A DNA stretch of 42,005 nt, filler included, from an uncultured virus (IMG/VR IMGVR_UViG_2061766007_001905) (Duplodnaviria; Heunggongvirae; Uroviricota; Caudoviricetes). It is 15 parts of one record of this genome, joined end to end, with 100 filler letters (N's around TTAATTAATTAA, not from the genome) between each part and the next. Parts side by side here need not be neighbours in the genome. Positions count along the whole stretch, not along the records: positions 25,881 to 27,003 come from IMGVR_UViG_2061766007_001905; positions 27,104 to 35,083 come from IMGVR_UViG_2061766007_001905; 13 more parts are not named here. One strand, 5' to 3'. The first letter of the stretch is position 1. Each line of letters opens with the position of its first letter. The notes under the pieces were generated by a model that worked only from the letters and a program-made list of their open reading frames with translations, was not told the origin of the DNA and made no database searches. Position numbers and translations under genes: made by a program. This document shows, piece by piece, positions 1 to 42,005 of the stretch.

Positions 1-386
1 GATTGAAGGCTCTTTCTTGACGACCTTTTCTTTGTTTTCAAGCTGTTGTATAATTGCCTTCAGTGAGTCAATTGATGAGCGATATCTATCAGTAGAATCA
101 CGCTCCACGATGCGATTGTAATAATAGTTGTTCACTTCGTGTTTTGCCGTATCGCCGTTTTCCTTCAATGTGATTATCTCATTGTGGTATTCGCGCACTG
201 TATCGTGTATATGTTTGTAGATGTATTCCTTCAAGGTATCGCCATGGTGAACGTTCACGGTGTCGTGAATCTCAATGAGTTCACTATCCTTTATTGTCTT
301 GCATCCNNNNNNNNNNNNNNNNCAGGCAGGCATCCCATCCTCTTGCACATTATCTCCAGAAACATCTTTTCCTTGTAATCTTCCAT
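1..386 (-). CDS. Lipoprotein, putative spanin (runs off window edge; not in ORF track)
   Basis: Manual translation MEDYKEKMFLEIMCKRMGCLP..gap..GCKTIKDSELIEIHDTVNVHHGDTLKEYIYKHIHDTVREY...; lipobox-like GC followed by HDTV/GDT repeats; directly downstream of the endolysin. Confidence 0.6.
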
Positions 387-416
387 AAAATAAAACATGA
401 AATATGACAAACATAC

Positions 417-803
417 CTATCTTAATGCCTTTTTAGCATAACNNNNNNNNNNNNNNNNNNNNNNNNNNNNNNNNNNNNNNNNNNNNNNNNNNNNNNNNNN
501 NNNNNNNNNNNNNNNNNNNNNNNNNNNNNNNNNNNNNNNNNNNNNNNNNNNNNNNNNNNNNNNNNNNNNNNNNNNNNNNNNNNNNNNNNNNNNNNNNNNN
601 NNNNNNNNNNNNTTTCGACCTTCGTATGCCTTTCCGCTTGCCACTTCCTCCGAATATTCGAGATTTCCGCTTTCCCACGCTACTTGAGCCAGGAAATGGG
701 CAACACGCATAGGAGTGNNNNNNNNNNNNNNNNNNNNNNNNNNNNNNNNNNNNNNNNNNNNNNNNNNNNNNNNNNNNNNNAGTTGCGTTAATGTTATTTC
801 CAT
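417..803 (-). CDS. Glycoside hydrolase family 19 endolysin (gapped)
   Basis: TPMRVAHFLAQVAWESGNLEYSEEVASGKAYEGR matches the GH19 phage lysozyme motif AxFLAQxxxES..Y.EE..YEGR. Confidence 0.9.
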   Translation of the reverse strand: MEITLTQXXXXXXXXXXXXXXXXXXXXXXTPMRVAHFLAQVAWESGNLEYSEEVASGKAYEGRXXXXXXXXXXXXXXXXXXXXXXXXXXXXXXXXXXXXXXXXXXXXXXXXXXXXXXXXXXYAKKALR

Positions 804-811
804 AATAATCT

Positions 812-964
812 TTATTTACAATACCAACCATGTAAGCACCCCTTACACCTATTGCAATGTCGGTGCTTGCTTTTTAATTCACAATCCTTTTTCTTTGCGG
901 AATAATACTCGCAAGAAGTATTAGCCTTATATTGCTCATGTGTATAGTTGAAATGCGCTATCAT
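812..964 (-). CDS. 50-aa Cys-rich small protein (not in ORF track)
   Basis: MIAHFNYTHEQYKANTSCEYYSAKKKDCELKSKHRHCNRCKGCLHGWYCK*; ATG overlaps the holin stop (ATGA) and the ORF fills the holin-endolysin interval. Confidence 0.65.
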   Translation of the reverse strand: MIAHFNYTHEQYKANTSCEYYSAKKKDCELKSKHRHCNRCKGCLHGWYCK

Positions 965-1271
965 AGTGCATCATTCTCTATCGGTTCCACTTCACTTTGC
1001 CTTACAGTTTCCGCTTTTGCGCTCTCACTCGCATTCCGTTCTTCCTTTATCCTATCGAATATTTCTGCAAGTTTATCTGGGTCGTTGATGCCGTATGTGT
1101 TAGATATTGCCTTCATTATCTCAATCGGATCATGGAAGTCCTTGTTGACAACTTGAAGATTCTCATGTACGCTCCAAGCCTCTATTGCAACTTCAGATAT
1201 TGAGCAAAAGACACAAAGCAACGGGAACGGCAAAAGAAATGACAAACAACTGTCAATCATGGCAAACATCA
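961..1271 (-). CDS. Holin (phage holin family 4-like), N-terminus missing
   Basis: Hydrophobic segments then IEAWSVHEN, like the E..S..EN motif of holin 4_1; upstream of the endolysin. Confidence 0.7.
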
Positions 1272-1371
1272 NNNNNNNNNNNNNNNNNNNNNNNNNNNNN
1301 NNNNNNNNNNNNNNNTTAATTAATTAANNNNNNNNNNNNNNNNNNNNNNNNNNNNNNNNNNNNNNNNNNNN

Positions 1372-4300
1372 CGGCCAATACCATCGTTTGAAGACTGGTA
1401 TGCTGCATAACATGTTGCGTAGGTAGTATCTCCGGCATAGGCTGATGCAACTATATCGCAATACCTGCCAAAGCGTACCCTCGCGACATTGGTTGCTTGG
1501 TTCGTGGTTGCTACCTTGACACGCCGTTCGTTGCCGTCCTGTTGCAAGATGTTGTAATAATAGTCCGTAACCCAGGATGATACGGTGCTTGAACGGCGAC
1601 TTTTCTTGAAGGCAACGAAAGACTCGGCATTTAAACACCCCTTGTCAGTCCATTCTGTCGTTGCTGCAGTCCAACACTCAAGACCCCACATCTTGTTATA
1701 TTGGTTCTGCGCGATGTAAGACGTATCTCCGAAACCTATTGAATTTCTGACACCTGTTGTCTCACCAGCATTTCCACCACGTCCACAAAGGGTCTCAACG
1801 TCTCTTGTGCCGAACCATACCATCAACAGGTTTGCCATGTCCTTTGATGTCTCGTAAGGAACGGTAGAGTACTCTCCATTGACTACGCCCGTTTGGAATG
1901 TACGNNNNNNNNNNNNNNNNNNNNNNNNNNTTTGCTTGCAGGCAGGTTCCTTGCGTTTCCGTCTACGTCGTACTGCCAGCTGGTATTGGTCGTATTAGCA
2001 TTAGTTGTACCACGCGAAACAACCTTGCTGCTGATTGAGCGCAGTCCGCTCGTCGCCGTACCGCCCGTTGTAACTCCTGTAGCGAAACCCTGATAAACTC
2101 CGATGAGCTCTGCCTTGTGTTCAACCCAATCTGGCTCGATGGCTTCTACTTCGTCAGAGTCCGTGACAATCACTTCGACACCAGACTTTGATGCTGACGT
2201 GTTCCTGCAACAGAAATAGAGATACTTTGCACCGTCTGGAACGGATCTGAAGTCGTAGTCACCTTCATCGTTCATGAAGTCTGCAGGATTCCCGTTACTG
2301 CTCGCCATCTGCAATCTGCCGAAGGATATGGTGTTGCCTAACTCATCCGTGAATGCATGGGAGTATGAACTGTGGTTGATGCCTGGGAAACGTACTTGTC
2401 TCATGCCTTCAACCAGCACCCTGTACACCGAGATACTATTGTCGGTAACTATGAAATCGTCTATCGTTCCCTCACTTGAATCTCCCCACGTTATCGCTTT
2501 CCCGGCCCTGTATAGTGTATCGCCGATTTGGTGTCTTACCGTAGTTCCGCTCTGTGAGGGGCAGGTNNNNNNNNNNNNNNNNNNNNNNNNNNNNNNNNNN
2601 NNNNNNNNNNNNNTCGGCAAGTAAAGGAATATGTCATATCCCTCACCGTCTTGGTCATGCAGCGATATTGTTCCACCTTGTGCCGTATTTACAACACCTG
2701 CGGTTGCGTTTGGCCATCCCGTCTTCGCAAGTTTCGTGACGTTCATCTTGTGAGTTTGTGGATTAACCTTTCCTGCGCAGACCTGACACTTGTCGCGCAG
2801 CAGCTTAATGTGTCCGCTCGGTTCATAGTTTCCGATGTAAAACTCTTTTGTACCTTGCCCGTAAGATTGTGATGTCCTGTAGTCACGTCCTGTCTTGTTG
2901 TCCTCGTTGGTGATGTTCGCAGGGTCTGTTGTCGAGTCGTCGAATATGTAGTGGGAGAACTGGGAAGCTTCCAATTCGAGACCGCACTGCGTGAAGAAAC
3001 TTTTCATCGACTCAAAGTCATCCACAACGTCTATGAGCTGTACTTTACCGATAAGGGCCGGGTATGTACGTTCTGTACCATCATCATTGAGACCCATGAA
3101 ACCATTCATGAACGGTCGCAGCATGGTAGACATGACACGGCCGGACATTCCCTCTATGCGAACTTTGTTTACGTTCGGACACATCTGCATGAGATTTTGC
3201 CATGACAGGTAAGGACATTCTGCAAAGTTCAATGCTGTGATGTTTGATGTTCCTTGCAACGTCAAGCCGCTGTGATGCAACTTCGGCAAATAACGCAACG
3301 TGAGAGTTTGCAGTGTTGGCGGCATGACCAAAGTCTCAAGTGGAGAACCTTCAGGCAGAAGGATTCTCGTCAAACTTGTGCCACCAGCAAGGAACGTATT
3401 GAGACGCGTATGTTTTGAAATGTCGAATACGCCAGAAGTTCCAGTGTGTACTGCGGTCTGCCCCGTTATGTCAACCACTTCGAGTTTCGACGTGTTTCCA
3501 AGGGTTATCGGCGCATTTGACACGCCTACCGTCGCTGGCATGATAAGTTTAGACAGCATCGTGCAAAGGGAAAGCCCTACCGTACCATNNNNNNNNNNNT
3601 TGATACACGACGCACCGCCAAGCATCAGTGGGTCATTTGTTGCCAAAGTACCCGTGAAGTTGAGTTGTAAACTTTCACCAGCCGCCGCCCTTGACGGTCC
3701 TTGCAGCCATAAACCGTTTAGCTTGTAACCGAAATAATAGAGGTCACCGCTCTTCAACGTAAGACTTGACGGAGTGTCACCTGAATTTCGGACAACCGTG
3801 AATGTTATAACGTCTCCATTGTAGTTTCCTGCACTGTAGCGAGCGTCAAGAAGCCTTGCACGGTCAGTAATGAATTGGGTTCTGTGCAATTCCCTGTTTC
3901 CAGTGAGTGTATAGACGTAGTTCAAATCGTCAATGGTGTCGATGTACTTCAGCTTTCCAGACTTGTTGTNNNNNNNNNNNNNNNNNNNNNNNNNNNNNNN
4001 NNNNNNNNNNNNNNNNNNNNNNNNNNNNNNNNNNNNNNNNNNNCCTTCAATTCATCTTCAAAGTTGGCAAGAACAAGACACCACAGCCAACTGCTGTGAC
4101 CCTCGAATGCGTACTTCGCACGTTCGGAGTCATACGTATCACGGGTTACATTGTAAAGATAGACAAGGAACGCATCGTTACGGANNNNNNNNNNNNNNNN
4201 NNNNNNNNNNNNNNNNNNNCCATCCCAAGTACGCCAAAGAATATTTTTAGCCCTCTGGTCAACACTCGCCCAATAGTCGGTGAAGAGGTAGTATGTCAGC

Positions 4301-7300
4301 AGGTGGTTAATGTCAAAGTATTGGGAAGCCTCCGTCTTGAACTTATCCGACACCCACTTTGCCTTGCTTGCTTCGCTCCNNNNNNNNNNNNNNNNNNNNN
4401 NNNNNNNNNNNNNNNNNNNNNNNTTAATTAATTAANNNNNNNNNNNNNNNNNNNNNNNNNNNNNNNNNNNNNNNNNNNNCAATGACCCAATTGCTTAAAG
4501 CCTCGTCAGACGTTAGCGGAGTTCGATAATAACGTAAGCCACGTATTCTTACGTCTGCCTTGTCAGAGTCGATGGTAATTGAGGCTGGACTGTTCTGTCG
4601 CAACGACGTGATGTATGTATTTGCACGGCTTAGCACTCCATTGATGAAGAGCATAGCCAAGCCACGACCATTACGAACTGGCTGAACAATGAAGGCAAGA
4701 TGAATCCACTTGTCAATTGCAATGTTCATTGATACACCATGAGGACGCGTGACTTTCAACGGAACCTTATTCGATTCGTCAACGATATTGCCTTCATAGT
4801 CTATGTAGTTACCGTCAGCATCAATAAGGTCTTCTGCCGTCGTAATCTCTTCAACGCCTCCGAAATACAGACCCGCTTCCTCTGTCGTTATCTTTATACC
4901 CATTGGGTAGCCATTTCCTTCGTTGTCGCAAAGGCAATGGAGAATCGTTGCGCCACGCTCGATGACCTGGCTGACCATCATTTCCATTTCCAAAGTCATT
5001 CCTTGTTTCTGGATGGAGTAGTCGTTGGTCCCGTCAAGCACNNNNNNNNNNNNNNNNNNNNNNNNNNNNNNNNNNNNNNNNNNNNNNNNNNNNNNNCACC
5101 CGTTCGTTCTCCAGTCAACACCGATGAAGGAAGTAATTCCACCCCAATCTGCCGGGTTGGCTTCACCGTTTGAGCGACCTGTTGCAGTCAACTTAGTCAT
5201 ATAACCAATAGTCTCTTCCTCAGTGACGCCACTCGCTTGGTTGACCGTTACATTGAATGTACGAACGGAANNNNNNNNNNNNNNNNNNNNNNNNNNNNNN
5301 NNNNNNNNNNNNNNNNNNNNNNNNNNNNNNNNNNNNNNNNNNNNNNNNNNNNNNNNCAATGTCTGTGTAACGATTCCGTCAACGGCTATTTCAATCGTGC
5401 TGTTTAGAGTATCGCTATTCCATGCGGCAAGGTCAAATTCAAGTTCCTCGAATTGGTTCACGGCAACGGAAAGTGGCGTTGCCCCATAAGCAAATGGCAA
5501 TGGCATACTCGACAACTGAGCAACATCCGTGTGCAGTCGCAAGCCAACATAAGGCGTAATGCCTCCAGCCTTCAAAACGTCAACGCTGACCGCATTGCTC
5601 AACAAGCCAGCACTTTCCGCAATCAACTGCACGTTGTGTCTTCCGGCAGACAGATTTTCTGCTGTCAGATAGACATAGTTTCGACCCGTACCTGATATTG
5701 TATCGGTTGCATGTAATTGACCATCCAACCATACACGCAAAGTCGTACCAGTAGGAACGGTATAGGTATAGGGTATGGCAATCTGACCGTTTGAATTGGT
5801 ATATCCGTTACTCAACGCCAACTGACTTGCAGGGTCGAAAGTCGTAGCCAAATCCATTGTGATAACGACAACACTCTTCGAACCGCGACTGGTCTTCACC
5901 TCTTCGTCAATAGGTGTTGTTGCCACGACGCTAATGTTGACAGTTCCCGCCTGGTTGATGATTTCAGGACTAAGCGNNNNNNNNNNNNNNNNNNNNNNNN
6001 NNNNNNNNNNNNNNNNNNNNNNNNNNNNATATACGGTTGTCGTGCCAACCTTCACAGTTACGGCTACTGTCTGTGCAGGAAAGTTCACTCTCTCACTTGC
6101 GCCCTCAAACTTACGCAAGCAGTCGTAACCCCATCTAATACTGATGCTGTCACCAAGTTTTATTCTTGATGCAGTCAATAGTTCCGTTGTGATAACAGGC
6201 TGTATGATTTCTCCAACTTCCTGCGCTGCCGGAATCATTACGGTCAAGTCGTCCAGCATGTCACCTTGCGCATTAAAGAAGTTTAGTTCTATCATGGTGC
6301 CGTCCTGGNNNNNNNNNNNNNNNNNNNNNNNNNNNNNNNNNNNNNNNNNNNNTTAATTAATTAANNNNNNNNNNNNNNNNNNNNNNNNNNNNNNNNNNNN
6401 NNNNNNNNGCGAGTCAAGCTCCTCTTTCAGTTGGAAATACCGTGACACCTCGCCTGCGAACACGGTACGCAACAATGCCTTCTCCTTCGGGGAAAGAACG
6501 CCGTCAACGCCAGCATCGGCTACGAGCTTAGAGATGTACGAATCAATGGCACGTTTCAGTTCCTCAAGCGCCTCATTCATGTCCTTAATGAGTTGGCTGT
6601 ACACTGGTGCAAGCGTGTTACCATTGCATCGTGGCGTAAAGTCCGATGCATCCGAACCGTCAGCATAATCGTTCCATGCCGCTATCAAGGAAGGGTTCTG
6701 AAGGTTTACGCTGACTGACAATTGCGCTTCCGAAACCCATGCAGGATAACTATTCTCGTTGTATGATGAAAATGGCTCGGAACCATTCAGGAACAAGAAT
6801 AAGTCATAGAAAACGAGATTCGCCTTGTCAAACGCGCCAAAATAGGTATAACCATCACGGTACTCGCTGTCGTCATTGTAAATTCCGTAATCTTTCGCTT
6901 GTGAATTTAATGACCAATACCTATCTGATAATTCCTCAAACAATATTCTCAACCGTCTCTTTTCCGCACCGCCCGTTATAATATTGTCGGATGCCACATT
7001 GCTAATCATCTCGAGCGCGGTAACGGTGTCCACGTCACGTATCATGACCCATTGCCAAGAACCGTTCGCGTGCGTCCACTTCCACATCCTTCCACCCGTA
7101 GATGCGGGCTCGAGGGACGTGTCAAAGTACAGGGTCTTCGTGTGCTTGTCGTATTCCGACGAATCCCATGAACTCTCCGGCTGCGTCACGGACGGGCTGC
7201 CCTGCCCGTAGNNNNNNNNNNCATGCTCCTGTAATTTCGCCTTCAGAAACGTTTCGACGCGTTCCTTTTTCATGCCCCATTCAGTCCCGTCGGGATTTGT

Positions 7301-7360
7301 GCCACCCCAGTCCTGGTTAAGGTTGGTGATTTCCTCGTCTCTTACTGTTCTCTTTGCCAT
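1372..7360 (-). CDS. Giant tail fibre/adhesin (about 2000 aa span, split by gaps and two linkers): helical repeats, LamG-like, CotH-kinase-like, LRR and C-terminal C-type-lectin-like domains
   Basis: Starts MAKRTVRDEEITNLNQDWGG; LamG-like KWIHLAFIV..MLFINGVL..RIRGLRYYRTPLT (about 4480-5040); YYLFTDYWASVDQRAKN (4240-4295); LRR-like LETLVMPPTLQTLTLRYLPKL; GLECWTAATTEWTD near the end. The frame reads through 1838-1904 as RTFQTGVVNGEYSTVPYETSKDMAN. Continuity across the linkers is inferred. Confidence 0.75.
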
Positions 7361-7372
7361 ATTTTTTGTTTT

Positions 7373-7461
7373 TTACCACGGTTCGTTNNNNNNNNNNNNN
7401 NNNNNNNNNNNNNNNNNNNNNNNNNCATTGCCATCATCAAACGCCTCCTGAACCCGCTCAT
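7373..7461 (-). CDS. Small tail-associated protein (gapped)
   Basis: MSGFRRRLMMAM..gap..NEPW*; start overlaps the upstream stop; FRRRLMM starts are typical of Bacteroidales phage tail-region proteins. Confidence 0.5.
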
Positions 7462-8023
7462 TGCCGTGCGGCCTCCCATTCCGCGTATAATGCAAGGTTG
7501 TCCTCAATGCTCACCTGATATGTGCGCCCCATCTCCCAAGTTGGCTCTTCCGCCCACCTGACCTGCGACGGGAGGATAAGGTCGAAATCCTCACTTGACA
7601 CGGTAAACTGCATCATGTATTCATTCACCCTTCCCGCTTCGCCGTCCTGAAAGGCTATCGTAAGGCCTGATACCGCCCCCCATACGTTCAGCACGTTCGG
7701 GTAGATGGAGATGAACGTTTCCGTCTGGCTTATCTTCCTCGTCCTGTCAACGAGCTTGGATATCGTCTCGCTAAGGCGATACGCAAAGTCGGAGGATATG
7801 GCGTTTTCAGAGTTCTCCGATGGAAGGACGTCAACGGGCGTCCTGAACTGGTGCGCAGGCTTGGCGAACCAATACGTCTCACCACCTTTCTTGAACATCA
7901 CCATGTCCTCTGAGGCTATACCGTCTGCGCTCGCATCAACGTTTCCGATTCCGCTTATTGTCCTCAGCCCCTTCACGAAAGCGACGAGGACGTTCCACTC
8001 CTCAGCCGTGAGCCTTCCCGTGG
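7458..8023 (-). CDS. Tail-associated protein (start in gap)
   Basis: TGRLTAEEWNVLVAFVKGL...IYPNVLNVWGAVSGLTIAF...VNEYMMQF...LPSQVRWAEEPTWEMGRTYQVSIEDNLA; located in the tail module. Confidence 0.65.
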
Positions 8024-8078
8024 NNNNNNNNNNNNNNNNNNNNNNNNNNNNNNNNNNNNNNNNNNNNNTTCCTTTCTT

Positions 8079-8348
8079 TTATAAGTTAAACGGGAAACAC
8101 AAGGGGAACGCCTTTGCATCCGCTTGCGCTGGCGGTTCCATTCCAATGTCGAAGTTCCCGAAGGTATAGANNNNNNNNNNCTTCACCCTCGCTATCGTAT
8201 GCACGATACGCTCGAGTTCATTGAAGTTGCTGGAAACGGTCTGGCTGACGGGAAGCGTGGTGGTCGTGTGAATGACACGCATCACCGTTAGGTTCCCGTT
8301 CTCCTCCTTCTTGTTTATGGTATATCCTATGTCACCTCCGTATTCCAT
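8079..8348 (-). CDS. Tail-associated protein (internal gap)
   Basis: Ends AFPLCFPFNL, an FPxxFPxxL terminus common in tail-tip proteins. Confidence 0.5.
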   Translation of the reverse strand: MEYGGDIGYTINKKEENGNLTVMRVIHTTTTLPVSQTVSSNFNELERIVHTIARVKXXXXYTFGNFDIGMEPPAQADAKAFPLCFPFNL

Positions 8349-8354
8349 TGTCCT

Positions 8355-11300
8355 TTACCTCTCGATTGCTATCATCAATGGCGCGACGCCGTTGCTCTTA
8401 CTTTGAATCTTGTTTATTACAGGANNNNNNNNNNNNNNNNNNNNNNNNNNNNNNNNNNNNNNNNNNNNNNNNNNNNNNNNNNNNNNNNNNNNNNNNNNNN
8501 NNNNNNNNNNNNNNNNNNNNNNNNNNNNNNNNNNNNNNNNNNNNNCATGAGGACATTCTGCGTATTGCCTTCCTTGTCAATGGTCACAATCTGCGACCTC
8601 AACTGAAGGGACTGTCCTGGCAACACGGCAATGAACCTCGCAAGGTATCCGCCACAGGAGAAAAGCCCAGCGTTCCATTTCCATTCCTCGTCCGTTGCGT
8701 TTTTTGGTGACAGCTGATTTACTCCTTCCTCAGCCCATGCATTCTCATAAGAGATGATTCGCGGGTCTGCACATACTATCACTGCATTGCCAAGGAGGCT
8801 CCTCAGATAACCGTCGAGCGTTTCGGATTGTGAATAACCCATGAGTCCTTGCCAATTGATGACGAACGGGTCTGCCTCGTTCACTATCGTGAGGCGCGTT
8901 CCGTTCCGTGCGTATGTCATTATGCGCTTCAACGAGTCATGTACGCTGTTGTCATTGAAGAGGAGGAACGTCTTTGTCTCCGCGTCAAAGGTGATATTAG
9001 TTTCCTCCGCCCAATTATTCAGTTCATTTCCGAAAAGGGCCGAGTCATAGAACGGCAGGGCTACGATAGGAGGAACAGCAGAAAAACCGTCGTTCAACGA
9101 CACGTTCCTTGCCTTAATCTGCACGGACTTGATGATGACGTTGTTGACGTCAGCGTCATCCATCACCTCACCCATGTTCACTATAATTGGATATCTCGTG
9201 TTCCAATCGACAATCGTCACGTTCTCCGTCGTGAGTCCTTGTATGTCAAGGTCACNNNNNNNNNNNNNNNNNNNNNNNNNNNNNNNNNNNNNNNNNNNNN
9301 NNNNGTTTCCGTTGATGCCGATACCGGCTCTCATTAACCCATTCTTCGTAACGGACAGCTCTATTTGGTCCTTGAGCAGGTTGATTGAACCCTGCCAGTC
9401 CTCCTCTGCCTTCCTNNNNNNNNNNNNNNNNNNNNNNNNNNNNNNNNNNNNNNNNNNNNNNNNNNNNNNNNNNNNNNNNNNNNNNNNNNNNNNNNNNNNN
9501 NNNNNNNNNNNNNNNNNNNNNNNNNNNNNNNNNNCGGTAAGCACAGTACTTACATCTCCCCTCCTTACCATGAGCTGCGGATACGTGCAGTTGTACCATT
9601 CCTCGAACTTGAAATAGAACGACAGGGTGTAAACCGTGTCCTGCTCGAGCGTGATGTTCGGCTGCTCTGGCAGCTTTATCACTATTCCGTCCCCGTAGTT
9701 CGNNNNNNNNNNNNNNNNNNNNNNNNNNNNNNNNNNNNNNNNNNNNNNNNNNNNNNNNNNNNNNNNNNNNNNNNNNNNNNNNNNNNNNNNNNNNNNNNNN
9801 NNNNNNNNNNNNNNNNGCAAAGTCGGAATTGAGGATAAGGTTCATCAATCCAACGGACATCCCGTTTACCTTCTGCATGATGGAGCCAATCTGCTGCACG
9901 ATGGAACTGCTGCCCTCCGAACCGAACACCGCCGTATAGATGTAGTCTGTCAGTGCAAACACGGCTTTCTGCGCCGCCNNNNNNNNNNNNNNNNNNNNNN
10001 NNNNNNNNNNNNNNNNNNNNNNNNNNNNNNNNNNNNNNNNNNNNNNNNNNNNNNNNNNNNNNGTCTTCCGATGTCTCTTCACCGCTCACGGGGTCTATCA
10101 ACGTCACGGGCTTGTACCAGTGGTCGCCCTCCTTCACGGCGTTTTCCTCGTCAAGCATCGGGTCGGTGGCCGTAGTGAACGTATGNNNNNNNNNNNNNNN
10201 NNNNNNNNNNNNNNNNNNNNNNNNNNNNNNNNNNNNNNNNNNNNNNNNNNNNNNNNNNNNNNNNNNNNNNNNNNNNNNNNNNNNNNNNNNNNNNNNNNNN
10301 NNNNNNNNNNNNNNNNNNNNNNNNNNNNNNNNNNNNNNNNNNGCTTTCCTCAACCGCCCATTCTTCTCCGCCATTCAGGTATGTTCCAAGGTTCTTGAGC
10401 TTTGTCCTTACGTCGTATAATGTAACCGTTACCCACCGTCCGTTGTCGCCAGAGCCANNNNNNNNNNNNNNNNNNNNNNNNNNNNNNNNNNNNNNNNNNN
10501 NTTAATTAATTAANNNNNNNNNNNNNNNNNNNNNNNNNNNNNNNNNNNNNNNNNNNNGTACCGCCGCCCGCGCTCCCCACATAGGTTATGAGGGTATCGA
10601 CCTTCTTCTCGTAGCTTTCCCTTCTACCTACAATCCTCTCGTTGCCGACGTCTATCCTGATGTTGTTCGGGTCGGTCAAGTGCGTGACAAGCTTCCTTAT
10701 CTTTGTTTCAAGGCGTTTGGAAGTGCCGCCGANNNNNNNNNNNNNNNNNNNNNNNNNNNNNNNNNNNNNNNNNNNNNNNNNNNNNNNNNNNNNNNNNNNN
10801 NNNNNNNNNNNNNNNNNNNNNNNNNNNNNNNNNNNNNNNNNNNNNNNNNNNNNNNNNNNNNNNNNNNNNNNNNNNNNNNNNNNNNNNNNNNNNNNNNNNN
10901 NNNNNNNNNNNNNNNNNNNNNNNNNNNNNNNNNNNNNNNNNNNNNNNNNNNNNNNNNNNNNNNNNNNNNNNNNNNNNNNNNNNNNNNNNNNNNNNNNNNN
11001 NNNNNNNNNNNNNNNNNNNNNNNNNNNNNNNNNNNNNNNNNNNNNNNNNNNNNNNNNNNNNNNNNNNNNNNNNNNNNNNNNNNNNNNNNNNNNNNNNNNT
11101 CCTCGAAGTCTATGCGGTACTCTCCTGCGGATACGTCGAACGGTGTGTTATTGACATTGTGCTCATTCTCCTGCGTATTCTCATAGAATGGAACGATGAC
11201 GAACGTCCTGCCCACCAACGGGCTTGAATAGTTCTCAGTGTCGTAATTTGGAAGGAATGAAACCTGCAAATCGGTGTCCTGTATCCGCATCTCGTCCGTG

Positions 11301-12485
11301 ATGACATAGGGATGCCAATAGTGCGTCACGCCGTCCTTCTCGAACGTTATCGGATTGTCATTGGAATCCAATATGCAGTTGCTTGGATTCGTGTCATGGT
11401 ACGCCAATTTCACGTACCACTTGGAGTAGATTTGGTCAGTCAGCTCGTTCCCCTCCTCGTCAAGCTTGTAGCACTGCCTTTCCCTCGGGTTGTAGATGTA
11501 CACCTTCAGGTGCGGATAGACCTCATCAAGCGTTATCTGTCCCGTCAATGCTGGTNNNNNNNNNNNNNNNNNNNNNNNNNNNNNNNNNNNNNNNNNNNNN
11601 NNNNNNNGTCGGGTAGGGTGAGCCGCTTGGTGACCTTCACGTTTCCTCCAAGGAAACTTGGCTGGGAGAGATTCGTCGTTCCTCCCCTTACGATATATCT
11701 GTTATAGTATTCCTCATTGTTGCTTGTCACGGTGGCGTGCGTAACGTTGAATCCGCTTTTCAATACGAACGGCTCNNNNNNNNNNNNNNNNNNNNNNNNN
11801 NNNNNNNNNNNNNNNNNNNNNNNNNNNNNNNNNNNNNNNNNNNNNNNNNNNNNNNNNACAGCCGCACTGGTCGGCGGCTTGGGATATGACGCTCATGATA
11901 TCCTCCGCGCTTACGTTCACCTCCACGACCTTCCTTCCGAAATCGTCAGACACATAGTTCCACGAGCCTNNNNNNNNNNNNNNNNNNNNNNNNNNNNNNN
12001 NNNNNNNNNNNNNNNNNNNNNNNNNNNNNNNNNNNNNNNNNNNNNNNNNNNNNNNNNNNNNNNNNCACGTCATTGACAAGCGTCTCGGCATATCCGTAAA
12101 ACGACCATTCCGTCTCCTTCGTGGCGTTCGCCCATATCTGCGCGAAGTCGCCGCCGGACGTGTTGCCGTCAAGGTGGAAATACGGTGTCCTCGAAAGGAN
12201 NNNNNNNNNNNNNNNNNNNNNNNNNNNNNNNNNNNNNNNNNNNNNNNNNNNNNNNNNNNNNNNNNNNNNNNNNNNNNNNNNNNNNNNNNNNNNACCGTAT
12301 TTGATGTACGCCCCAGCAGGCAGTGCGACGTTCCTTTCCCCAGCAAAGGACAGGCGGATGAAATTGGACACGCTCATCTCCTCCTCATGGACGGCTTCAC
12401 TGCTGATATATGTCCTGTAGATGACCGTCTCCCTCAATATGCCCCCTACGGGAAGCATCTGGTAAATGTTTATTCTTGCTCCCAT
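8355..12485 (-). CDS. Tal-like central tail-tip / host-specificity protein (fragmented by gaps and one linker)
   Basis: Starts MGARINIY..EAVHEEEMSVSNFIRLSF..LPAGAYIKYG; YYNRYIVRGGTTNL; MTGQITLDEVYPH; ETKIRKLVTHL..IDVGNE; carbohydrate-binding-like NLILNSDF..YTLSFYFK; ends LMIAIER* at 8355; follows the Dit-like gene. Confidence 0.75.
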
Positions 12486-12907
12486 TTATAGTTCCTCCAA
12501 TTCTTGTTCCCACTTATCGTTTACGCCCCTGTTCGTCGGGTCAGGCTCGTTCACCGTCAGNNNNNNNNNNNNNNNNNNNNNNNNNNNNNNNNNNNTCAAC
12601 GAAGCTTAACCTGTATATCGTATTCGGGTTGTGGACGCTTTTCAAGTCGAAATAACCCTTGTCCAGAACCTCGTCGCAGAAACGCCCGTAGCGATTGAGA
12701 AACTCGCTCTTGGTGCTTCCGNNNNNNNNNNNNNNNNNNNNNNNNNNNNNNNNNNNNNNNNNNNNNNNNNNNNNNNNNNNNNNNNNNNNNNNNNNNNNNN
12801 NNNNNNNNNNNNNNNNNNNNNNNNNNNNNNNNNCCGTACTCTGTATATAAGTCAAGCCATCCAAGGCTTTCGCTTCCCACTATCCTTATGTACGTCTCAC
12901 CCGTCAT
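12486..12907 (-). CDS. Distal tail (Dit-like) protein
   Basis: MTGETYI..DLYTEYG..KSEFLNRYGRFCDEVLDKG..LTVNEPDPTNRG..; sits between tape measure and Tal-like genes. Confidence 0.65.
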
Positions 12908-15900
12908 AGTTTCTTCTCAATCAAGTTATACATATTGTCTATCCGCGTAGTCATTGCAGAGATAATCTCCCTGTTTGACTTCTTGATGTCAAGCAGGTAC
13001 TCGTTCGTTGTCTTCACAAGTTCTCGGATCTCCCTCGTCGTAGAGCCGTTTGACGAAGTGATGTCGGCAATCGAGCGTAGGTTTTCGATAATTAACAACG
13101 CTTCCTTGTTGTCAGCCTTCGTCTCAAAGTTCACCACTGGAGACTGACTCTCTGGAACTATCACGGTTGGCGAATCTTTACCGTCCCACCTCNNNNNNNN
13201 NNNNNNNNNNNNNNNNNNTATTTCTCGAATTGGTCATAGGTAGCCTTATCAGCCATGACATTGGAAGCGTTCTTGTCTTCTGCAGCCGTTCCCGATGGTG
13301 TGATGATACCGATATCCTTCAACCTCTCCACATCTTCGGCACCTTGTCTCAGTATGTCATTGTNNNNNNNNNNNNNNNNNNNNNNNNNNNNNNNNNNNNN
13401 NNNNNNNNNNNNNNNNNNNNNNNNNNNGGAGAATACGTCATCATACCACTCTTTCAGTTGGTCCTTGTATTTCTGACCGACAAGGTTATTCAAGACCATC
13501 TTGTTGACCATCTGCCTCCAATTCTCGGCAACATCATCGAATACTTCCTCAGAACCATCGGCAAGGCTATAAATCGATTCCATGAAGGAATCCCACACNN
13601 NNNNNNNNNNNNNNNNNNNNNNNNNNNNNNNNNNNNNNNNNNNNNNNNNNNNNNNAAAGTTGGTCATATTGCTCGACAAGTTCCTCTATGGTCTTCCCAA
13701 GCGCACCCTCATTATATCCGAGTTCGTTTGAGATGTTATACCACAACTCCTTGTCTTGTTCCATGATGTCCTTGAAGGTCTTAGNNNNNNNNNNNNGAGT
13801 AGTTCCTGCCACGTACCAGCCGTAACGTTGTACTGCCTTCCGTAAGCGGTTATCTGGCCAAGAATGTCCTTCTGTTTATTAAGATGGTAATAGTCAGAGT
13901 GACCGCCACCATAATTGTCTGACAAGACGGAATCAATTTTCAAGACCGTTGTCTTTAGGTTGTCGCCGATGGAACTTACCAACTCCTCGTAAGCCTTGAT
14001 AGCGTCAGAGCCGTAGCTTTCACTCAATTGCTCAGTCAGCTTCTCGATAGCCTTTGTTGAACTTTCTATCTTGGCTGATAGTTCCTCTTGTATGGCAAGC
14101 TGCTCCTCATGGTTGGATGATCCGCGGAACATTCCGATGAACGAGTCAAAACCTTGTATTACGTTATTAGCCGCACCAAAGACATCGCCACTCGCAAGCG
14201 AGGAAATGGCATCGGTGAAATGTCCCGTTCCTTCGGCAAAGCCCTTCACGGCCACCCCGAAGTCTGTATTCGCAAGATTCAAGGTATCGACAAGCTCTGA
14301 CATGCTCTTCACGTTTTGGTTCGCAACGTTGACGATTCCCATCATGTCGAAGTTGCCAGTCGCATTCTTGAAGATGTCAGATATGGCCCCTCCTATGCCC
14401 TTGCCCTTGAAACCTCCGAGGATGTCCNNNNNNNNNNNNNNNNNNNNNNNNNNNNNNNNNNNNNNGGTGACGGCAATGATGGCAGTCCTGATGGCCTGGG
14501 TAATCTCGTCTATGACCTTTGCATTCTCGCTGCCTGCCGTTTCCAGTTTTGACAACCCTAACCCATCTATGATTTCATCGGCGCTCTTTGTCCTGAAATC
14601 NNNNNNNNNNNNNNNNNNNNNNNNNNNNNNNNNNNNNNNNNNNNNNNNNNNNNNNNNNNNNNNNNNNNNNNNNNNNNNNNNNNNNNNNNNNNNNNNNNNN
14701 NNNNNNNNNNNGTCCTCCGCCTGTGCAACTTGACGGGTAATCCTCTCCCTCTCCTTCAATGCAGGAATGAGGGATGACCATACGTTCGTGCGCTCGGAAA
14801 TCCTATCCTCTATTTCAAGAATCTTCTCAGCCAATACCTTAGCGTTCTCTGGCTCAATGTCGCCGACGTTAAGGGCATTCTTTAGCTTCTCCCTAAGAGA
14901 CCTGAGAGCGTTTGTCGATTGCAGTTCAAGGTCGTTAAAGACGGTTTCCCAATCGATGGACTTTTGTATCGATTCGAAGTTGATGGATGAGAGTGCCTGT
15001 TGTTTCTGCTGTTCCCATAAGGCTTTCTGCGTAGCATCGTTAGTCTCGGCAATCTTCTCGTCGTACTCCTTTGTTATTGCAAGGCGTTTCTCCTGGATGG
15101 TGCCGTACTCCTTGATGTAGTCGTATAGCTNNNNNNNNNNNNNNNNNNNNNNNNNNNNNNNNNNNNNNNNNNNNNNNNATGTTCGGCATTCTTCAGCTCC
15201 TCATCTGCCTCCAGTATAGCATCCTGCTCCTTTGTGAGCTTGATGGGGGCATTGTCATAGGCCTTTTGTGCCGCATTGAGCTTTTCCTGGCTCTCGGTAA
15301 GACGCTTGATGGTATCATCCAACTGCTGGGCCGAAATGTCGCCATTGCGGAATGCGTCGATGAACGCGTCTGANNNNNNNNNNNNNNNNNNNNNNNNNNN
15401 NNNNNNNNNNNNNNNNNNNNNNNNNNNNNNNNNNNNTCATAGGTGACTGTGGTGTCCTTCGGCATCAAGTCCAATGACTCCAATAGCTTGGAATAGTCCA
15501 CGTCGTACATCACTTCTATGGTACAGTCAGTCGGGATTTCTGGAAGTTCAACTTCACCGACCGTGGTATGTACCAATATCTCGCTTTCCGACGGAATGGC
15601 CCCNNNNNNNNNNNNNNNNNNNNNNNNNNNNNNNNNNNNNNNNNNNNTTAATTAATTAANNNNNNNNNNNNNNNNNNNNNNNNNNNNNNNNNNNNNNNNN
15701 NNNTCCTACGGCTTGCAGTGCGAGATTCTTTGTCCTAAACGATTCAAGAGCAGTGACAACCATAACTGCTGTCTTATACACGCCATAGGTACCAACAAGG
15801 CCCATTATTACACGTCCAACATTCTCGTAGTTCCGTACCAAAAGCGTTGCCGNNNNNNNNNNNNNNNNNNNNNNNNNNNNNNNNNNNNNNNNNNNNNNNN

Positions 15901-16814
15901 NNNNNNNNNNNNNNNNNNNNNNNNNNNNNNNNNNNNNNNNNNNNNNNNNNNNNNNNNNNNNCGCTGCGGAATGCCTCTTCCACCATCTCTACGGAAATGG
16001 CACCCTTCGACATCTCGTCTTTCAGCTCGGCTACTGACTTTCCCGTTTTCTCGCTGATGACCACAAGGGGATTGAAACCGGCGTTAATCATCTGCAGCAA
16101 GTCCTGTCCCATCAATTTGCCAGTTGACGACATTTGTGCAAAAGCAAGGGTGAGAGAATTGAATTTTTGCGAGTCGCCCATGCTGATATCGCCTATCTGC
16201 TTCAATATGGGCATCACCTTCTGCGCCTCGATGTTGAAGCCGAGCAGTGTTTGTGCGCCCTTTGCAAAGTCACCCATCATCATGGGGGTGTTAAGGGTGA
16301 ATTGCTTGATGTCCTCATACAGTTGCTTGCCGACATCAGTTCCCGCAAGCGTCTCGAACGATACTTGCAGGCTTTCCATTTCCTTGCGGACGNNNNNNNN
16401 NNNNNNNNNNNNNNNNNNNNNNNNNNNNNNNNNNNNNNNNNNNTGCCGAAGCTTACGGAACCCTCGTCGCCAGCCTTCTGCAGCTTCCTGCCGAGTTCGT
16501 CGGTTGCCCTGCCAGTCCTGTCGATGGCCTCTGTAGCCTTGTCGGCACCCTTGCGTTCAGCCTCGGCAGCGGCATGCCCTGCCTTGCCGGCCTTGCCCTG
16601 TGCTTGTGTCTGCCGTTCAATAGCTGCCGNNNNNNNNNNNNNNNNNNNNNNNNNNNNNNNNNNGTGCCTTGGTAGAGAACTGGTCAACGGTCATGCCCGT
16701 CTTCTTCACTTCCTCGGCCATGCCGTGAACTGCTTCCAGGAGTTTGTTCATGCCTTCTACAAACCCCTTTTCCTCCAATTCGGCAGAGAATGACAGTATT
16801 CCTTCGTCGTCCAT
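12904..16814 (-). CDS. Tail tape measure protein (fragmented)
   Basis: Tape-measure domain SFETLAG..TPMMMGDFAKGAQTLLGF..IGDISMGDSQKFNSLTLAFAQMSSTGKLMGQDLLQMINAGFNPL; long helical fragments; start MDDEGILSFSAELE. Confidence 0.92.
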
Positions 16815-16816
16815 GG

Positions 16817-17558
16817 TCAGTTGAATTTAACACGTTTAAGCATAGACTTCAGCTTCCCGAATGAGTNNNNNNNNNNNNNNNNNNNNNNNNNNNNNNNNNN
16901 NNNNNNNNNNNNNNNTCCTCACTTACGCCTTGCAGTTCGTCGTCGCTCAAGTATATGGATGTCATCTTGTCTGCAAGCATTAGGCGCAGGAAGGAGTAGG
17001 GGCGTTCGAAAAGTATTTCATCGTCACTGTAACCGATTTCCTTCAGCGGTCCAATGAACGAACCGAAAATGGTCAGTCCGCCGAAGGTCAGGTTGTTCTN
17101 NNNNNNNNNNNNNNNNNNNNNNNNNNNNNNNNNNNNNNNNGTTCGCGGTCGAGTCCAAGGTGCGCAATTACCTGTTCCGTCTTGTCTGCCGTGAGAACCT
17201 CAATCATCAAAGCCGACAAGTCACCGTCGGACAATTTGTTTATCAAGTTCCTGCGGACAGCAAGTTTCTGCTTATCGTGCAAATCCTTGTAGGTGTTCGG
17301 GGCGGTATGGATAGCAAGGATGGAGCAGCATTCCCTCCTGTGCCCGCTTACGATGNNNNNNNNNNNNNNNNNNNNNNNNNNNNNNNNNGTGTTGACGCCG
17401 ATGGCATCAAGATATGGCTGCAACTTGCACTTCTTGGCAAGTGTGACGGGGAAGAGGCGCAGGTGCTTGCGCCCTACGGAAAAATCGTGAGGCCTTGCGG
17501 TTATGATATCCGCAAGTTCCCTGTCAAGTTCCCTGTTTCCCATTTTCCTGTTTGCCAT
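16817..17558 (-). CDS. Putative tail assembly chaperone
   Basis: MANRKMGNRELDRELADIITARPHDFSVGRKHLRLFPVTLAK...; after gaps NNLTFGGLTIFG..YSFLRLMLADKMTSIYLSDDE..KRVKFN*; located between tail tube and tape measure. Confidence 0.65.
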
Positions 17559-17562
17559 AGAG

Positions 17563-17635
17563 TTGCGGAGGGAGGACTCGAACCCCCGACCTCTTGGTTA
17601 TGAGCCAAGCGAGCTGCCAACTGCTCCACACCGCG
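17563..17635 (-). tRNA. tRNA-Met(CAT), initiator (fMet)-type, no encoded CCA
   Basis: CGCGGTG TG GAGC AGTTGGCA GCTC G CTTGG CTCATAA CCAAG AGGTC GGGGG TTCGAGT CCTCC CTCCGCA A folds to a cloverleaf; C1:A72 mismatch, A11-U24 and A73 are initiator features. Confidence 0.92.
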
Positions 17636-17641
17636 ATATAA

Positions 17642-17667
17642 TGCCGACCGATAAACCCCGGTCGGCA
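17642..17667. repeat. Perfect 9-bp inverted repeat just upstream of the tRNA
   Basis: TGCCGACCG-ATAAACCC-CGGTCGGCA. Confidence 0.8.
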
Positions 17668-17684
17668 AGGGTAAATGAAAAAGC

Positions 17685-18002
17685 CTACCCGAGCTCGTAG
17701 TAGGTGGTGCCTTGAGCTGGCTCCGTGTCCCAAGAGNNNNNNNNNNNNNNNNNNNNNNNNNNNNNNNNNNNNNNNNNNNNNNNNNNNNNNNNNNNNNNNN
17801 NNNNTAGCTCTCGTCTGCGGAATCGTGCTCCTTGATGAGAACGTCGTCAAGGTTCCCCTCCGAGTCAGTGCTTCCCTTTGTCTTGTACAGGTAGTGAGCC
17901 ACAAGTCCGTCGGTAGAGTCTTGCTTCAGCGTAATCTTACGCGAGCAGTCTTTCAGTTCGGCATATACGGCTCCAACATTTTTCGGGATGATGGCACAAT
18001 CG
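17685..18002 (-). CDS. Major tail (tube) protein, C-terminal part
   Basis: DCAIIPKNVGAVYAELKDCSRKITLKQDSTDGLVAHYLYKTKG...SWDTEPAQGTTYYELG*; position after the tail-terminator-like gene; N-terminus in gap. Confidence 0.6.
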
Positions 18003-18775
18003 NNNNNNNNNNNNNNNNNNNNNNNNNNNNNNNNNNNNNNNNNNNNNNNNNNNNNNNNNNNNNNNNNNNNNNNNNNNNNNNNNNNNNNNNNNNNNNNNNN
18101 NNNNNNNNNNNNNNNNNNNNNNNNNNNNNNNNNNNNNNNNNNNNNNNNNNNNNNNNNNNNNNNNNNNNNNNNNNNNNNNNNNNNNNNNNNNNNNNNNNNN
18201 NNNNNNNNNNNNNNNNNNNNNNNNNNNNNNNNNNNNNNNNNNNNNNNNNNNNNNNNNNNNNNNNNNNNNNNNNNNNNNNNNNNNNNNNNNNNNNNNNNNN
18301 NNNNNNNNNNNNNNNNNNNNNNNNNNNNNNNNNNNNNNNNNNNNNNNNNNNNNNNNNNNNNNNNNNNNNNNNNNNNNNNNNNNNNNNNNNNNNNNNNNNN
18401 NNNNNNNNNNNNNNNNNNNNNNNNNNNNNNNNNNNNNNNNNNNNNNNNNNNNNNNNNNNNNNNNNNNNNNNNNNNNNNNNNNNNNNNNNNNNNNNNNNNN
18501 NNNNNNNNNNNNNNNNNNNNNNNNNNNNNNNNNNNNNNNNNNNNNNNNNNNNNNNNNNNNNNNNNNNNNNNNNNNNNNNNNNNNNNNNNNNNNNNNNNNN
18601 NNNNNNNNNNNNNNNNNNNNNNNNNNNNNNNNNNNNNNNNNNNNNNNNNNNNNNNNNNNNNNNNNNNNNNNNNNNNNNNNNNNNNNNNNNNNNNNNNNNN
18701 NNNNNNNNNNNNNNNNNNNNNNNNNNNNNNNNNNNNNNNNNNNNNNNNNNNNNNNNNNNNNNNNNNNNNNNNNNN

Positions 18776-18876
18776 TCACGATAGACCTTTCCCCTTATGG
18801 TGGAGGCAATCGGGCTCTCCTTTACGAAATGGAAGAAGTCCTTCTCAATCTGTGTCTCGGTCTTGATGTCGCTCAT
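18776..18876 (-). CDS. Tail terminator/completion protein, N-terminal fragment
   Basis: MSDIKTETQIEKDFFHFVKESPIASTIRGKVYR; follows the HK97-gp10-like gene. Confidence 0.55.
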
Positions 18877-19318
18877 TTCTTCCTCACTTTGAAACCAAGT
18901 TGTTGCAGCGTTTCCGGAATCTTGCGCTCGGCCAGGAGCTCGGACGATGTCAGAACGTTCCTTCCCCGACCCTCGACATAGACCGCGTAGCTCATGCCGG
19001 CAGCGACAATCAGGCAGATACCTGTCGTCTTGGTAGCCGCGATGCTCGCAAACGTTTGCCTGGATTTCTCAATGCCCTCCTTGGTAGTCGGCTTCCCGTC
19101 GCCCAATTGGTCGGCATAGACGCTGTTGGCAATCTTTCCGTCAACGACGATGCAGAAGCCTATTGAACTTCTGAGGTTGCCAGTCTGGTCCATGTAGTTA
19201 CCGTTGCTCCTTGCCTCTGCGATGCATTGCATGCCCACGTCGGTAAGTACGCTGACGATGGATTTCCTGACGTTCTCGGTAACGACATCCCCCAAGGTGT
19301 CTAAATCAAATGAGTATT
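18873..19318 (-). CDS. HK97 gp10-like neck/tail-completion protein
   Basis: YMDQTGNLRSSIG and AGMSYAVYVE motifs (TGxLRxSI...YAxYVE). Confidence 0.8.
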
Positions 19319-19333
19319 NNNNNNNNNNNNNNN

Positions 19334-19672
19334 CAATGATCCTAATCCTGTCGAGAGACACGTCCTGAATGTCCTGCACCTTGAACTCGCCAAGCTCCCT
19401 GTTCCCCCTGACGAGCCTCACTGTGTCAGTATCGAGGCCTTCGGGAATCCGCTCAATCAGCACTTCGTATGCCTCATGCGTGAAAGTCCCGCTGACGCTC
19501 GTACCCTTGTTGTCGTGGGTGTTCGTCTTGATGAAACAGCGTACGGGCTCGCTCCACTCTGAGTCGGCGGCGNNNNNNNNNNNNNNNNNNNNNNNNNNNN
19601 NNNNNNNNNNNNNNNNNNNNACTGCCCTTCCGTGGCGCACAGCCTGTATGTCATGGTTCCGTTTGTACGCAT
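19334..19672 (-). CDS. Putative head-closure protein
   Basis: MRTNGTMTY..SEWSEPVRCFIKTNTHDNKG..YEVLIE..LGEFKVQDIQ..RIRII; assigned by synteny. Confidence 0.55.
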
Positions 19673-19673
19673 A

Positions 19674-20014
19674 TCAGTACATGTTAGACCCGTCCTGTAT
19701 CACGGTCATACTTTCAGAGAGATACTCGGAAGCATCCAGGCCGAACCGCTGGCACCAGAAGAGGATGTTCTTGTCCACCGCCTCGCGGTCGATGCTGGCG
19801 CTGATTCCACCCTCGCTACGTGCCGTCTCCACCCATCCCCTGNNNNNNNNNNNNNNNNNNNNNNNNNNNNNNNNNNNNNNNNNNNNNNNNNNNNNNNNNN
19901 NNNNNNNNNNCCGTTTTCTTCCAGCACGTCATTCAGTACGTCATCGTCCACGTAGCAGGTGTTGCATATCAGCTTGCACTTCGCCCTGAGTGCTTCCAAG
20001 TTAGTTCTGTACAT
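19674..20014 (-). CDS. Putative head-tail adaptor protein
   Basis: MYRTNLEALRAKCK...GWVETARSEGGISASIDREAVDKNILFWCQRFGLD..IQDGSNMY*; SEGGxS motif; TGATG overlap with the capsid stop. Confidence 0.65.
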
Positions 20015-20882
20015 CACAGCTGAGTCTTGAGGGTATAGATNNNNNNNNNNNNNNNNNNNNNNNNNNNNNNNNNNNNNNNNNNNNNNNNNNNNNNNNNNNN
20101 NNNNNNNNNNNNNNNNNNNNNNNNNTCTGCATGTACTCGTTGATGTCCTTCAAGGTGACAATCTTCGAGGACTTGTCAGTACCCCAAATCATCTGCTTCA
20201 TCTTCTTGCAGCGGCACATGTAGCTGATGCGAGAAGGGGCACAGAGGATGGTGGAGAGGCTGGTCTTGTCCTCGGCAGCGTCAATCAGCTCGAACACGTC
20301 TTCCATAGGGTCAACGGTATCGAGGTTGGCCTCCGTCCATTCCACCTTGCTGGTTGCAAGGTTGGCCTGCGGGAAGTTCATGCTGATTCCTCCACGGATC
20401 GGGCCTTCGGNNNNNNNNNNNNNNNNNNNNNNNNNNNNNNNNNNNNNNNNNNNNNNNNNNNNNNNNNNNNNNNNNNNNNNNNNNNNNNNNNNNNNNNNNN
20501 NNNNNNNNNNNNNGATGAGCTGCTGTGTCTTTTGCTTTTCGCTGATGCTCTTTGAGTCAAGAATCGCAAGCATCTTGCGATAGTCCTTCATGCTCAGAGG
20601 CAACGTGAGGGCGTGGTTCATCACGCTCTTCTTGATGGTCTCCAAGCCTTCCGTCTGCAAGATAGGATCCTTGGCATCAATGCCGATAGTGGGAGCTACA
20701 ACGGTGATGTTGTACTTTCCGATCAGTTCCTCGAAGTCAAGCCCGATGGTGGGAGTGTCCCAGTCGAGGTACTTGGAGTAAATCACCTGGTCAAACAGTC
20801 GCTTCTGCAGCTCAGAAGCCTTGTCGATGCGAATCTGCACGTTCTTGGTGAGTTCGCCAAAAAGTGAACTGAGTTCTGGCAT
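20014..20882 (-). CDS. Major capsid protein (lambda gpE-like family, gapped)
   Basis: MPELSSLFGEL..YLDWDTPTIGLDFEELIGKYNITVVAPTIG..EWTEAN..VDPMED..IYTLKTQL*; size and position between decoration and adaptor genes. Confidence 0.75.
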
Positions 20883-20884
20883 AG

Positions 20885-20966
20885 TTACTGCTCGATTACT
20901 TTGATGTTAGGATTTGTTTTGAGTGCATAACCACCCTCAATCAGCCATTCCTCGGGGAACGGCGGG
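20885..20966 (-). CDS. Head decoration-like protein, C-terminal fragment
   Basis: PPFPEEWLIEGGYALKTNPNIKVIEQ* immediately upstream of the capsid gene. Confidence 0.5.
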
Positions 20967-21066
20967 NNNNNNNNNNNNNNNNNNNNNNNNNNNNNNNNNN
21001 NNNNNNNNNNTTAATTAATTAANNNNNNNNNNNNNNNNNNNNNNNNNNNNNNNNNNNNNNNNNNNN

Positions 21067-21399
21067 GTCGCGGAACCACTTGGGCATCTTCTTGCCGTCC
21101 TCATCGTCGTCACCGTCTCCGTCGCCATCACCATCCCCATCCGTATTCGGCTTGGTCTTGGGCTTGGGAGCCTGCTTGCNNNNNNNNNNNNNNNNNNNNN
21201 NNNNNNNNNNNNNNNNNNNNNNNNNNNNNNNNNNNNNNNNNNNNNNNNCAAGAGAATCCGCGGCCTTCTCGATGTCCTCGTCTGAGGACTCATCGCTGAG
21301 ACCCTCGGAAGCTGACTCGGCCAGCTCCTCGATTGCCTTGTCTGTCAATCCAAAGTCCTTGCACTTGTCTTGCAGAGCCTTAAGTAATTTCTTGTTCAT
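21067..21399 (-). CDS. Capsid scaffolding-like protein, N-terminal part
   Basis: MNKKLLKALQDKCKDFGLTDKAIEELA..., PK- and DG-rich linker, then MPKWF. Confidence 0.6.
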
Positions 21400-21430
21400 T
21401 GTAATTAAGGAAATGTAAACNNNNNNNNNN

Positions 21431-21553
21431 GACGGCGAGCTGGAACTCAATGACCAAGGGGATGACGATGACTTCATCTACCCGGCTGAAATCTGCAGTG
21501 AAGCAAGCGCAGAGGACACCCAAAAGTATTTTAACAAGTTAATGAACAAGTAA
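21431..21553 (+). CDS. Hypothetical protein, C-terminal fragment
   Basis: DGELELNDQGDDDDFIYPAEICSEASAEDTQKYFNKLMNK* after a 10-N gap. Confidence 0.5.
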   Translation, partial: DGELELNDQGDDDDFIYPAEICSEASAEDTQKYFNKLMNK

Positions 21554-21564
21554 AGCAAAGAGTT

Positions 21565-21999
21565 ATGTTAATCAAGGAATTTATCGACAGGACGGGTTTC
21601 ACACCAACAGACGACTACTATCACAAGGAGATAGAGCCGGAGTACGAACACAGCAATCTCGACAAGGATGATTGGTGCAAGCAGTGGAAGAAGAACGGAG
21701 GCATCCAGAAAGCCTACGATGCCATGTGTAAGGATGCTGCAAACAACCATTTGAGAGTAAAGGAGCTTGAAAGTGTTATTGACGAGAACACACAGAAACT
21801 CTCTGAATACTACAAGCGGATTCAGGAACTGGAGCCAAAGGCAAGCGTCTATGACGGAATGGCCGACTTCCTGATTGAGCAGGCTGAGAAATGGTCGGCA
21901 ACAGACCTCAGAGCCAAGGCCATCGAAATGCTCGGTTCTTCTGAGTACCTACGCAGGAAGATTGAGAAAGGCTACAACCTTTGGGAGTCTGATAGAGAA
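21565..21999 (+). CDS. Hypothetical phage protein (coiled coil)
   Basis: MLIKEFIDRTGFTPT..IEPEYEHSNLDKDDWCKQWKKNGG; open to the gap; A-rich leader. Confidence 0.75.
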
Positions 22000-23090
22000 N
22001 NNNNNNNNNNNNNNNNNNNNNNNNNNAACATGCTACAGACATCACAACCCTACTACAACGAGCAAGGAGAGGAAGTAATGCTCCTTACTTACACCAACGG
22101 GAACACTGAGGAATGTAAATATCTTAGAAAAGGAAGAGATTATTAANNNNNNNNNNNNNNNNNNNNNNNNNNNNNNNNNNNNNNNNNNNNNNNNNNNNNN
22201 NNNNNNNNNNNNNNNNNNNNNNNNNNNNNNNNNNNNNNNNNNNNNNNNNNNNNNNNNNNNNNNNNNNNNNNNNNNNNNNNNNNNNNNNNNNNNNNNNNNN
22301 NNNNNNNNNNNNNNNNNNNNNNNNNNNNNNNNNNNNNNNNNNNNNNNNNNNNNNNNNNNNNNNNNNNNNNNNNNNNNNNNNNNNNNNNNNNNNNNNNNNN
22401 NNNNNNNNNNNNNNNNNNNNNNNNNNNNNNNNNNNNNNNNNNNNNNNNNNNNNNNNNNNNNNNNNNNNNNNNNNNNNNNNNNNNNNNNNNNNNNNNNNNN
22501 NNNNNNNNNNNNNNNNNNNNNNNNNNNNNNNNNNNNNNNNNNNNNNNNNNNNNNNNNNNNNNNNNNNNNNNNNNNNNNNNNNNNNNNNNNNNNNNNNNNN
22601 NNNNNNNNNNNNNNNNNNNNNNNNNNNNNNNNNNNNNNNNNNNNNNNNNNNNNNNNNNNNNNNNNNNNNNNNNNNNNNNNNNNNNNNNNNNNNNNNNNNN
22701 NNNNNNNNNNNNNNNNNNNNNNNNNNNNNNNNNNNNNNNNNNNNNNNNNNNNNNNNNNNNNNNNNNNNNNNNNNNNNNNNNNNNNNNNNNNNNNNNNNNN
22801 NNNNNNNNNNNNNNNNNNNNNNNNNNNNNNNNNNNNNNNNNNNNNNNNNNNNNNNNNNNNNNNNNNNNNNNNNNNNNNNNNNNNNNNNNNNNNNNNNNNN
22901 NNNNNNNNNNNNNNNNNNNNNNNNNNNNNNNNNNNNNNNNNNNNNNNNNNNNNNNNNNNNNNNNNNNNNNNNNNNNNNNNNNNNNNNNNNNNNNNNNNNN
23001 NNNNNNNNNNNNNNNNNNNNNNNNNNNNNNNNNNNNNNNNNNNNNNNNNNNNNNNNNNNNNNNNNNNNNNNNNNNNNNNNNNNNNNNNNN

Positions 23091-23477
23091 GAGAAGCTGG
23101 AGGAACTTGAGAATCTCGGCATCCGCGAAAAGGACGCAATGATATTGATGGGGGACGCAGGATGGTGGGGGAAAGGCTTTGCACCCTTCCAACTGAGCAA
23201 CAACCTCGCCAAGATTAAGGACACCCAGGCACGTATCGACCGCCTCACGAAGATGGTCAACACCGAGGACAGGACAGAGGAATACGAATGGGGCAGCATC
23301 GAATACTGCTACAGCGAGGAACGTCTGAGGCTCCACTTCAACGAGATTCCCGAAGAGGAACTGAGGGCAAGGTTGAAAGGCTCTGCTTTCAAGTGGTCAC
23401 GCTTAAACCAGGCATGGCAGCGTCAGCTAACGGACAATGCCATCTATGCAGCAAAAAGAATTCTAAACATCAAGTAA
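23091..23477 (+). CDS. DUF3560-related protein, C-terminal half
   Basis: FQLSNNLAKIK..ERLRLHFNEIPEEELRARLKGSAFKWSRLNQAWQRQLTDNA motif. Confidence 0.6.
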   Translation, partial: EKLEELENLGIREKDAMILMGDAGWWGKGFAPFQLSNNLAKIKDTQARIDRLTKMVNTEDRTEEYEWGSIEYCYSEERLRLHFNEIPEEELRARLKGSAFKWSRLNQAWQRQLTDNAIYAAKRILNIK

Positions 23478-23481
23478 AACA

Positions 23482-23853
23482 ATGAAAGCAAGAATCAAGA
23501 AGACTGGCGAACTGGTGAATTTAGCACCCTATGCCAAGATAACACTCAATACATGTGACAGCTACGGTAGCCCCATAGAACTCAGTCCGGAAGAGGTGGA
23601 ACTTGTGCAAGAAACGAGTGACAGTAATATTGATTGGGAACAGCGCAGGTATGAGATAGCCCGGACTGTCCTTCCATATTGCGCTGAGACGACACGCACC
23701 ATTCTCATGAGTGGCCATGGTATCGGTGACCAGTACGCAGGAAAGACCATACCAGATGCTGNNNNNNNNNNAGAAAAGACCATACCACGAGCTGTCATTG
23801 AACAGGCGATACAATATGCTGACGCACTCATTGAAAGACTCAAAAGCAAATAG
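23482..23853 (+). CDS. Conserved Bacteroidales phage hypothetical protein
   Basis: MKARIKKTGE..IDWEQRRYEIAR..AIQYADALIERLK. Confidence 0.75.
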   Translation: MKARIKKTGELVNLAPYAKITLNTCDSYGSPIELSPEEVELVQETSDSNIDWEQRRYEIARTVLPYCAETTRTILMSGHGIGDQYAGKTIPDAXXXXEKTIPRAVIEQAIQYADALIERLKSK

Positions 23854-23855
23854 CA

Positions 23856-24040
23856 ATGAAGACACGAAAAGTTATCCATGTGGAACTGAAAGAGCCGGGA
23901 GACAGGCCAAAGCATTATTACTTTGGCTCGAAAAAGGCCGTGTATGACGTTTTGTCAAACGAGGTAGTGGGAATCACTTACAAGACTCTTTTGAACTGCG
24001 TAAAGCTCTCTAAAGAGCCGTACGAGAATAAAAAGTGCAT
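23856..24040 (+). CDS. Small hypothetical protein
   Basis: MKTRKVIHVELKE..HYYFGSKKAVYD..PYENKKC; starts 2 nt after the previous stop. Confidence 0.7.
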
Positions 24041-24140
24041 NNNNNNNNNNNNNNNNNNNNNNNNNNNNNNNNNNNNNNNNNNNNTTAATTAATTAANNNN
24101 NNNNNNNNNNNNNNNNNNNNNNNNNNNNNNNNNNNNNNNN

Positions 24141-24501
24141 GAGTCCATGGCCTCCTGGTTACGGGCAAACCACCGTGCAAAGTGGTTGTCCTCTTGCAGT
24201 TCCTTGCCGAACAGCCTTGTGAGCATCAGGTCGGTGGCGGCGTTGGCGTTGTCCCATTCGGCTGTCACGCCGTTCCTGATTTCCTGGTACACGGCGCTGT
24301 AGAGCCCTCGGAGGATGGCGGTCGCNNNNNNNNNNNNNNNNNNNNNNNNNNNNNNNNNNNNNNNNNNTCGGGCTCCATGTCAACCTTTGCCGCAAGGTCG
24401 AGCAGGGCGTTCACGGCAGACGTGAAGTGCCTGCTCACGGCAGACGCATATCCCTCGGTCCGGCCGAACAGCCCGTTGATGTACTGCATGATTGCGGCTT
24501 C
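24141..24501 (-). CDS. Minor head morphogenesis protein (Mu gpF / SPP1 gp7-like), N-terminal fragment
   Basis: ..RTEGYASAVSRHF..LYSAVYQEIRNGVTAEWDNANAATD..RWFARNQEAMD; downstream of the portal end and a small Cys protein. Confidence 0.55.
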
Positions 24502-24548
24502 NNNNNNNNNNNNNNNNNNNNNNNNNNNNNNNNNNNNNNNNNNNNNNN

Positions 24549-24691
24549 CTGCTGAACCTGTGATGGGGGCAACGGCACATGAAGAACTCGCCCTTGACGC
24601 TCTTCTCGTGCCAGTCGTAGCTGTTCTCGCAGTCACGGCACAGGTGACGCACGCCATTGCCGCCCTGTTTCCTCGCTCTCCCTGCAGCCAT
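24549..24691 (-). CDS. Small Cys-rich protein
   Basis: MAAGRARKQG..HLCRDCENSYDWHEK..FFMCRCPHH; ATG overlaps an upstream TGA (GGAK*, probable portal end). Confidence 0.65.
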
Positions 24692-24716
24692 CACTTAGCC
24701 CCTCCGNNNNNNNNNN

Positions 24717-24777
24717 GTATGATGGTGACTTCATCGTGGGTGACGTGTTGGTATGCACTAACAAACAAATAAGATAG
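24717..24777 (+). CDS. DUF3846-like protein, C-terminal fragment
   Basis: YDGDFIVGDVLVCTNKQIR*. Confidence 0.45.
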
Positions 24778-24781
24778 CGAC

Positions 24782-25175
24782 ATGGCACAGATTACAAGAC
24801 GCGCCTCAGTAGAGGCATTGAAGAAAGAGGCTTACGAGGCCAACAGGTGGAGCAGCTTCGACCCTGAGAGGGCTGGCGAAGTGTTGCTGAACTGCTGCGA
24901 GAGTGAACTGAGTGATTTCCTCTCGAAGATACCAGAGGAATTCCATGAGGAGTATGAGAAACGTTTCATAGAGCTGTTCCGCCANNNNNNNNNNNNNNNN
25001 NNNNNNNNNNNNNNNNNNNNNNNNNNNNNNNNNNNNNNNNNNNNNNNNNNNNNNNNNNNNGTGGGAGCGCTCGGCCCGCGAGAAACTGAACGAATGGGTG
25101 AAGCGTGTCATCAAGCGTCTCAACCGACAGCACCGCTTGACGGGCTGGGAAGAAATCGAGCGCCTGCAAGAGAAG
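24782..25175 (+). CDS. DUF3560-related protein, N-terminal half
   Basis: AYEANRWSSFDPERAG..YEKRFIELFR..WERSAREKLNEW..EEIERLQEK; probably the missing first half of 23091-23477. Confidence 0.55.
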
Positions 25176-25275
25176 NNNNNNNNNNNNNNNNNNNNNNNNN
25201 NNNNNNNNNNNNNNNNNNNTTAATTAATTAANNNNNNNNNNNNNNNNNNNNNNNNNNNNNNNNNNNNNNNNNNNN

Positions 25276-25780
25276 GCAGCCTTGATGACGAGGTACGGGT
25301 CGGAGAAGTAGTCGTTGGTGTCCGCCCGTCTCGACGCCACGTATTCCTCGCGGTCTATCAGCTTCTGCACGCCGTCCCATTCCTTCTTCTGGCGGAAGTA
25401 GATGACGGGAATCTTGCCGATGGGGTTGTCCTCCTCCTCTACCTCCCAACCGAACGAGCCCTGCGTGCAATGGTAGATGACGGAGTCGGTGAAGATGTCG
25501 AGGTGATAGGTGGTCTTCCCGGCAATGTCCTTGCCGTAATGGCCCCATGCGAACGTGATGAGGTTCTCGTACACGTCCCAGCGGGTGTAAATCTCGTCGT
25601 GCTTGGAGTTTGCGAGCACGCGAATCTGGCAGTCGGGCTCCCCTTTCTTGTTGCGGAACACGCGGAACAGCATTGCCGACTCCGTCTCCGATCCAGCCAG
25701 TCGCTTGCACTGGCGAATCTTGCTGTTGAAGTGCATCTTCTTCAGCAGATTCGTGAAAGCCTGAAAGCCTTCGTCCGCCC
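25276..25780 (-). CDS. Portal protein (SPP1 gp6-like), internal fragment
   Basis: KRLAGSETESA..NPIGKIPVIYFRQKKEWDGVQKLIDREE..ADTNDYFSDPYLVIK. Confidence 0.88.
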
Positions 25781-25880
25781 NNNNNNNNNNNNNNNNNNNN
25801 NNNNNNNNNNNNNNNNNNNNNNNNTTAATTAATTAANNNNNNNNNNNNNNNNNNNNNNNNNNNNNNNNNNNNNNNNNNNN

Positions 25881-26402
25881 TCTCCTTTCCGCAATGGGGA
25901 CAGACGATGGTGTGGGCGGTTTGCATCCCTTCCTCGATATCGTTACGCTCCTGTACGTCCTCTTGCTGTTTTTCATCTGTGAACTTCTGCTGCTGTATCG
26001 CTGGCTCATGGAAGTCAACGCCCATGTTGTCTGGTACGTTCTCCTTGATGATGGCTTCAAGGTATTCGGNNNNNNNNNNNNNNNNNNNAAGTCGATGTAG
26101 GACATGGACTGAATCTTATTGTCCTCGACAACGATTCTGAGCTTCTGTTTCTCAGAAAGGCCATGCATGATTGTGACCTCGCCCTTCTTCTCACCCAGCA
26201 GCTCCAGGGCCAGCTTCTTTCCGTGGCCACACAGGATTTTCATATTCTCGTCAACGATGATGGGATAGTACTGGCCGTATTCGTCCATACTCTCCGCAAG
26301 TGCCTTGACCTGTTCCTCGGGGTGAATGTTAGGGTTGTTTTCGTATGGTACGAGCTTTGACAGCTCAACCACCTTCTTCTCTTGCTTGATGTTCGTTTTC
26401 AT
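25881..26402 (-). CDS. ParB/Sulfiredoxin-like N-terminal domain protein with C-terminal CPHCG knuckle
   Basis: LVPYENNPNIH..LAESMDEYGQYYPIIVDENMKILCGHGKKLAL..DNK..IVCPHCGKE; ATG overlaps the upstream stop. Confidence 0.88.
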
Positions 26403-27003
26403 TGCATTATTGATGTTAGGAATTGTCTTGCTGAATTGATATATACCGATGCGGCCATAACAACGTGAGGGTCGATGTCGTAAACATCCTGCCAGGAGTA
26501 CTCGCGCTCGGGCCACAGTCCTGTACCCTTAGTCCATCCATCCTTAGAGCCATAGAGCACCCAAGGCAGATTGTCGTGCATGAAGTAGTGGATGACGGCC
26601 ATCACCTGCTCATGAGTCCAGTGTGATATCGGATTGTATCTGGTTTCCCCAGCTTTTGTCCTGTAGATGTTGGAGCCNNNNNNNNNNNNNNNNNNNNNNN
26701 NNCTGTGAACGTCTGCCGAGAATGAGAAACTTGATACCCATCCGTTCGCAGTATTCACGCTGCCCGGCATATTGCAGTTTCTCCATCCAACGGGAGTTCA
26801 TCTTTGCATCAGATGGGAACAGCATTTCGGGATGATCCGAAAGCCAACTCAGGGAAAGATGGTCGAGGTTGATGATGGTCATGCCGACTGGATGGTACTG
26901 ATACACCCATTGAAGGAATGCTGGATATTCCAGAGCCTTCGAGGTGCAGAACACACAACGATGGATTTCAGCCTGTTCACACACATACTGGAGAGCCAGC
27001 GAA
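26399..27003 (-). CDS. PAPS-reductase-family (PP-loop, adenine nucleotide alpha-hydrolase) protein, N-terminus missing
   Basis: Fragment starts SLAL (would follow SGGKD), then LEYPAF, ILGRRSQ (GxRxx) and RYNPISHWTHEQV (P(I/L)xxW) motifs. Confidence 0.75.
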
Positions 27004-27103
27004 NNNNNNNNNNNNNNNNNNNNNNNNNNNNNNNNNNNNNNNNNNNNTTAATTAATTAANNNNNNNNNNNNNNNNNNNNNNNNNNNNNNNNNNNNNNNNN
27101 NNN

Positions 27104-28378
27104 CCTGATACACTTGATGGCCCATACAGAAGGGAGCATGACACTACTGCGCAAAGTACCGTACAACAGGAACAGATACACGATGGTCATGCCTGGTATG
27201 TTGGCAATGGTGATGGCAAAGATTGCTACTGCAATCATAGCCATCTTCGCTGTCCTTATCTCGTTGCCAAACAAAAGGAACAGGAAACGGTTGTTCTGAA
27301 TGCGCTCATGCCATTTCCTGTTGCATGACAGTCTGACGTCGATATCGTGTCCCGATACAGATGATACGGCACACAGGATGCTGTCAACGGTACTCATGAG
27401 ACCTGAGAGTATCAGCAGCAGGAATGGATATACGAACCATTTGGGTGCAAACGCGATTACAGACGCTACGTTGGTGAGTTGTGTGTCAGGTATAGCTAAA
27501 TGTGCCCCTGCAGCTATAAACCCGAGGAAAGACAAGGAAATGGGCACGCAAGCGAAAATTAGTGCCGCAAACATCATCGACTTCTTCACTTGCCCCTCTT
27601 TGATGGAGAAAACACGCTGCCAAAACATTTGGTCGCCAAATGTACCAGAGAGCAATCCTATTGCCGTGGGAATTCCGAATGACAGCATGACATTGATGCC
27701 GTTTGAGTCGGTGAGCGATCCGAAAACTCCAGTTNNNNNNNNNNNAACGTGCCCGGCTCCGTATTGCTGAATATGATGGGCAGTCCTACTGCCAGCACAA
27801 CGATTATCCATAACATCTGCCAGAAGTCCGTCATGATTGATGCCCTGATTCCCTTGGTTAGAGTGTAGGCAAGGGGAATGAAGGCCAGCGCAATAGTGGT
27901 TCCGAAGAACGGAAGGCCAGTCAGCTTATGCAGGATTGTGGCACCTGCCAACAGTTGGACGGCAAAACTCAACGTCTGGAGTCCGAACGATTCCACAAGG
28001 TAGAGATTATGCGTTCGGTTGGAATACTTCTCACGGATGAATGCCGAGAACGTCCATCCGTCAGGTTTTATCTTGCGCATCCAGCTCGCAAAATAACCGA
28101 ACAATACCAAAGTCAGTACATTCGGCACTACAAACCAGAATACACCTACAAGTCCCTGAGTATAGGCTTTCTCTGCTGCTACGAACATCGATGGCGCCCA
28201 TACCCATGTGGCAGCGATTGANNNNNNNNNNNNNNNNNNNNNNNNNNNNNNNNNNNNNNNNNNNNNCTAAATAACTCTCCTTTGTTCCCTTTTCTCTGAT
28301 GAACCTAATCAGGAACATCAGCACGGCGAAGTAGCCCAATAAGAGCAAAACGCCGTCCATTTTAGTCAAAATTTCCAT
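27104..28378 (-). CDS. Sodium:solute symporter family transporter (Dur3/PutP-like), C-terminus missing
   Basis: Many TM helices; SIAATWVWAPSMFVAAEKAYTQG, YTLTKGIRASIMTDFWQ, GDQMFWQRVFS, GLMSTVDSILCAVSSV motifs. Confidence 0.9.
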
Positions 28379-28409
28379 TGTTCTTTTATGTGTAACATTT
28401 GTAATGCCG

Positions 28410-28441
28410 CAAATATACAAATTTATGTGCTTGATAGGCAC
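28410..28441 (-). promoter_or_regulatory. Bacteroidetes-type promoter -7 box with upstream imperfect palindrome
   Basis: Minus strand TATATTTG (28410-28417) matches TAnnTTTG; GTGCCTATCAAGCAC (28427-28441) lies near where the -33 TTTG is expected. Confidence 0.6.
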
Positions 28442-28711
28442 TTTTATAGGCAAAAAAACTCAGTCAGCCNNNNNNNNNNNNNNNNNNNNNNNNNNNNNNN
28501 NNNNNNNNNNNNNNNNNNNNNNNNNNNNNNNNNNNNNNNNNNNNNNNNNNNNNNNNNNNNNNNNNNNNNNNNNNNNNNNNNNNNNNNNNNNNNNNNNNNN
28601 NNNNNNNNNNNNNNNNNNNNNNNNNNNNNNNNNNNNNNNNNNNNNNNNNNNNNNNNNNNNNNNNNNNNNNNNNNNNNNNNNNNNNNNNNNNNNNNNNNNN
28701 NNNNNNNNNNN

Positions 28712-29013
28712 GTAGCACTTGCGCCCATGGCCGTCTTCGTAGGAGCGGGTCTTTATCTTCCCCTCCACGTAGAGCTTGGAGCCCTTGTGCACGTAGCGTT
28801 CTATCACTTCGGCAGTCTTTCCCCATGCTATGAGGTTGTGCCACTCCGTTCTCTCAGGCACCTGTGTGCCGTTCTGCAGGGTGTACCCACGCTNNNNNNN
28901 NNNNNNNNNNNNNNNNNNNNNNNNNNNNNNNNNNNNNNNNNNNNNCTTGAATAGGTCGTCACCTTCGGGTCTGCGCCGACGTTCCCGACCAGTATTGCCT
29001 TGTTTATCGACAT
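28712..29013 (-). CDS. ssb: Single-stranded DNA-binding protein
   Basis: MSINKAILVGNVGADP..ERTEWHNLIAWGKTAEVIERYVHKGSKLYVEGKIKTRSYED. Confidence 0.95.
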
Positions 29014-29054
29014 ATAGATTGTACTATTTATGATTATACTACTATACACCACCC

Positions 29055-29415
29055 TTACAATTGGGTAGTACTATTCCCTGTATTGTAGCGGAAGTCCGTG
29101 AAGTGGATGATCACGCCGCTGAAGACCGTCCTGTCGAGTCCCTGCCCGAAGAACCAGTCCTTGAACTCCTCGAGCGTCATGCCGTCGTTGCGCGCCAGCT
29201 GCTCGATGTCGTCGAACCTCTTGCCGTCGATGACGCACCTCAGCTCGTCGGTGCCGCGGTCGTAGTTCATGGTGATGCGCTGGTAGCCCGCCTTGCGGTA
29301 CTGCTTGATTTCCCTTTGCTTCACTCCCTTCCCGTAGGGCTTGCCGTCCCACTCGCGGACTGACAGCACGTAGTTGAGGGTGTTCACCTTGTCGATGTTG
29401 TGGGCCCAGCCGTCG
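29055..29415 (-). CDS. ASCH/PUA-like domain protein (start in gap)
   Basis: LSVREWDGKPY..QLARNDGMTLEEFKDWF..GVIIHFTDFRY, like the A..DGf...ef..wF ending of ASCH domains. Confidence 0.55.
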
Positions 29416-30214
29416 NNNNNNNNNNNNNNNNNNNNNNNNNNNNNNNNNNNNNNNNNNNNNNNNNNNNNNNNNNNNNNNNNNNNNNNNNNNNNNNNNNNNN
29501 NNNNNNNNNNNNNNNNNNNNNNNNNNNNNNNNNNNNNNNNNNNNNNNNNNNNNNNNNNNNNNNNNNNNNNNNNNNNNNNNNNNNNNNNNNNNNNNNNNNN
29601 NNNNNNNNNNNNNNNNNNNNNNNNNNNNNNNNNNNNNNNNNNNNNNNNNNNNNNNNNNNNNNNNNNNNNNNNNNNNNNNNNNNNNNNNNNNNNNNNNNNN
29701 NNNNNNNNNNNNNNNNNNNNNNNNNNNNNNNNNNNNNNNNNNNNNNNNNNNNNNNNNNNNNNNNNNNNNNNNNNNNNNNNNNNNNNNNNNNNNNNNNNNN
29801 NNNNNNNNNNNNNNNNNNNNNNNNNNNNNNNNNNNNNNNNNNNNNNNNNNNNNNNNNNNNNNNNNNNNNNNNNNNNNNNNNNNNNNNNNNNNNNNNNNNN
29901 NNNNNNNNNNNNNNNNNNNNNNNNNNNNNNNNNNNNNNNNNNNNNNNNNNNNNNNNNNNNNNNNNNNNNNNNNNNNNNNNNNNNNNNNNNNNNNNNNNNN
30001 NNNNNNNNNNNNNNNNNNNNNNNNNNNNNNNNNNNNNNNNNNNNNNNNNNNNNNNNNNNNNNNNNNNNNNNNNNNNNNNNNNNNNNNNNNNNNNNNNNNN
30101 NNNNNNNNNNNNNNNNNNNNNNNNNNNNNNNNNNNNNNNNNNNNNNNNNNNNNNNNNNNNNNNNNNNNNNNNNNNNNNNNNNNNNNNNNNNNNNNNNNNN
30201 NNNNNNNNNNNNNN

Positions 30215-30637
30215 CGGGGATGCGCTCTCCGCGTGCCTTCCTTTCCTCAGCCTCCTGCTTCATGCGGACGGCGGTTTCCTCGTAGATGCCATATCGTCGG
30301 CAGGATTCGTGGGCGTGGCAGGTGGCGTTCCACTGCATTTTCTNNNNNNNNNNNNNNNNNNNNNNNNNNNNNNNNNNNNNNNNNNNNNNNNNNNNNNNNN
30401 NNNNNNNNNNNNNNNNNNNNNNNNNNNNNNNNNNNNNNNNNNNNNNNNNNNNNNNNNNNNNNNNNNNNNNTCGGTCTTTCTTCCATCCGCGAGGATAGGC
30501 TATATAGTCTTGCAGCGCGTCAACGCTGATGTCGTACCTTCGGGCAATCTCCCTGTTTGGGGTAACGGGGTACAGCCGCTCTATCTCGCNNNNNNNNNNN
30601 NNNNNNNNNNNNNNNNNTAGTTTCTCATACGCGTCAT
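30215..30637 (-). CDS. Putative helix-turn-helix protein (gapped)
   Basis: Manual frame EIERLYPVTPNREIARRYDISVDALQDYIAYPRGWKKD; boundaries uncertain. Confidence 0.4.
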
Positions 30638-30650
30638 TTGAAATTGTTAT

Positions 30651-31322
30651 TCACCGCTGGCGTGGATTGCTGCGGATGCGGTGCCAGTGATTGGGCTTTC
30701 CGTGCCCTCCGTGCTTCTTGTATGGGTGTAGCCTCTCGATGTACTGAGGACATTCTGGCTTTGCAGGGAGCAACAGATCCTCAACATAGCACATCTTATC
30801 CGCAATATCTTGAAGCTTCAGAGCCATAGACTCCAGTTCCTCTTTTATGTCCGGAACTTGGGCAATATAGCCGACTACCAACTGGCCGTCCTTCAGGTCG
30901 CCTCTTTCTTCTGCTTCACGGAACAGCTCTTTCACCTTCTCTTCTACCAGATTGGCATCGAGGCCCGTTTCATCTGCAATCTGCAGGATGNNNNNNNNNN
31001 NNNNNNNNNNNNNNNNNNNGATATAGTCACATATTTGCGTTCGTACGTCATACGTCTGCCTCCTTACGTTTTCCATGTTCCACAATATCTGAAAACGGTA
31101 GCTTTCGGTGTCACTCTCTCCACCTCGAAACCGTAGCACTTGTCCTCCCAATCTGTCGCGATNNNNNNNNNNNNNNNNNNNNNNNNNNNNNNNNNNNNNN
31201 NNNNNNNNNNNNNNNNNNNNNNNNNNNNNNNNNNNNNNNNNNNNNNNNNNNNNNNNNNATTGCCGCTTGTAGGCTTCCATGTCCTCAATCAAGTCATGGA
31301 ACCGTTCTATAACCGTCAACAT
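30651..31322 (-). CDS. Hypothetical protein
   Basis: Long ORF on the operon strand, interrupted only by gaps. Confidence 0.55.
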   Translation of the reverse strand: MLTVIERFHDLIEDMEAYKRQXXXXXXXXXXXXXXXXXXXXXXXXXXXXXXXXXRDRLGGQVLRFRGGESDTESYRFQILWNMENVRRQTYDVRTQICDYIXXXXXXXXXXILQIADETGLDANLVEEKVKELFREAEERGDLKDGQLVVGYIAQVPDIKEELESMALKLQDIADKMCYVEDLLLPAKPECPQYIERLHPYKKHGGHGKPNHWHRIRSNPRQR

Positions 31323-31532
31323 TCCTTGCCCTCCCTGTCAAATAGTGATGGCTCACGGTTTACTATTCTGTTTACTCTCTCTATCTCAGCGTCAAGCTGG
31401 CTTTCGAGGTTGCGGCTGATGTCAAGGAGGGANNNNNNNNNNNNNNNNNNNNNNNNNNNNNNNNNNNNNNNNNNNNNNNNNNNNNNCCTTGCGTACTTTT
31501 ACCGTTAGCTCAAAGAATTGTCTTGCATTCAT
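31316..31532 (-). CDS. Small hypothetical protein
   Basis: MNARQFFELTVKVRK..SRNLESQLDAEIERVNRI..*. Confidence 0.6.
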
Positions 31533-31585
31533 ACTACTATGATATTAAATATTACTATACACAATACTCACTACATTGTACCATG

Positions 31586-32546
31586 TCACTTCTTGGGTCG
31601 CTTGATGAGGAAGGTGACGTAGTCGCTGGTACGGNNNNNNNNNNNNNNNNNNNNNNNNNNNNNNNGCGTTGACAAGGAACTCCACCAGCTGCTTGTTGGC
31701 AACGGCTACGTTCTTCTTGTTCCTGACGACACAGGAAGCCCCGACGGTGGCGTTGAACACGAAGTGCAGGGCACCCGTGATGTTGTCCTGCCTCAGACGA
31801 AGGCGCATCAGGCTCGCGTCGANNNNNNNNNNNNNNNNNNNNNNNNNNNNNNNNNNNNNNNNNNNNNNNNNNNGCGAACTTGTTGGGGCCGATGTTGTTT
31901 GCCAGGCTGCTCGTCCTCTCGAAGTCAAAGAAGGTGAAGTCCTCCTTCTTCTCTGTCTGGGTGCTCCTGACTGGTTCCGGGCTCACTATCTCCTTGTCCG
32001 ATACGCGGGCGGCATAGTTGAGGGCTCTGTCTATCTCGTCGTGTCTCTCCCAGTCGGTCTTTTCATCTGTCAGCCTTTGCAGCTTGGCCTGCTTCTCGCC
32101 AATCTCCTTCTCCAGTTGGCGGGTCTCCCTTTCCCGTTCCTCTCTCTCCTTGGCCTCCTTTTCGCGCTCCTTCTTCCTCCTGTCCCACTCCCCGCTCTCG
32201 CACTCCTTGCAGTGCTTGTGTAGCAGTCCGTTCGAGCGGTACAGGAAGGCGGACTTCGGAAGCACCCTGCAGCAATGGGCGCACTTGACGGTGGCTTCCT
32301 CCACCATTTTCCCGGTCAGCCTGAACTCACGCAGCTTGCGCTNNNNNNNNNNNNNNNNNNNNNNNTATTGCCGGCTGAACCCATGTCGAATGCGTCCAGT
32401 ATGACATTCTCCGCCGAAACCTTCCCGTAGTAGTCGTCGATGCTGATTCTCTCGAAGCGGTGGTTGGCATAGAAATACTCGAAGTTATTCGTCACGCCCT
32501 TTCCATTGAGGAACTTGCGGAACAGTGTTATCTCGTCATACGTCAT
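31586..32546 (-). CDS. Hypothetical protein with Zn finger (CxxC..CxxC) and coiled coil
   Basis: MTYDEITLFRKFL..RKLREFRLTGKMVEEATVKCAHCCRVLPKSAF..HCKECE..; fragments joined across gaps; ends TFLIKRPKK*. Confidence 0.55.
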
Positions 32547-32565
32547 AAGTTACTCCTTCCTGGTG

Positions 32566-32815
32566 CTACTGCTCGATTAACGGGATGATGTTCTGCTTCT
32601 TCAACGCGTCNNNNNNNNNNNNNNNNNNNNNNNNNNNNNNNNNNNNNNNNNNNNNNNNNNNNNNNNNNNNNNNNNNNNNNNNNNNNNNNNNNNNNNNTGA
32701 ATGCATGTAGCCCTGCGAGAGGTAGGGGGCGTAGAGGATCCACTGGTCGCCTACCTTGTGCTGGATGCGGAGGGCGAACAGCTTCTGGTTGAACGCCTTC
32801 GCCGACATGCCGTAG
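32566..32815 (-). CDS. Phage antirepressor, KilA-C (ANT) domain, C-terminal fragment
   Basis: YGMSAKAFNQKLFALRIQHKVGDQWILYAPYLSQGYMHS..IIPLIEQ. Confidence 0.85.
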
Positions 32816-33420
32816 NNNNNNNNNNNNNNNNNNNNNNNNNNNNNNNNNNNNNNNNNNNNNNNNNNNNNNNNNNNNNNNNNNNNNNNNNNNNNNNNNNNNN
32901 NNNNNNNNNNNNNNNNNNNNNNNNNNNNNNNNNNNNNNNNNNNNNNNNNNNNNNNNNNNNNNNNNNNNNNNNNNNNNNNNNNNNNNNNNNNNNNNNNNNN
33001 NNNNNNNNNNNNNNNNNNNNNNNNNNNNNNNNNNNNNNNNNNNNNNNNNNNNNNNNNNNNNNNNNNNNNNNNNNNNNNNNNNNNNNNNNNNNNNNNNNNN
33101 NNNNNNNNNNNNNNNNNNNNNNNNNNNNNNNNNNNNNNNNNNNNNNNNNNNNNNNNNNNNNNNNNNNNNNNNNNNNNNNNNNNNNNNNNNNNNNNNNNNN
33201 NNNNNNNNNNNNNNNNNNNNNNNNNNNNNNNNNNNNNNNNNNNNNNNNNNNNNNNNNNNNNNNNNNNNNNNNNNNNNNNNNNNNNNNNNNNNNNNNNNNN
33301 NNNNNNNNNNNNNNNNNNNNNNNNNNNNNNNNNNNNNNNNNNNNNNNNNNNNNNNNNNNNNNNNNNNNNNNNNNNNNNNNNNNNNNNNNNNNNNNNNNNN
33401 NNNNNNNNNNNNNNNNNNNN

Positions 33421-33678
33421 GTTTCGGTAGATTGCATACTTCCCTCCCTTCTTGATGCCAAAGAGGTTCCTTGTGCGACGGTAGTAGTCGCTCTTGAAGT
33501 TGCCCGTCTCAAGCCTTGCCTGAGCGAGCACGACGGCAGGGTGGGGGATGTTCTGNNNNNNNNNNNNNNNNNNNNNNNNNNNNNNNNNNNNNNNNNNNNN
33601 NNNNNNNNNNNNNNNNNNNNNNATCAGTATTCCGATTGCCCATCCTGCACCGAAAAGGTTGTATTCTCTTTGTGTCAT
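33421..33678 (-). CDS. Glucosaminidase (GH73-like) with N-terminal hydrophobic segment, C-terminus in gap
   Basis: IPHPAVVLAQARLETGNFKS..NLFGIK, the AQAxLE(T/S)G..NLFGIK signature. Confidence 0.8.
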
Positions 33679-33717
33679 AACAATTATAGCTTATCCTTGT
33701 TGATTTATTTCTAAATA

Positions 33718-33900
33718 AACCGCCTCGCACAGACCGCACGGCCGAGGCTTTTCAATCCATCCGTGCTCTGCGCGTCGGAGGCGGTTAAGTTTGATGTGGG
33801 GGGCACCTGGTGCTTCTGCGTACTCATCATTTGCGCCATTTCTCTATCTCCATAGAAGGCAACCCCTCCCATCTTCGGGCTTCTCACGGCCAAACACCCG
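33718..33900 (-). ncRNA. Candidate structured RNA / long hairpin in intergenic region
   Basis: Minus strand AACCGCCTC/GAGGCGGTT + GCGCAGA/TCTGTGC + GCACGG/CCGTGC stem followed by TATTT; a second branched domain closed by GATGGGAGGGG/CCCCCCACATC. Confidence 0.4.
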
Positions 33901-33980
33901 TTTCGTGGTGGACGACTATTTCAGTTAGTTTGAATCCCATATCGAATATTCCTTCAAGTCAATGCTGTGGATTTCTTCTA

Positions 33981-34403
33981 TTAGGATGTGCCATTTAGCA
34001 ATTCGGGATTGTCATGCACGTTTCCAATGACTTCAAGGAGTTCATCTTTACCAAATGCGTTAGGGGAGAGCGACCACGAATCATAGTACTCTTTCCTTTT
34101 TTTATCAAACAGGCCTATGAAAAAACGGGGAGGTTTATATCTAATAATGCCACACGTTGTATGGTGTCCGGCACTCCATGCATCTACTATATCCCCTTCG
34201 TAGATTTCATTGCCGGGCTTGTCGTATAATCCCGTGAATTGTCCTACGGTTTCAGGGTCAACCTCATACTGTTTGTTATAGGTTCCATCATCATTGTATG
34301 TGTGTATGAATGTCCGTCCTGTAGCCCTGCGTATTTCAAGGTCACCATACACCCAGTCGCTTTTATCAAGGCATCTGCCTCTGAATTTGATAGTTCTGTT
34401 CAT
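33981..34403 (-). CDS. YopX family protein
   Basis: IKFRG..WVYGDL..VDPETVGQFTGLYD..EIYEGDIV..EVIGNVHDNPELL. Confidence 0.92.
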   Translation of the reverse strand: MNRTIKFRGRCLDKSDWVYGDLEIRRATGRTFIHTYNDDGTYNKQYEVDPETVGQFTGLYDKPGNEIYEGDIVDAWSAGHHTTCGIIRYKPPRFFIGLFDKKRKEYYDSWSLSPNAFGKDELLEVIGNVHDNPELLNGTS

Positions 34404-34760
34404 AATCTTTAGTTATAGATGGTCGTATTCTACTTCTTGCCAATCTTTTCCGTTGAAAGAAATCTTATCGGCAGNNNNNNNNNNNNNNNNNNNNNNNNNN
34501 NNNNNNNNNNNNNNNNNNNNNNNNNNNNNNNNNNNNNNNNNNNNNNNNNNNNNNNNNNNNNNNNNNNGTCTGTTCCTTGATTACGATTACTAAATCACCG
34601 CCTATCTTGAAGGCTTTTTCAAACAGGTCTTTACATCGCTTGGGGACGTTTGCCCATCTGCTCTTATGCTTGGAAAATGCCGTACACCATCCCATTGTGN
34701 NNNNNNNNNNNNNNNNNNNNNNNNNNNNNNNNNNNNNNNNNNNNNNNNNNNNNNNNNNNN

Positions 34761-35083
34761 ATAGTCATCTCCGAACAGGCTTAGTTGAACGGGAGCGGCC
34801 TTCGGCCTGACAACTGGTGCCGCCTTGGCAGGCTCCACGATTACCGGTTCTTCAATTCTGGGGCTTTCCAGAGCCTGTTTCCTCGCNNNNNNNNNNNNNN
34901 NNNNNNNNNNNNNNNNNNNNNNNNNNNNNNNNNNNNNNNNNNNNNNNNNNNTGGTTGGCAATGCGGGGAAGGGGTAAAGCCCCTCGTTAACGATATATCC
35001 GAACCGTGCCTCTCCCGGTTCGCAAAGGGTGTCATGGCAGATGACCTCTCCGAAGCATCCGTGTATCATCATGTTTATGGCGG
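34761..35083 (-). CDS. N6-adenine DNA methyltransferase, C-terminal fragment
   Basis: AINMMIHGCFGEVICHDTL resembles the A.lN..lhg....i..gDtL segment of HsdM-like MTases; ends ..QLSLF. Confidence 0.65.
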
Positions 35084-35183
35084 NNNNNNNNNNNNNNNNN
35101 NNNNNNNNNNNNNNNNNNNNNNNNNNNTTAATTAATTAANNNNNNNNNNNNNNNNNNNNNNNNNNNNNNNNNNNNNNNNNNNN

Positions 35184-35452
35184 GACTGCCATGCCGTAGA
35201 TTTCCTCGTCGGCAAATCCCTCACAGCCGGACTTCTTCACCTGCTGGAGAATGTAGTTACAGCACTCGTCAAGGTTCTTGTTGGCCTTGGCGTAGGTCTT
35301 GGCGAAAAGCTCGTCTTCGGCGGCTCTCNNNNNNNNNNNNNNNNNNNNNNNNNNNNNNNNNNNNNNNNNNNNNNNNNNNNNNNNNNNNNNNNNNNNNNNN
35401 NNNNNNNNNNNNNNNNNNNNTGCTCTTTCTTCGGTTCGTTCTTTGTTGCCAT
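35184..35452 (-). CDS. PcfK-like protein (AcrIIA9-related family)
   Basis: Manual frame RAAEDELFAKTYAKANKNLDECCNYILQQVKKSGCEGFADEEIYGMAV. Confidence 0.8.
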
Positions 35453-35470
35453 ATCAATATTGCGTAAAAG

Positions 35471-36164
35471 TTAAAGTTTTCTTCTGTCCTGCCCCTTAAT
35501 CTCGAAGTAGTTGCACATTTCCACAAGACGGCTGGCCACACGGTCGCCGTAGCGGTCAACGAGCGCCTTGTGAGACATAGGCAGGTTTGAGGTGAATAAT
35601 GTGATGTTGTCGGACTTGTCGCCGCGTGTCTCAATCACGTTGCGCATNNNNNNNNNNNNNNNNNNNNNNNNAAGCAGCACTCCAATGGTTCTGCCCCGAG
35701 GTCTTGAATGCCGAGGATATTGTTATTCTTGATGCCATCGATGTTACCTGTGTTGGAAAACTTTGAGCATATATCATCGGCACTGATGTTTGCCCATGAA
35801 AGGCCCGTCTGCTTGTCATCGAATGTTATCTGGAATCCCATCATCCGTGAATAGGCTACGATGATTTCAAGCGCCCACGACTTGCCAGTTCCCGTATTGC
35901 CAGCTATATAGATACCACGTTTCAAGTTTCCTTTCACATGCTCCTTGCTGTTCGGATCGAGGCATTGCATGGATGNNNNNNNNNNNNNNNNNNNNNNNNN
36001 NNNNNNNNNNNNNNNGAGGTTCGTGTAGGTGAAGCGGTTCTCGTCGTCAATCACGAACTTCTGTGTCCGGCTCTTGCCAAGAATCTCTATCATCTGCAGT
36101 GACTCGTTGATGTCAAAGTCCTCGGTGTAGGAATAGCGGATGATATCATTGAAATATCCTCGCT
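35471..36164 (-). CDS. DnaC/IstB-like ATPase (helicase loader), N-terminus missing
   Basis: Walker A GIYIAGNTGTGKS, Walker B-like LGIQDLGAE, TSNL, RYGDRVASRLVEMCN..GQDRR. Confidence 0.88.
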
Positions 36165-36174
36165 NNNNNNNNNN

Positions 36175-36504
36175 AAGGTGATGTCTGCCATCATGTCGCA
36201 GATGCTGGCCGGGGTAAAGCACTGGCCGAGGGCGTTCTTGCTCCCTGCCCATTCCATGAAGAGGTCGCCAAAGGCATCGTGCCAGCCGTCATGTACGAGG
36301 GCATCCTGCATGATGTTGAAGTAGGCCGACATCATGGAGAAGAAGCACCGGTTCTGCTCCTTGTTGTACCTCCATCCCTCCACTGGCTTCCCGTCAGGGT
36401 CGCAATAGCCGATGNNNNNNNNNNNNNNNCTCGGCCATTCCGATTCCGTAGCGGTAGCTGAAATTCTCCATTTCCTTTGCAAGTGGCTTTACCGAGTAAC
36501 TCAT
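36175..36504 (-). CDS. N6-adenine DNA methyltransferase, N-terminal fragment
   Basis: MSYSVKPLAKEMENFSYRYG..DAFGDLFME..LGQCFTPASICDMMA (GQxFTP motif X); ATGA overlap with the PcfJ stop. Confidence 0.75.
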
Positions 36505-37740
36505 GCTGCTTTCTTGAATAGTCCGATGTTCTTTTCGACGAGCTTCACTATCTCGTTGTGATACTTACTCGTGCCGTTCTGCAATGCCCTTGACTGGACG
36601 ACCTTCCATGTCTTGGTGTTGACCTCCACCGTCTCGAGGCGGTGCCCTTCCTTGTCCTTTGCAGACAGTATCAAGCTGTTAGGATGTCGTTTGTGGTCGT
36701 AATAGCCGTTGGCATATACGCAGTGGTGCATCATCGTGCCCTCCTCAGCCATTTCCTTGACGCTGCAGATGACGGTGACGACGATATCATCATTGCCGAA
36801 GCAGATACCGAAGAACATTCCACGGTGCTTCTTGTACTGCTTCTCATACCTCTCAGCCTGGGCTATCTGGCGTTTCAGNNNNNNNNNNNNNNNNNNNNNN
36901 NNNNNNNNNNNNNNTTCAAGTTCTCCGGGCATATATAGTGAGGACTGTGGGTGTCCTTATTGAAGTATTCTAGCAGGTCGATGTAGTCAAACCACATCGA
37001 TGCGTCCTTGATAACATAGTGATGGCGAGAGCATATCTTCACTATCTGCATCCACNNNNNNNNNNNNNNNNNNNNNNNNNNNNNNNNNNNNNNNNNNNNN
37101 NNNNNNNNNNNNNNNNNNNNNNNTTGCAAGGGCTTCCACGGATGGATCGTCCAACAATCCTCTCCAAATGGTAATGGGACTGGTACACATGTTGAACATC
37201 TTGTTGCTCCATCCGTTTCGCTTGAGGAGGGGGAGTATCTTGGCTCTTGGATAAATCCATTTGTTTTCAAGTGAATAGACATCGTTGTAGGTATAGCCTC
37301 CTGTAGGCGTGTTTGGCTTCACCTTCCATTCGCTGTGCATGAACCACCTAAAATGGTACCAGCTTCTTGTGTATTGCTTGGATATGATGACCTGCTTTCC
37401 CTTGTTGGGCTCATACCAGACTTGGAACACCTCGTACACGTGGTTGACAGTGTCGCTTCCAAGGGAATTGCTTTGGTGCCAGTTGAACATCCTAACGACC
37501 TGCATTCCCTCGCATACGGTGACGACGGCGAACTGGAAGTCATGCTCGGCATCGTGCCTGTGGTCCCAACGGGGAGTCCAGTCACGGACTTCAAGTTTCC
37601 TTCCGCATCTTGAGCATACGTGGCTTTTGGTCTCCTTAATCTTGAGGGCTACGGCCAACGGTGGAAGGCCCACCTCGTCCATCTGTCCGCACTCCTGGCA
37701 CCATACGCAACTGTGCTTGCCCTTACGTCCTCTCGTGACG
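36501..37740 (-). CDS. PcfJ-like protein (gapped, N-terminus missing)
   Basis: WCQECG..CSRCG; DASMWFDYIDLLEYFNKDTHSPHYICPENL; EEGTMMHHCVY..LILSA..RLETVEV..VVQSR. Confidence 0.85.
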
Positions 37741-37840
37741 NNNNNNNNNNNNNNNNNNNNNNNNNNNNNNNNNNNNNNNNNNNNTTAATTAATTAANNNN
37801 NNNNNNNNNNNNNNNNNNNNNNNNNNNNNNNNNNNNNNNN

Positions 37841-38501
37841 GCTCGATACCGTCATCATACGTTATCTTCATATCCATCTGGAAGAACTTCTTCTCTTCCT
37901 TGTCGTTGCCGTCCTCGCTCTCGTCTGGGCCTTGACGGGCATTCAGATAGGTCTCCATGTCGATGCCGTCACGCAGGTAGGCAATATCCAGATTCTCCTT
38001 TGTCAGCTCGTCGGTGAGGATGATGCAGGAGTCCATTTCCTGGACGTTGGTAATAGAGAATCCACCCGAATAGTTCAGTTCCAGATAGTCACGCATGATT
38101 TCGAGCACGTTCTGAATACTGGTAGCGTAGAGGATGAAGCGGTACTTCTTGTCGCCAACCGTAACCTTGGAGNNNNNNNNNNNNNNNNNNNNCTCCAACT
38201 CATAAGCCTCTCTGTTCTGGTTGCTGACCTCAATCTCCTTACATTCCCCGGCGGCTTGCGAGAACTGAATCTTCTGCAATACCTCACGGTCAATGTAGGT
38301 ACCTTTCTCAAACAGGACTTCGTTTCGCTCAACAGACGTTATCTGTCCTGTGTCCTTATCCACGAAATCCTCAGTCCATGTCTTCAACACACGGGCGCAG
38401 ATGTACTTATTCAACATGCGCTTCGGATCATCCGTCTTGAAGCGGATTTCATCCTTTCGCGTCTTGACCTTCTCATTGATGGGAACTTTCTTCTTTGCCA
38501 T
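37841..38501 (-). CDS. Phage protein with RpoB-insert-like N-terminal domain and DUF4494-like C-terminus, copy 1 (truncated)
   Basis: ARVLKTWTEDFVDKDTGQITSVERNEVLFEKG. Confidence 0.7.
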
Positions 38502-38697
38502 TGTTGTTCTGATTTGATGTTTTGTTGAGTTTCTTTGTCAGCTTCCTTGCCATGAGCCGCATGAGCCTTGCGCGGTTCTGTAGCCGAAGCGAGCTGTTGC
38601 CGAGTTCTTCCATTCTGGCCACCTCCGCCTTGATGATGGCGTCTGCCTCTTCAAGGAACTGGATGATGTTTTTCACGTCCGTCTTGCATACTTCCAT
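38473..38697 (-). CDS. Small hypothetical protein
   Basis: MEVCKTDVKNIIQFLEEA..NRARLMRLMARKL; starts next to the MBL stop. Confidence 0.7.
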   Translation of the reverse strand: MEVCKTDVKNIIQFLEEADAIIKAEVARMEELGNSSLRLQNRARLMRLMARKLTKKLNKTSNQNNNGKEESSHQ

Positions 38698-38698
38698 G

Positions 38699-39178
38699 TC
38701 AGTAGGGGTCTTTTGATAGGTCGATGGTCATGCCGGCATTGGCTGCGTACACGCACTTGCCAGTCAGTTCCGAAACCTCACGGACAAACCTTTTCTCGTC
38801 GGAGTTTCCGTCAGACAGGTGAATCAGTATGATGTCGCTCACGTCAGAGAGGTCGTTGTCCTGCAGTATCAGCTTGGTCGTGCCAAGTTCCATGTGTGAT
38901 TTCAGCAGCCTCGGACGCATGGAAGGCGGTACGCTTCCGTTCTCTATGTTCCTTGTCAGGATGTCGTCGGCATAGTTCGCCTCTATCATGACGTGGTTCA
39001 TGCGAGGAACAATCATGTCAAGCGTCATCGTATCGGTGACGAAAAGGATGCGGCCTGATTCTGGGTGGTCTATCACATAGCCTACACAGGGGCATTTGGA
39101 ACCGTCATTGTTGGAATGGTCGAGGGAAATCGGCATAATCTTGAAGTCGCCGACCTTGATGCCGTGCAGCGGCTCGAT
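38699..39178 (-). CDS. Metallo-beta-lactamase-fold hydrolase (YycJ-like nuclease), C-terminal part
   Basis: LDH..CVGYVI..ILFVTDT..IEANY..KSHM..ILIHLSDGNS. Confidence 0.85.
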   Translation of the reverse strand: MEPLHGIKVGDFKIMPISLDHSNNDGSKCPCVGYVIDHPESGRILFVTDTMTLDMIVPRMNHVMIEANYADDILTRNIENGSVPPSMRPRLLKSHMELGTTKLILQDNDLSDVSDIILIHLSDGNSDEKRFVREVSELTGKCVYAANAGMTIDLSKDPY

Positions 39179-39188
39179 NNNNNNNNNN

Positions 39189-39508
39189 ATCCGCTTCTGA
39201 CAGAGATAGTTGCCATCCACATAGAGGACACCTTCACCGACAAGCTCTTTCAGGGCATTAAGAATCTCTTTCTTGTCGTATGGCATGTGACGAACCAACT
39301 GNNNNNNNNNNNNNNNNNNNNNNNNNNNNNNNNNNNNNNNNNNNNNNNNNNNNNNNNNNNNNNNNNNNNNNNNNNNNNNNNACTTATGCATCATGCACAT
39401 CAGTCTGATGTAGATGCCTGTTGCCGATGCAGAACACTCCAGCAGCTTTTCATCGTTGAGGAAGTCCTGCACGTTCAACGGCAAACATGGTTGGTCTCTT
39501 AATGCCAT
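39189..39508 (-). CDS. Replication initiator-like protein (DUF1376-type N-terminus), fragment
   Basis: MALRDQPCLPLNVQDFLNDEKLLECSASATGIYIRLMCMMHK..YLCQKR; joined to the MBL gene only by a 10-N gap. Confidence 0.65.
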
Positions 39509-39513
39509 AGCTT

Positions 39514-40314
39514 CTACTCTGGTTCGTTGTATGCCAGGGAGAACTCCTTCGGTACGAAGCTCTTCACTGGCATTGGTATTGCTTTCTCGATGCAAAGGGT
39601 ATTCTTGCGTATCTCATAGNNNNNNNNNNNNNNNNNNNNNNNNNCGGCATCCTGCAAGTACTTGCTGATTACAAGAAGCGCACGGTTTGTGTCGAAGGTG
39701 TTCACGATGAACGATTGATGCAGCTCTATGCCGTCATCATACGTAATCTTCATGTCCATCTGGAAGAACTTCTTCTCCTCCCTGTCGTGTCCGTCCTCGT
39801 TCTCGTCAGGCCCTTGCCGTGCGTTCAGGTACGTTTCCATGTCGATGCCGTCACGCAGGTAGGCGATATCCAGATTCTCCTTTGTCAGCTCGTCGGTGAG
39901 GATGATGCAGGAATCCATTTCCTGAACGTTGGTGATGGTGAATCCGCCTGAGTAGTTCAGTTCCAGATAGTCGCGCATGATTTCGAGCACGTTCTGAATG
40001 CTGGTGGCGTAGAGGATGAAGCGGTACTTCTTGTCGTCAACAGTACACTTGGNNNNNNNNNNNNNNCTCTCCAGTTCGTATGCCTCTCGGTTCTGGTTGC
40101 TTACCTCAATCTCCTTGCACTCTCCGGCCGCCTGCGAGAACTGAATCTTCTGCAATACCTCGCGATCAATGTAGGTGCCTTTCTCGAAGAGGACCTCGCT
40201 ACGTTCAACGGGCGTAATCTGTCCCGTGTCCTTATCCACGAAGTCCTCGCTCCATGTCTTGATGACACGGGCGCAGATGTACTTATTCAACATGCGCTTC
40301 GGATCATCCGTCTT
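39514..40314 (-). CDS. Phage protein with RpoB-insert-like N-terminal domain and DUF4494-like C-terminus, copy 2 (start missing)
   Basis: ARVIKTWSEDFVDKDTGQITPVERSEVLFEKG; near-identical to 37841-38501. Confidence 0.7.
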   Translation of the reverse strand, partial: KTDDPKRMLNKYICARVIKTWSEDFVDKDTGQITPVERSEVLFEKGTYIDREVLQKIQFSQAAGECKEIEVSNQNREAYELEXXXXXXKCTVDDKKYRFILYATSIQNVLEIMRDYLELNYSGGFTITNVQEMDSCIILTDELTKENLDIAYLRDGIDMETYLNARQGPDENEDGHDREEKKFFQMDMKITYDDGIELHQSFIVNTFDTNRALLVISKYLQDAXXXXXXXXXYEIRKNTLCIEKAIPMPVKSFVPKEFSLAYNEPE

Positions 40315-40394
40315 NNNNNNNNNNNNNNNNNNNNNNNNNNNNNNNNNNNNNNNNNNNNTTAATTAATTAANNNNNNNNNNNNNNNNNNNNNNNN

Positions 40395-40504
40395 NNNNNN
40401 NNNNNNNNNNNNNNGTTCGTCTCGTGCTCGTCGAAGTCCACCGTCAGCTCCCGGACTCCCTTGAAGTTCAGAAGCGTCATTTGTCTGATAATGATATTTT
40501 TCAT
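40395..40504 (-). CDS. SMC/Rad50-like ATPase, N-terminal fragment
   Basis: MKNIIIRQMTLLNFKGVRELTVDFDEHETN, the typical I..l.l.NFKG....vdF start of this family. Confidence 0.7.
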
Positions 40505-40511
40505 ACGTTCA

Positions 40512-40805
40512 CTATTTATGTGTTACACAATATGTCTTTGCTCTCGACTTTGTCACGGCATCCGTCTCAACCTTGTTGGAACGGAGCCAGTTCTCGATTT
40601 CTGCCTTGTCGAAGAAAATCTTGCCGCCAAGGGGCTTGTAATAAGGGATTGTCTTGTTGGATGTCATGCGGTATATGTTGCTTACCGTGAACCCGGTCAT
40701 GATGCTGACCTCCTCGATAGTCAGTACATCCTTTGAGGACAAGAGGACAAGGCGCTCAATCTTGCTCAGTCGCTCGTTGATTTGGTTGAATTCTTCTGTT
40801 GCCAT
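40512..40805 (-). CDS. Excisionase-like HTH (HTH_17) protein
   Basis: KDVLTIEEVSIMTGFTVSNIYRMTSNKTIPYYKPLGGKIFFDKAEIENWL; start MATEEF. Confidence 0.88.
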   Translation of the reverse strand: MATEEFNQINERLSKIERLVLLSSKDVLTIEEVSIMTGFTVSNIYRMTSNKTIPYYKPLGGKIFFDKAEIENWLRSNKVETDAVTKSRAKTYCVTHK

Positions 40806-41022
40806 GATTGCTTGGTTTTGTCGATCCTGTTGAGTCTCTTCACGGCCAATGAAGCGGCAATGAAGAACAAAGCTGATAACCAGATGGAATCCTCGATTGC
40901 GATGGCTCCACCCAGAACGAATAGGATGATGGTATGCATGAGGATGACCTCCCGTCTCGTAACGGTACCCTCGCCGTCCATCAGGGAATTTCCTGTCTTG
41001 CTTTCGGTATCGAGCCATTTCG
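40766..41022 (-). CDS. Small membrane protein (start missing)
   Basis: VTRREVILMHTIILFVLGGAIAIEDSIWLSALFFIAASLAVKRLN; two hydrophobic helices. Confidence 0.55.
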
Positions 41023-41123
41023 ANNNNNNNNNNNNNNNNNNNNNNNNNNNNNNNNNNNNNNNNNNNNTTAATTAATTAANNNNNNNNNNNNNNNNNNNNN
41101 NNNNNNNNNNNNNNNNNNNNNNN

Positions 41124-41857
41124 AAGATGATCCTTGTGTATTTACCCTGCATGTGCACCTCTCCCCATGTCATCTTTGTAATGTCAGAGCGTCGAAGCCC
41201 TGTCAGGCATGAGAAAAGAAAAGCCCGTTTCACCCCCGGCCAGTTGCATTCTGTCTGGGACAGTCTCCTTAGCTCGTCGATGGTGAGGTACATGCGCTTG
41301 CTTTCCTCTGCCTTGAAGTTCTCTATTCCCCTCATGGGGTTTTGGAGTATAACNNNNNNNNNNNNNNNNNNNNNNNNNNNNNNGTAGGACAGCTTGGAGT
41401 TGCGGGCAAGAGGGTGGTAGTCGAGACGCGTCCTGTAGTCCGGAGACCATGCCTTTGCGTCGTTCTCCAGGTAGTCCCTGAATCCCTGCACCCATTCTGG
41501 GGTGATGTCGGCAAAGGTGATGTCCTGGTTCTTCTCGTATATCTCCAGATGCTTCAGGCACGAGTACCAGTTCCCCCAGTTGCCGCGTGACTCAGGTCCG
41601 CCCCTGCGTTTCTCGCACATGGCCTTGTAGTAGTCGAAGAATCGGATGTCATTCTCTGGCTGATGGAAACCGAACTTACCGTTCTGATAGTCAACGATGC
41701 GCTTTGCCCGGATTGCCTCGGCCAGCTTCATCGTCTNNNNNNNNNNNNNNNNNNNNNNNNNNNNNNNNNNNNNNNNNNNNNNNNNNNNNNNNNNNNNNNN
41801 NNNNNNNNNNNNNNNNNNNNNNNNNNNNNNNNNNNNNNNNNNNNNNNNNNNTGTCAT
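41124..41857 (-). CDS. Tyrosine recombinase / integrase (Bacteroidales type with arm-binding and SAM-like domains), C-terminus missing
   Basis: LAEAIRAKR; ITFADITPEWVQGFRDYL; NPMRGI..RMYLTIDEL; AFLFSCLTGLRRSDI (catalytic Arg, box I). Confidence 0.93.
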
Positions 41858-41860
41858 AAC

Positions 41861-41910
41861 TTTGTTGCTTTTGTTGCTTATTGCGTATCGAGCAACAAAA
41901 TAACAACAAA
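41861..41910. repeat. Direct plus inverted TTTGTTGCT repeats upstream of integrase (candidate arm-type sites)
   Basis: TTTGTTGCT TTTGTTGCT tattgcgtatcg AGCAACAAA at AACAACAAA. Confidence 0.6.
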
Positions 41911-42005
41911 AAAATGACAAATGGAATAAAATGAACTAAAAATGATATAATTATAACGATATTTAAGAAATCCTTTATTTATCGTGGTTATTTGAGTTTT
42001 TTTGT

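Follow-up and report, generated by a model that had tools for sequence, protein, structure and literature searches.

The window, by which is meant the whole stretch of DNA analysed herein, comprises approximately 42 kb of phage sequence with a G+C content of 50 % and with many stretches masked as N. Matches to PHROG families place nearly all of its genes on the minus strand, with an integrase at 41072-41920. Replication genes, the portal and major head genes are found further inward, and large distal tail proteins are encoded at 1320-6295. Masked stretches differ in length from their counterparts in a 98 % identical relative (L014), so reading frames cannot be followed across them. Along the operon strand, the features of interest are as follows.

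17685..18272, minus strand: putative tail-tube gene; stop codon TAG at 17687-17685, start estimated only, within a masked stretch.
17642..17667, minus strand: GC-rich hairpin with a 10-bp stem and a 6-nt loop, ending 6 nt before position 1 of the tRNA.
17563..17635, minus strand: initiator-type tRNA-Met(CAU), positions 1-73, from ARAGORN and Rfam.
17559..17562, minus strand: spacer CTCT between A73 and the ATG, with C74 present and no encoded CCA.
16815..17558, minus strand: downstream gene (phrog_11996); start codon ATG at 17558-17556, end approximate owing to masked stretches.
13161..16814, minus strand: tape-measure gene (phrog_9959), seen as fragments between masked stretches.

Most of the upstream gene is masked in the window (17737-17804 and 18003-18775); its frame can be read to a terminal ...TYYELG*, and its start coordinate was placed from the 585-nt length of the gene in L014. 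The homologue in this relative, a protein of 195 aa, was aligned with 37 relatives and yields an AlphaFold model with a pLDDT of 87.8, for which the top Foldseek matches are siphophage tail-tube proteins (8gtb_A, at a probability of 1.0 and a weak E-value of 2.4e-3). By this best structural match, and with E-values as weak as these, the gene upstream of the tRNA appears to encode the tail tube. The downstream gene matches only phrog_11996, a family of unknown function, at 6.5e-12. In 12 relatives it forms a single continuous ORF of 240-248 aa, and it sits directly before the tape-measure gene, which matches phrog_9959 at 3.6e-46 on 15774-16379, with a further match on 13161-13679. Its designation as a presumed tail assembly chaperone derives from this position only. 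A fold model of the protein built from 10 sequences reaches a pLDDT of 51.9, too low for a structural search; a protein atlas places it amongst unnamed clusters with a weak DUF6246 lead at 0.87, and Pfam returns no match for the tube, chaperone or neck proteins of relative L005.

Between these two genes lies the sole tRNA called by ARAGORN in the window, a tRNA-Met(CAT) at 17562-17635 on the minus strand, which Rfam recovers as RF00005 at 17563-17635 (58.1 bits, E-value 3.8e-10, gathering score 29). It begins 49 nt past the tube stop codon and ends 4 nt ahead of the next ATG, on the strand of the operon; the cloverleaf that a sequence-only reading had placed between the tube stop (17685) and this ATG (17558) is thus upheld by both programs and by the sequence itself. 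The same reading had named C1:A72 and A11-U24 as marks of an fMet tRNA, and U6:U67, U29-A41 and the missing CCA as departures from one, all of which are present as described. C1 opposite A72 and U6 opposite U67 are both marked as non-standard by Rfam, the acceptor stem includes G2:C71, C3:G70 and G4:C69 and is followed by the discriminator A73, and the D stem is GAGC/GCUC, with A11:U24. The anticodon stem (C27:G43, U28:A42, U29:A41, G30:C40 and G31:C39) closes a 7-nt loop, CUCAUAA, which contains the CAU anticodon together with U33 and A37. The lack of a Watson–Crick pair at 1:72, combined with G2:C71, C3:G70 and A73, constitutes the set of formylation marks known from work in E. coli, and the window copy carries it in full, as well as the A11:U24 pair and the CAU within a 7-nt loop. 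What it lacks is a run of three G-C, or purine:pyrimidine, pairs at 29-31:39-41, as its U29:A41 pair is flipped. The tRNA sequence is identical in L001/L014, and minimum-free-energy folding of 17540-17690 recovers the hairpin and not a clean cloverleaf (z -1.48).

Genome bins assigned to Prevotella, Prevotellaceae and Bacteroidaceae, of rumen and gut origin, contain six of the relatives, and the head protein of L005 harbours a C-terminal BACON domain. Initiator tRNAs from three Bacteroidales genome bins are 84-87 % identical to the window tRNA, and all three are the same as the window copy at the 1:72, 2:71, 3:70 and A73 marks. Their anticodon stems read A29:U41, G30:C40 and G31:C39, giving two G-C pairs only, and an encoded CCA is absent from two of the three. 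PMC5389676 describes three G-C, or at least purine:pyrimidine, pairs at 29-31:39-41 as a mark of initiator tRNAs, and au/GC/GC initiators as known in alpha-proteobacteria and mycoplasmas, with the purine:pyrimidine order kept. Thus, amongst the supposed departures, the two G-C pairs and the missing CCA are normal for the host, whilst U6:U67 (A6:U67 in the host) and the flipped 29:41 pair stand as specific to the phage. Where phage and host differ at 28:42 and in the T stem, the changes compensate one another, and three relatives (L083, L087 and L051) have also lost the middle G-C pair of the anticodon stem. Judged by its sequence, the copy in the window could yet function as an initiator tRNA, and on the reading favoured below it is a real, host-derived gene of the initiator type that is transcribed within the late tail operon.

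The position of the element is shared widely. Searching with the downstream protein gave 12 loci, and a profile of 10 sequences raised this to 79, comprising 27 viral contigs, 6 genomes and 46 metagenomes, which collapse to 59 distinct upstream regions. A tRNA-shaped element lies directly before the downstream gene in 53 of these 59 distinct relatives, such that the survey of related phages proposed by the sequence-only reading finds the site conserved. ARAGORN detects an element ending just before the gene in 40 of the 59; Rfam adds five (L034, L049 and L057, plus L039 and L031 via their twin loci L006 and L009), and a finder for an acceptor plus T arm adds six (L028, L029, L041, L071, L076 and L088), four of which (L029, L041, L076 and L088) have no Rfam match at E ≤ 1. 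The background for this finder is a correctly placed score in 37 of 1180 shuffles and a score of at least 13 in 5 of 1180, with L041 scoring only 12. The 3′ part of an element is visible in L020, where it is cut by the contig end, and L021 possesses an acceptor and T-arm minihelix only, judged by eye and with no Rfam match. In L089 the element follows the tube gene, with an extra ORF between it and the downstream gene. No tRNA-shaped element is present in L044, L045, L084, L086 and L091, which are distant relatives of at most 47 % identity; at least L044 and L084/L086 show in its stead a hairpin that runs into a T-run, together with a leader of the ordinary kind. The same layout is seen in MT835773, the one unannotated human-gut record retrieved by protein search, in which the hairpin precedes a tRNA shape enlarged by a long insertion and a leader follows. 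When 16900-18000 was searched as DNA against a phage collection, the tRNA alone was matched, in unrelated phages, and no cultured relative emerged.

Whilst the shape of a tRNA is kept across these relatives, no single decoding identity is, which answers the comparison of shape with identity elements that had been proposed from the window. ARAGORN assigns Met(CAT) to 11 distinct loci, including the window's clade, Gly(TCC) to 5, with G, A or T at position 33, and Ala, Asn, Gln and 'SeC' to one each. Anticodon loops of 6 or 8 nt are called in 19 elements, and 11 further elements have anticodon arms that are enlarged or reduced, for total lengths of 65-131 nt. A standard 7-nt anticodon loop is called by ARAGORN in only 21 of 51, several of these without U33, and some elements with insertions of 35-60 nt still keep the acceptor and T arm. 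The family thereby ranges from the intact initiator tRNA of the window to a bare minihelix.

In 36 elements of standard length, 90.7 % of cells pair, compared with 61.3 % in shuffles. The acceptor, D, anticodon and T helices reach 91 %, 96 %, 78 % and 99 %, respectively, and the columns that are invariant or nearly so (T8, G10, A14, G18, A21, G53, T54, T55, C56, G57, A58 and C61) are those of the tRNA core and elbow. If the acceptor types stem from different cellular tRNAs, part of this covariation would have been inherited, rather than having evolved in place, and the count was therefore repeated within one homologous subfamily (nine rows, 80 % column identity, seven of the nine with 8-nt loops). 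In this subfamily 95 % of cells pair, all four helices are kept, and 13 of 20 pairs have changed on both sides, a value reached by none of 500 shuffles. On this pattern of paired substitution, the non-decoding elements are under selection as RNA folds. Such selection sits poorly with the idea that this is an ordinary phage tRNA, inherited in place and with no special role, whose odd relatives are decaying pseudogenes. Lone tRNA genes are common in phages, and gene order alone would preserve their location; the non-decoding forms, however, keep their four helices through compensatory changes, some tRNA shapes have been exchanged exactly for others, and the start codon directly adjoins the element. 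Furthermore, the DNA of the element is more conserved than both flanking genes in 36 of 36 initiator pairs, 10 of 10 Ala-acceptor pairs and 6 of 6 Gly-like pairs, which an inherited bystander would not lead one to expect, and we regard this explanation as quite improbable. In the insertion-bearing clade, the acceptor and T arm alone are kept (for L028-L029, identity is 0.63 in the element versus 0.81 in the downstream gene).

Within subfamilies, anticodon loops are conserved despite compensatory changes in the stems (UCAUAC occurs in seven of the nine subfamily rows), and similar loops recur in the Ala-acceptor group. As RNase P and RNase Z need no anticodon loop, this conservation suggests that the excised RNA also does something beyond processing. 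A stronger version of this idea is that the function lies entirely in trans, with the excised RNA being an extra initiator in the window, or one resistant to nucleases such as VapC, as had been proposed from the sequence, and a non-decoding decoy or regulator in the relatives (for example, a decoy against anticodon nucleases, or an RNA acting on translation initiation), and with cutting of the mRNA as a side effect. It draws on the initiator marks and host similarity of the window tRNA, on the loops kept within subfamilies, on five elements whose loops resemble the anti-Shine-Dalgarno sequence, and on the fact that initiator tRNAs are common in other phages. The anti-Shine-Dalgarno comparison uses the sequence as quoted in PMC7797042; the host 16S 3′ end, sought by a short pattern in three genome bins, gave two matches that are not rRNA, and a search for GGAGG partners of these loops near the start codons of the five loci revealed no pattern. 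Loops are wholly different between subfamilies, and insertions of 35-60 nt, or reduction to a minihelix, affect only some members, all of which argues against a role solely in trans; nor would such a role account for the abutting start codon and the constant hairpin. We consider it possible, yet rather unlikely. Pairing of the anticodon loop with the adjacent start codon was also considered and set aside, given that the spacer is too short in cis and that inspection reveals no consistent co-variation.

For the history of the element, a rapid maximum-likelihood tree was computed from 59 rows of the downstream protein; on it, element types cluster, with 17 changes against a shuffled mean of 37.6. 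As the initiator type is present both in the window's clade and on the deepest branch (L087 and L092), it may be the ancestral state. L039, with an anti-Shine-Dalgarno-like loop, and L058, of the initiator type, are sisters with a support of 100; they possess the same hairpin and the same protein start, and their elements are unrelated, indicating that whole elements are swapped precisely. Identities of the tube and downstream genes also disagree in several pairs of phages (for example, 0.56 versus 0.85 for L025-L065, and 0.83 versus 0.62 for L039-L049), so the junction is a recombination boundary as well. Such exchange lends something to a role at the level of DNA, in which the element would be a recombination-promoting patch between tail modules, or a leftover attachment site. 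The covariation, by contrast, reflects selection on RNA pairing and not on DNA identity, and an attachment-site remnant, already judged unlikely in the sequence-only reading, is countered by an integrase that lies 23 kb away, by the failure of the 3′ half of the tRNA to recur in the unmasked parts of the window, and by the placement of the element internal to the tail genes. The last of these holds in three bacterial contigs, L042, L043 (195 kb) and L046, where the element is still found between the two tail genes. We therefore give a DNA-level role very little credence.

The second constant feature of the junction is the hairpin. Together with its spacer, it folds at -18.9 kcal/mol (z -4.9 against shuffles), as measured on L014, where the sequence is the same. 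Of 51 loci, 48 have a stem-loop of -5 kcal/mol or better whose end is 0-10 nt ahead of the element, and in 37 the spacer between tube gene and element folds with z ≤ -2. A scan of 17300-17740 for intrinsic terminators returned no sites, and the hairpin is followed by AUUAUAU; it was thus rejected as an intrinsic terminator, since the GC stem is present but a run of U is not. Across the relatives, a T-run of at least 5 follows the hairpin in only about 4 of 51 loci (L021, L034, L058 and L088).

On the other side of the element, the start codon lies 1-4 nt past the discriminator in 35 of 51 loci (1, 2 and 4 nt in 7, 18 and 10, respectively), and in the remaining 16 the first in-frame ATG is 15-31 nt past it. 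Position 74, immediately after the discriminator, is a C in 50 of 51 loci; a full CCA is encoded in 2 of 51. For 31 of the 35 short-spacer loci, the stretch up to the conserved protein motif contains no further in-frame ATG, GTG or TTG; L018, L051, L088 and L014 depart from this, L014 being of the window's clade, with a second in-frame ATG at codon 6. The window, too, has an in-frame ATG at codon 6, which would give it an ordinary leader of 19 nt. Neither the hairpin nor this second ATG had been remarked on in the sequence-only reading. Members of the short-spacer class have a downstream protein with an N-terminus 3-5 residues longer and first ten codons that are 40-60 % A, compared with 27-40 % A in the long-spacer class. 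For Bacteroides, figures given in PMC7366714 set the mode of 5′ UTR length at 23 nt, with 3.7 % under 10 nt, and the long spacers fit this usual length. Leaderless mRNAs are nevertheless reported from both Bacteroides and Segatella (PMC7366714 and bioRxiv 10.1101/2024.04.05.588293), with 35-36 such transcripts given for Segatella copri in the latter. Ribosomes of the Bacteroidia are described in PMC7797042 and PMC13000457 as making no use of Shine-Dalgarno pairing and as relying on A-rich leaders, and hence a start codon 1-4 nt from a folded tRNA would have no conventional loading site unless that fold were removed. With ordinary leaders of 15-31 nt in 16 of 51 loci, leaderless translation is not the whole story.

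Since 35 of 51 loci place a stable structure within 1-4 nt of the start codon, the fold could, conversely, act without being cut, either as a structural block on translation of the chaperone and tape-measure genes or as protective 5′/3′ structure on a single message. Tail assembly calls for much less of the proteins encoded downstream than of the tube protein, which such a block would suit. Against this, host RNase P and RNase Z would be expected to cut a well-formed tRNA shape, and RNase Z (TIGR02651) is present in all five host-clade genome bins, above the curated cut-off in four of them. The best-conserved columns are, moreover, those of the elbow that the enzymes read (G18, T54, T55, C56 and A58), and a plain hairpin would suffice for blocking. 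An uncut fold thus strikes us as a poor candidate.

We instead favour, at a probability of roughly one in two, a reading in which the element is a tRNA punctuation signal within the tail operon, resembling the t-elements of plant mitochondria. The proposal that it serves in mRNA processing had been made from the window, and it gains from the relatives insofar as position and tRNA shape are conserved and, in 35 of 51 loci, the element runs almost directly into the start codon; the near-leaderless message that was part of it extends to that class alone. The element is a tRNA-like fold on the sense strand, its borders adjoin the ends of reading frames, and its acceptor, T arm and elbow are conserved independently of the ability to decode. 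Because RNase P and RNase Z accept any well-formed tRNA shape within a transcript, and because the hairpin before it has no U-run, excision is to be expected if the region is transcribed through. From this arrangement we infer read-through transcription, two cleavages, near-leaderless translation and an effect on the ratio of tail proteins. The tube transcript would run through the hairpin into the tRNA, where host RNase P would cut at position 1, leaving an abundant tube mRNA that ends a few nucleotides past a protective hairpin. Host RNase Z would cut after the discriminator and release a chaperone/tape-measure mRNA with a leader of 1-4 nt (in the window, 4 nt, or 19 nt when counted from the second ATG), thereby removing a folded tRNA that would otherwise block ribosome loading near the start codon. 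In this way, the two halves of the operon would gain separate stabilities and translation rates, and the RNA excised in the window, which has every initiator mark checked bar the order in the anticodon stem, may serve as an extra initiator tRNA.

Several observations count against punctuation, namely the second ATG, the normal leaders of 16 of 51 loci, the conservation of anticodon loops and the five relatives that have no element, as well as the rarity of short 5′ UTRs in Bacteroides (approximately 3.7 % under 10 nt) and the failure of folding to recover the cloverleaf. Amongst the RNA sequencing runs searched, all stored as contigs, no run contains more than 0.09 of the words sampled from this stretch. 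A more elaborate scheme would combine mitochondria-style punctuation, yielding a leaderless chaperone/tape-measure message, with excised RNAs that act in trans on late translation initiation and retune the Shine-Dalgarno-blind ribosome of the Bacteroidia. The RNAs concerned would be an extra initiator tRNA in the window, 8-nt loops bearing CAU in some relatives and mimics of the 16S anti-Shine-Dalgarno tail in others. We offer this combination as speculation, and think it distinctly unlikely.

Were the cleavages of the punctuation reading to be confirmed, a bacterial virus would be seen to divide one operon between a plentiful tube message capped by a hairpin and a scarce, near-leaderless message for the next tail genes, by a principle of tRNA punctuation so far documented for organelles. 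This would provide a physical answer to how unequal amounts of tube, chaperone and tape-measure protein are obtained from one transcript, and would show the evolution of real tRNA genes into non-decoding processing signals. The family also flags translation starts in Bacteroidia that leave no room for the usual A-rich leader. New herein are the family-wide survey, the comparison with host initiators, the geometry of the start codon and the connection drawn between an intact initiator tRNA and degenerate forms; amongst open-access papers and preprints, nothing was found on tRNA-like punctuation in a phage tail operon.

With regard to known systems, tRNA-fMet-like genes that are 84-85 % identical to the window tRNA occur in Stenotrophomonas phage vB_Sm_QDWS359 and Xanthomonas phage Xoo-sp2, but there they follow the large terminase gene, beside other tRNAs or nucleotide-metabolism genes, and not within a tail operon adjoining a start codon. 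In the metY-nusA-infB and tufB operons of E. coli, a tRNA (an initiator in the case of metY) is co-transcribed with downstream protein genes and excised by RNase P together with further nucleases. What counts in these operons is the tRNA itself, which is positioned at the operon head and is followed by a normal leader, whereas many members of the phage family have non-decoding shapes and a start codon that abuts the element. MALAT1/mascRNA offers a protective structure upstream of a tRNA-like fold, at which RNase P makes a stable 3′ end, although the structure there is a triple helix in a nuclear RNA of eukaryotes, as opposed to a GC hairpin with a coding message on the 3′ side. In the punctuation of animal mitochondria, tRNAs separate the reading frames, and their excision gives messages that start at or next to the AUG; there it is a strategy of the whole genome, whilst in the phage it would concern a single junction and the enzymes of the host. 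In plant mitochondria, mRNA ends are formed where tRNAs and t-elements bring in RNase P and RNase Z, amongst them an rps4 5′ end at +2 (PMC1920247, Forner et al. 2007). The likeness extends to tRNAs and tRNA-like folds embedded in longer transcripts, with RNase P generating 3′ ends and RNase Z 5′ ends, to the coexistence of canonical and non-canonical cloverleaves, to a GGTTCRANYCC arm and to nearby stem–loops (PMC1920247). The plant system is organellar, however, and its ends have been mapped by experiment, whilst the setting here is a phage operon in Bacteroidales, distinguished by a fixed site between two tail genes, with a hairpin before the element in 48 of 51 loci.

The tRNA-shaped element between the tail-tube gene and the downstream tail gene varies considerably amongst related phages. 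DNA identities of the tube and downstream genes are strongly discordant within pairs of loci such as L025–L065, L039–L049 and L019–L072, which shows that tail modules often recombine with their boundary at the hairpin/tRNA junction. In the GC-rich hairpin just upstream of the element, the loop has a recurring motif in which A/U-rich bases come after GGGU (GGGUUUAU, GGGUAUAU, GGGUCAAA):

Window 17652-17657 (-), GGGU-type hairpin loop; further examples in phage loci L015, L017, L018, L024, L026, L034 and L107

The recurrence of this sequence motif suggests that the loop may make a specific contact or form a small pseudoknot, as opposed to being a mere stability element. The window itself contains 121 N-runs, the lengths of which do not agree with those of the equivalent segments in a relative of 98% identity (e.g. 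33 N where the relative has 39 nt, and 68 N where it has 78 nt); apparent frameshifts in its tail genes are thus masking artefacts.

Seven phages in one aligned subfamily (L019, L035, L036, L043, L072, L055 and L059) share a conserved 8 nt anticodon loop built around UCAUAC, as do L025, L042, L064, L065, L067 and L077. Since the acceptor and T stems are altered by compensation amongst phages sharing this loop, the loop itself must be under constraint. Eight-membered anticodon loops are reminiscent of frameshift-suppressor tRNAs. The latter six elements join a CAUA-bearing 8 nt loop to an alanine-type acceptor stem, as marked by the identity pair G3:U70:

L025:1418-1490, element with Ala-type acceptor stem; likewise in L042, L064, L065, L067 and L077

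If charged, these would be unusual mis-decoding or non-decoding alanine tRNAs. The junction of the most distant clade harbours two tRNAs in tandem, a regular-looking tRNA-Ala(TGC) and, 5 nt later, an initiator-type element:

L092:457-608, tandem tRNAs at the tube/downstream-gene junction

With regard to the host, a BACON domain (PF13004, 1.2e-6) at the end of the major head protein of one relative (L005:2-694) is consistent with Bacteroidota. Initiator tRNAs were located in three Bacteroidales genome bins of the host clade:

L093:1503-1578, initiator tRNA
L094:1503-1576, initiator tRNA
L095:1503-1576, initiator tRNA

In all three, A29:U41 replaces the first G-C pair, a variant for which PMC5389676 names only alpha-proteobacteria and some mycoplasmas, and two of the three display a 52:62 mismatch in the T stem. 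In one host-clade bin (G002 contig C1, 17919-20427), the genes for RNase Z and the initiator tRNA are only ~1.5 kb apart.

Five further elements, of 80–89 nt and representing three independent lineages, all contain CCUCC within an enlarged anticodon loop:

L022:1398-1479, CCUCC-loop element
L057:367-448, CCUCC-loop element
L034:1389-1477, CCUCC-loop element
L039:1412-1493, CCUCC-loop element
L049:1404-1483, CCUCC-loop element

A GGAGG partner sought nearby in cis was not found at these five loci. The loop region of L057 (...AUCACCUCCUUUCU...) includes the 11 nt ACCUCCUUUCU, which in PMC7797042 is an oligo complementary to that study's SD oligo, the canonical anti-SD being given there as 3′-UUCCUCCA-5′. 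The CCUCC loops may mimic the 16S 3′ tail, which Bacteroidia ribosomes keep hidden.

What the first reader, a model, noticed from the sequence alone, without database searches (positions are those of the whole stretch)
25881..28441. Na+:solute symporter + PP-loop (PAPS-reductase-family) enzyme + ParB-like protein at the head of the packaging operon: candidate import-and-modify system
Seen: three co-oriented genes downstream of a TAnnTTTG promoter and upstream of the missing-terminase/portal region. PP-loop and ParB genes overlap (ATGA); the symporter-enzyme and ParB-portal junctions cross artificial linkers, so other genes may be missing. The symporter motifs (ATWVWAPS..AY..G, GDQMFWQR) resemble the Dur3 urea/polyamine branch of the SSS family. 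No C-terminal ECG(L/I)H motif of true CysH reductases is visible in the enzyme. Known: PP-loop enzymes such as DndC, TilS and QueC activate substrates by adenylation; ParB-N proteins accompany phage DNA-modification genes near terminases; IbrA/IbrB is a PAPS-reductase/ParB pair. Inference: the phage imports a small amine or other solute and attaches it to DNA or a virion component around packaging, possibly to evade restriction. A dedicated transporter in such a module is unusual, and I know of no characterised chemistry.
Basis: partly seen in the sequence, partly recalled or inferred. Interest (0 to 1): 0.8.

Follow-up and report, generated by a model that had tools for sequence, protein, structure and literature searches.

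The report
Phage transporter coupled to PP-loop enzymes
A gut phage carries a membrane importer next to ATP-using "PP-loop" enzymes and ParB-like proteins just before its DNA-packaging genes, and the same importer sits beside PP-loop enzymes in many unrelated phages and bacteria, which points to an undescribed import-and-attach system, probably for marking DNA.

Summary
The three genes are real, but the window is 15 scaffolds joined by artificial linkers. It therefore shows only the PP-loop/ParB pair as adjacent (ATGA overlap). Contiguous relatives settle the order. The closest (L063, 81-94% aa identity) reads SSS transporter, predicted 12-stranded outer-membrane channel, PP-loop enzyme, ParB with C-terminal CPHCG, IbrB-like ParB, IbrA-like PAPS-reductase, TerS, TerL. 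A TAnnTTTG promoter motif is conserved upstream.

The transporter clade is DUR3-like, but the polar urea ligands are replaced by an aromatic/Asp pocket. It is almost always beside a PP-loop enzyme: 69 of 70 distinct viral versions and 75 of 80 bacterial loci. Three PP-loop families take this role: PAPS-reductase-like, Asn-synthase-like with a dead glutaminase, and an unnamed 365-aa SGGIDS family lying between TerS and TerL of T4-like phages.

Best reading (about 0.45): the transporter supplies a small amine-like solute, which the PP-loop enzymes ligate with ATP onto DNA, helped by ParB partners. Published precedents are CmoY and the ParB-dependent T-dioxygenases. The chemistry is unproven. My literature searches found no description of this transporter link.

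The parts
28410..28425 (-). two adjacent TAnnTTTG (Bacteroidota -7-type) promoter motifs, 32-47 nt upstream of the transporter start
   Evidence: A motif at this place is conserved in 41 of 46 distinct upstream regions of related loci, against 44 of 920 random 150-nt windows.
28268..28378 (-). SSS transporter, N-terminal piece (MEILTKMDGV...KESYL), followed by an assembly gap
   Evidence: 86% identical to the L063 transporter.
27748..28221 (-). SSS transporter, TM1-TM5 piece with the AATWVWAPS and FWFVVPN motifs
   Evidence: Pfam SSF 33.6 bits. phrog_20720 E 7e-41. 94% identical to L063.
27104..27733 (-). SSS transporter, piece with GDQMFWQR and STVDS. It is cut by the scaffold end at about residue 427 of roughly 550.
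   Evidence: Pfam SSF 25.8 bits. phrog_20720 E 1e-48..
27004..27103 (.). artificial scaffold linker (N44+TTAATTAATTAA+N44). In relatives this position holds the transporter C-terminus, a 12-stranded outer-membrane channel gene (SP201) and the first ~57 codons of the PP-loop gene.
26703..27002 (-). PP-loop (PAPS-reductase-like, 258-aa family) enzyme, residues ~58-157. Its first residue is the last S of SGGKDS.
   Evidence: 90% identical to L063.
26399..26677 (-). PP-loop enzyme C-terminal piece with its stop codon (26399-26401). There is no ECGLH motif.
26091..26402 (-). ParB/Srx-fold N-domain protein (ParBZn). Its start ATG overlaps the PP-loop stop (ATGA).
   Evidence: phrog_620 E 3e-30 and phrog_498 (ParB-methyltransferase N-terminus) E 6e-24..
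25882..26067 (-). ParBZn C-terminal piece ending in CPHCGKE, cut by the scaffold end
   Evidence: 89% identical to L063.
25781..25880 (.). artificial scaffold linker. In relatives IbrB-like ParB, IbrA-like PAPS reductase, TerS and TerL lie here.
25278..25778 (-). portal protein fragment on its own 505-nt scaffold
   Evidence: Pfam SPP1_portal E 2.9e-13. phrog_64.

Best explanation
The window holds part of a conserved phage cassette that heads the packaging operon of a temperate Bacteroidota siphophage. The parts are a DUR3-like SSS inner-membrane importer, a PAPS-reductase-like PP-loop ATP pyrophosphatase and a ParB/Srx-fold partner. Relatives add a small outer-membrane channel and an IbrB/IbrA-like ParB/PAPS-reductase pair.

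Proposed mechanism:
1. The transporter brings in a small solute, most likely a cationic amine. In Bacteroidota the channel carries it across the outer membrane first.
2. The PP-loop enzymes use ATP to adenylate an oxygen on the acceptor.
3. The imported nucleophile displaces AMP and becomes covalently attached.
4. The ParB-like proteins hold or activate the enzymes on DNA, so that phage DNA is marked after replication, around the time of packaging.

Shown here: the genes, their order in relatives, the PP-loop fold, the near-universal linkage of transporter and PP-loop enzyme, and the conserved pocket.
Inferred: the direction of transport, the amine nature of the solute, DNA as the acceptor, and the timing.
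My odds: transporter feeds the adjacent PP-loop enzymes, about 0.65. The acceptor is DNA, about 0.45 overall.
For: Synteny:
- MT836198.1 has SSS, PP-loop (SAGKDS, Pfam PAPS_reduct 40 bits), ParB, PAPS_reduct and ParB, with ATGA overlaps.
- Among 70 distinct transporter sequences from IMG/VR loci, 62 have an IbrA-like gene nearby and 4 have a deletion remnant of one. Three more have a 365-aa SGGIDS protein. The last has only 33 nt of downstream sequence.
- The linkage survives rearrangement. Orders seen: SSS-IbrA-IbrB; ParB-SSS-IbrA-IbrB; ParB-IbrA-IbrB-SSS-TerL; tandem SSS copies; a distant (25-26% identical) SSS-like gene in the same slot.
- It holds across different terminase types, including TerS-SSS-PPloop-PPloop-TerL in T4-like contigs.

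Cellular genomes (80 loci examined):
- 61 carry the PAPS-type module.
- 7 have a Toprim-like 326-aa protein, an Asn_synthase (E about 1e-70) and the SSS.
- 7 have the 365-aa SGGIDS family beside the SSS.
- 5 have none of these.
- The Asn-synthase partners lack the N-terminal Cys in 5 of 5, so they need an outside nucleophile.

Transporter pocket:
- Residues mapped from the DUR3 urea site are the same in 27 of 27 sequences from all contexts. The W-x-W dyad and D312 are kept. Y117, Q124, N305, Y315 and W338 become F, T/C, L, F and F, and there is an extra invariant Asp.

Enzyme and channel:
- The PP-loop model has pLDDT 96.4. Its best fold matches are TtuA, PAPS reductases, GMP synthetase ATPPase, FAD synthase and TilS.
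- SP201 is modelled as a 12-stranded barrel like KdgM (TMt 0.66).

Precedents in print (passages read):
- CmoY, an Asn-synthetase homologue, ligates glycine onto DNA 5-carboxymethylcytosine with ATP. ParBc proteins co-occur with it (PMC12783734).
- A ParB-like protein is an obligate activator of a phage DNA T-dioxygenase, and terminases often co-occur with such pathways (PMC13229309).
- ParBZn matches the ParB N-terminus of phage DNA methyltransferases: phrog_498, E 1e-26.
Against: - No experiment. Neither the solute nor the acceptor is identified.
- The window itself does not show the transporter next to the enzyme (linker), and it lacks the IbrA/IbrB genes.
- Deletion variants keep the transporter but lose the enzymes: 4 distinct transporter sequences, one of them seen in 9 loci.
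- In the IbrA-based survey, 17 of 53 ParB-IbrA-IbrB triads and all 22 plain IbrB-IbrA pairs lack the transporter. The enzymes can therefore work without it.
- 5 of 80 genome loci show no PP-loop neighbour.
- No gene that would install a 'handle' on DNA (such as CmoX) was seen in the cassette.
- The surveys are the best 80 hits of each scan, and many are close relatives.
- The amine reading of the pocket rests on an alignment to DUR3, not on a structure with ligand.
- IbrA-like proteins keep one Cys in 94% of sequences and others in 43-83%, so sulfur or metal chemistry is not excluded for them.
Confidence: 0.45

Rival explanations
1. Import-coupled small-molecule chemistry, not DNA. The PP-loop enzymes adenylate or amidate the imported solute itself, or ligate it to a metabolite, peptide or virion protein. 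The ParB/Srx-fold proteins would act as small-molecule kinases or regulators rather than DNA clamps.
For: - The SSS/PP-loop linkage also occurs in cellular genomes without terminase.
- The IbrB-like protein weakly matches the ParB-fold ADP-dependent serine kinase SerK, E 1.7e-4.
- One high-GC viral contig has a sugar aminotransferase, an inositol-1-P synthase-like gene and glycosyltransferases inside the cassette.
- PAPS-reductase-fold enzymes include FAD synthase and CysD, which act on small molecules.
Against: - In phages the cassette sits next to or inside the terminase genes.
- The ParB N-domain is a recurrent partner of DNA-modifying enzymes.
- The cellular Asn-synthase version comes with a Toprim (Topo VI-A-like) protein. 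This is a weak match: 27.7 bits against a cut-off of 24.1 in 1 of 5 proteins, with 2 more below the cut-off.
Confidence: 0.22
2. The ParB/PAPS-reductase proteins are IbrA/IbrB-type regulators of late or prophage gene expression or of packaging initiation. The transporter is an unrelated passenger.
For: - IbrA/IbrB are known only as co-activators of prophage eib genes (annotation quoted in PMC5874904 and PMC4490671).
- Many IbrB-IbrA pairs and triads lack the transporter.
- The cassette lies directly before TerS.
Against: - This does not explain why the same transporter clade sits beside Asn-synthase-like and 365-aa PP-loop enzymes where no ParB is present.
- It does not explain the conserved PP-loop catalytic motifs.
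Confidence: 0.1
3. Lysogenic-conversion 'moron'. The transporter and outer-membrane channel give the lysogen a nutrient uptake route and are expressed from their own promoter. The neighbouring enzymes are functionally independent.
For: - A conserved TAnnTTTG motif lies just upstream of the transporter.
- The transporter/channel pair is kept in some variants that lost the enzymes.
- The position between the replication and packaging modules is a usual moron site.
- The family is common in Bacteroides ovatus and B. xylanisolvens genomes.
Against: - There is no gap or terminator between the channel and PP-loop genes; they are 1 nt apart in L002.
- The transporter stop overlaps the PP-loop start in MT836198.1.
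- The linkage to PP-loop enzymes recurs in T4-like contigs (inferred lytic, not tested here) and in non-phage loci.
Confidence: 0.08
4. Counter-ion supply. The transporter imports polyamines that neutralise DNA charge during packaging.
For: - It lies next to the terminase genes, and between TerS and TerL in T4-like contigs.
- The scaffold is DUR3-like with an aromatic/Asp pocket.
- That yeast DUR3 carries polyamines and that phage heads contain polyamines is recalled by me, not taken from a call.
Against: The same clade is tied to PP-loop enzymes in cellular operons without packaging genes. This reading gives the enzymes and ParB proteins no role.
Confidence: 0.07
5. Sulfur-assimilation auxiliary gene. 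The enzyme is a CysH-type PAPS/APS reductase, as PHROG labels the family.
For: phrog_424 and phrog_2302 are labelled PAPS reductase. Pfam PAPS_reduct hits occur in relatives.
Against: - No C-terminal ECGLH Cys.
- No Cys is conserved at 90% or more among 63 sequences of the 258-aa family.
- Scores are far below the NCBIfam CysH cut-offs: 20-27 bits against 154-254.
- A classical SGGKDS ATP-pyrophosphatase loop is present.
Confidence: 0.02

Closest known systems
CmoA/CmoX/CmoY cytosine hypermodification of Synechococcus phage S-B43 (PMC12783734, passages read)
   Same: A phage PP-loop (AMP-forming) ligase uses ATP to attach a small amine (glycine) to DNA after replication. ParBc-domain proteins co-occur, and other ligase clusters have unknown amine substrates.
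   Different: - CmoY belongs to the Asn_synthase family. The window enzyme is PAPS-reductase-like.
- No CmoA or CmoX 'handle' genes were seen in the cassette.
- That paper mentions no transporter (the words transporter and symporter occur 0 times).
- Only the T4-like and cellular versions found here have Asn-synthase-like partners.
ParB-dependent phage T-dioxygenases (5mYOX/ParB; PMC13229309, passages read)
   Same: A small ParB-fold protein without an obvious DNA-binding domain is the required partner of a post-replicative DNA-modifying enzyme. The genes often lie near terminase.
   Different: The enzyme there is an Fe/2-oxoglutarate dioxygenase, not a PP-loop ATPase. No transporter is involved.
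IbrA/IbrB of E. coli ECOR-9 and YbdN/YbdM of K-12
   Same: A PAPS-reductase-domain protein (with DUF3440 in some) is paired with a ParB-like protein. Relatives of the window carry such a pair right after the window's two genes.
   Different: The window itself lacks this pair. Its own PP-loop/ParBZn pair is a shorter paralogous pair. The mechanism of IbrA/IbrB is unknown, and they are not reported with a transporter.
DndB/DndC, SspD and BrxP DNA phosphorothioation enzymes (PMC12914056, passages read)
   Same: A PAPS-reductase-domain ATP pyrophosphatase acts in DNA modification. The IbrA-like protein hits the BrxP model at E 2e-7 and DndC at E 1e-9.
   Different: No DndD/SspC-type P-loop NTPase and no cysteine desulfurase were seen in the cassette. 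The 258-aa family has no Cys conserved at 90% or more. Scores are far below the family cut-offs.
DUR3 urea/H+ symporter (PDB 9j7c, 9vim; PMC11840088, passages read)
   Same: It is the best solved-structure relative, E 4e-33. The TM1 W-x-W dyad and the TM6 Asp of D-x-x-[YF]-W-Q are conserved.
   Different: Five urea-pocket residues differ: the polar Y117, Q124, N305 and Y315 become hydrophobic and W338 becomes F. An extra invariant Asp sits in TM8. There is no long C-terminal domain. The substrate is therefore probably not urea.
TilS (tRNA lysidine synthetase) and TtuA-type PP-loop nucleic-acid enzymes
   Same: Same fold (Foldseek E 5e-7 to 1e-4). Same logic: a base carbonyl is adenylated and then replaced by an amine (lysine) or by sulfur.
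   Different: TM-scores are only 0.4-0.55. There are no Fe-S cysteines. The substrate here would be DNA rather than tRNA. This is an analogy, not membership.

Membership tests
Sodium:solute symporter family (Pfam PF00474) | Match to the SSF profile above the gathering score | tested here: met
   Window pieces score 33.6 and 25.8 bits against 22.8. Full-length relatives score 84 bits.
DUR3 urea transporter subfamily | Urea-binding residues W93, W95, T98, Y117, Q124, N305, Y315, W338 and proton-site residues D312, E402 (AtDUR3 numbering) | tested here: not met
   W93, W95 and D312 are kept. T98 becomes S/A. Y117, Q124, N305, Y315 and W338 become F, T/C, L, F and F. E402 becomes N/I/V/A/K. This holds in 27 of 27 sequences.
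PP-loop ATP pyrophosphatase (adenine nucleotide alpha-hydrolase fold) | SGGxDS loop after the first beta-strand | tested here: met
   The window copy is cut after SGGKD; only the final S is left. [W]S[GA]GKDS is nearly invariant in the 38 full-length relatives, including the 90%-identical L063 protein.
PP-loop ATP pyrophosphatase (adenine nucleotide alpha-hydrolase fold) | Rossmann-like alpha/beta fold shared with TtuA, GMP synthetase ATPPase and PAPS reductase | tested here: met
   AF2 model pLDDT 96.4. 65 PDB chains match at Foldseek E<=1e-3, and those listed are PP-loop enzymes.
PAPS/APS reductase CysH | C-terminal catalytic Cys in the ECG(L/I)H motif | tested here: not met
   The C-terminus is ...SARQFLTSIMQ. 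No Cys is conserved at 90% or more in 63 sequences. NCBIfam CysH scores are 20-27 bits against cut-offs of 154-254.
Pfam PAPS_reduct domain (PF01507) | Profile match above the gathering score | tested here: inconclusive
   Window fragments: no hit at E 0.01. L002 homologue: no hit at E 0.05. L001 homologue 40.1 bits and L191 homologue 24.8 bits against 22.5. phrog_424 E 8e-15.
DndC-type DNA sulfurtransferase | Conserved Fe-S cysteines and a partner P-loop NTPase (DndD/SspC/BrxC) | tested here: not met
   No conserved Cys set in the 258-aa family. No NTPase gene lies between the transporter and TerS in relatives. The requirement is as stated in PMC12914056.
IbrA/IbrB (YbdN/YbdM) pair | PAPS_reduct + DUF3440 protein beside a ParB_N protein | tested here: not met
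   Neither gene is in the window. Both are present in relatives. DUF3440 was found only in the L085 protein, E 6e-12.
Chromosome-partition ParB | ParB_N domain plus HTH DNA-binding domain plus C-terminal dimerisation domain | tested here: not met
   ParBZn has only a ParB-like N-domain: PHROG 620 E 2e-39, no Pfam ParB_N hit at E 0.05. It has no HTH hit and ends in a single CPxCG.
KdgM/NanC small outer-membrane channels (for SP201 of relatives, not in the window) | Signal peptide and a 12-stranded beta-barrel | tested here: inconclusive
   Fold only: pLDDT 87; KdgM TMq 0.57, TMt 0.66, rmsd 4.0. No sequence-family hit.

The most novel reading that the evidence does not exclude
A dedicated clade of DUR3-like transporters exists to feed an exogenous amine to glutaminase-less PP-loop ligases. 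These ligases would write a TilS- or CmoY-like base hypermodification directly on DNA. Phages carry the writer with ParB partners at the head of the packaging operon, to disguise their DNA. Some bacteria pair the same transporter and ligase with a Toprim nuclease, as the restriction arm of a new modification-dependent defence system. The chemistry of the DNA would then depend on a solute taken from the environment.
Probability: 0.2. Interest if true: 0.92.

Novelty: new variant of a known kind. Interest (0 to 1): 0.8.

Why it matters
Phage DNA hypermodification pathways known so far build their appendages from host metabolites. A pathway with its own importer, and in Bacteroidota its own outer-membrane channel, would make phage DNA chemistry depend on what is present in the gut lumen.

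It would also give a function to two things that currently lack one. One is the PAPS-reductase/ParB (IbrA/IbrB, YbdN/YbdM) pairs, which are widespread, uncharacterised, and routinely mis-scored as sulfur "auxiliary metabolic genes". The other is an orphan transporter clade found in at least 351 IMG/VR contigs and in 219 of 185,579 species genomes.

The natural deletion variants, and the Bacteroides ovatus and B. xylanisolvens genomes that encode the transporter (one IMG/VR locus, L115, encodes an identical transporter and carries the full cassette), make the question directly testable.

Tried and rejected
- The genome search 'own': no genome is held for this window.
- Pfam and PHROG on the window's own PP-loop fragments gave nothing. 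The family was assigned through relatives.
- The search for related loci with an alignment that contained the window fragments failed for lack of a conserved stretch. It was repeated without them.
Binding is left untested.
- The look-up of sequencing runs (kind rna) on the B. ovatus-type locus listed no RNA holder. One run of uncertain kind is kept as contigs only. I did not lay it, so expression timing is open.
- PADLOC: no known defence family for the transporter, the 258-aa enzyme, the Toprim-like protein, the Asn-synthase-like protein or the 365-aa family.
- Pfam (E up to 10) and NCBIfam gave nothing for the 365-aa SGGIDS family. HHalign to the IbrA profile aligned only the PP-loop motif, at 4% probability. 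The ESM Atlas label 'Asparagine synthase family protein' is a lead only.
- The search of earlier findings by sequence returned nothing.
- Literature: searches were word searches of PMC and bioRxiv. I found no paper linking a solute symporter with PAPS reductase, ParB or Asn-synthase genes in phages. Subscription journals are not covered.
- CysH-type sulfur assimilation was rejected: no catalytic Cys.
- Urea as the substrate is judged unlikely: the polar ligands are replaced.
- One search carried a wrong-frame window row. It was replaced.


Full report
**What the window is.** The 42,005-nt window is not one molecule. It holds 14 copies of a 100-nt linker (N44+TTAATTAATTAA+N44), so it is 15 scaffolds of 505 to 7,980 nt. 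It has 121 N runs in all, 9,772 N, and these do not keep the reading frame. Most of the sequence is a temperate siphophage. It carries an SPP1-type portal fragment, tape measure, HK97-gp10-like protein, SSB, YopX, PcfJ-like protein, excisionase-like HTH and integrase. No whole genome is held for it.

**The observation.**
- All three genes are on the minus strand.
- The transporter is in three pieces: 28268-28378, 27748-28221 and 27104-27733. It is cut by the end of scaffold 11. Both long pieces pass Pfam SSF (33.6 and 25.8 bits against 22.8) and match phrog_20720, a family of unknown function (E 7e-41 and 1e-48).
- The PP-loop gene (26703-27002 and 26402-26677) and the ParB gene (26091-26402 and 25882-26067) share the 1,123-nt scaffold 10. 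They overlap by ATGA at 26399-26402.
- The PP-loop fragments hit no Pfam or PHROG family on their own.
- The portal fragment is a separate 505-nt scaffold.
- The window therefore proves only the PP-loop/ParB adjacency.
- Two TAnnTTTG motifs lie side by side 32-47 nt before the transporter start. The motif count over the whole window is at chance: 11 found, 13.25 expected.

**Relatives give the true gene order.**
- In the INPHARED phage set, 1 of 50,697 records matched the transporter, and the same record matched the PP-loop piece. This is MT836198.1, 36-41% aa identity. Its order is transporter, 260-aa PP-loop protein (SAGKDS; Pfam PAPS_reduct 40.1 bits), ParB with a C-terminal CPKCG, a 384-aa PAPS_reduct protein, and ParB. 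Stops and starts overlap.
- IMG/VR holds 351 to 364 contigs with a relative of the transporter.
- The closest to the window in all seven pieces is L063, 81-94% aa identity. Its uninterrupted order is: transporter; SP201 (signal peptide, about 200 aa); PP-loop (WSGGKDS); ParBZn; IbrB-like ParB; IbrA-like PAPS-reductase; TerS; TerL.
- The window's PP-loop fragment begins at the last S of SGGKDS.
- None of SP201, IbrB, IbrA, TerS or TerL is anywhere in the window at tblastn E<=1e-4. They are either unassembled or absent.

**The promoter is conserved.** In 41 of 46 distinct upstream regions of SP201-type loci, a TAnnTTTG motif lies 20-80 nt before the transporter start. The background is 44 of 920 random 150-nt windows of the same loci. 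In non-Bacteroidota-type loci it is 0 of 37. In L002 the channel and PP-loop genes are 1 nt apart. The transporter therefore heads a transcription unit that runs into the packaging genes.

**How general is the linkage in viral contigs?** I collapsed loci L001 and L007-L162 to 70 distinct transporter sequences and scanned them by tblastn with diverse queries.
- 43 have the full Bacteroidota-type cassette.
- 19 more have an IbrA-like gene in other arrangements:
  - SSS-IbrA-IbrB-TerL (5)
  - SSS-PPloop-ParBZn-IbrA-IbrB (4, including MT836198.1)
  - SP201 type without the 258-aa gene (3)
  - ParBZn-SSS-IbrA-IbrB (2)
  - single cases, among them a lambda-like contig, and a high-GC contig in which a DegT aminotransferase, an inositol-1-P-synthase-like gene and two GT25 genes lie inside the cassette
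- 4 carry a deletion that runs from within or just after SP201 to the end of IbrA. One of these 4 sequences was seen in 9 loci.
- 4 had no hit in that scan. Three of these turned out to carry a different PP-loop gene (next item). The fourth has only 33 nt of downstream sequence.
- In T4-like contigs (Pfam gp16-like DNA_Packaging, Terminase_6N/6C) the order is TerS, transporter, one or two ~365-aa proteins with WSGGIDS, TerL.

**The reverse survey.** I queried with an IbrA-like alignment.
- 36 of 80 loci have the transporter.
- 2 have a 25-26% identical SSS-like gene in the same slot.
- 2 loci have the order ParBZn-IbrA-IbrB-SSS-TerL.
- 2 loci have two tandem transporter genes.
- 17 ParBZn-IbrA-IbrB triads, 3 ParBZn-IbrA loci and all 22 plain IbrB-IbrA pairs (IbrA at most 33% identical to the queries) lack it.

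The enzymes therefore often occur without the transporter. The transporter almost never occurs without such enzymes.

**Cellular genomes.** One scan of 185,579 species genomes found 219 relatives, of which the best 80 were kept.
- 61 carry the PAPS-type cassette. They are Clostridia and Bacteroidales, and look like prophages.
- 19 do not carry it.
  - 7 (Clostridia, Spirochaetota, Proteobacteria, Planctomycetota and others) have a conserved operon: a 326-aa protein, a small TPR protein, an Asn_synthase-family protein and the transporter.
    - The Asn_synthase-family protein is about 580 aa, with Pfam E about 1e-70.
    - The 326-aa protein matches the Topo VI-A/Spo11 Toprim domain weakly: 27.7 bits against 24.1 in one protein, below the cut-off in two, and none in two.
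  - 7 (five Patescibacteria contigs, one with two copies, and a Xanthobacteraceae MAG) have a 365-433-aa SGGIDS protein. It is homologous to the T4-like phage proteins (E 1e-16 to 1e-45). In the six Patescibacteria loci a conserved 230-aa protein comes with it.
  - 5 have no PP-loop neighbour.
- In total, 75 of 80 loci have a PP-loop gene close to the transporter.
- All 5 Asn-synthase-like partners that I read start MG/MS/MT instead of MC. The Ntn glutaminase nucleophile is therefore missing, and the ligase must take its nucleophile from elsewhere.

**The transporter.**
- A family profile finds the DUR3 urea/H+ symporters as the best solved structures (E 4e-33). Next come a CHT-like protein (E 4e-25), vSGLT and the SGLTs.
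- NCBIfam places it in no named subfamily: sss 115-131 bits against 184; PanF and PutP far below their cut-offs.
- I mapped the AtDUR3 urea site (PMC11840088, passages) onto 27 sequences from every context.
  - W93 and W95 are kept as W.
  - D312 is kept as D.
  - T98 becomes S/A.
  - Y117 becomes F.
  - Q124 becomes T/C.
  - N305 becomes L.
  - Y315 becomes F.
  - W338 becomes F.
  - An extra invariant Asp lies in an S-[T/I/K]-x-D-[S/T] stretch of TM8.
- The pocket is the same in phage and cell versions (36-76% overall identity). One substrate class is therefore likely.
- The loss of polar urea ligands, with an aromatic box and two acidic residues, suggests a small cation such as an amine. 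That is inference.

**The enzymes and partners.**
- An alignment of 38 full-length members of the 258-aa family shows nearly invariant [W]S[GA]GKDS, GRRxxDGN, SP(I)xDWxHE and PPIY.
- In 63 sequences of that family no Cys is conserved at 90% or more.
- The AF2 model has pLDDT 96.4. It matches TtuA, PAPS and APS reductases, GMP synthetase ATPPase, FAD synthase PAPS domain, CysD, TilS and LarE at TM 0.4-0.55. The fold is thus a generic PP-loop ATP pyrophosphatase, close to none of them.
- IbrA-like proteins keep FSGGKDS, one Cys in 94% of sequences and others in 43-83%. They weakly hit DndC and BrxP models.
- ParBZn has a ParB/Srx-type N-domain. It also matches the N-terminus of phage ParB-methyltransferase fusions (phrog_498, E 1e-26). 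It ends in a single CPxCG.
- The IbrB-like protein matches ParB_N (26.0 bits against 26.3) and, weakly, the ParB-fold serine kinase SerK.
- SP201 is modelled at pLDDT 87 as a signal helix plus a 12-stranded barrel. Its best matches are KdgM (TMt 0.66, rmsd 4.0), a designed 12-strand barrel, and NanC.

**What is in print.**
- E. coli YbdN/YbdM are an uncharacterised PAPS-reductase-DUF3440/ParB-like pair (passages).
- Phage PAPS-reductase homologues are said to 'deserve further investigation' (passage).
- PAPS-reductase-domain proteins DndC, SspD and BrxP make phosphorothioate DNA together with a P-loop NTPase (passages).
- Two recent papers are close precedents.
  - CmoY, an asparagine-synthetase homologue of a cyanophage, adenylates 5-carboxymethylcytosine in DNA and adds glycine. 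Other CmoY clusters are predicted to use unknown amines, and ParBc proteins co-occur (PMC12783734).
  - A ParB-like protein is an obligate activator of a phage post-replicative thymine dioxygenase. ParBs (27%) and terminases (19.2%) are among the commonest neighbours of such pathways (PMC13229309).
- In eight word searches I found no paper describing a solute symporter together with these genes in a phage.

**Reading.**
- The transporter is functionally tied to PP-loop enzymes, at odds of about 0.65. Four observations support this:
  - the linkage survives rearrangement and duplication;
  - it survives replacement of the enzyme family;
  - it survives transfer between phage types and into cellular operons;
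  - all partner enzymes lack a working glutaminase.
- The most economical mechanism has three steps:
  1. import of a small nucleophile;
  2. ATP-dependent adenylation of an acceptor oxygen;
  3. displacement of AMP by the imported nucleophile.
- I favour DNA as the acceptor (about 0.45 overall). The reasons are the ParB partners, the position at or inside the terminase genes, the CmoY and 5mYOX/ParB precedents, and the Toprim-like partner in the cellular operon.

**Evidence against this reading.**
- Deletion variants circulate that keep the transporter without the enzymes.
- Many triads lack the transporter.
- No handle-installing gene was seen in the cassette.
- 5 genome loci lack a PP-loop neighbour.
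- Nothing has been measured.
- The surveys are biased to the best 80 hits of each scan and to gut metagenomes.

**Verdict.** The cassette is best filed as a new variant of phage DNA-hypermodification or ParB-assisted modification systems, distinguished by a dedicated importer. Its chemistry is unknown.

Noticed in passing
window 1-42005: The window is a pseudomolecule. 15 scaffolds are joined by six-frame-stop linkers, and 23% of bases are N, in 121 runs that shift the frame. Any gene order across linkers is unsupported. Scaffolds 7 and 8 carry plus-strand genes, unlike the rest.
   Followed up: yes
window 37842-38537 and 39646-40314 (minus strand): Two near-identical copies of a phrog_35807 gene of unknown function lie on one scaffold. 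They flank a metal-dependent hydrolase fragment (38702-39178, phrog_392). This could be a tandem duplication or strain variants merged by the assembler.
   Followed up: no
window 17562-17635 (minus strand): A tRNA-Met (CAT) gene lies inside the structural-gene scaffold, beside the tape-measure region.
   Followed up: partly
window 1374-5974 (minus strand), scaffolds 2-3: Pieces of one very large protein matching phrog_14959 (2,494-position profile, unknown function). One piece has a weak Laminin_G_3 (concanavalin-like) hit below the Pfam cut-off (22.1 bits against 27.6). It is probably a giant tail fibre or host-recognition protein.
   Followed up: no
L243-L246, L249, L250, L256 (genome contigs): A conserved cellular operon: a 326-aa Toprim (Topo VI-A-like, weak match) protein, a small TPR protein, an Asn-synthase-like ligase with a dead glutaminase, and the same transporter clade. 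In one case a WYL regulator lies next to it. No PADLOC family matches. It could be an undescribed defence or modification system.
   Followed up: partly
L247, L251/L252, L255, L258, L261 (Patescibacteria contigs); L151, L135 (T4-like viral contigs): An unnamed ~365-aa WSGGIDS protein family with no Pfam or NCBIfam model is shared by CPR bacteria and T4-like phages, always next to the transporter. In CPR genomes a conserved 230-aa protein of unknown family comes with it. In the phages the genes lie between TerS and TerL.
   Followed up: partly
L085/L089 (high-GC IMG/VR contig), 6313-10806: A DegT-type aminotransferase, a myo-inositol-1-phosphate-synthase-like gene and two GT25 glycosyltransferases are inserted between the transporter and the PP-loop/IbrA/IbrB genes. 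This hints that some versions build a more complex appendage.
   Followed up: no
L054, L044, L045, L047, L048 and others; L065, L084, L096: Recurrent natural deletions remove everything from within or just after the channel gene to the end of IbrA, while keeping the transporter, TerS and TerL. They were seen in contigs from several different metagenomes. They are ready-made controls for experiments.
   Followed up: partly
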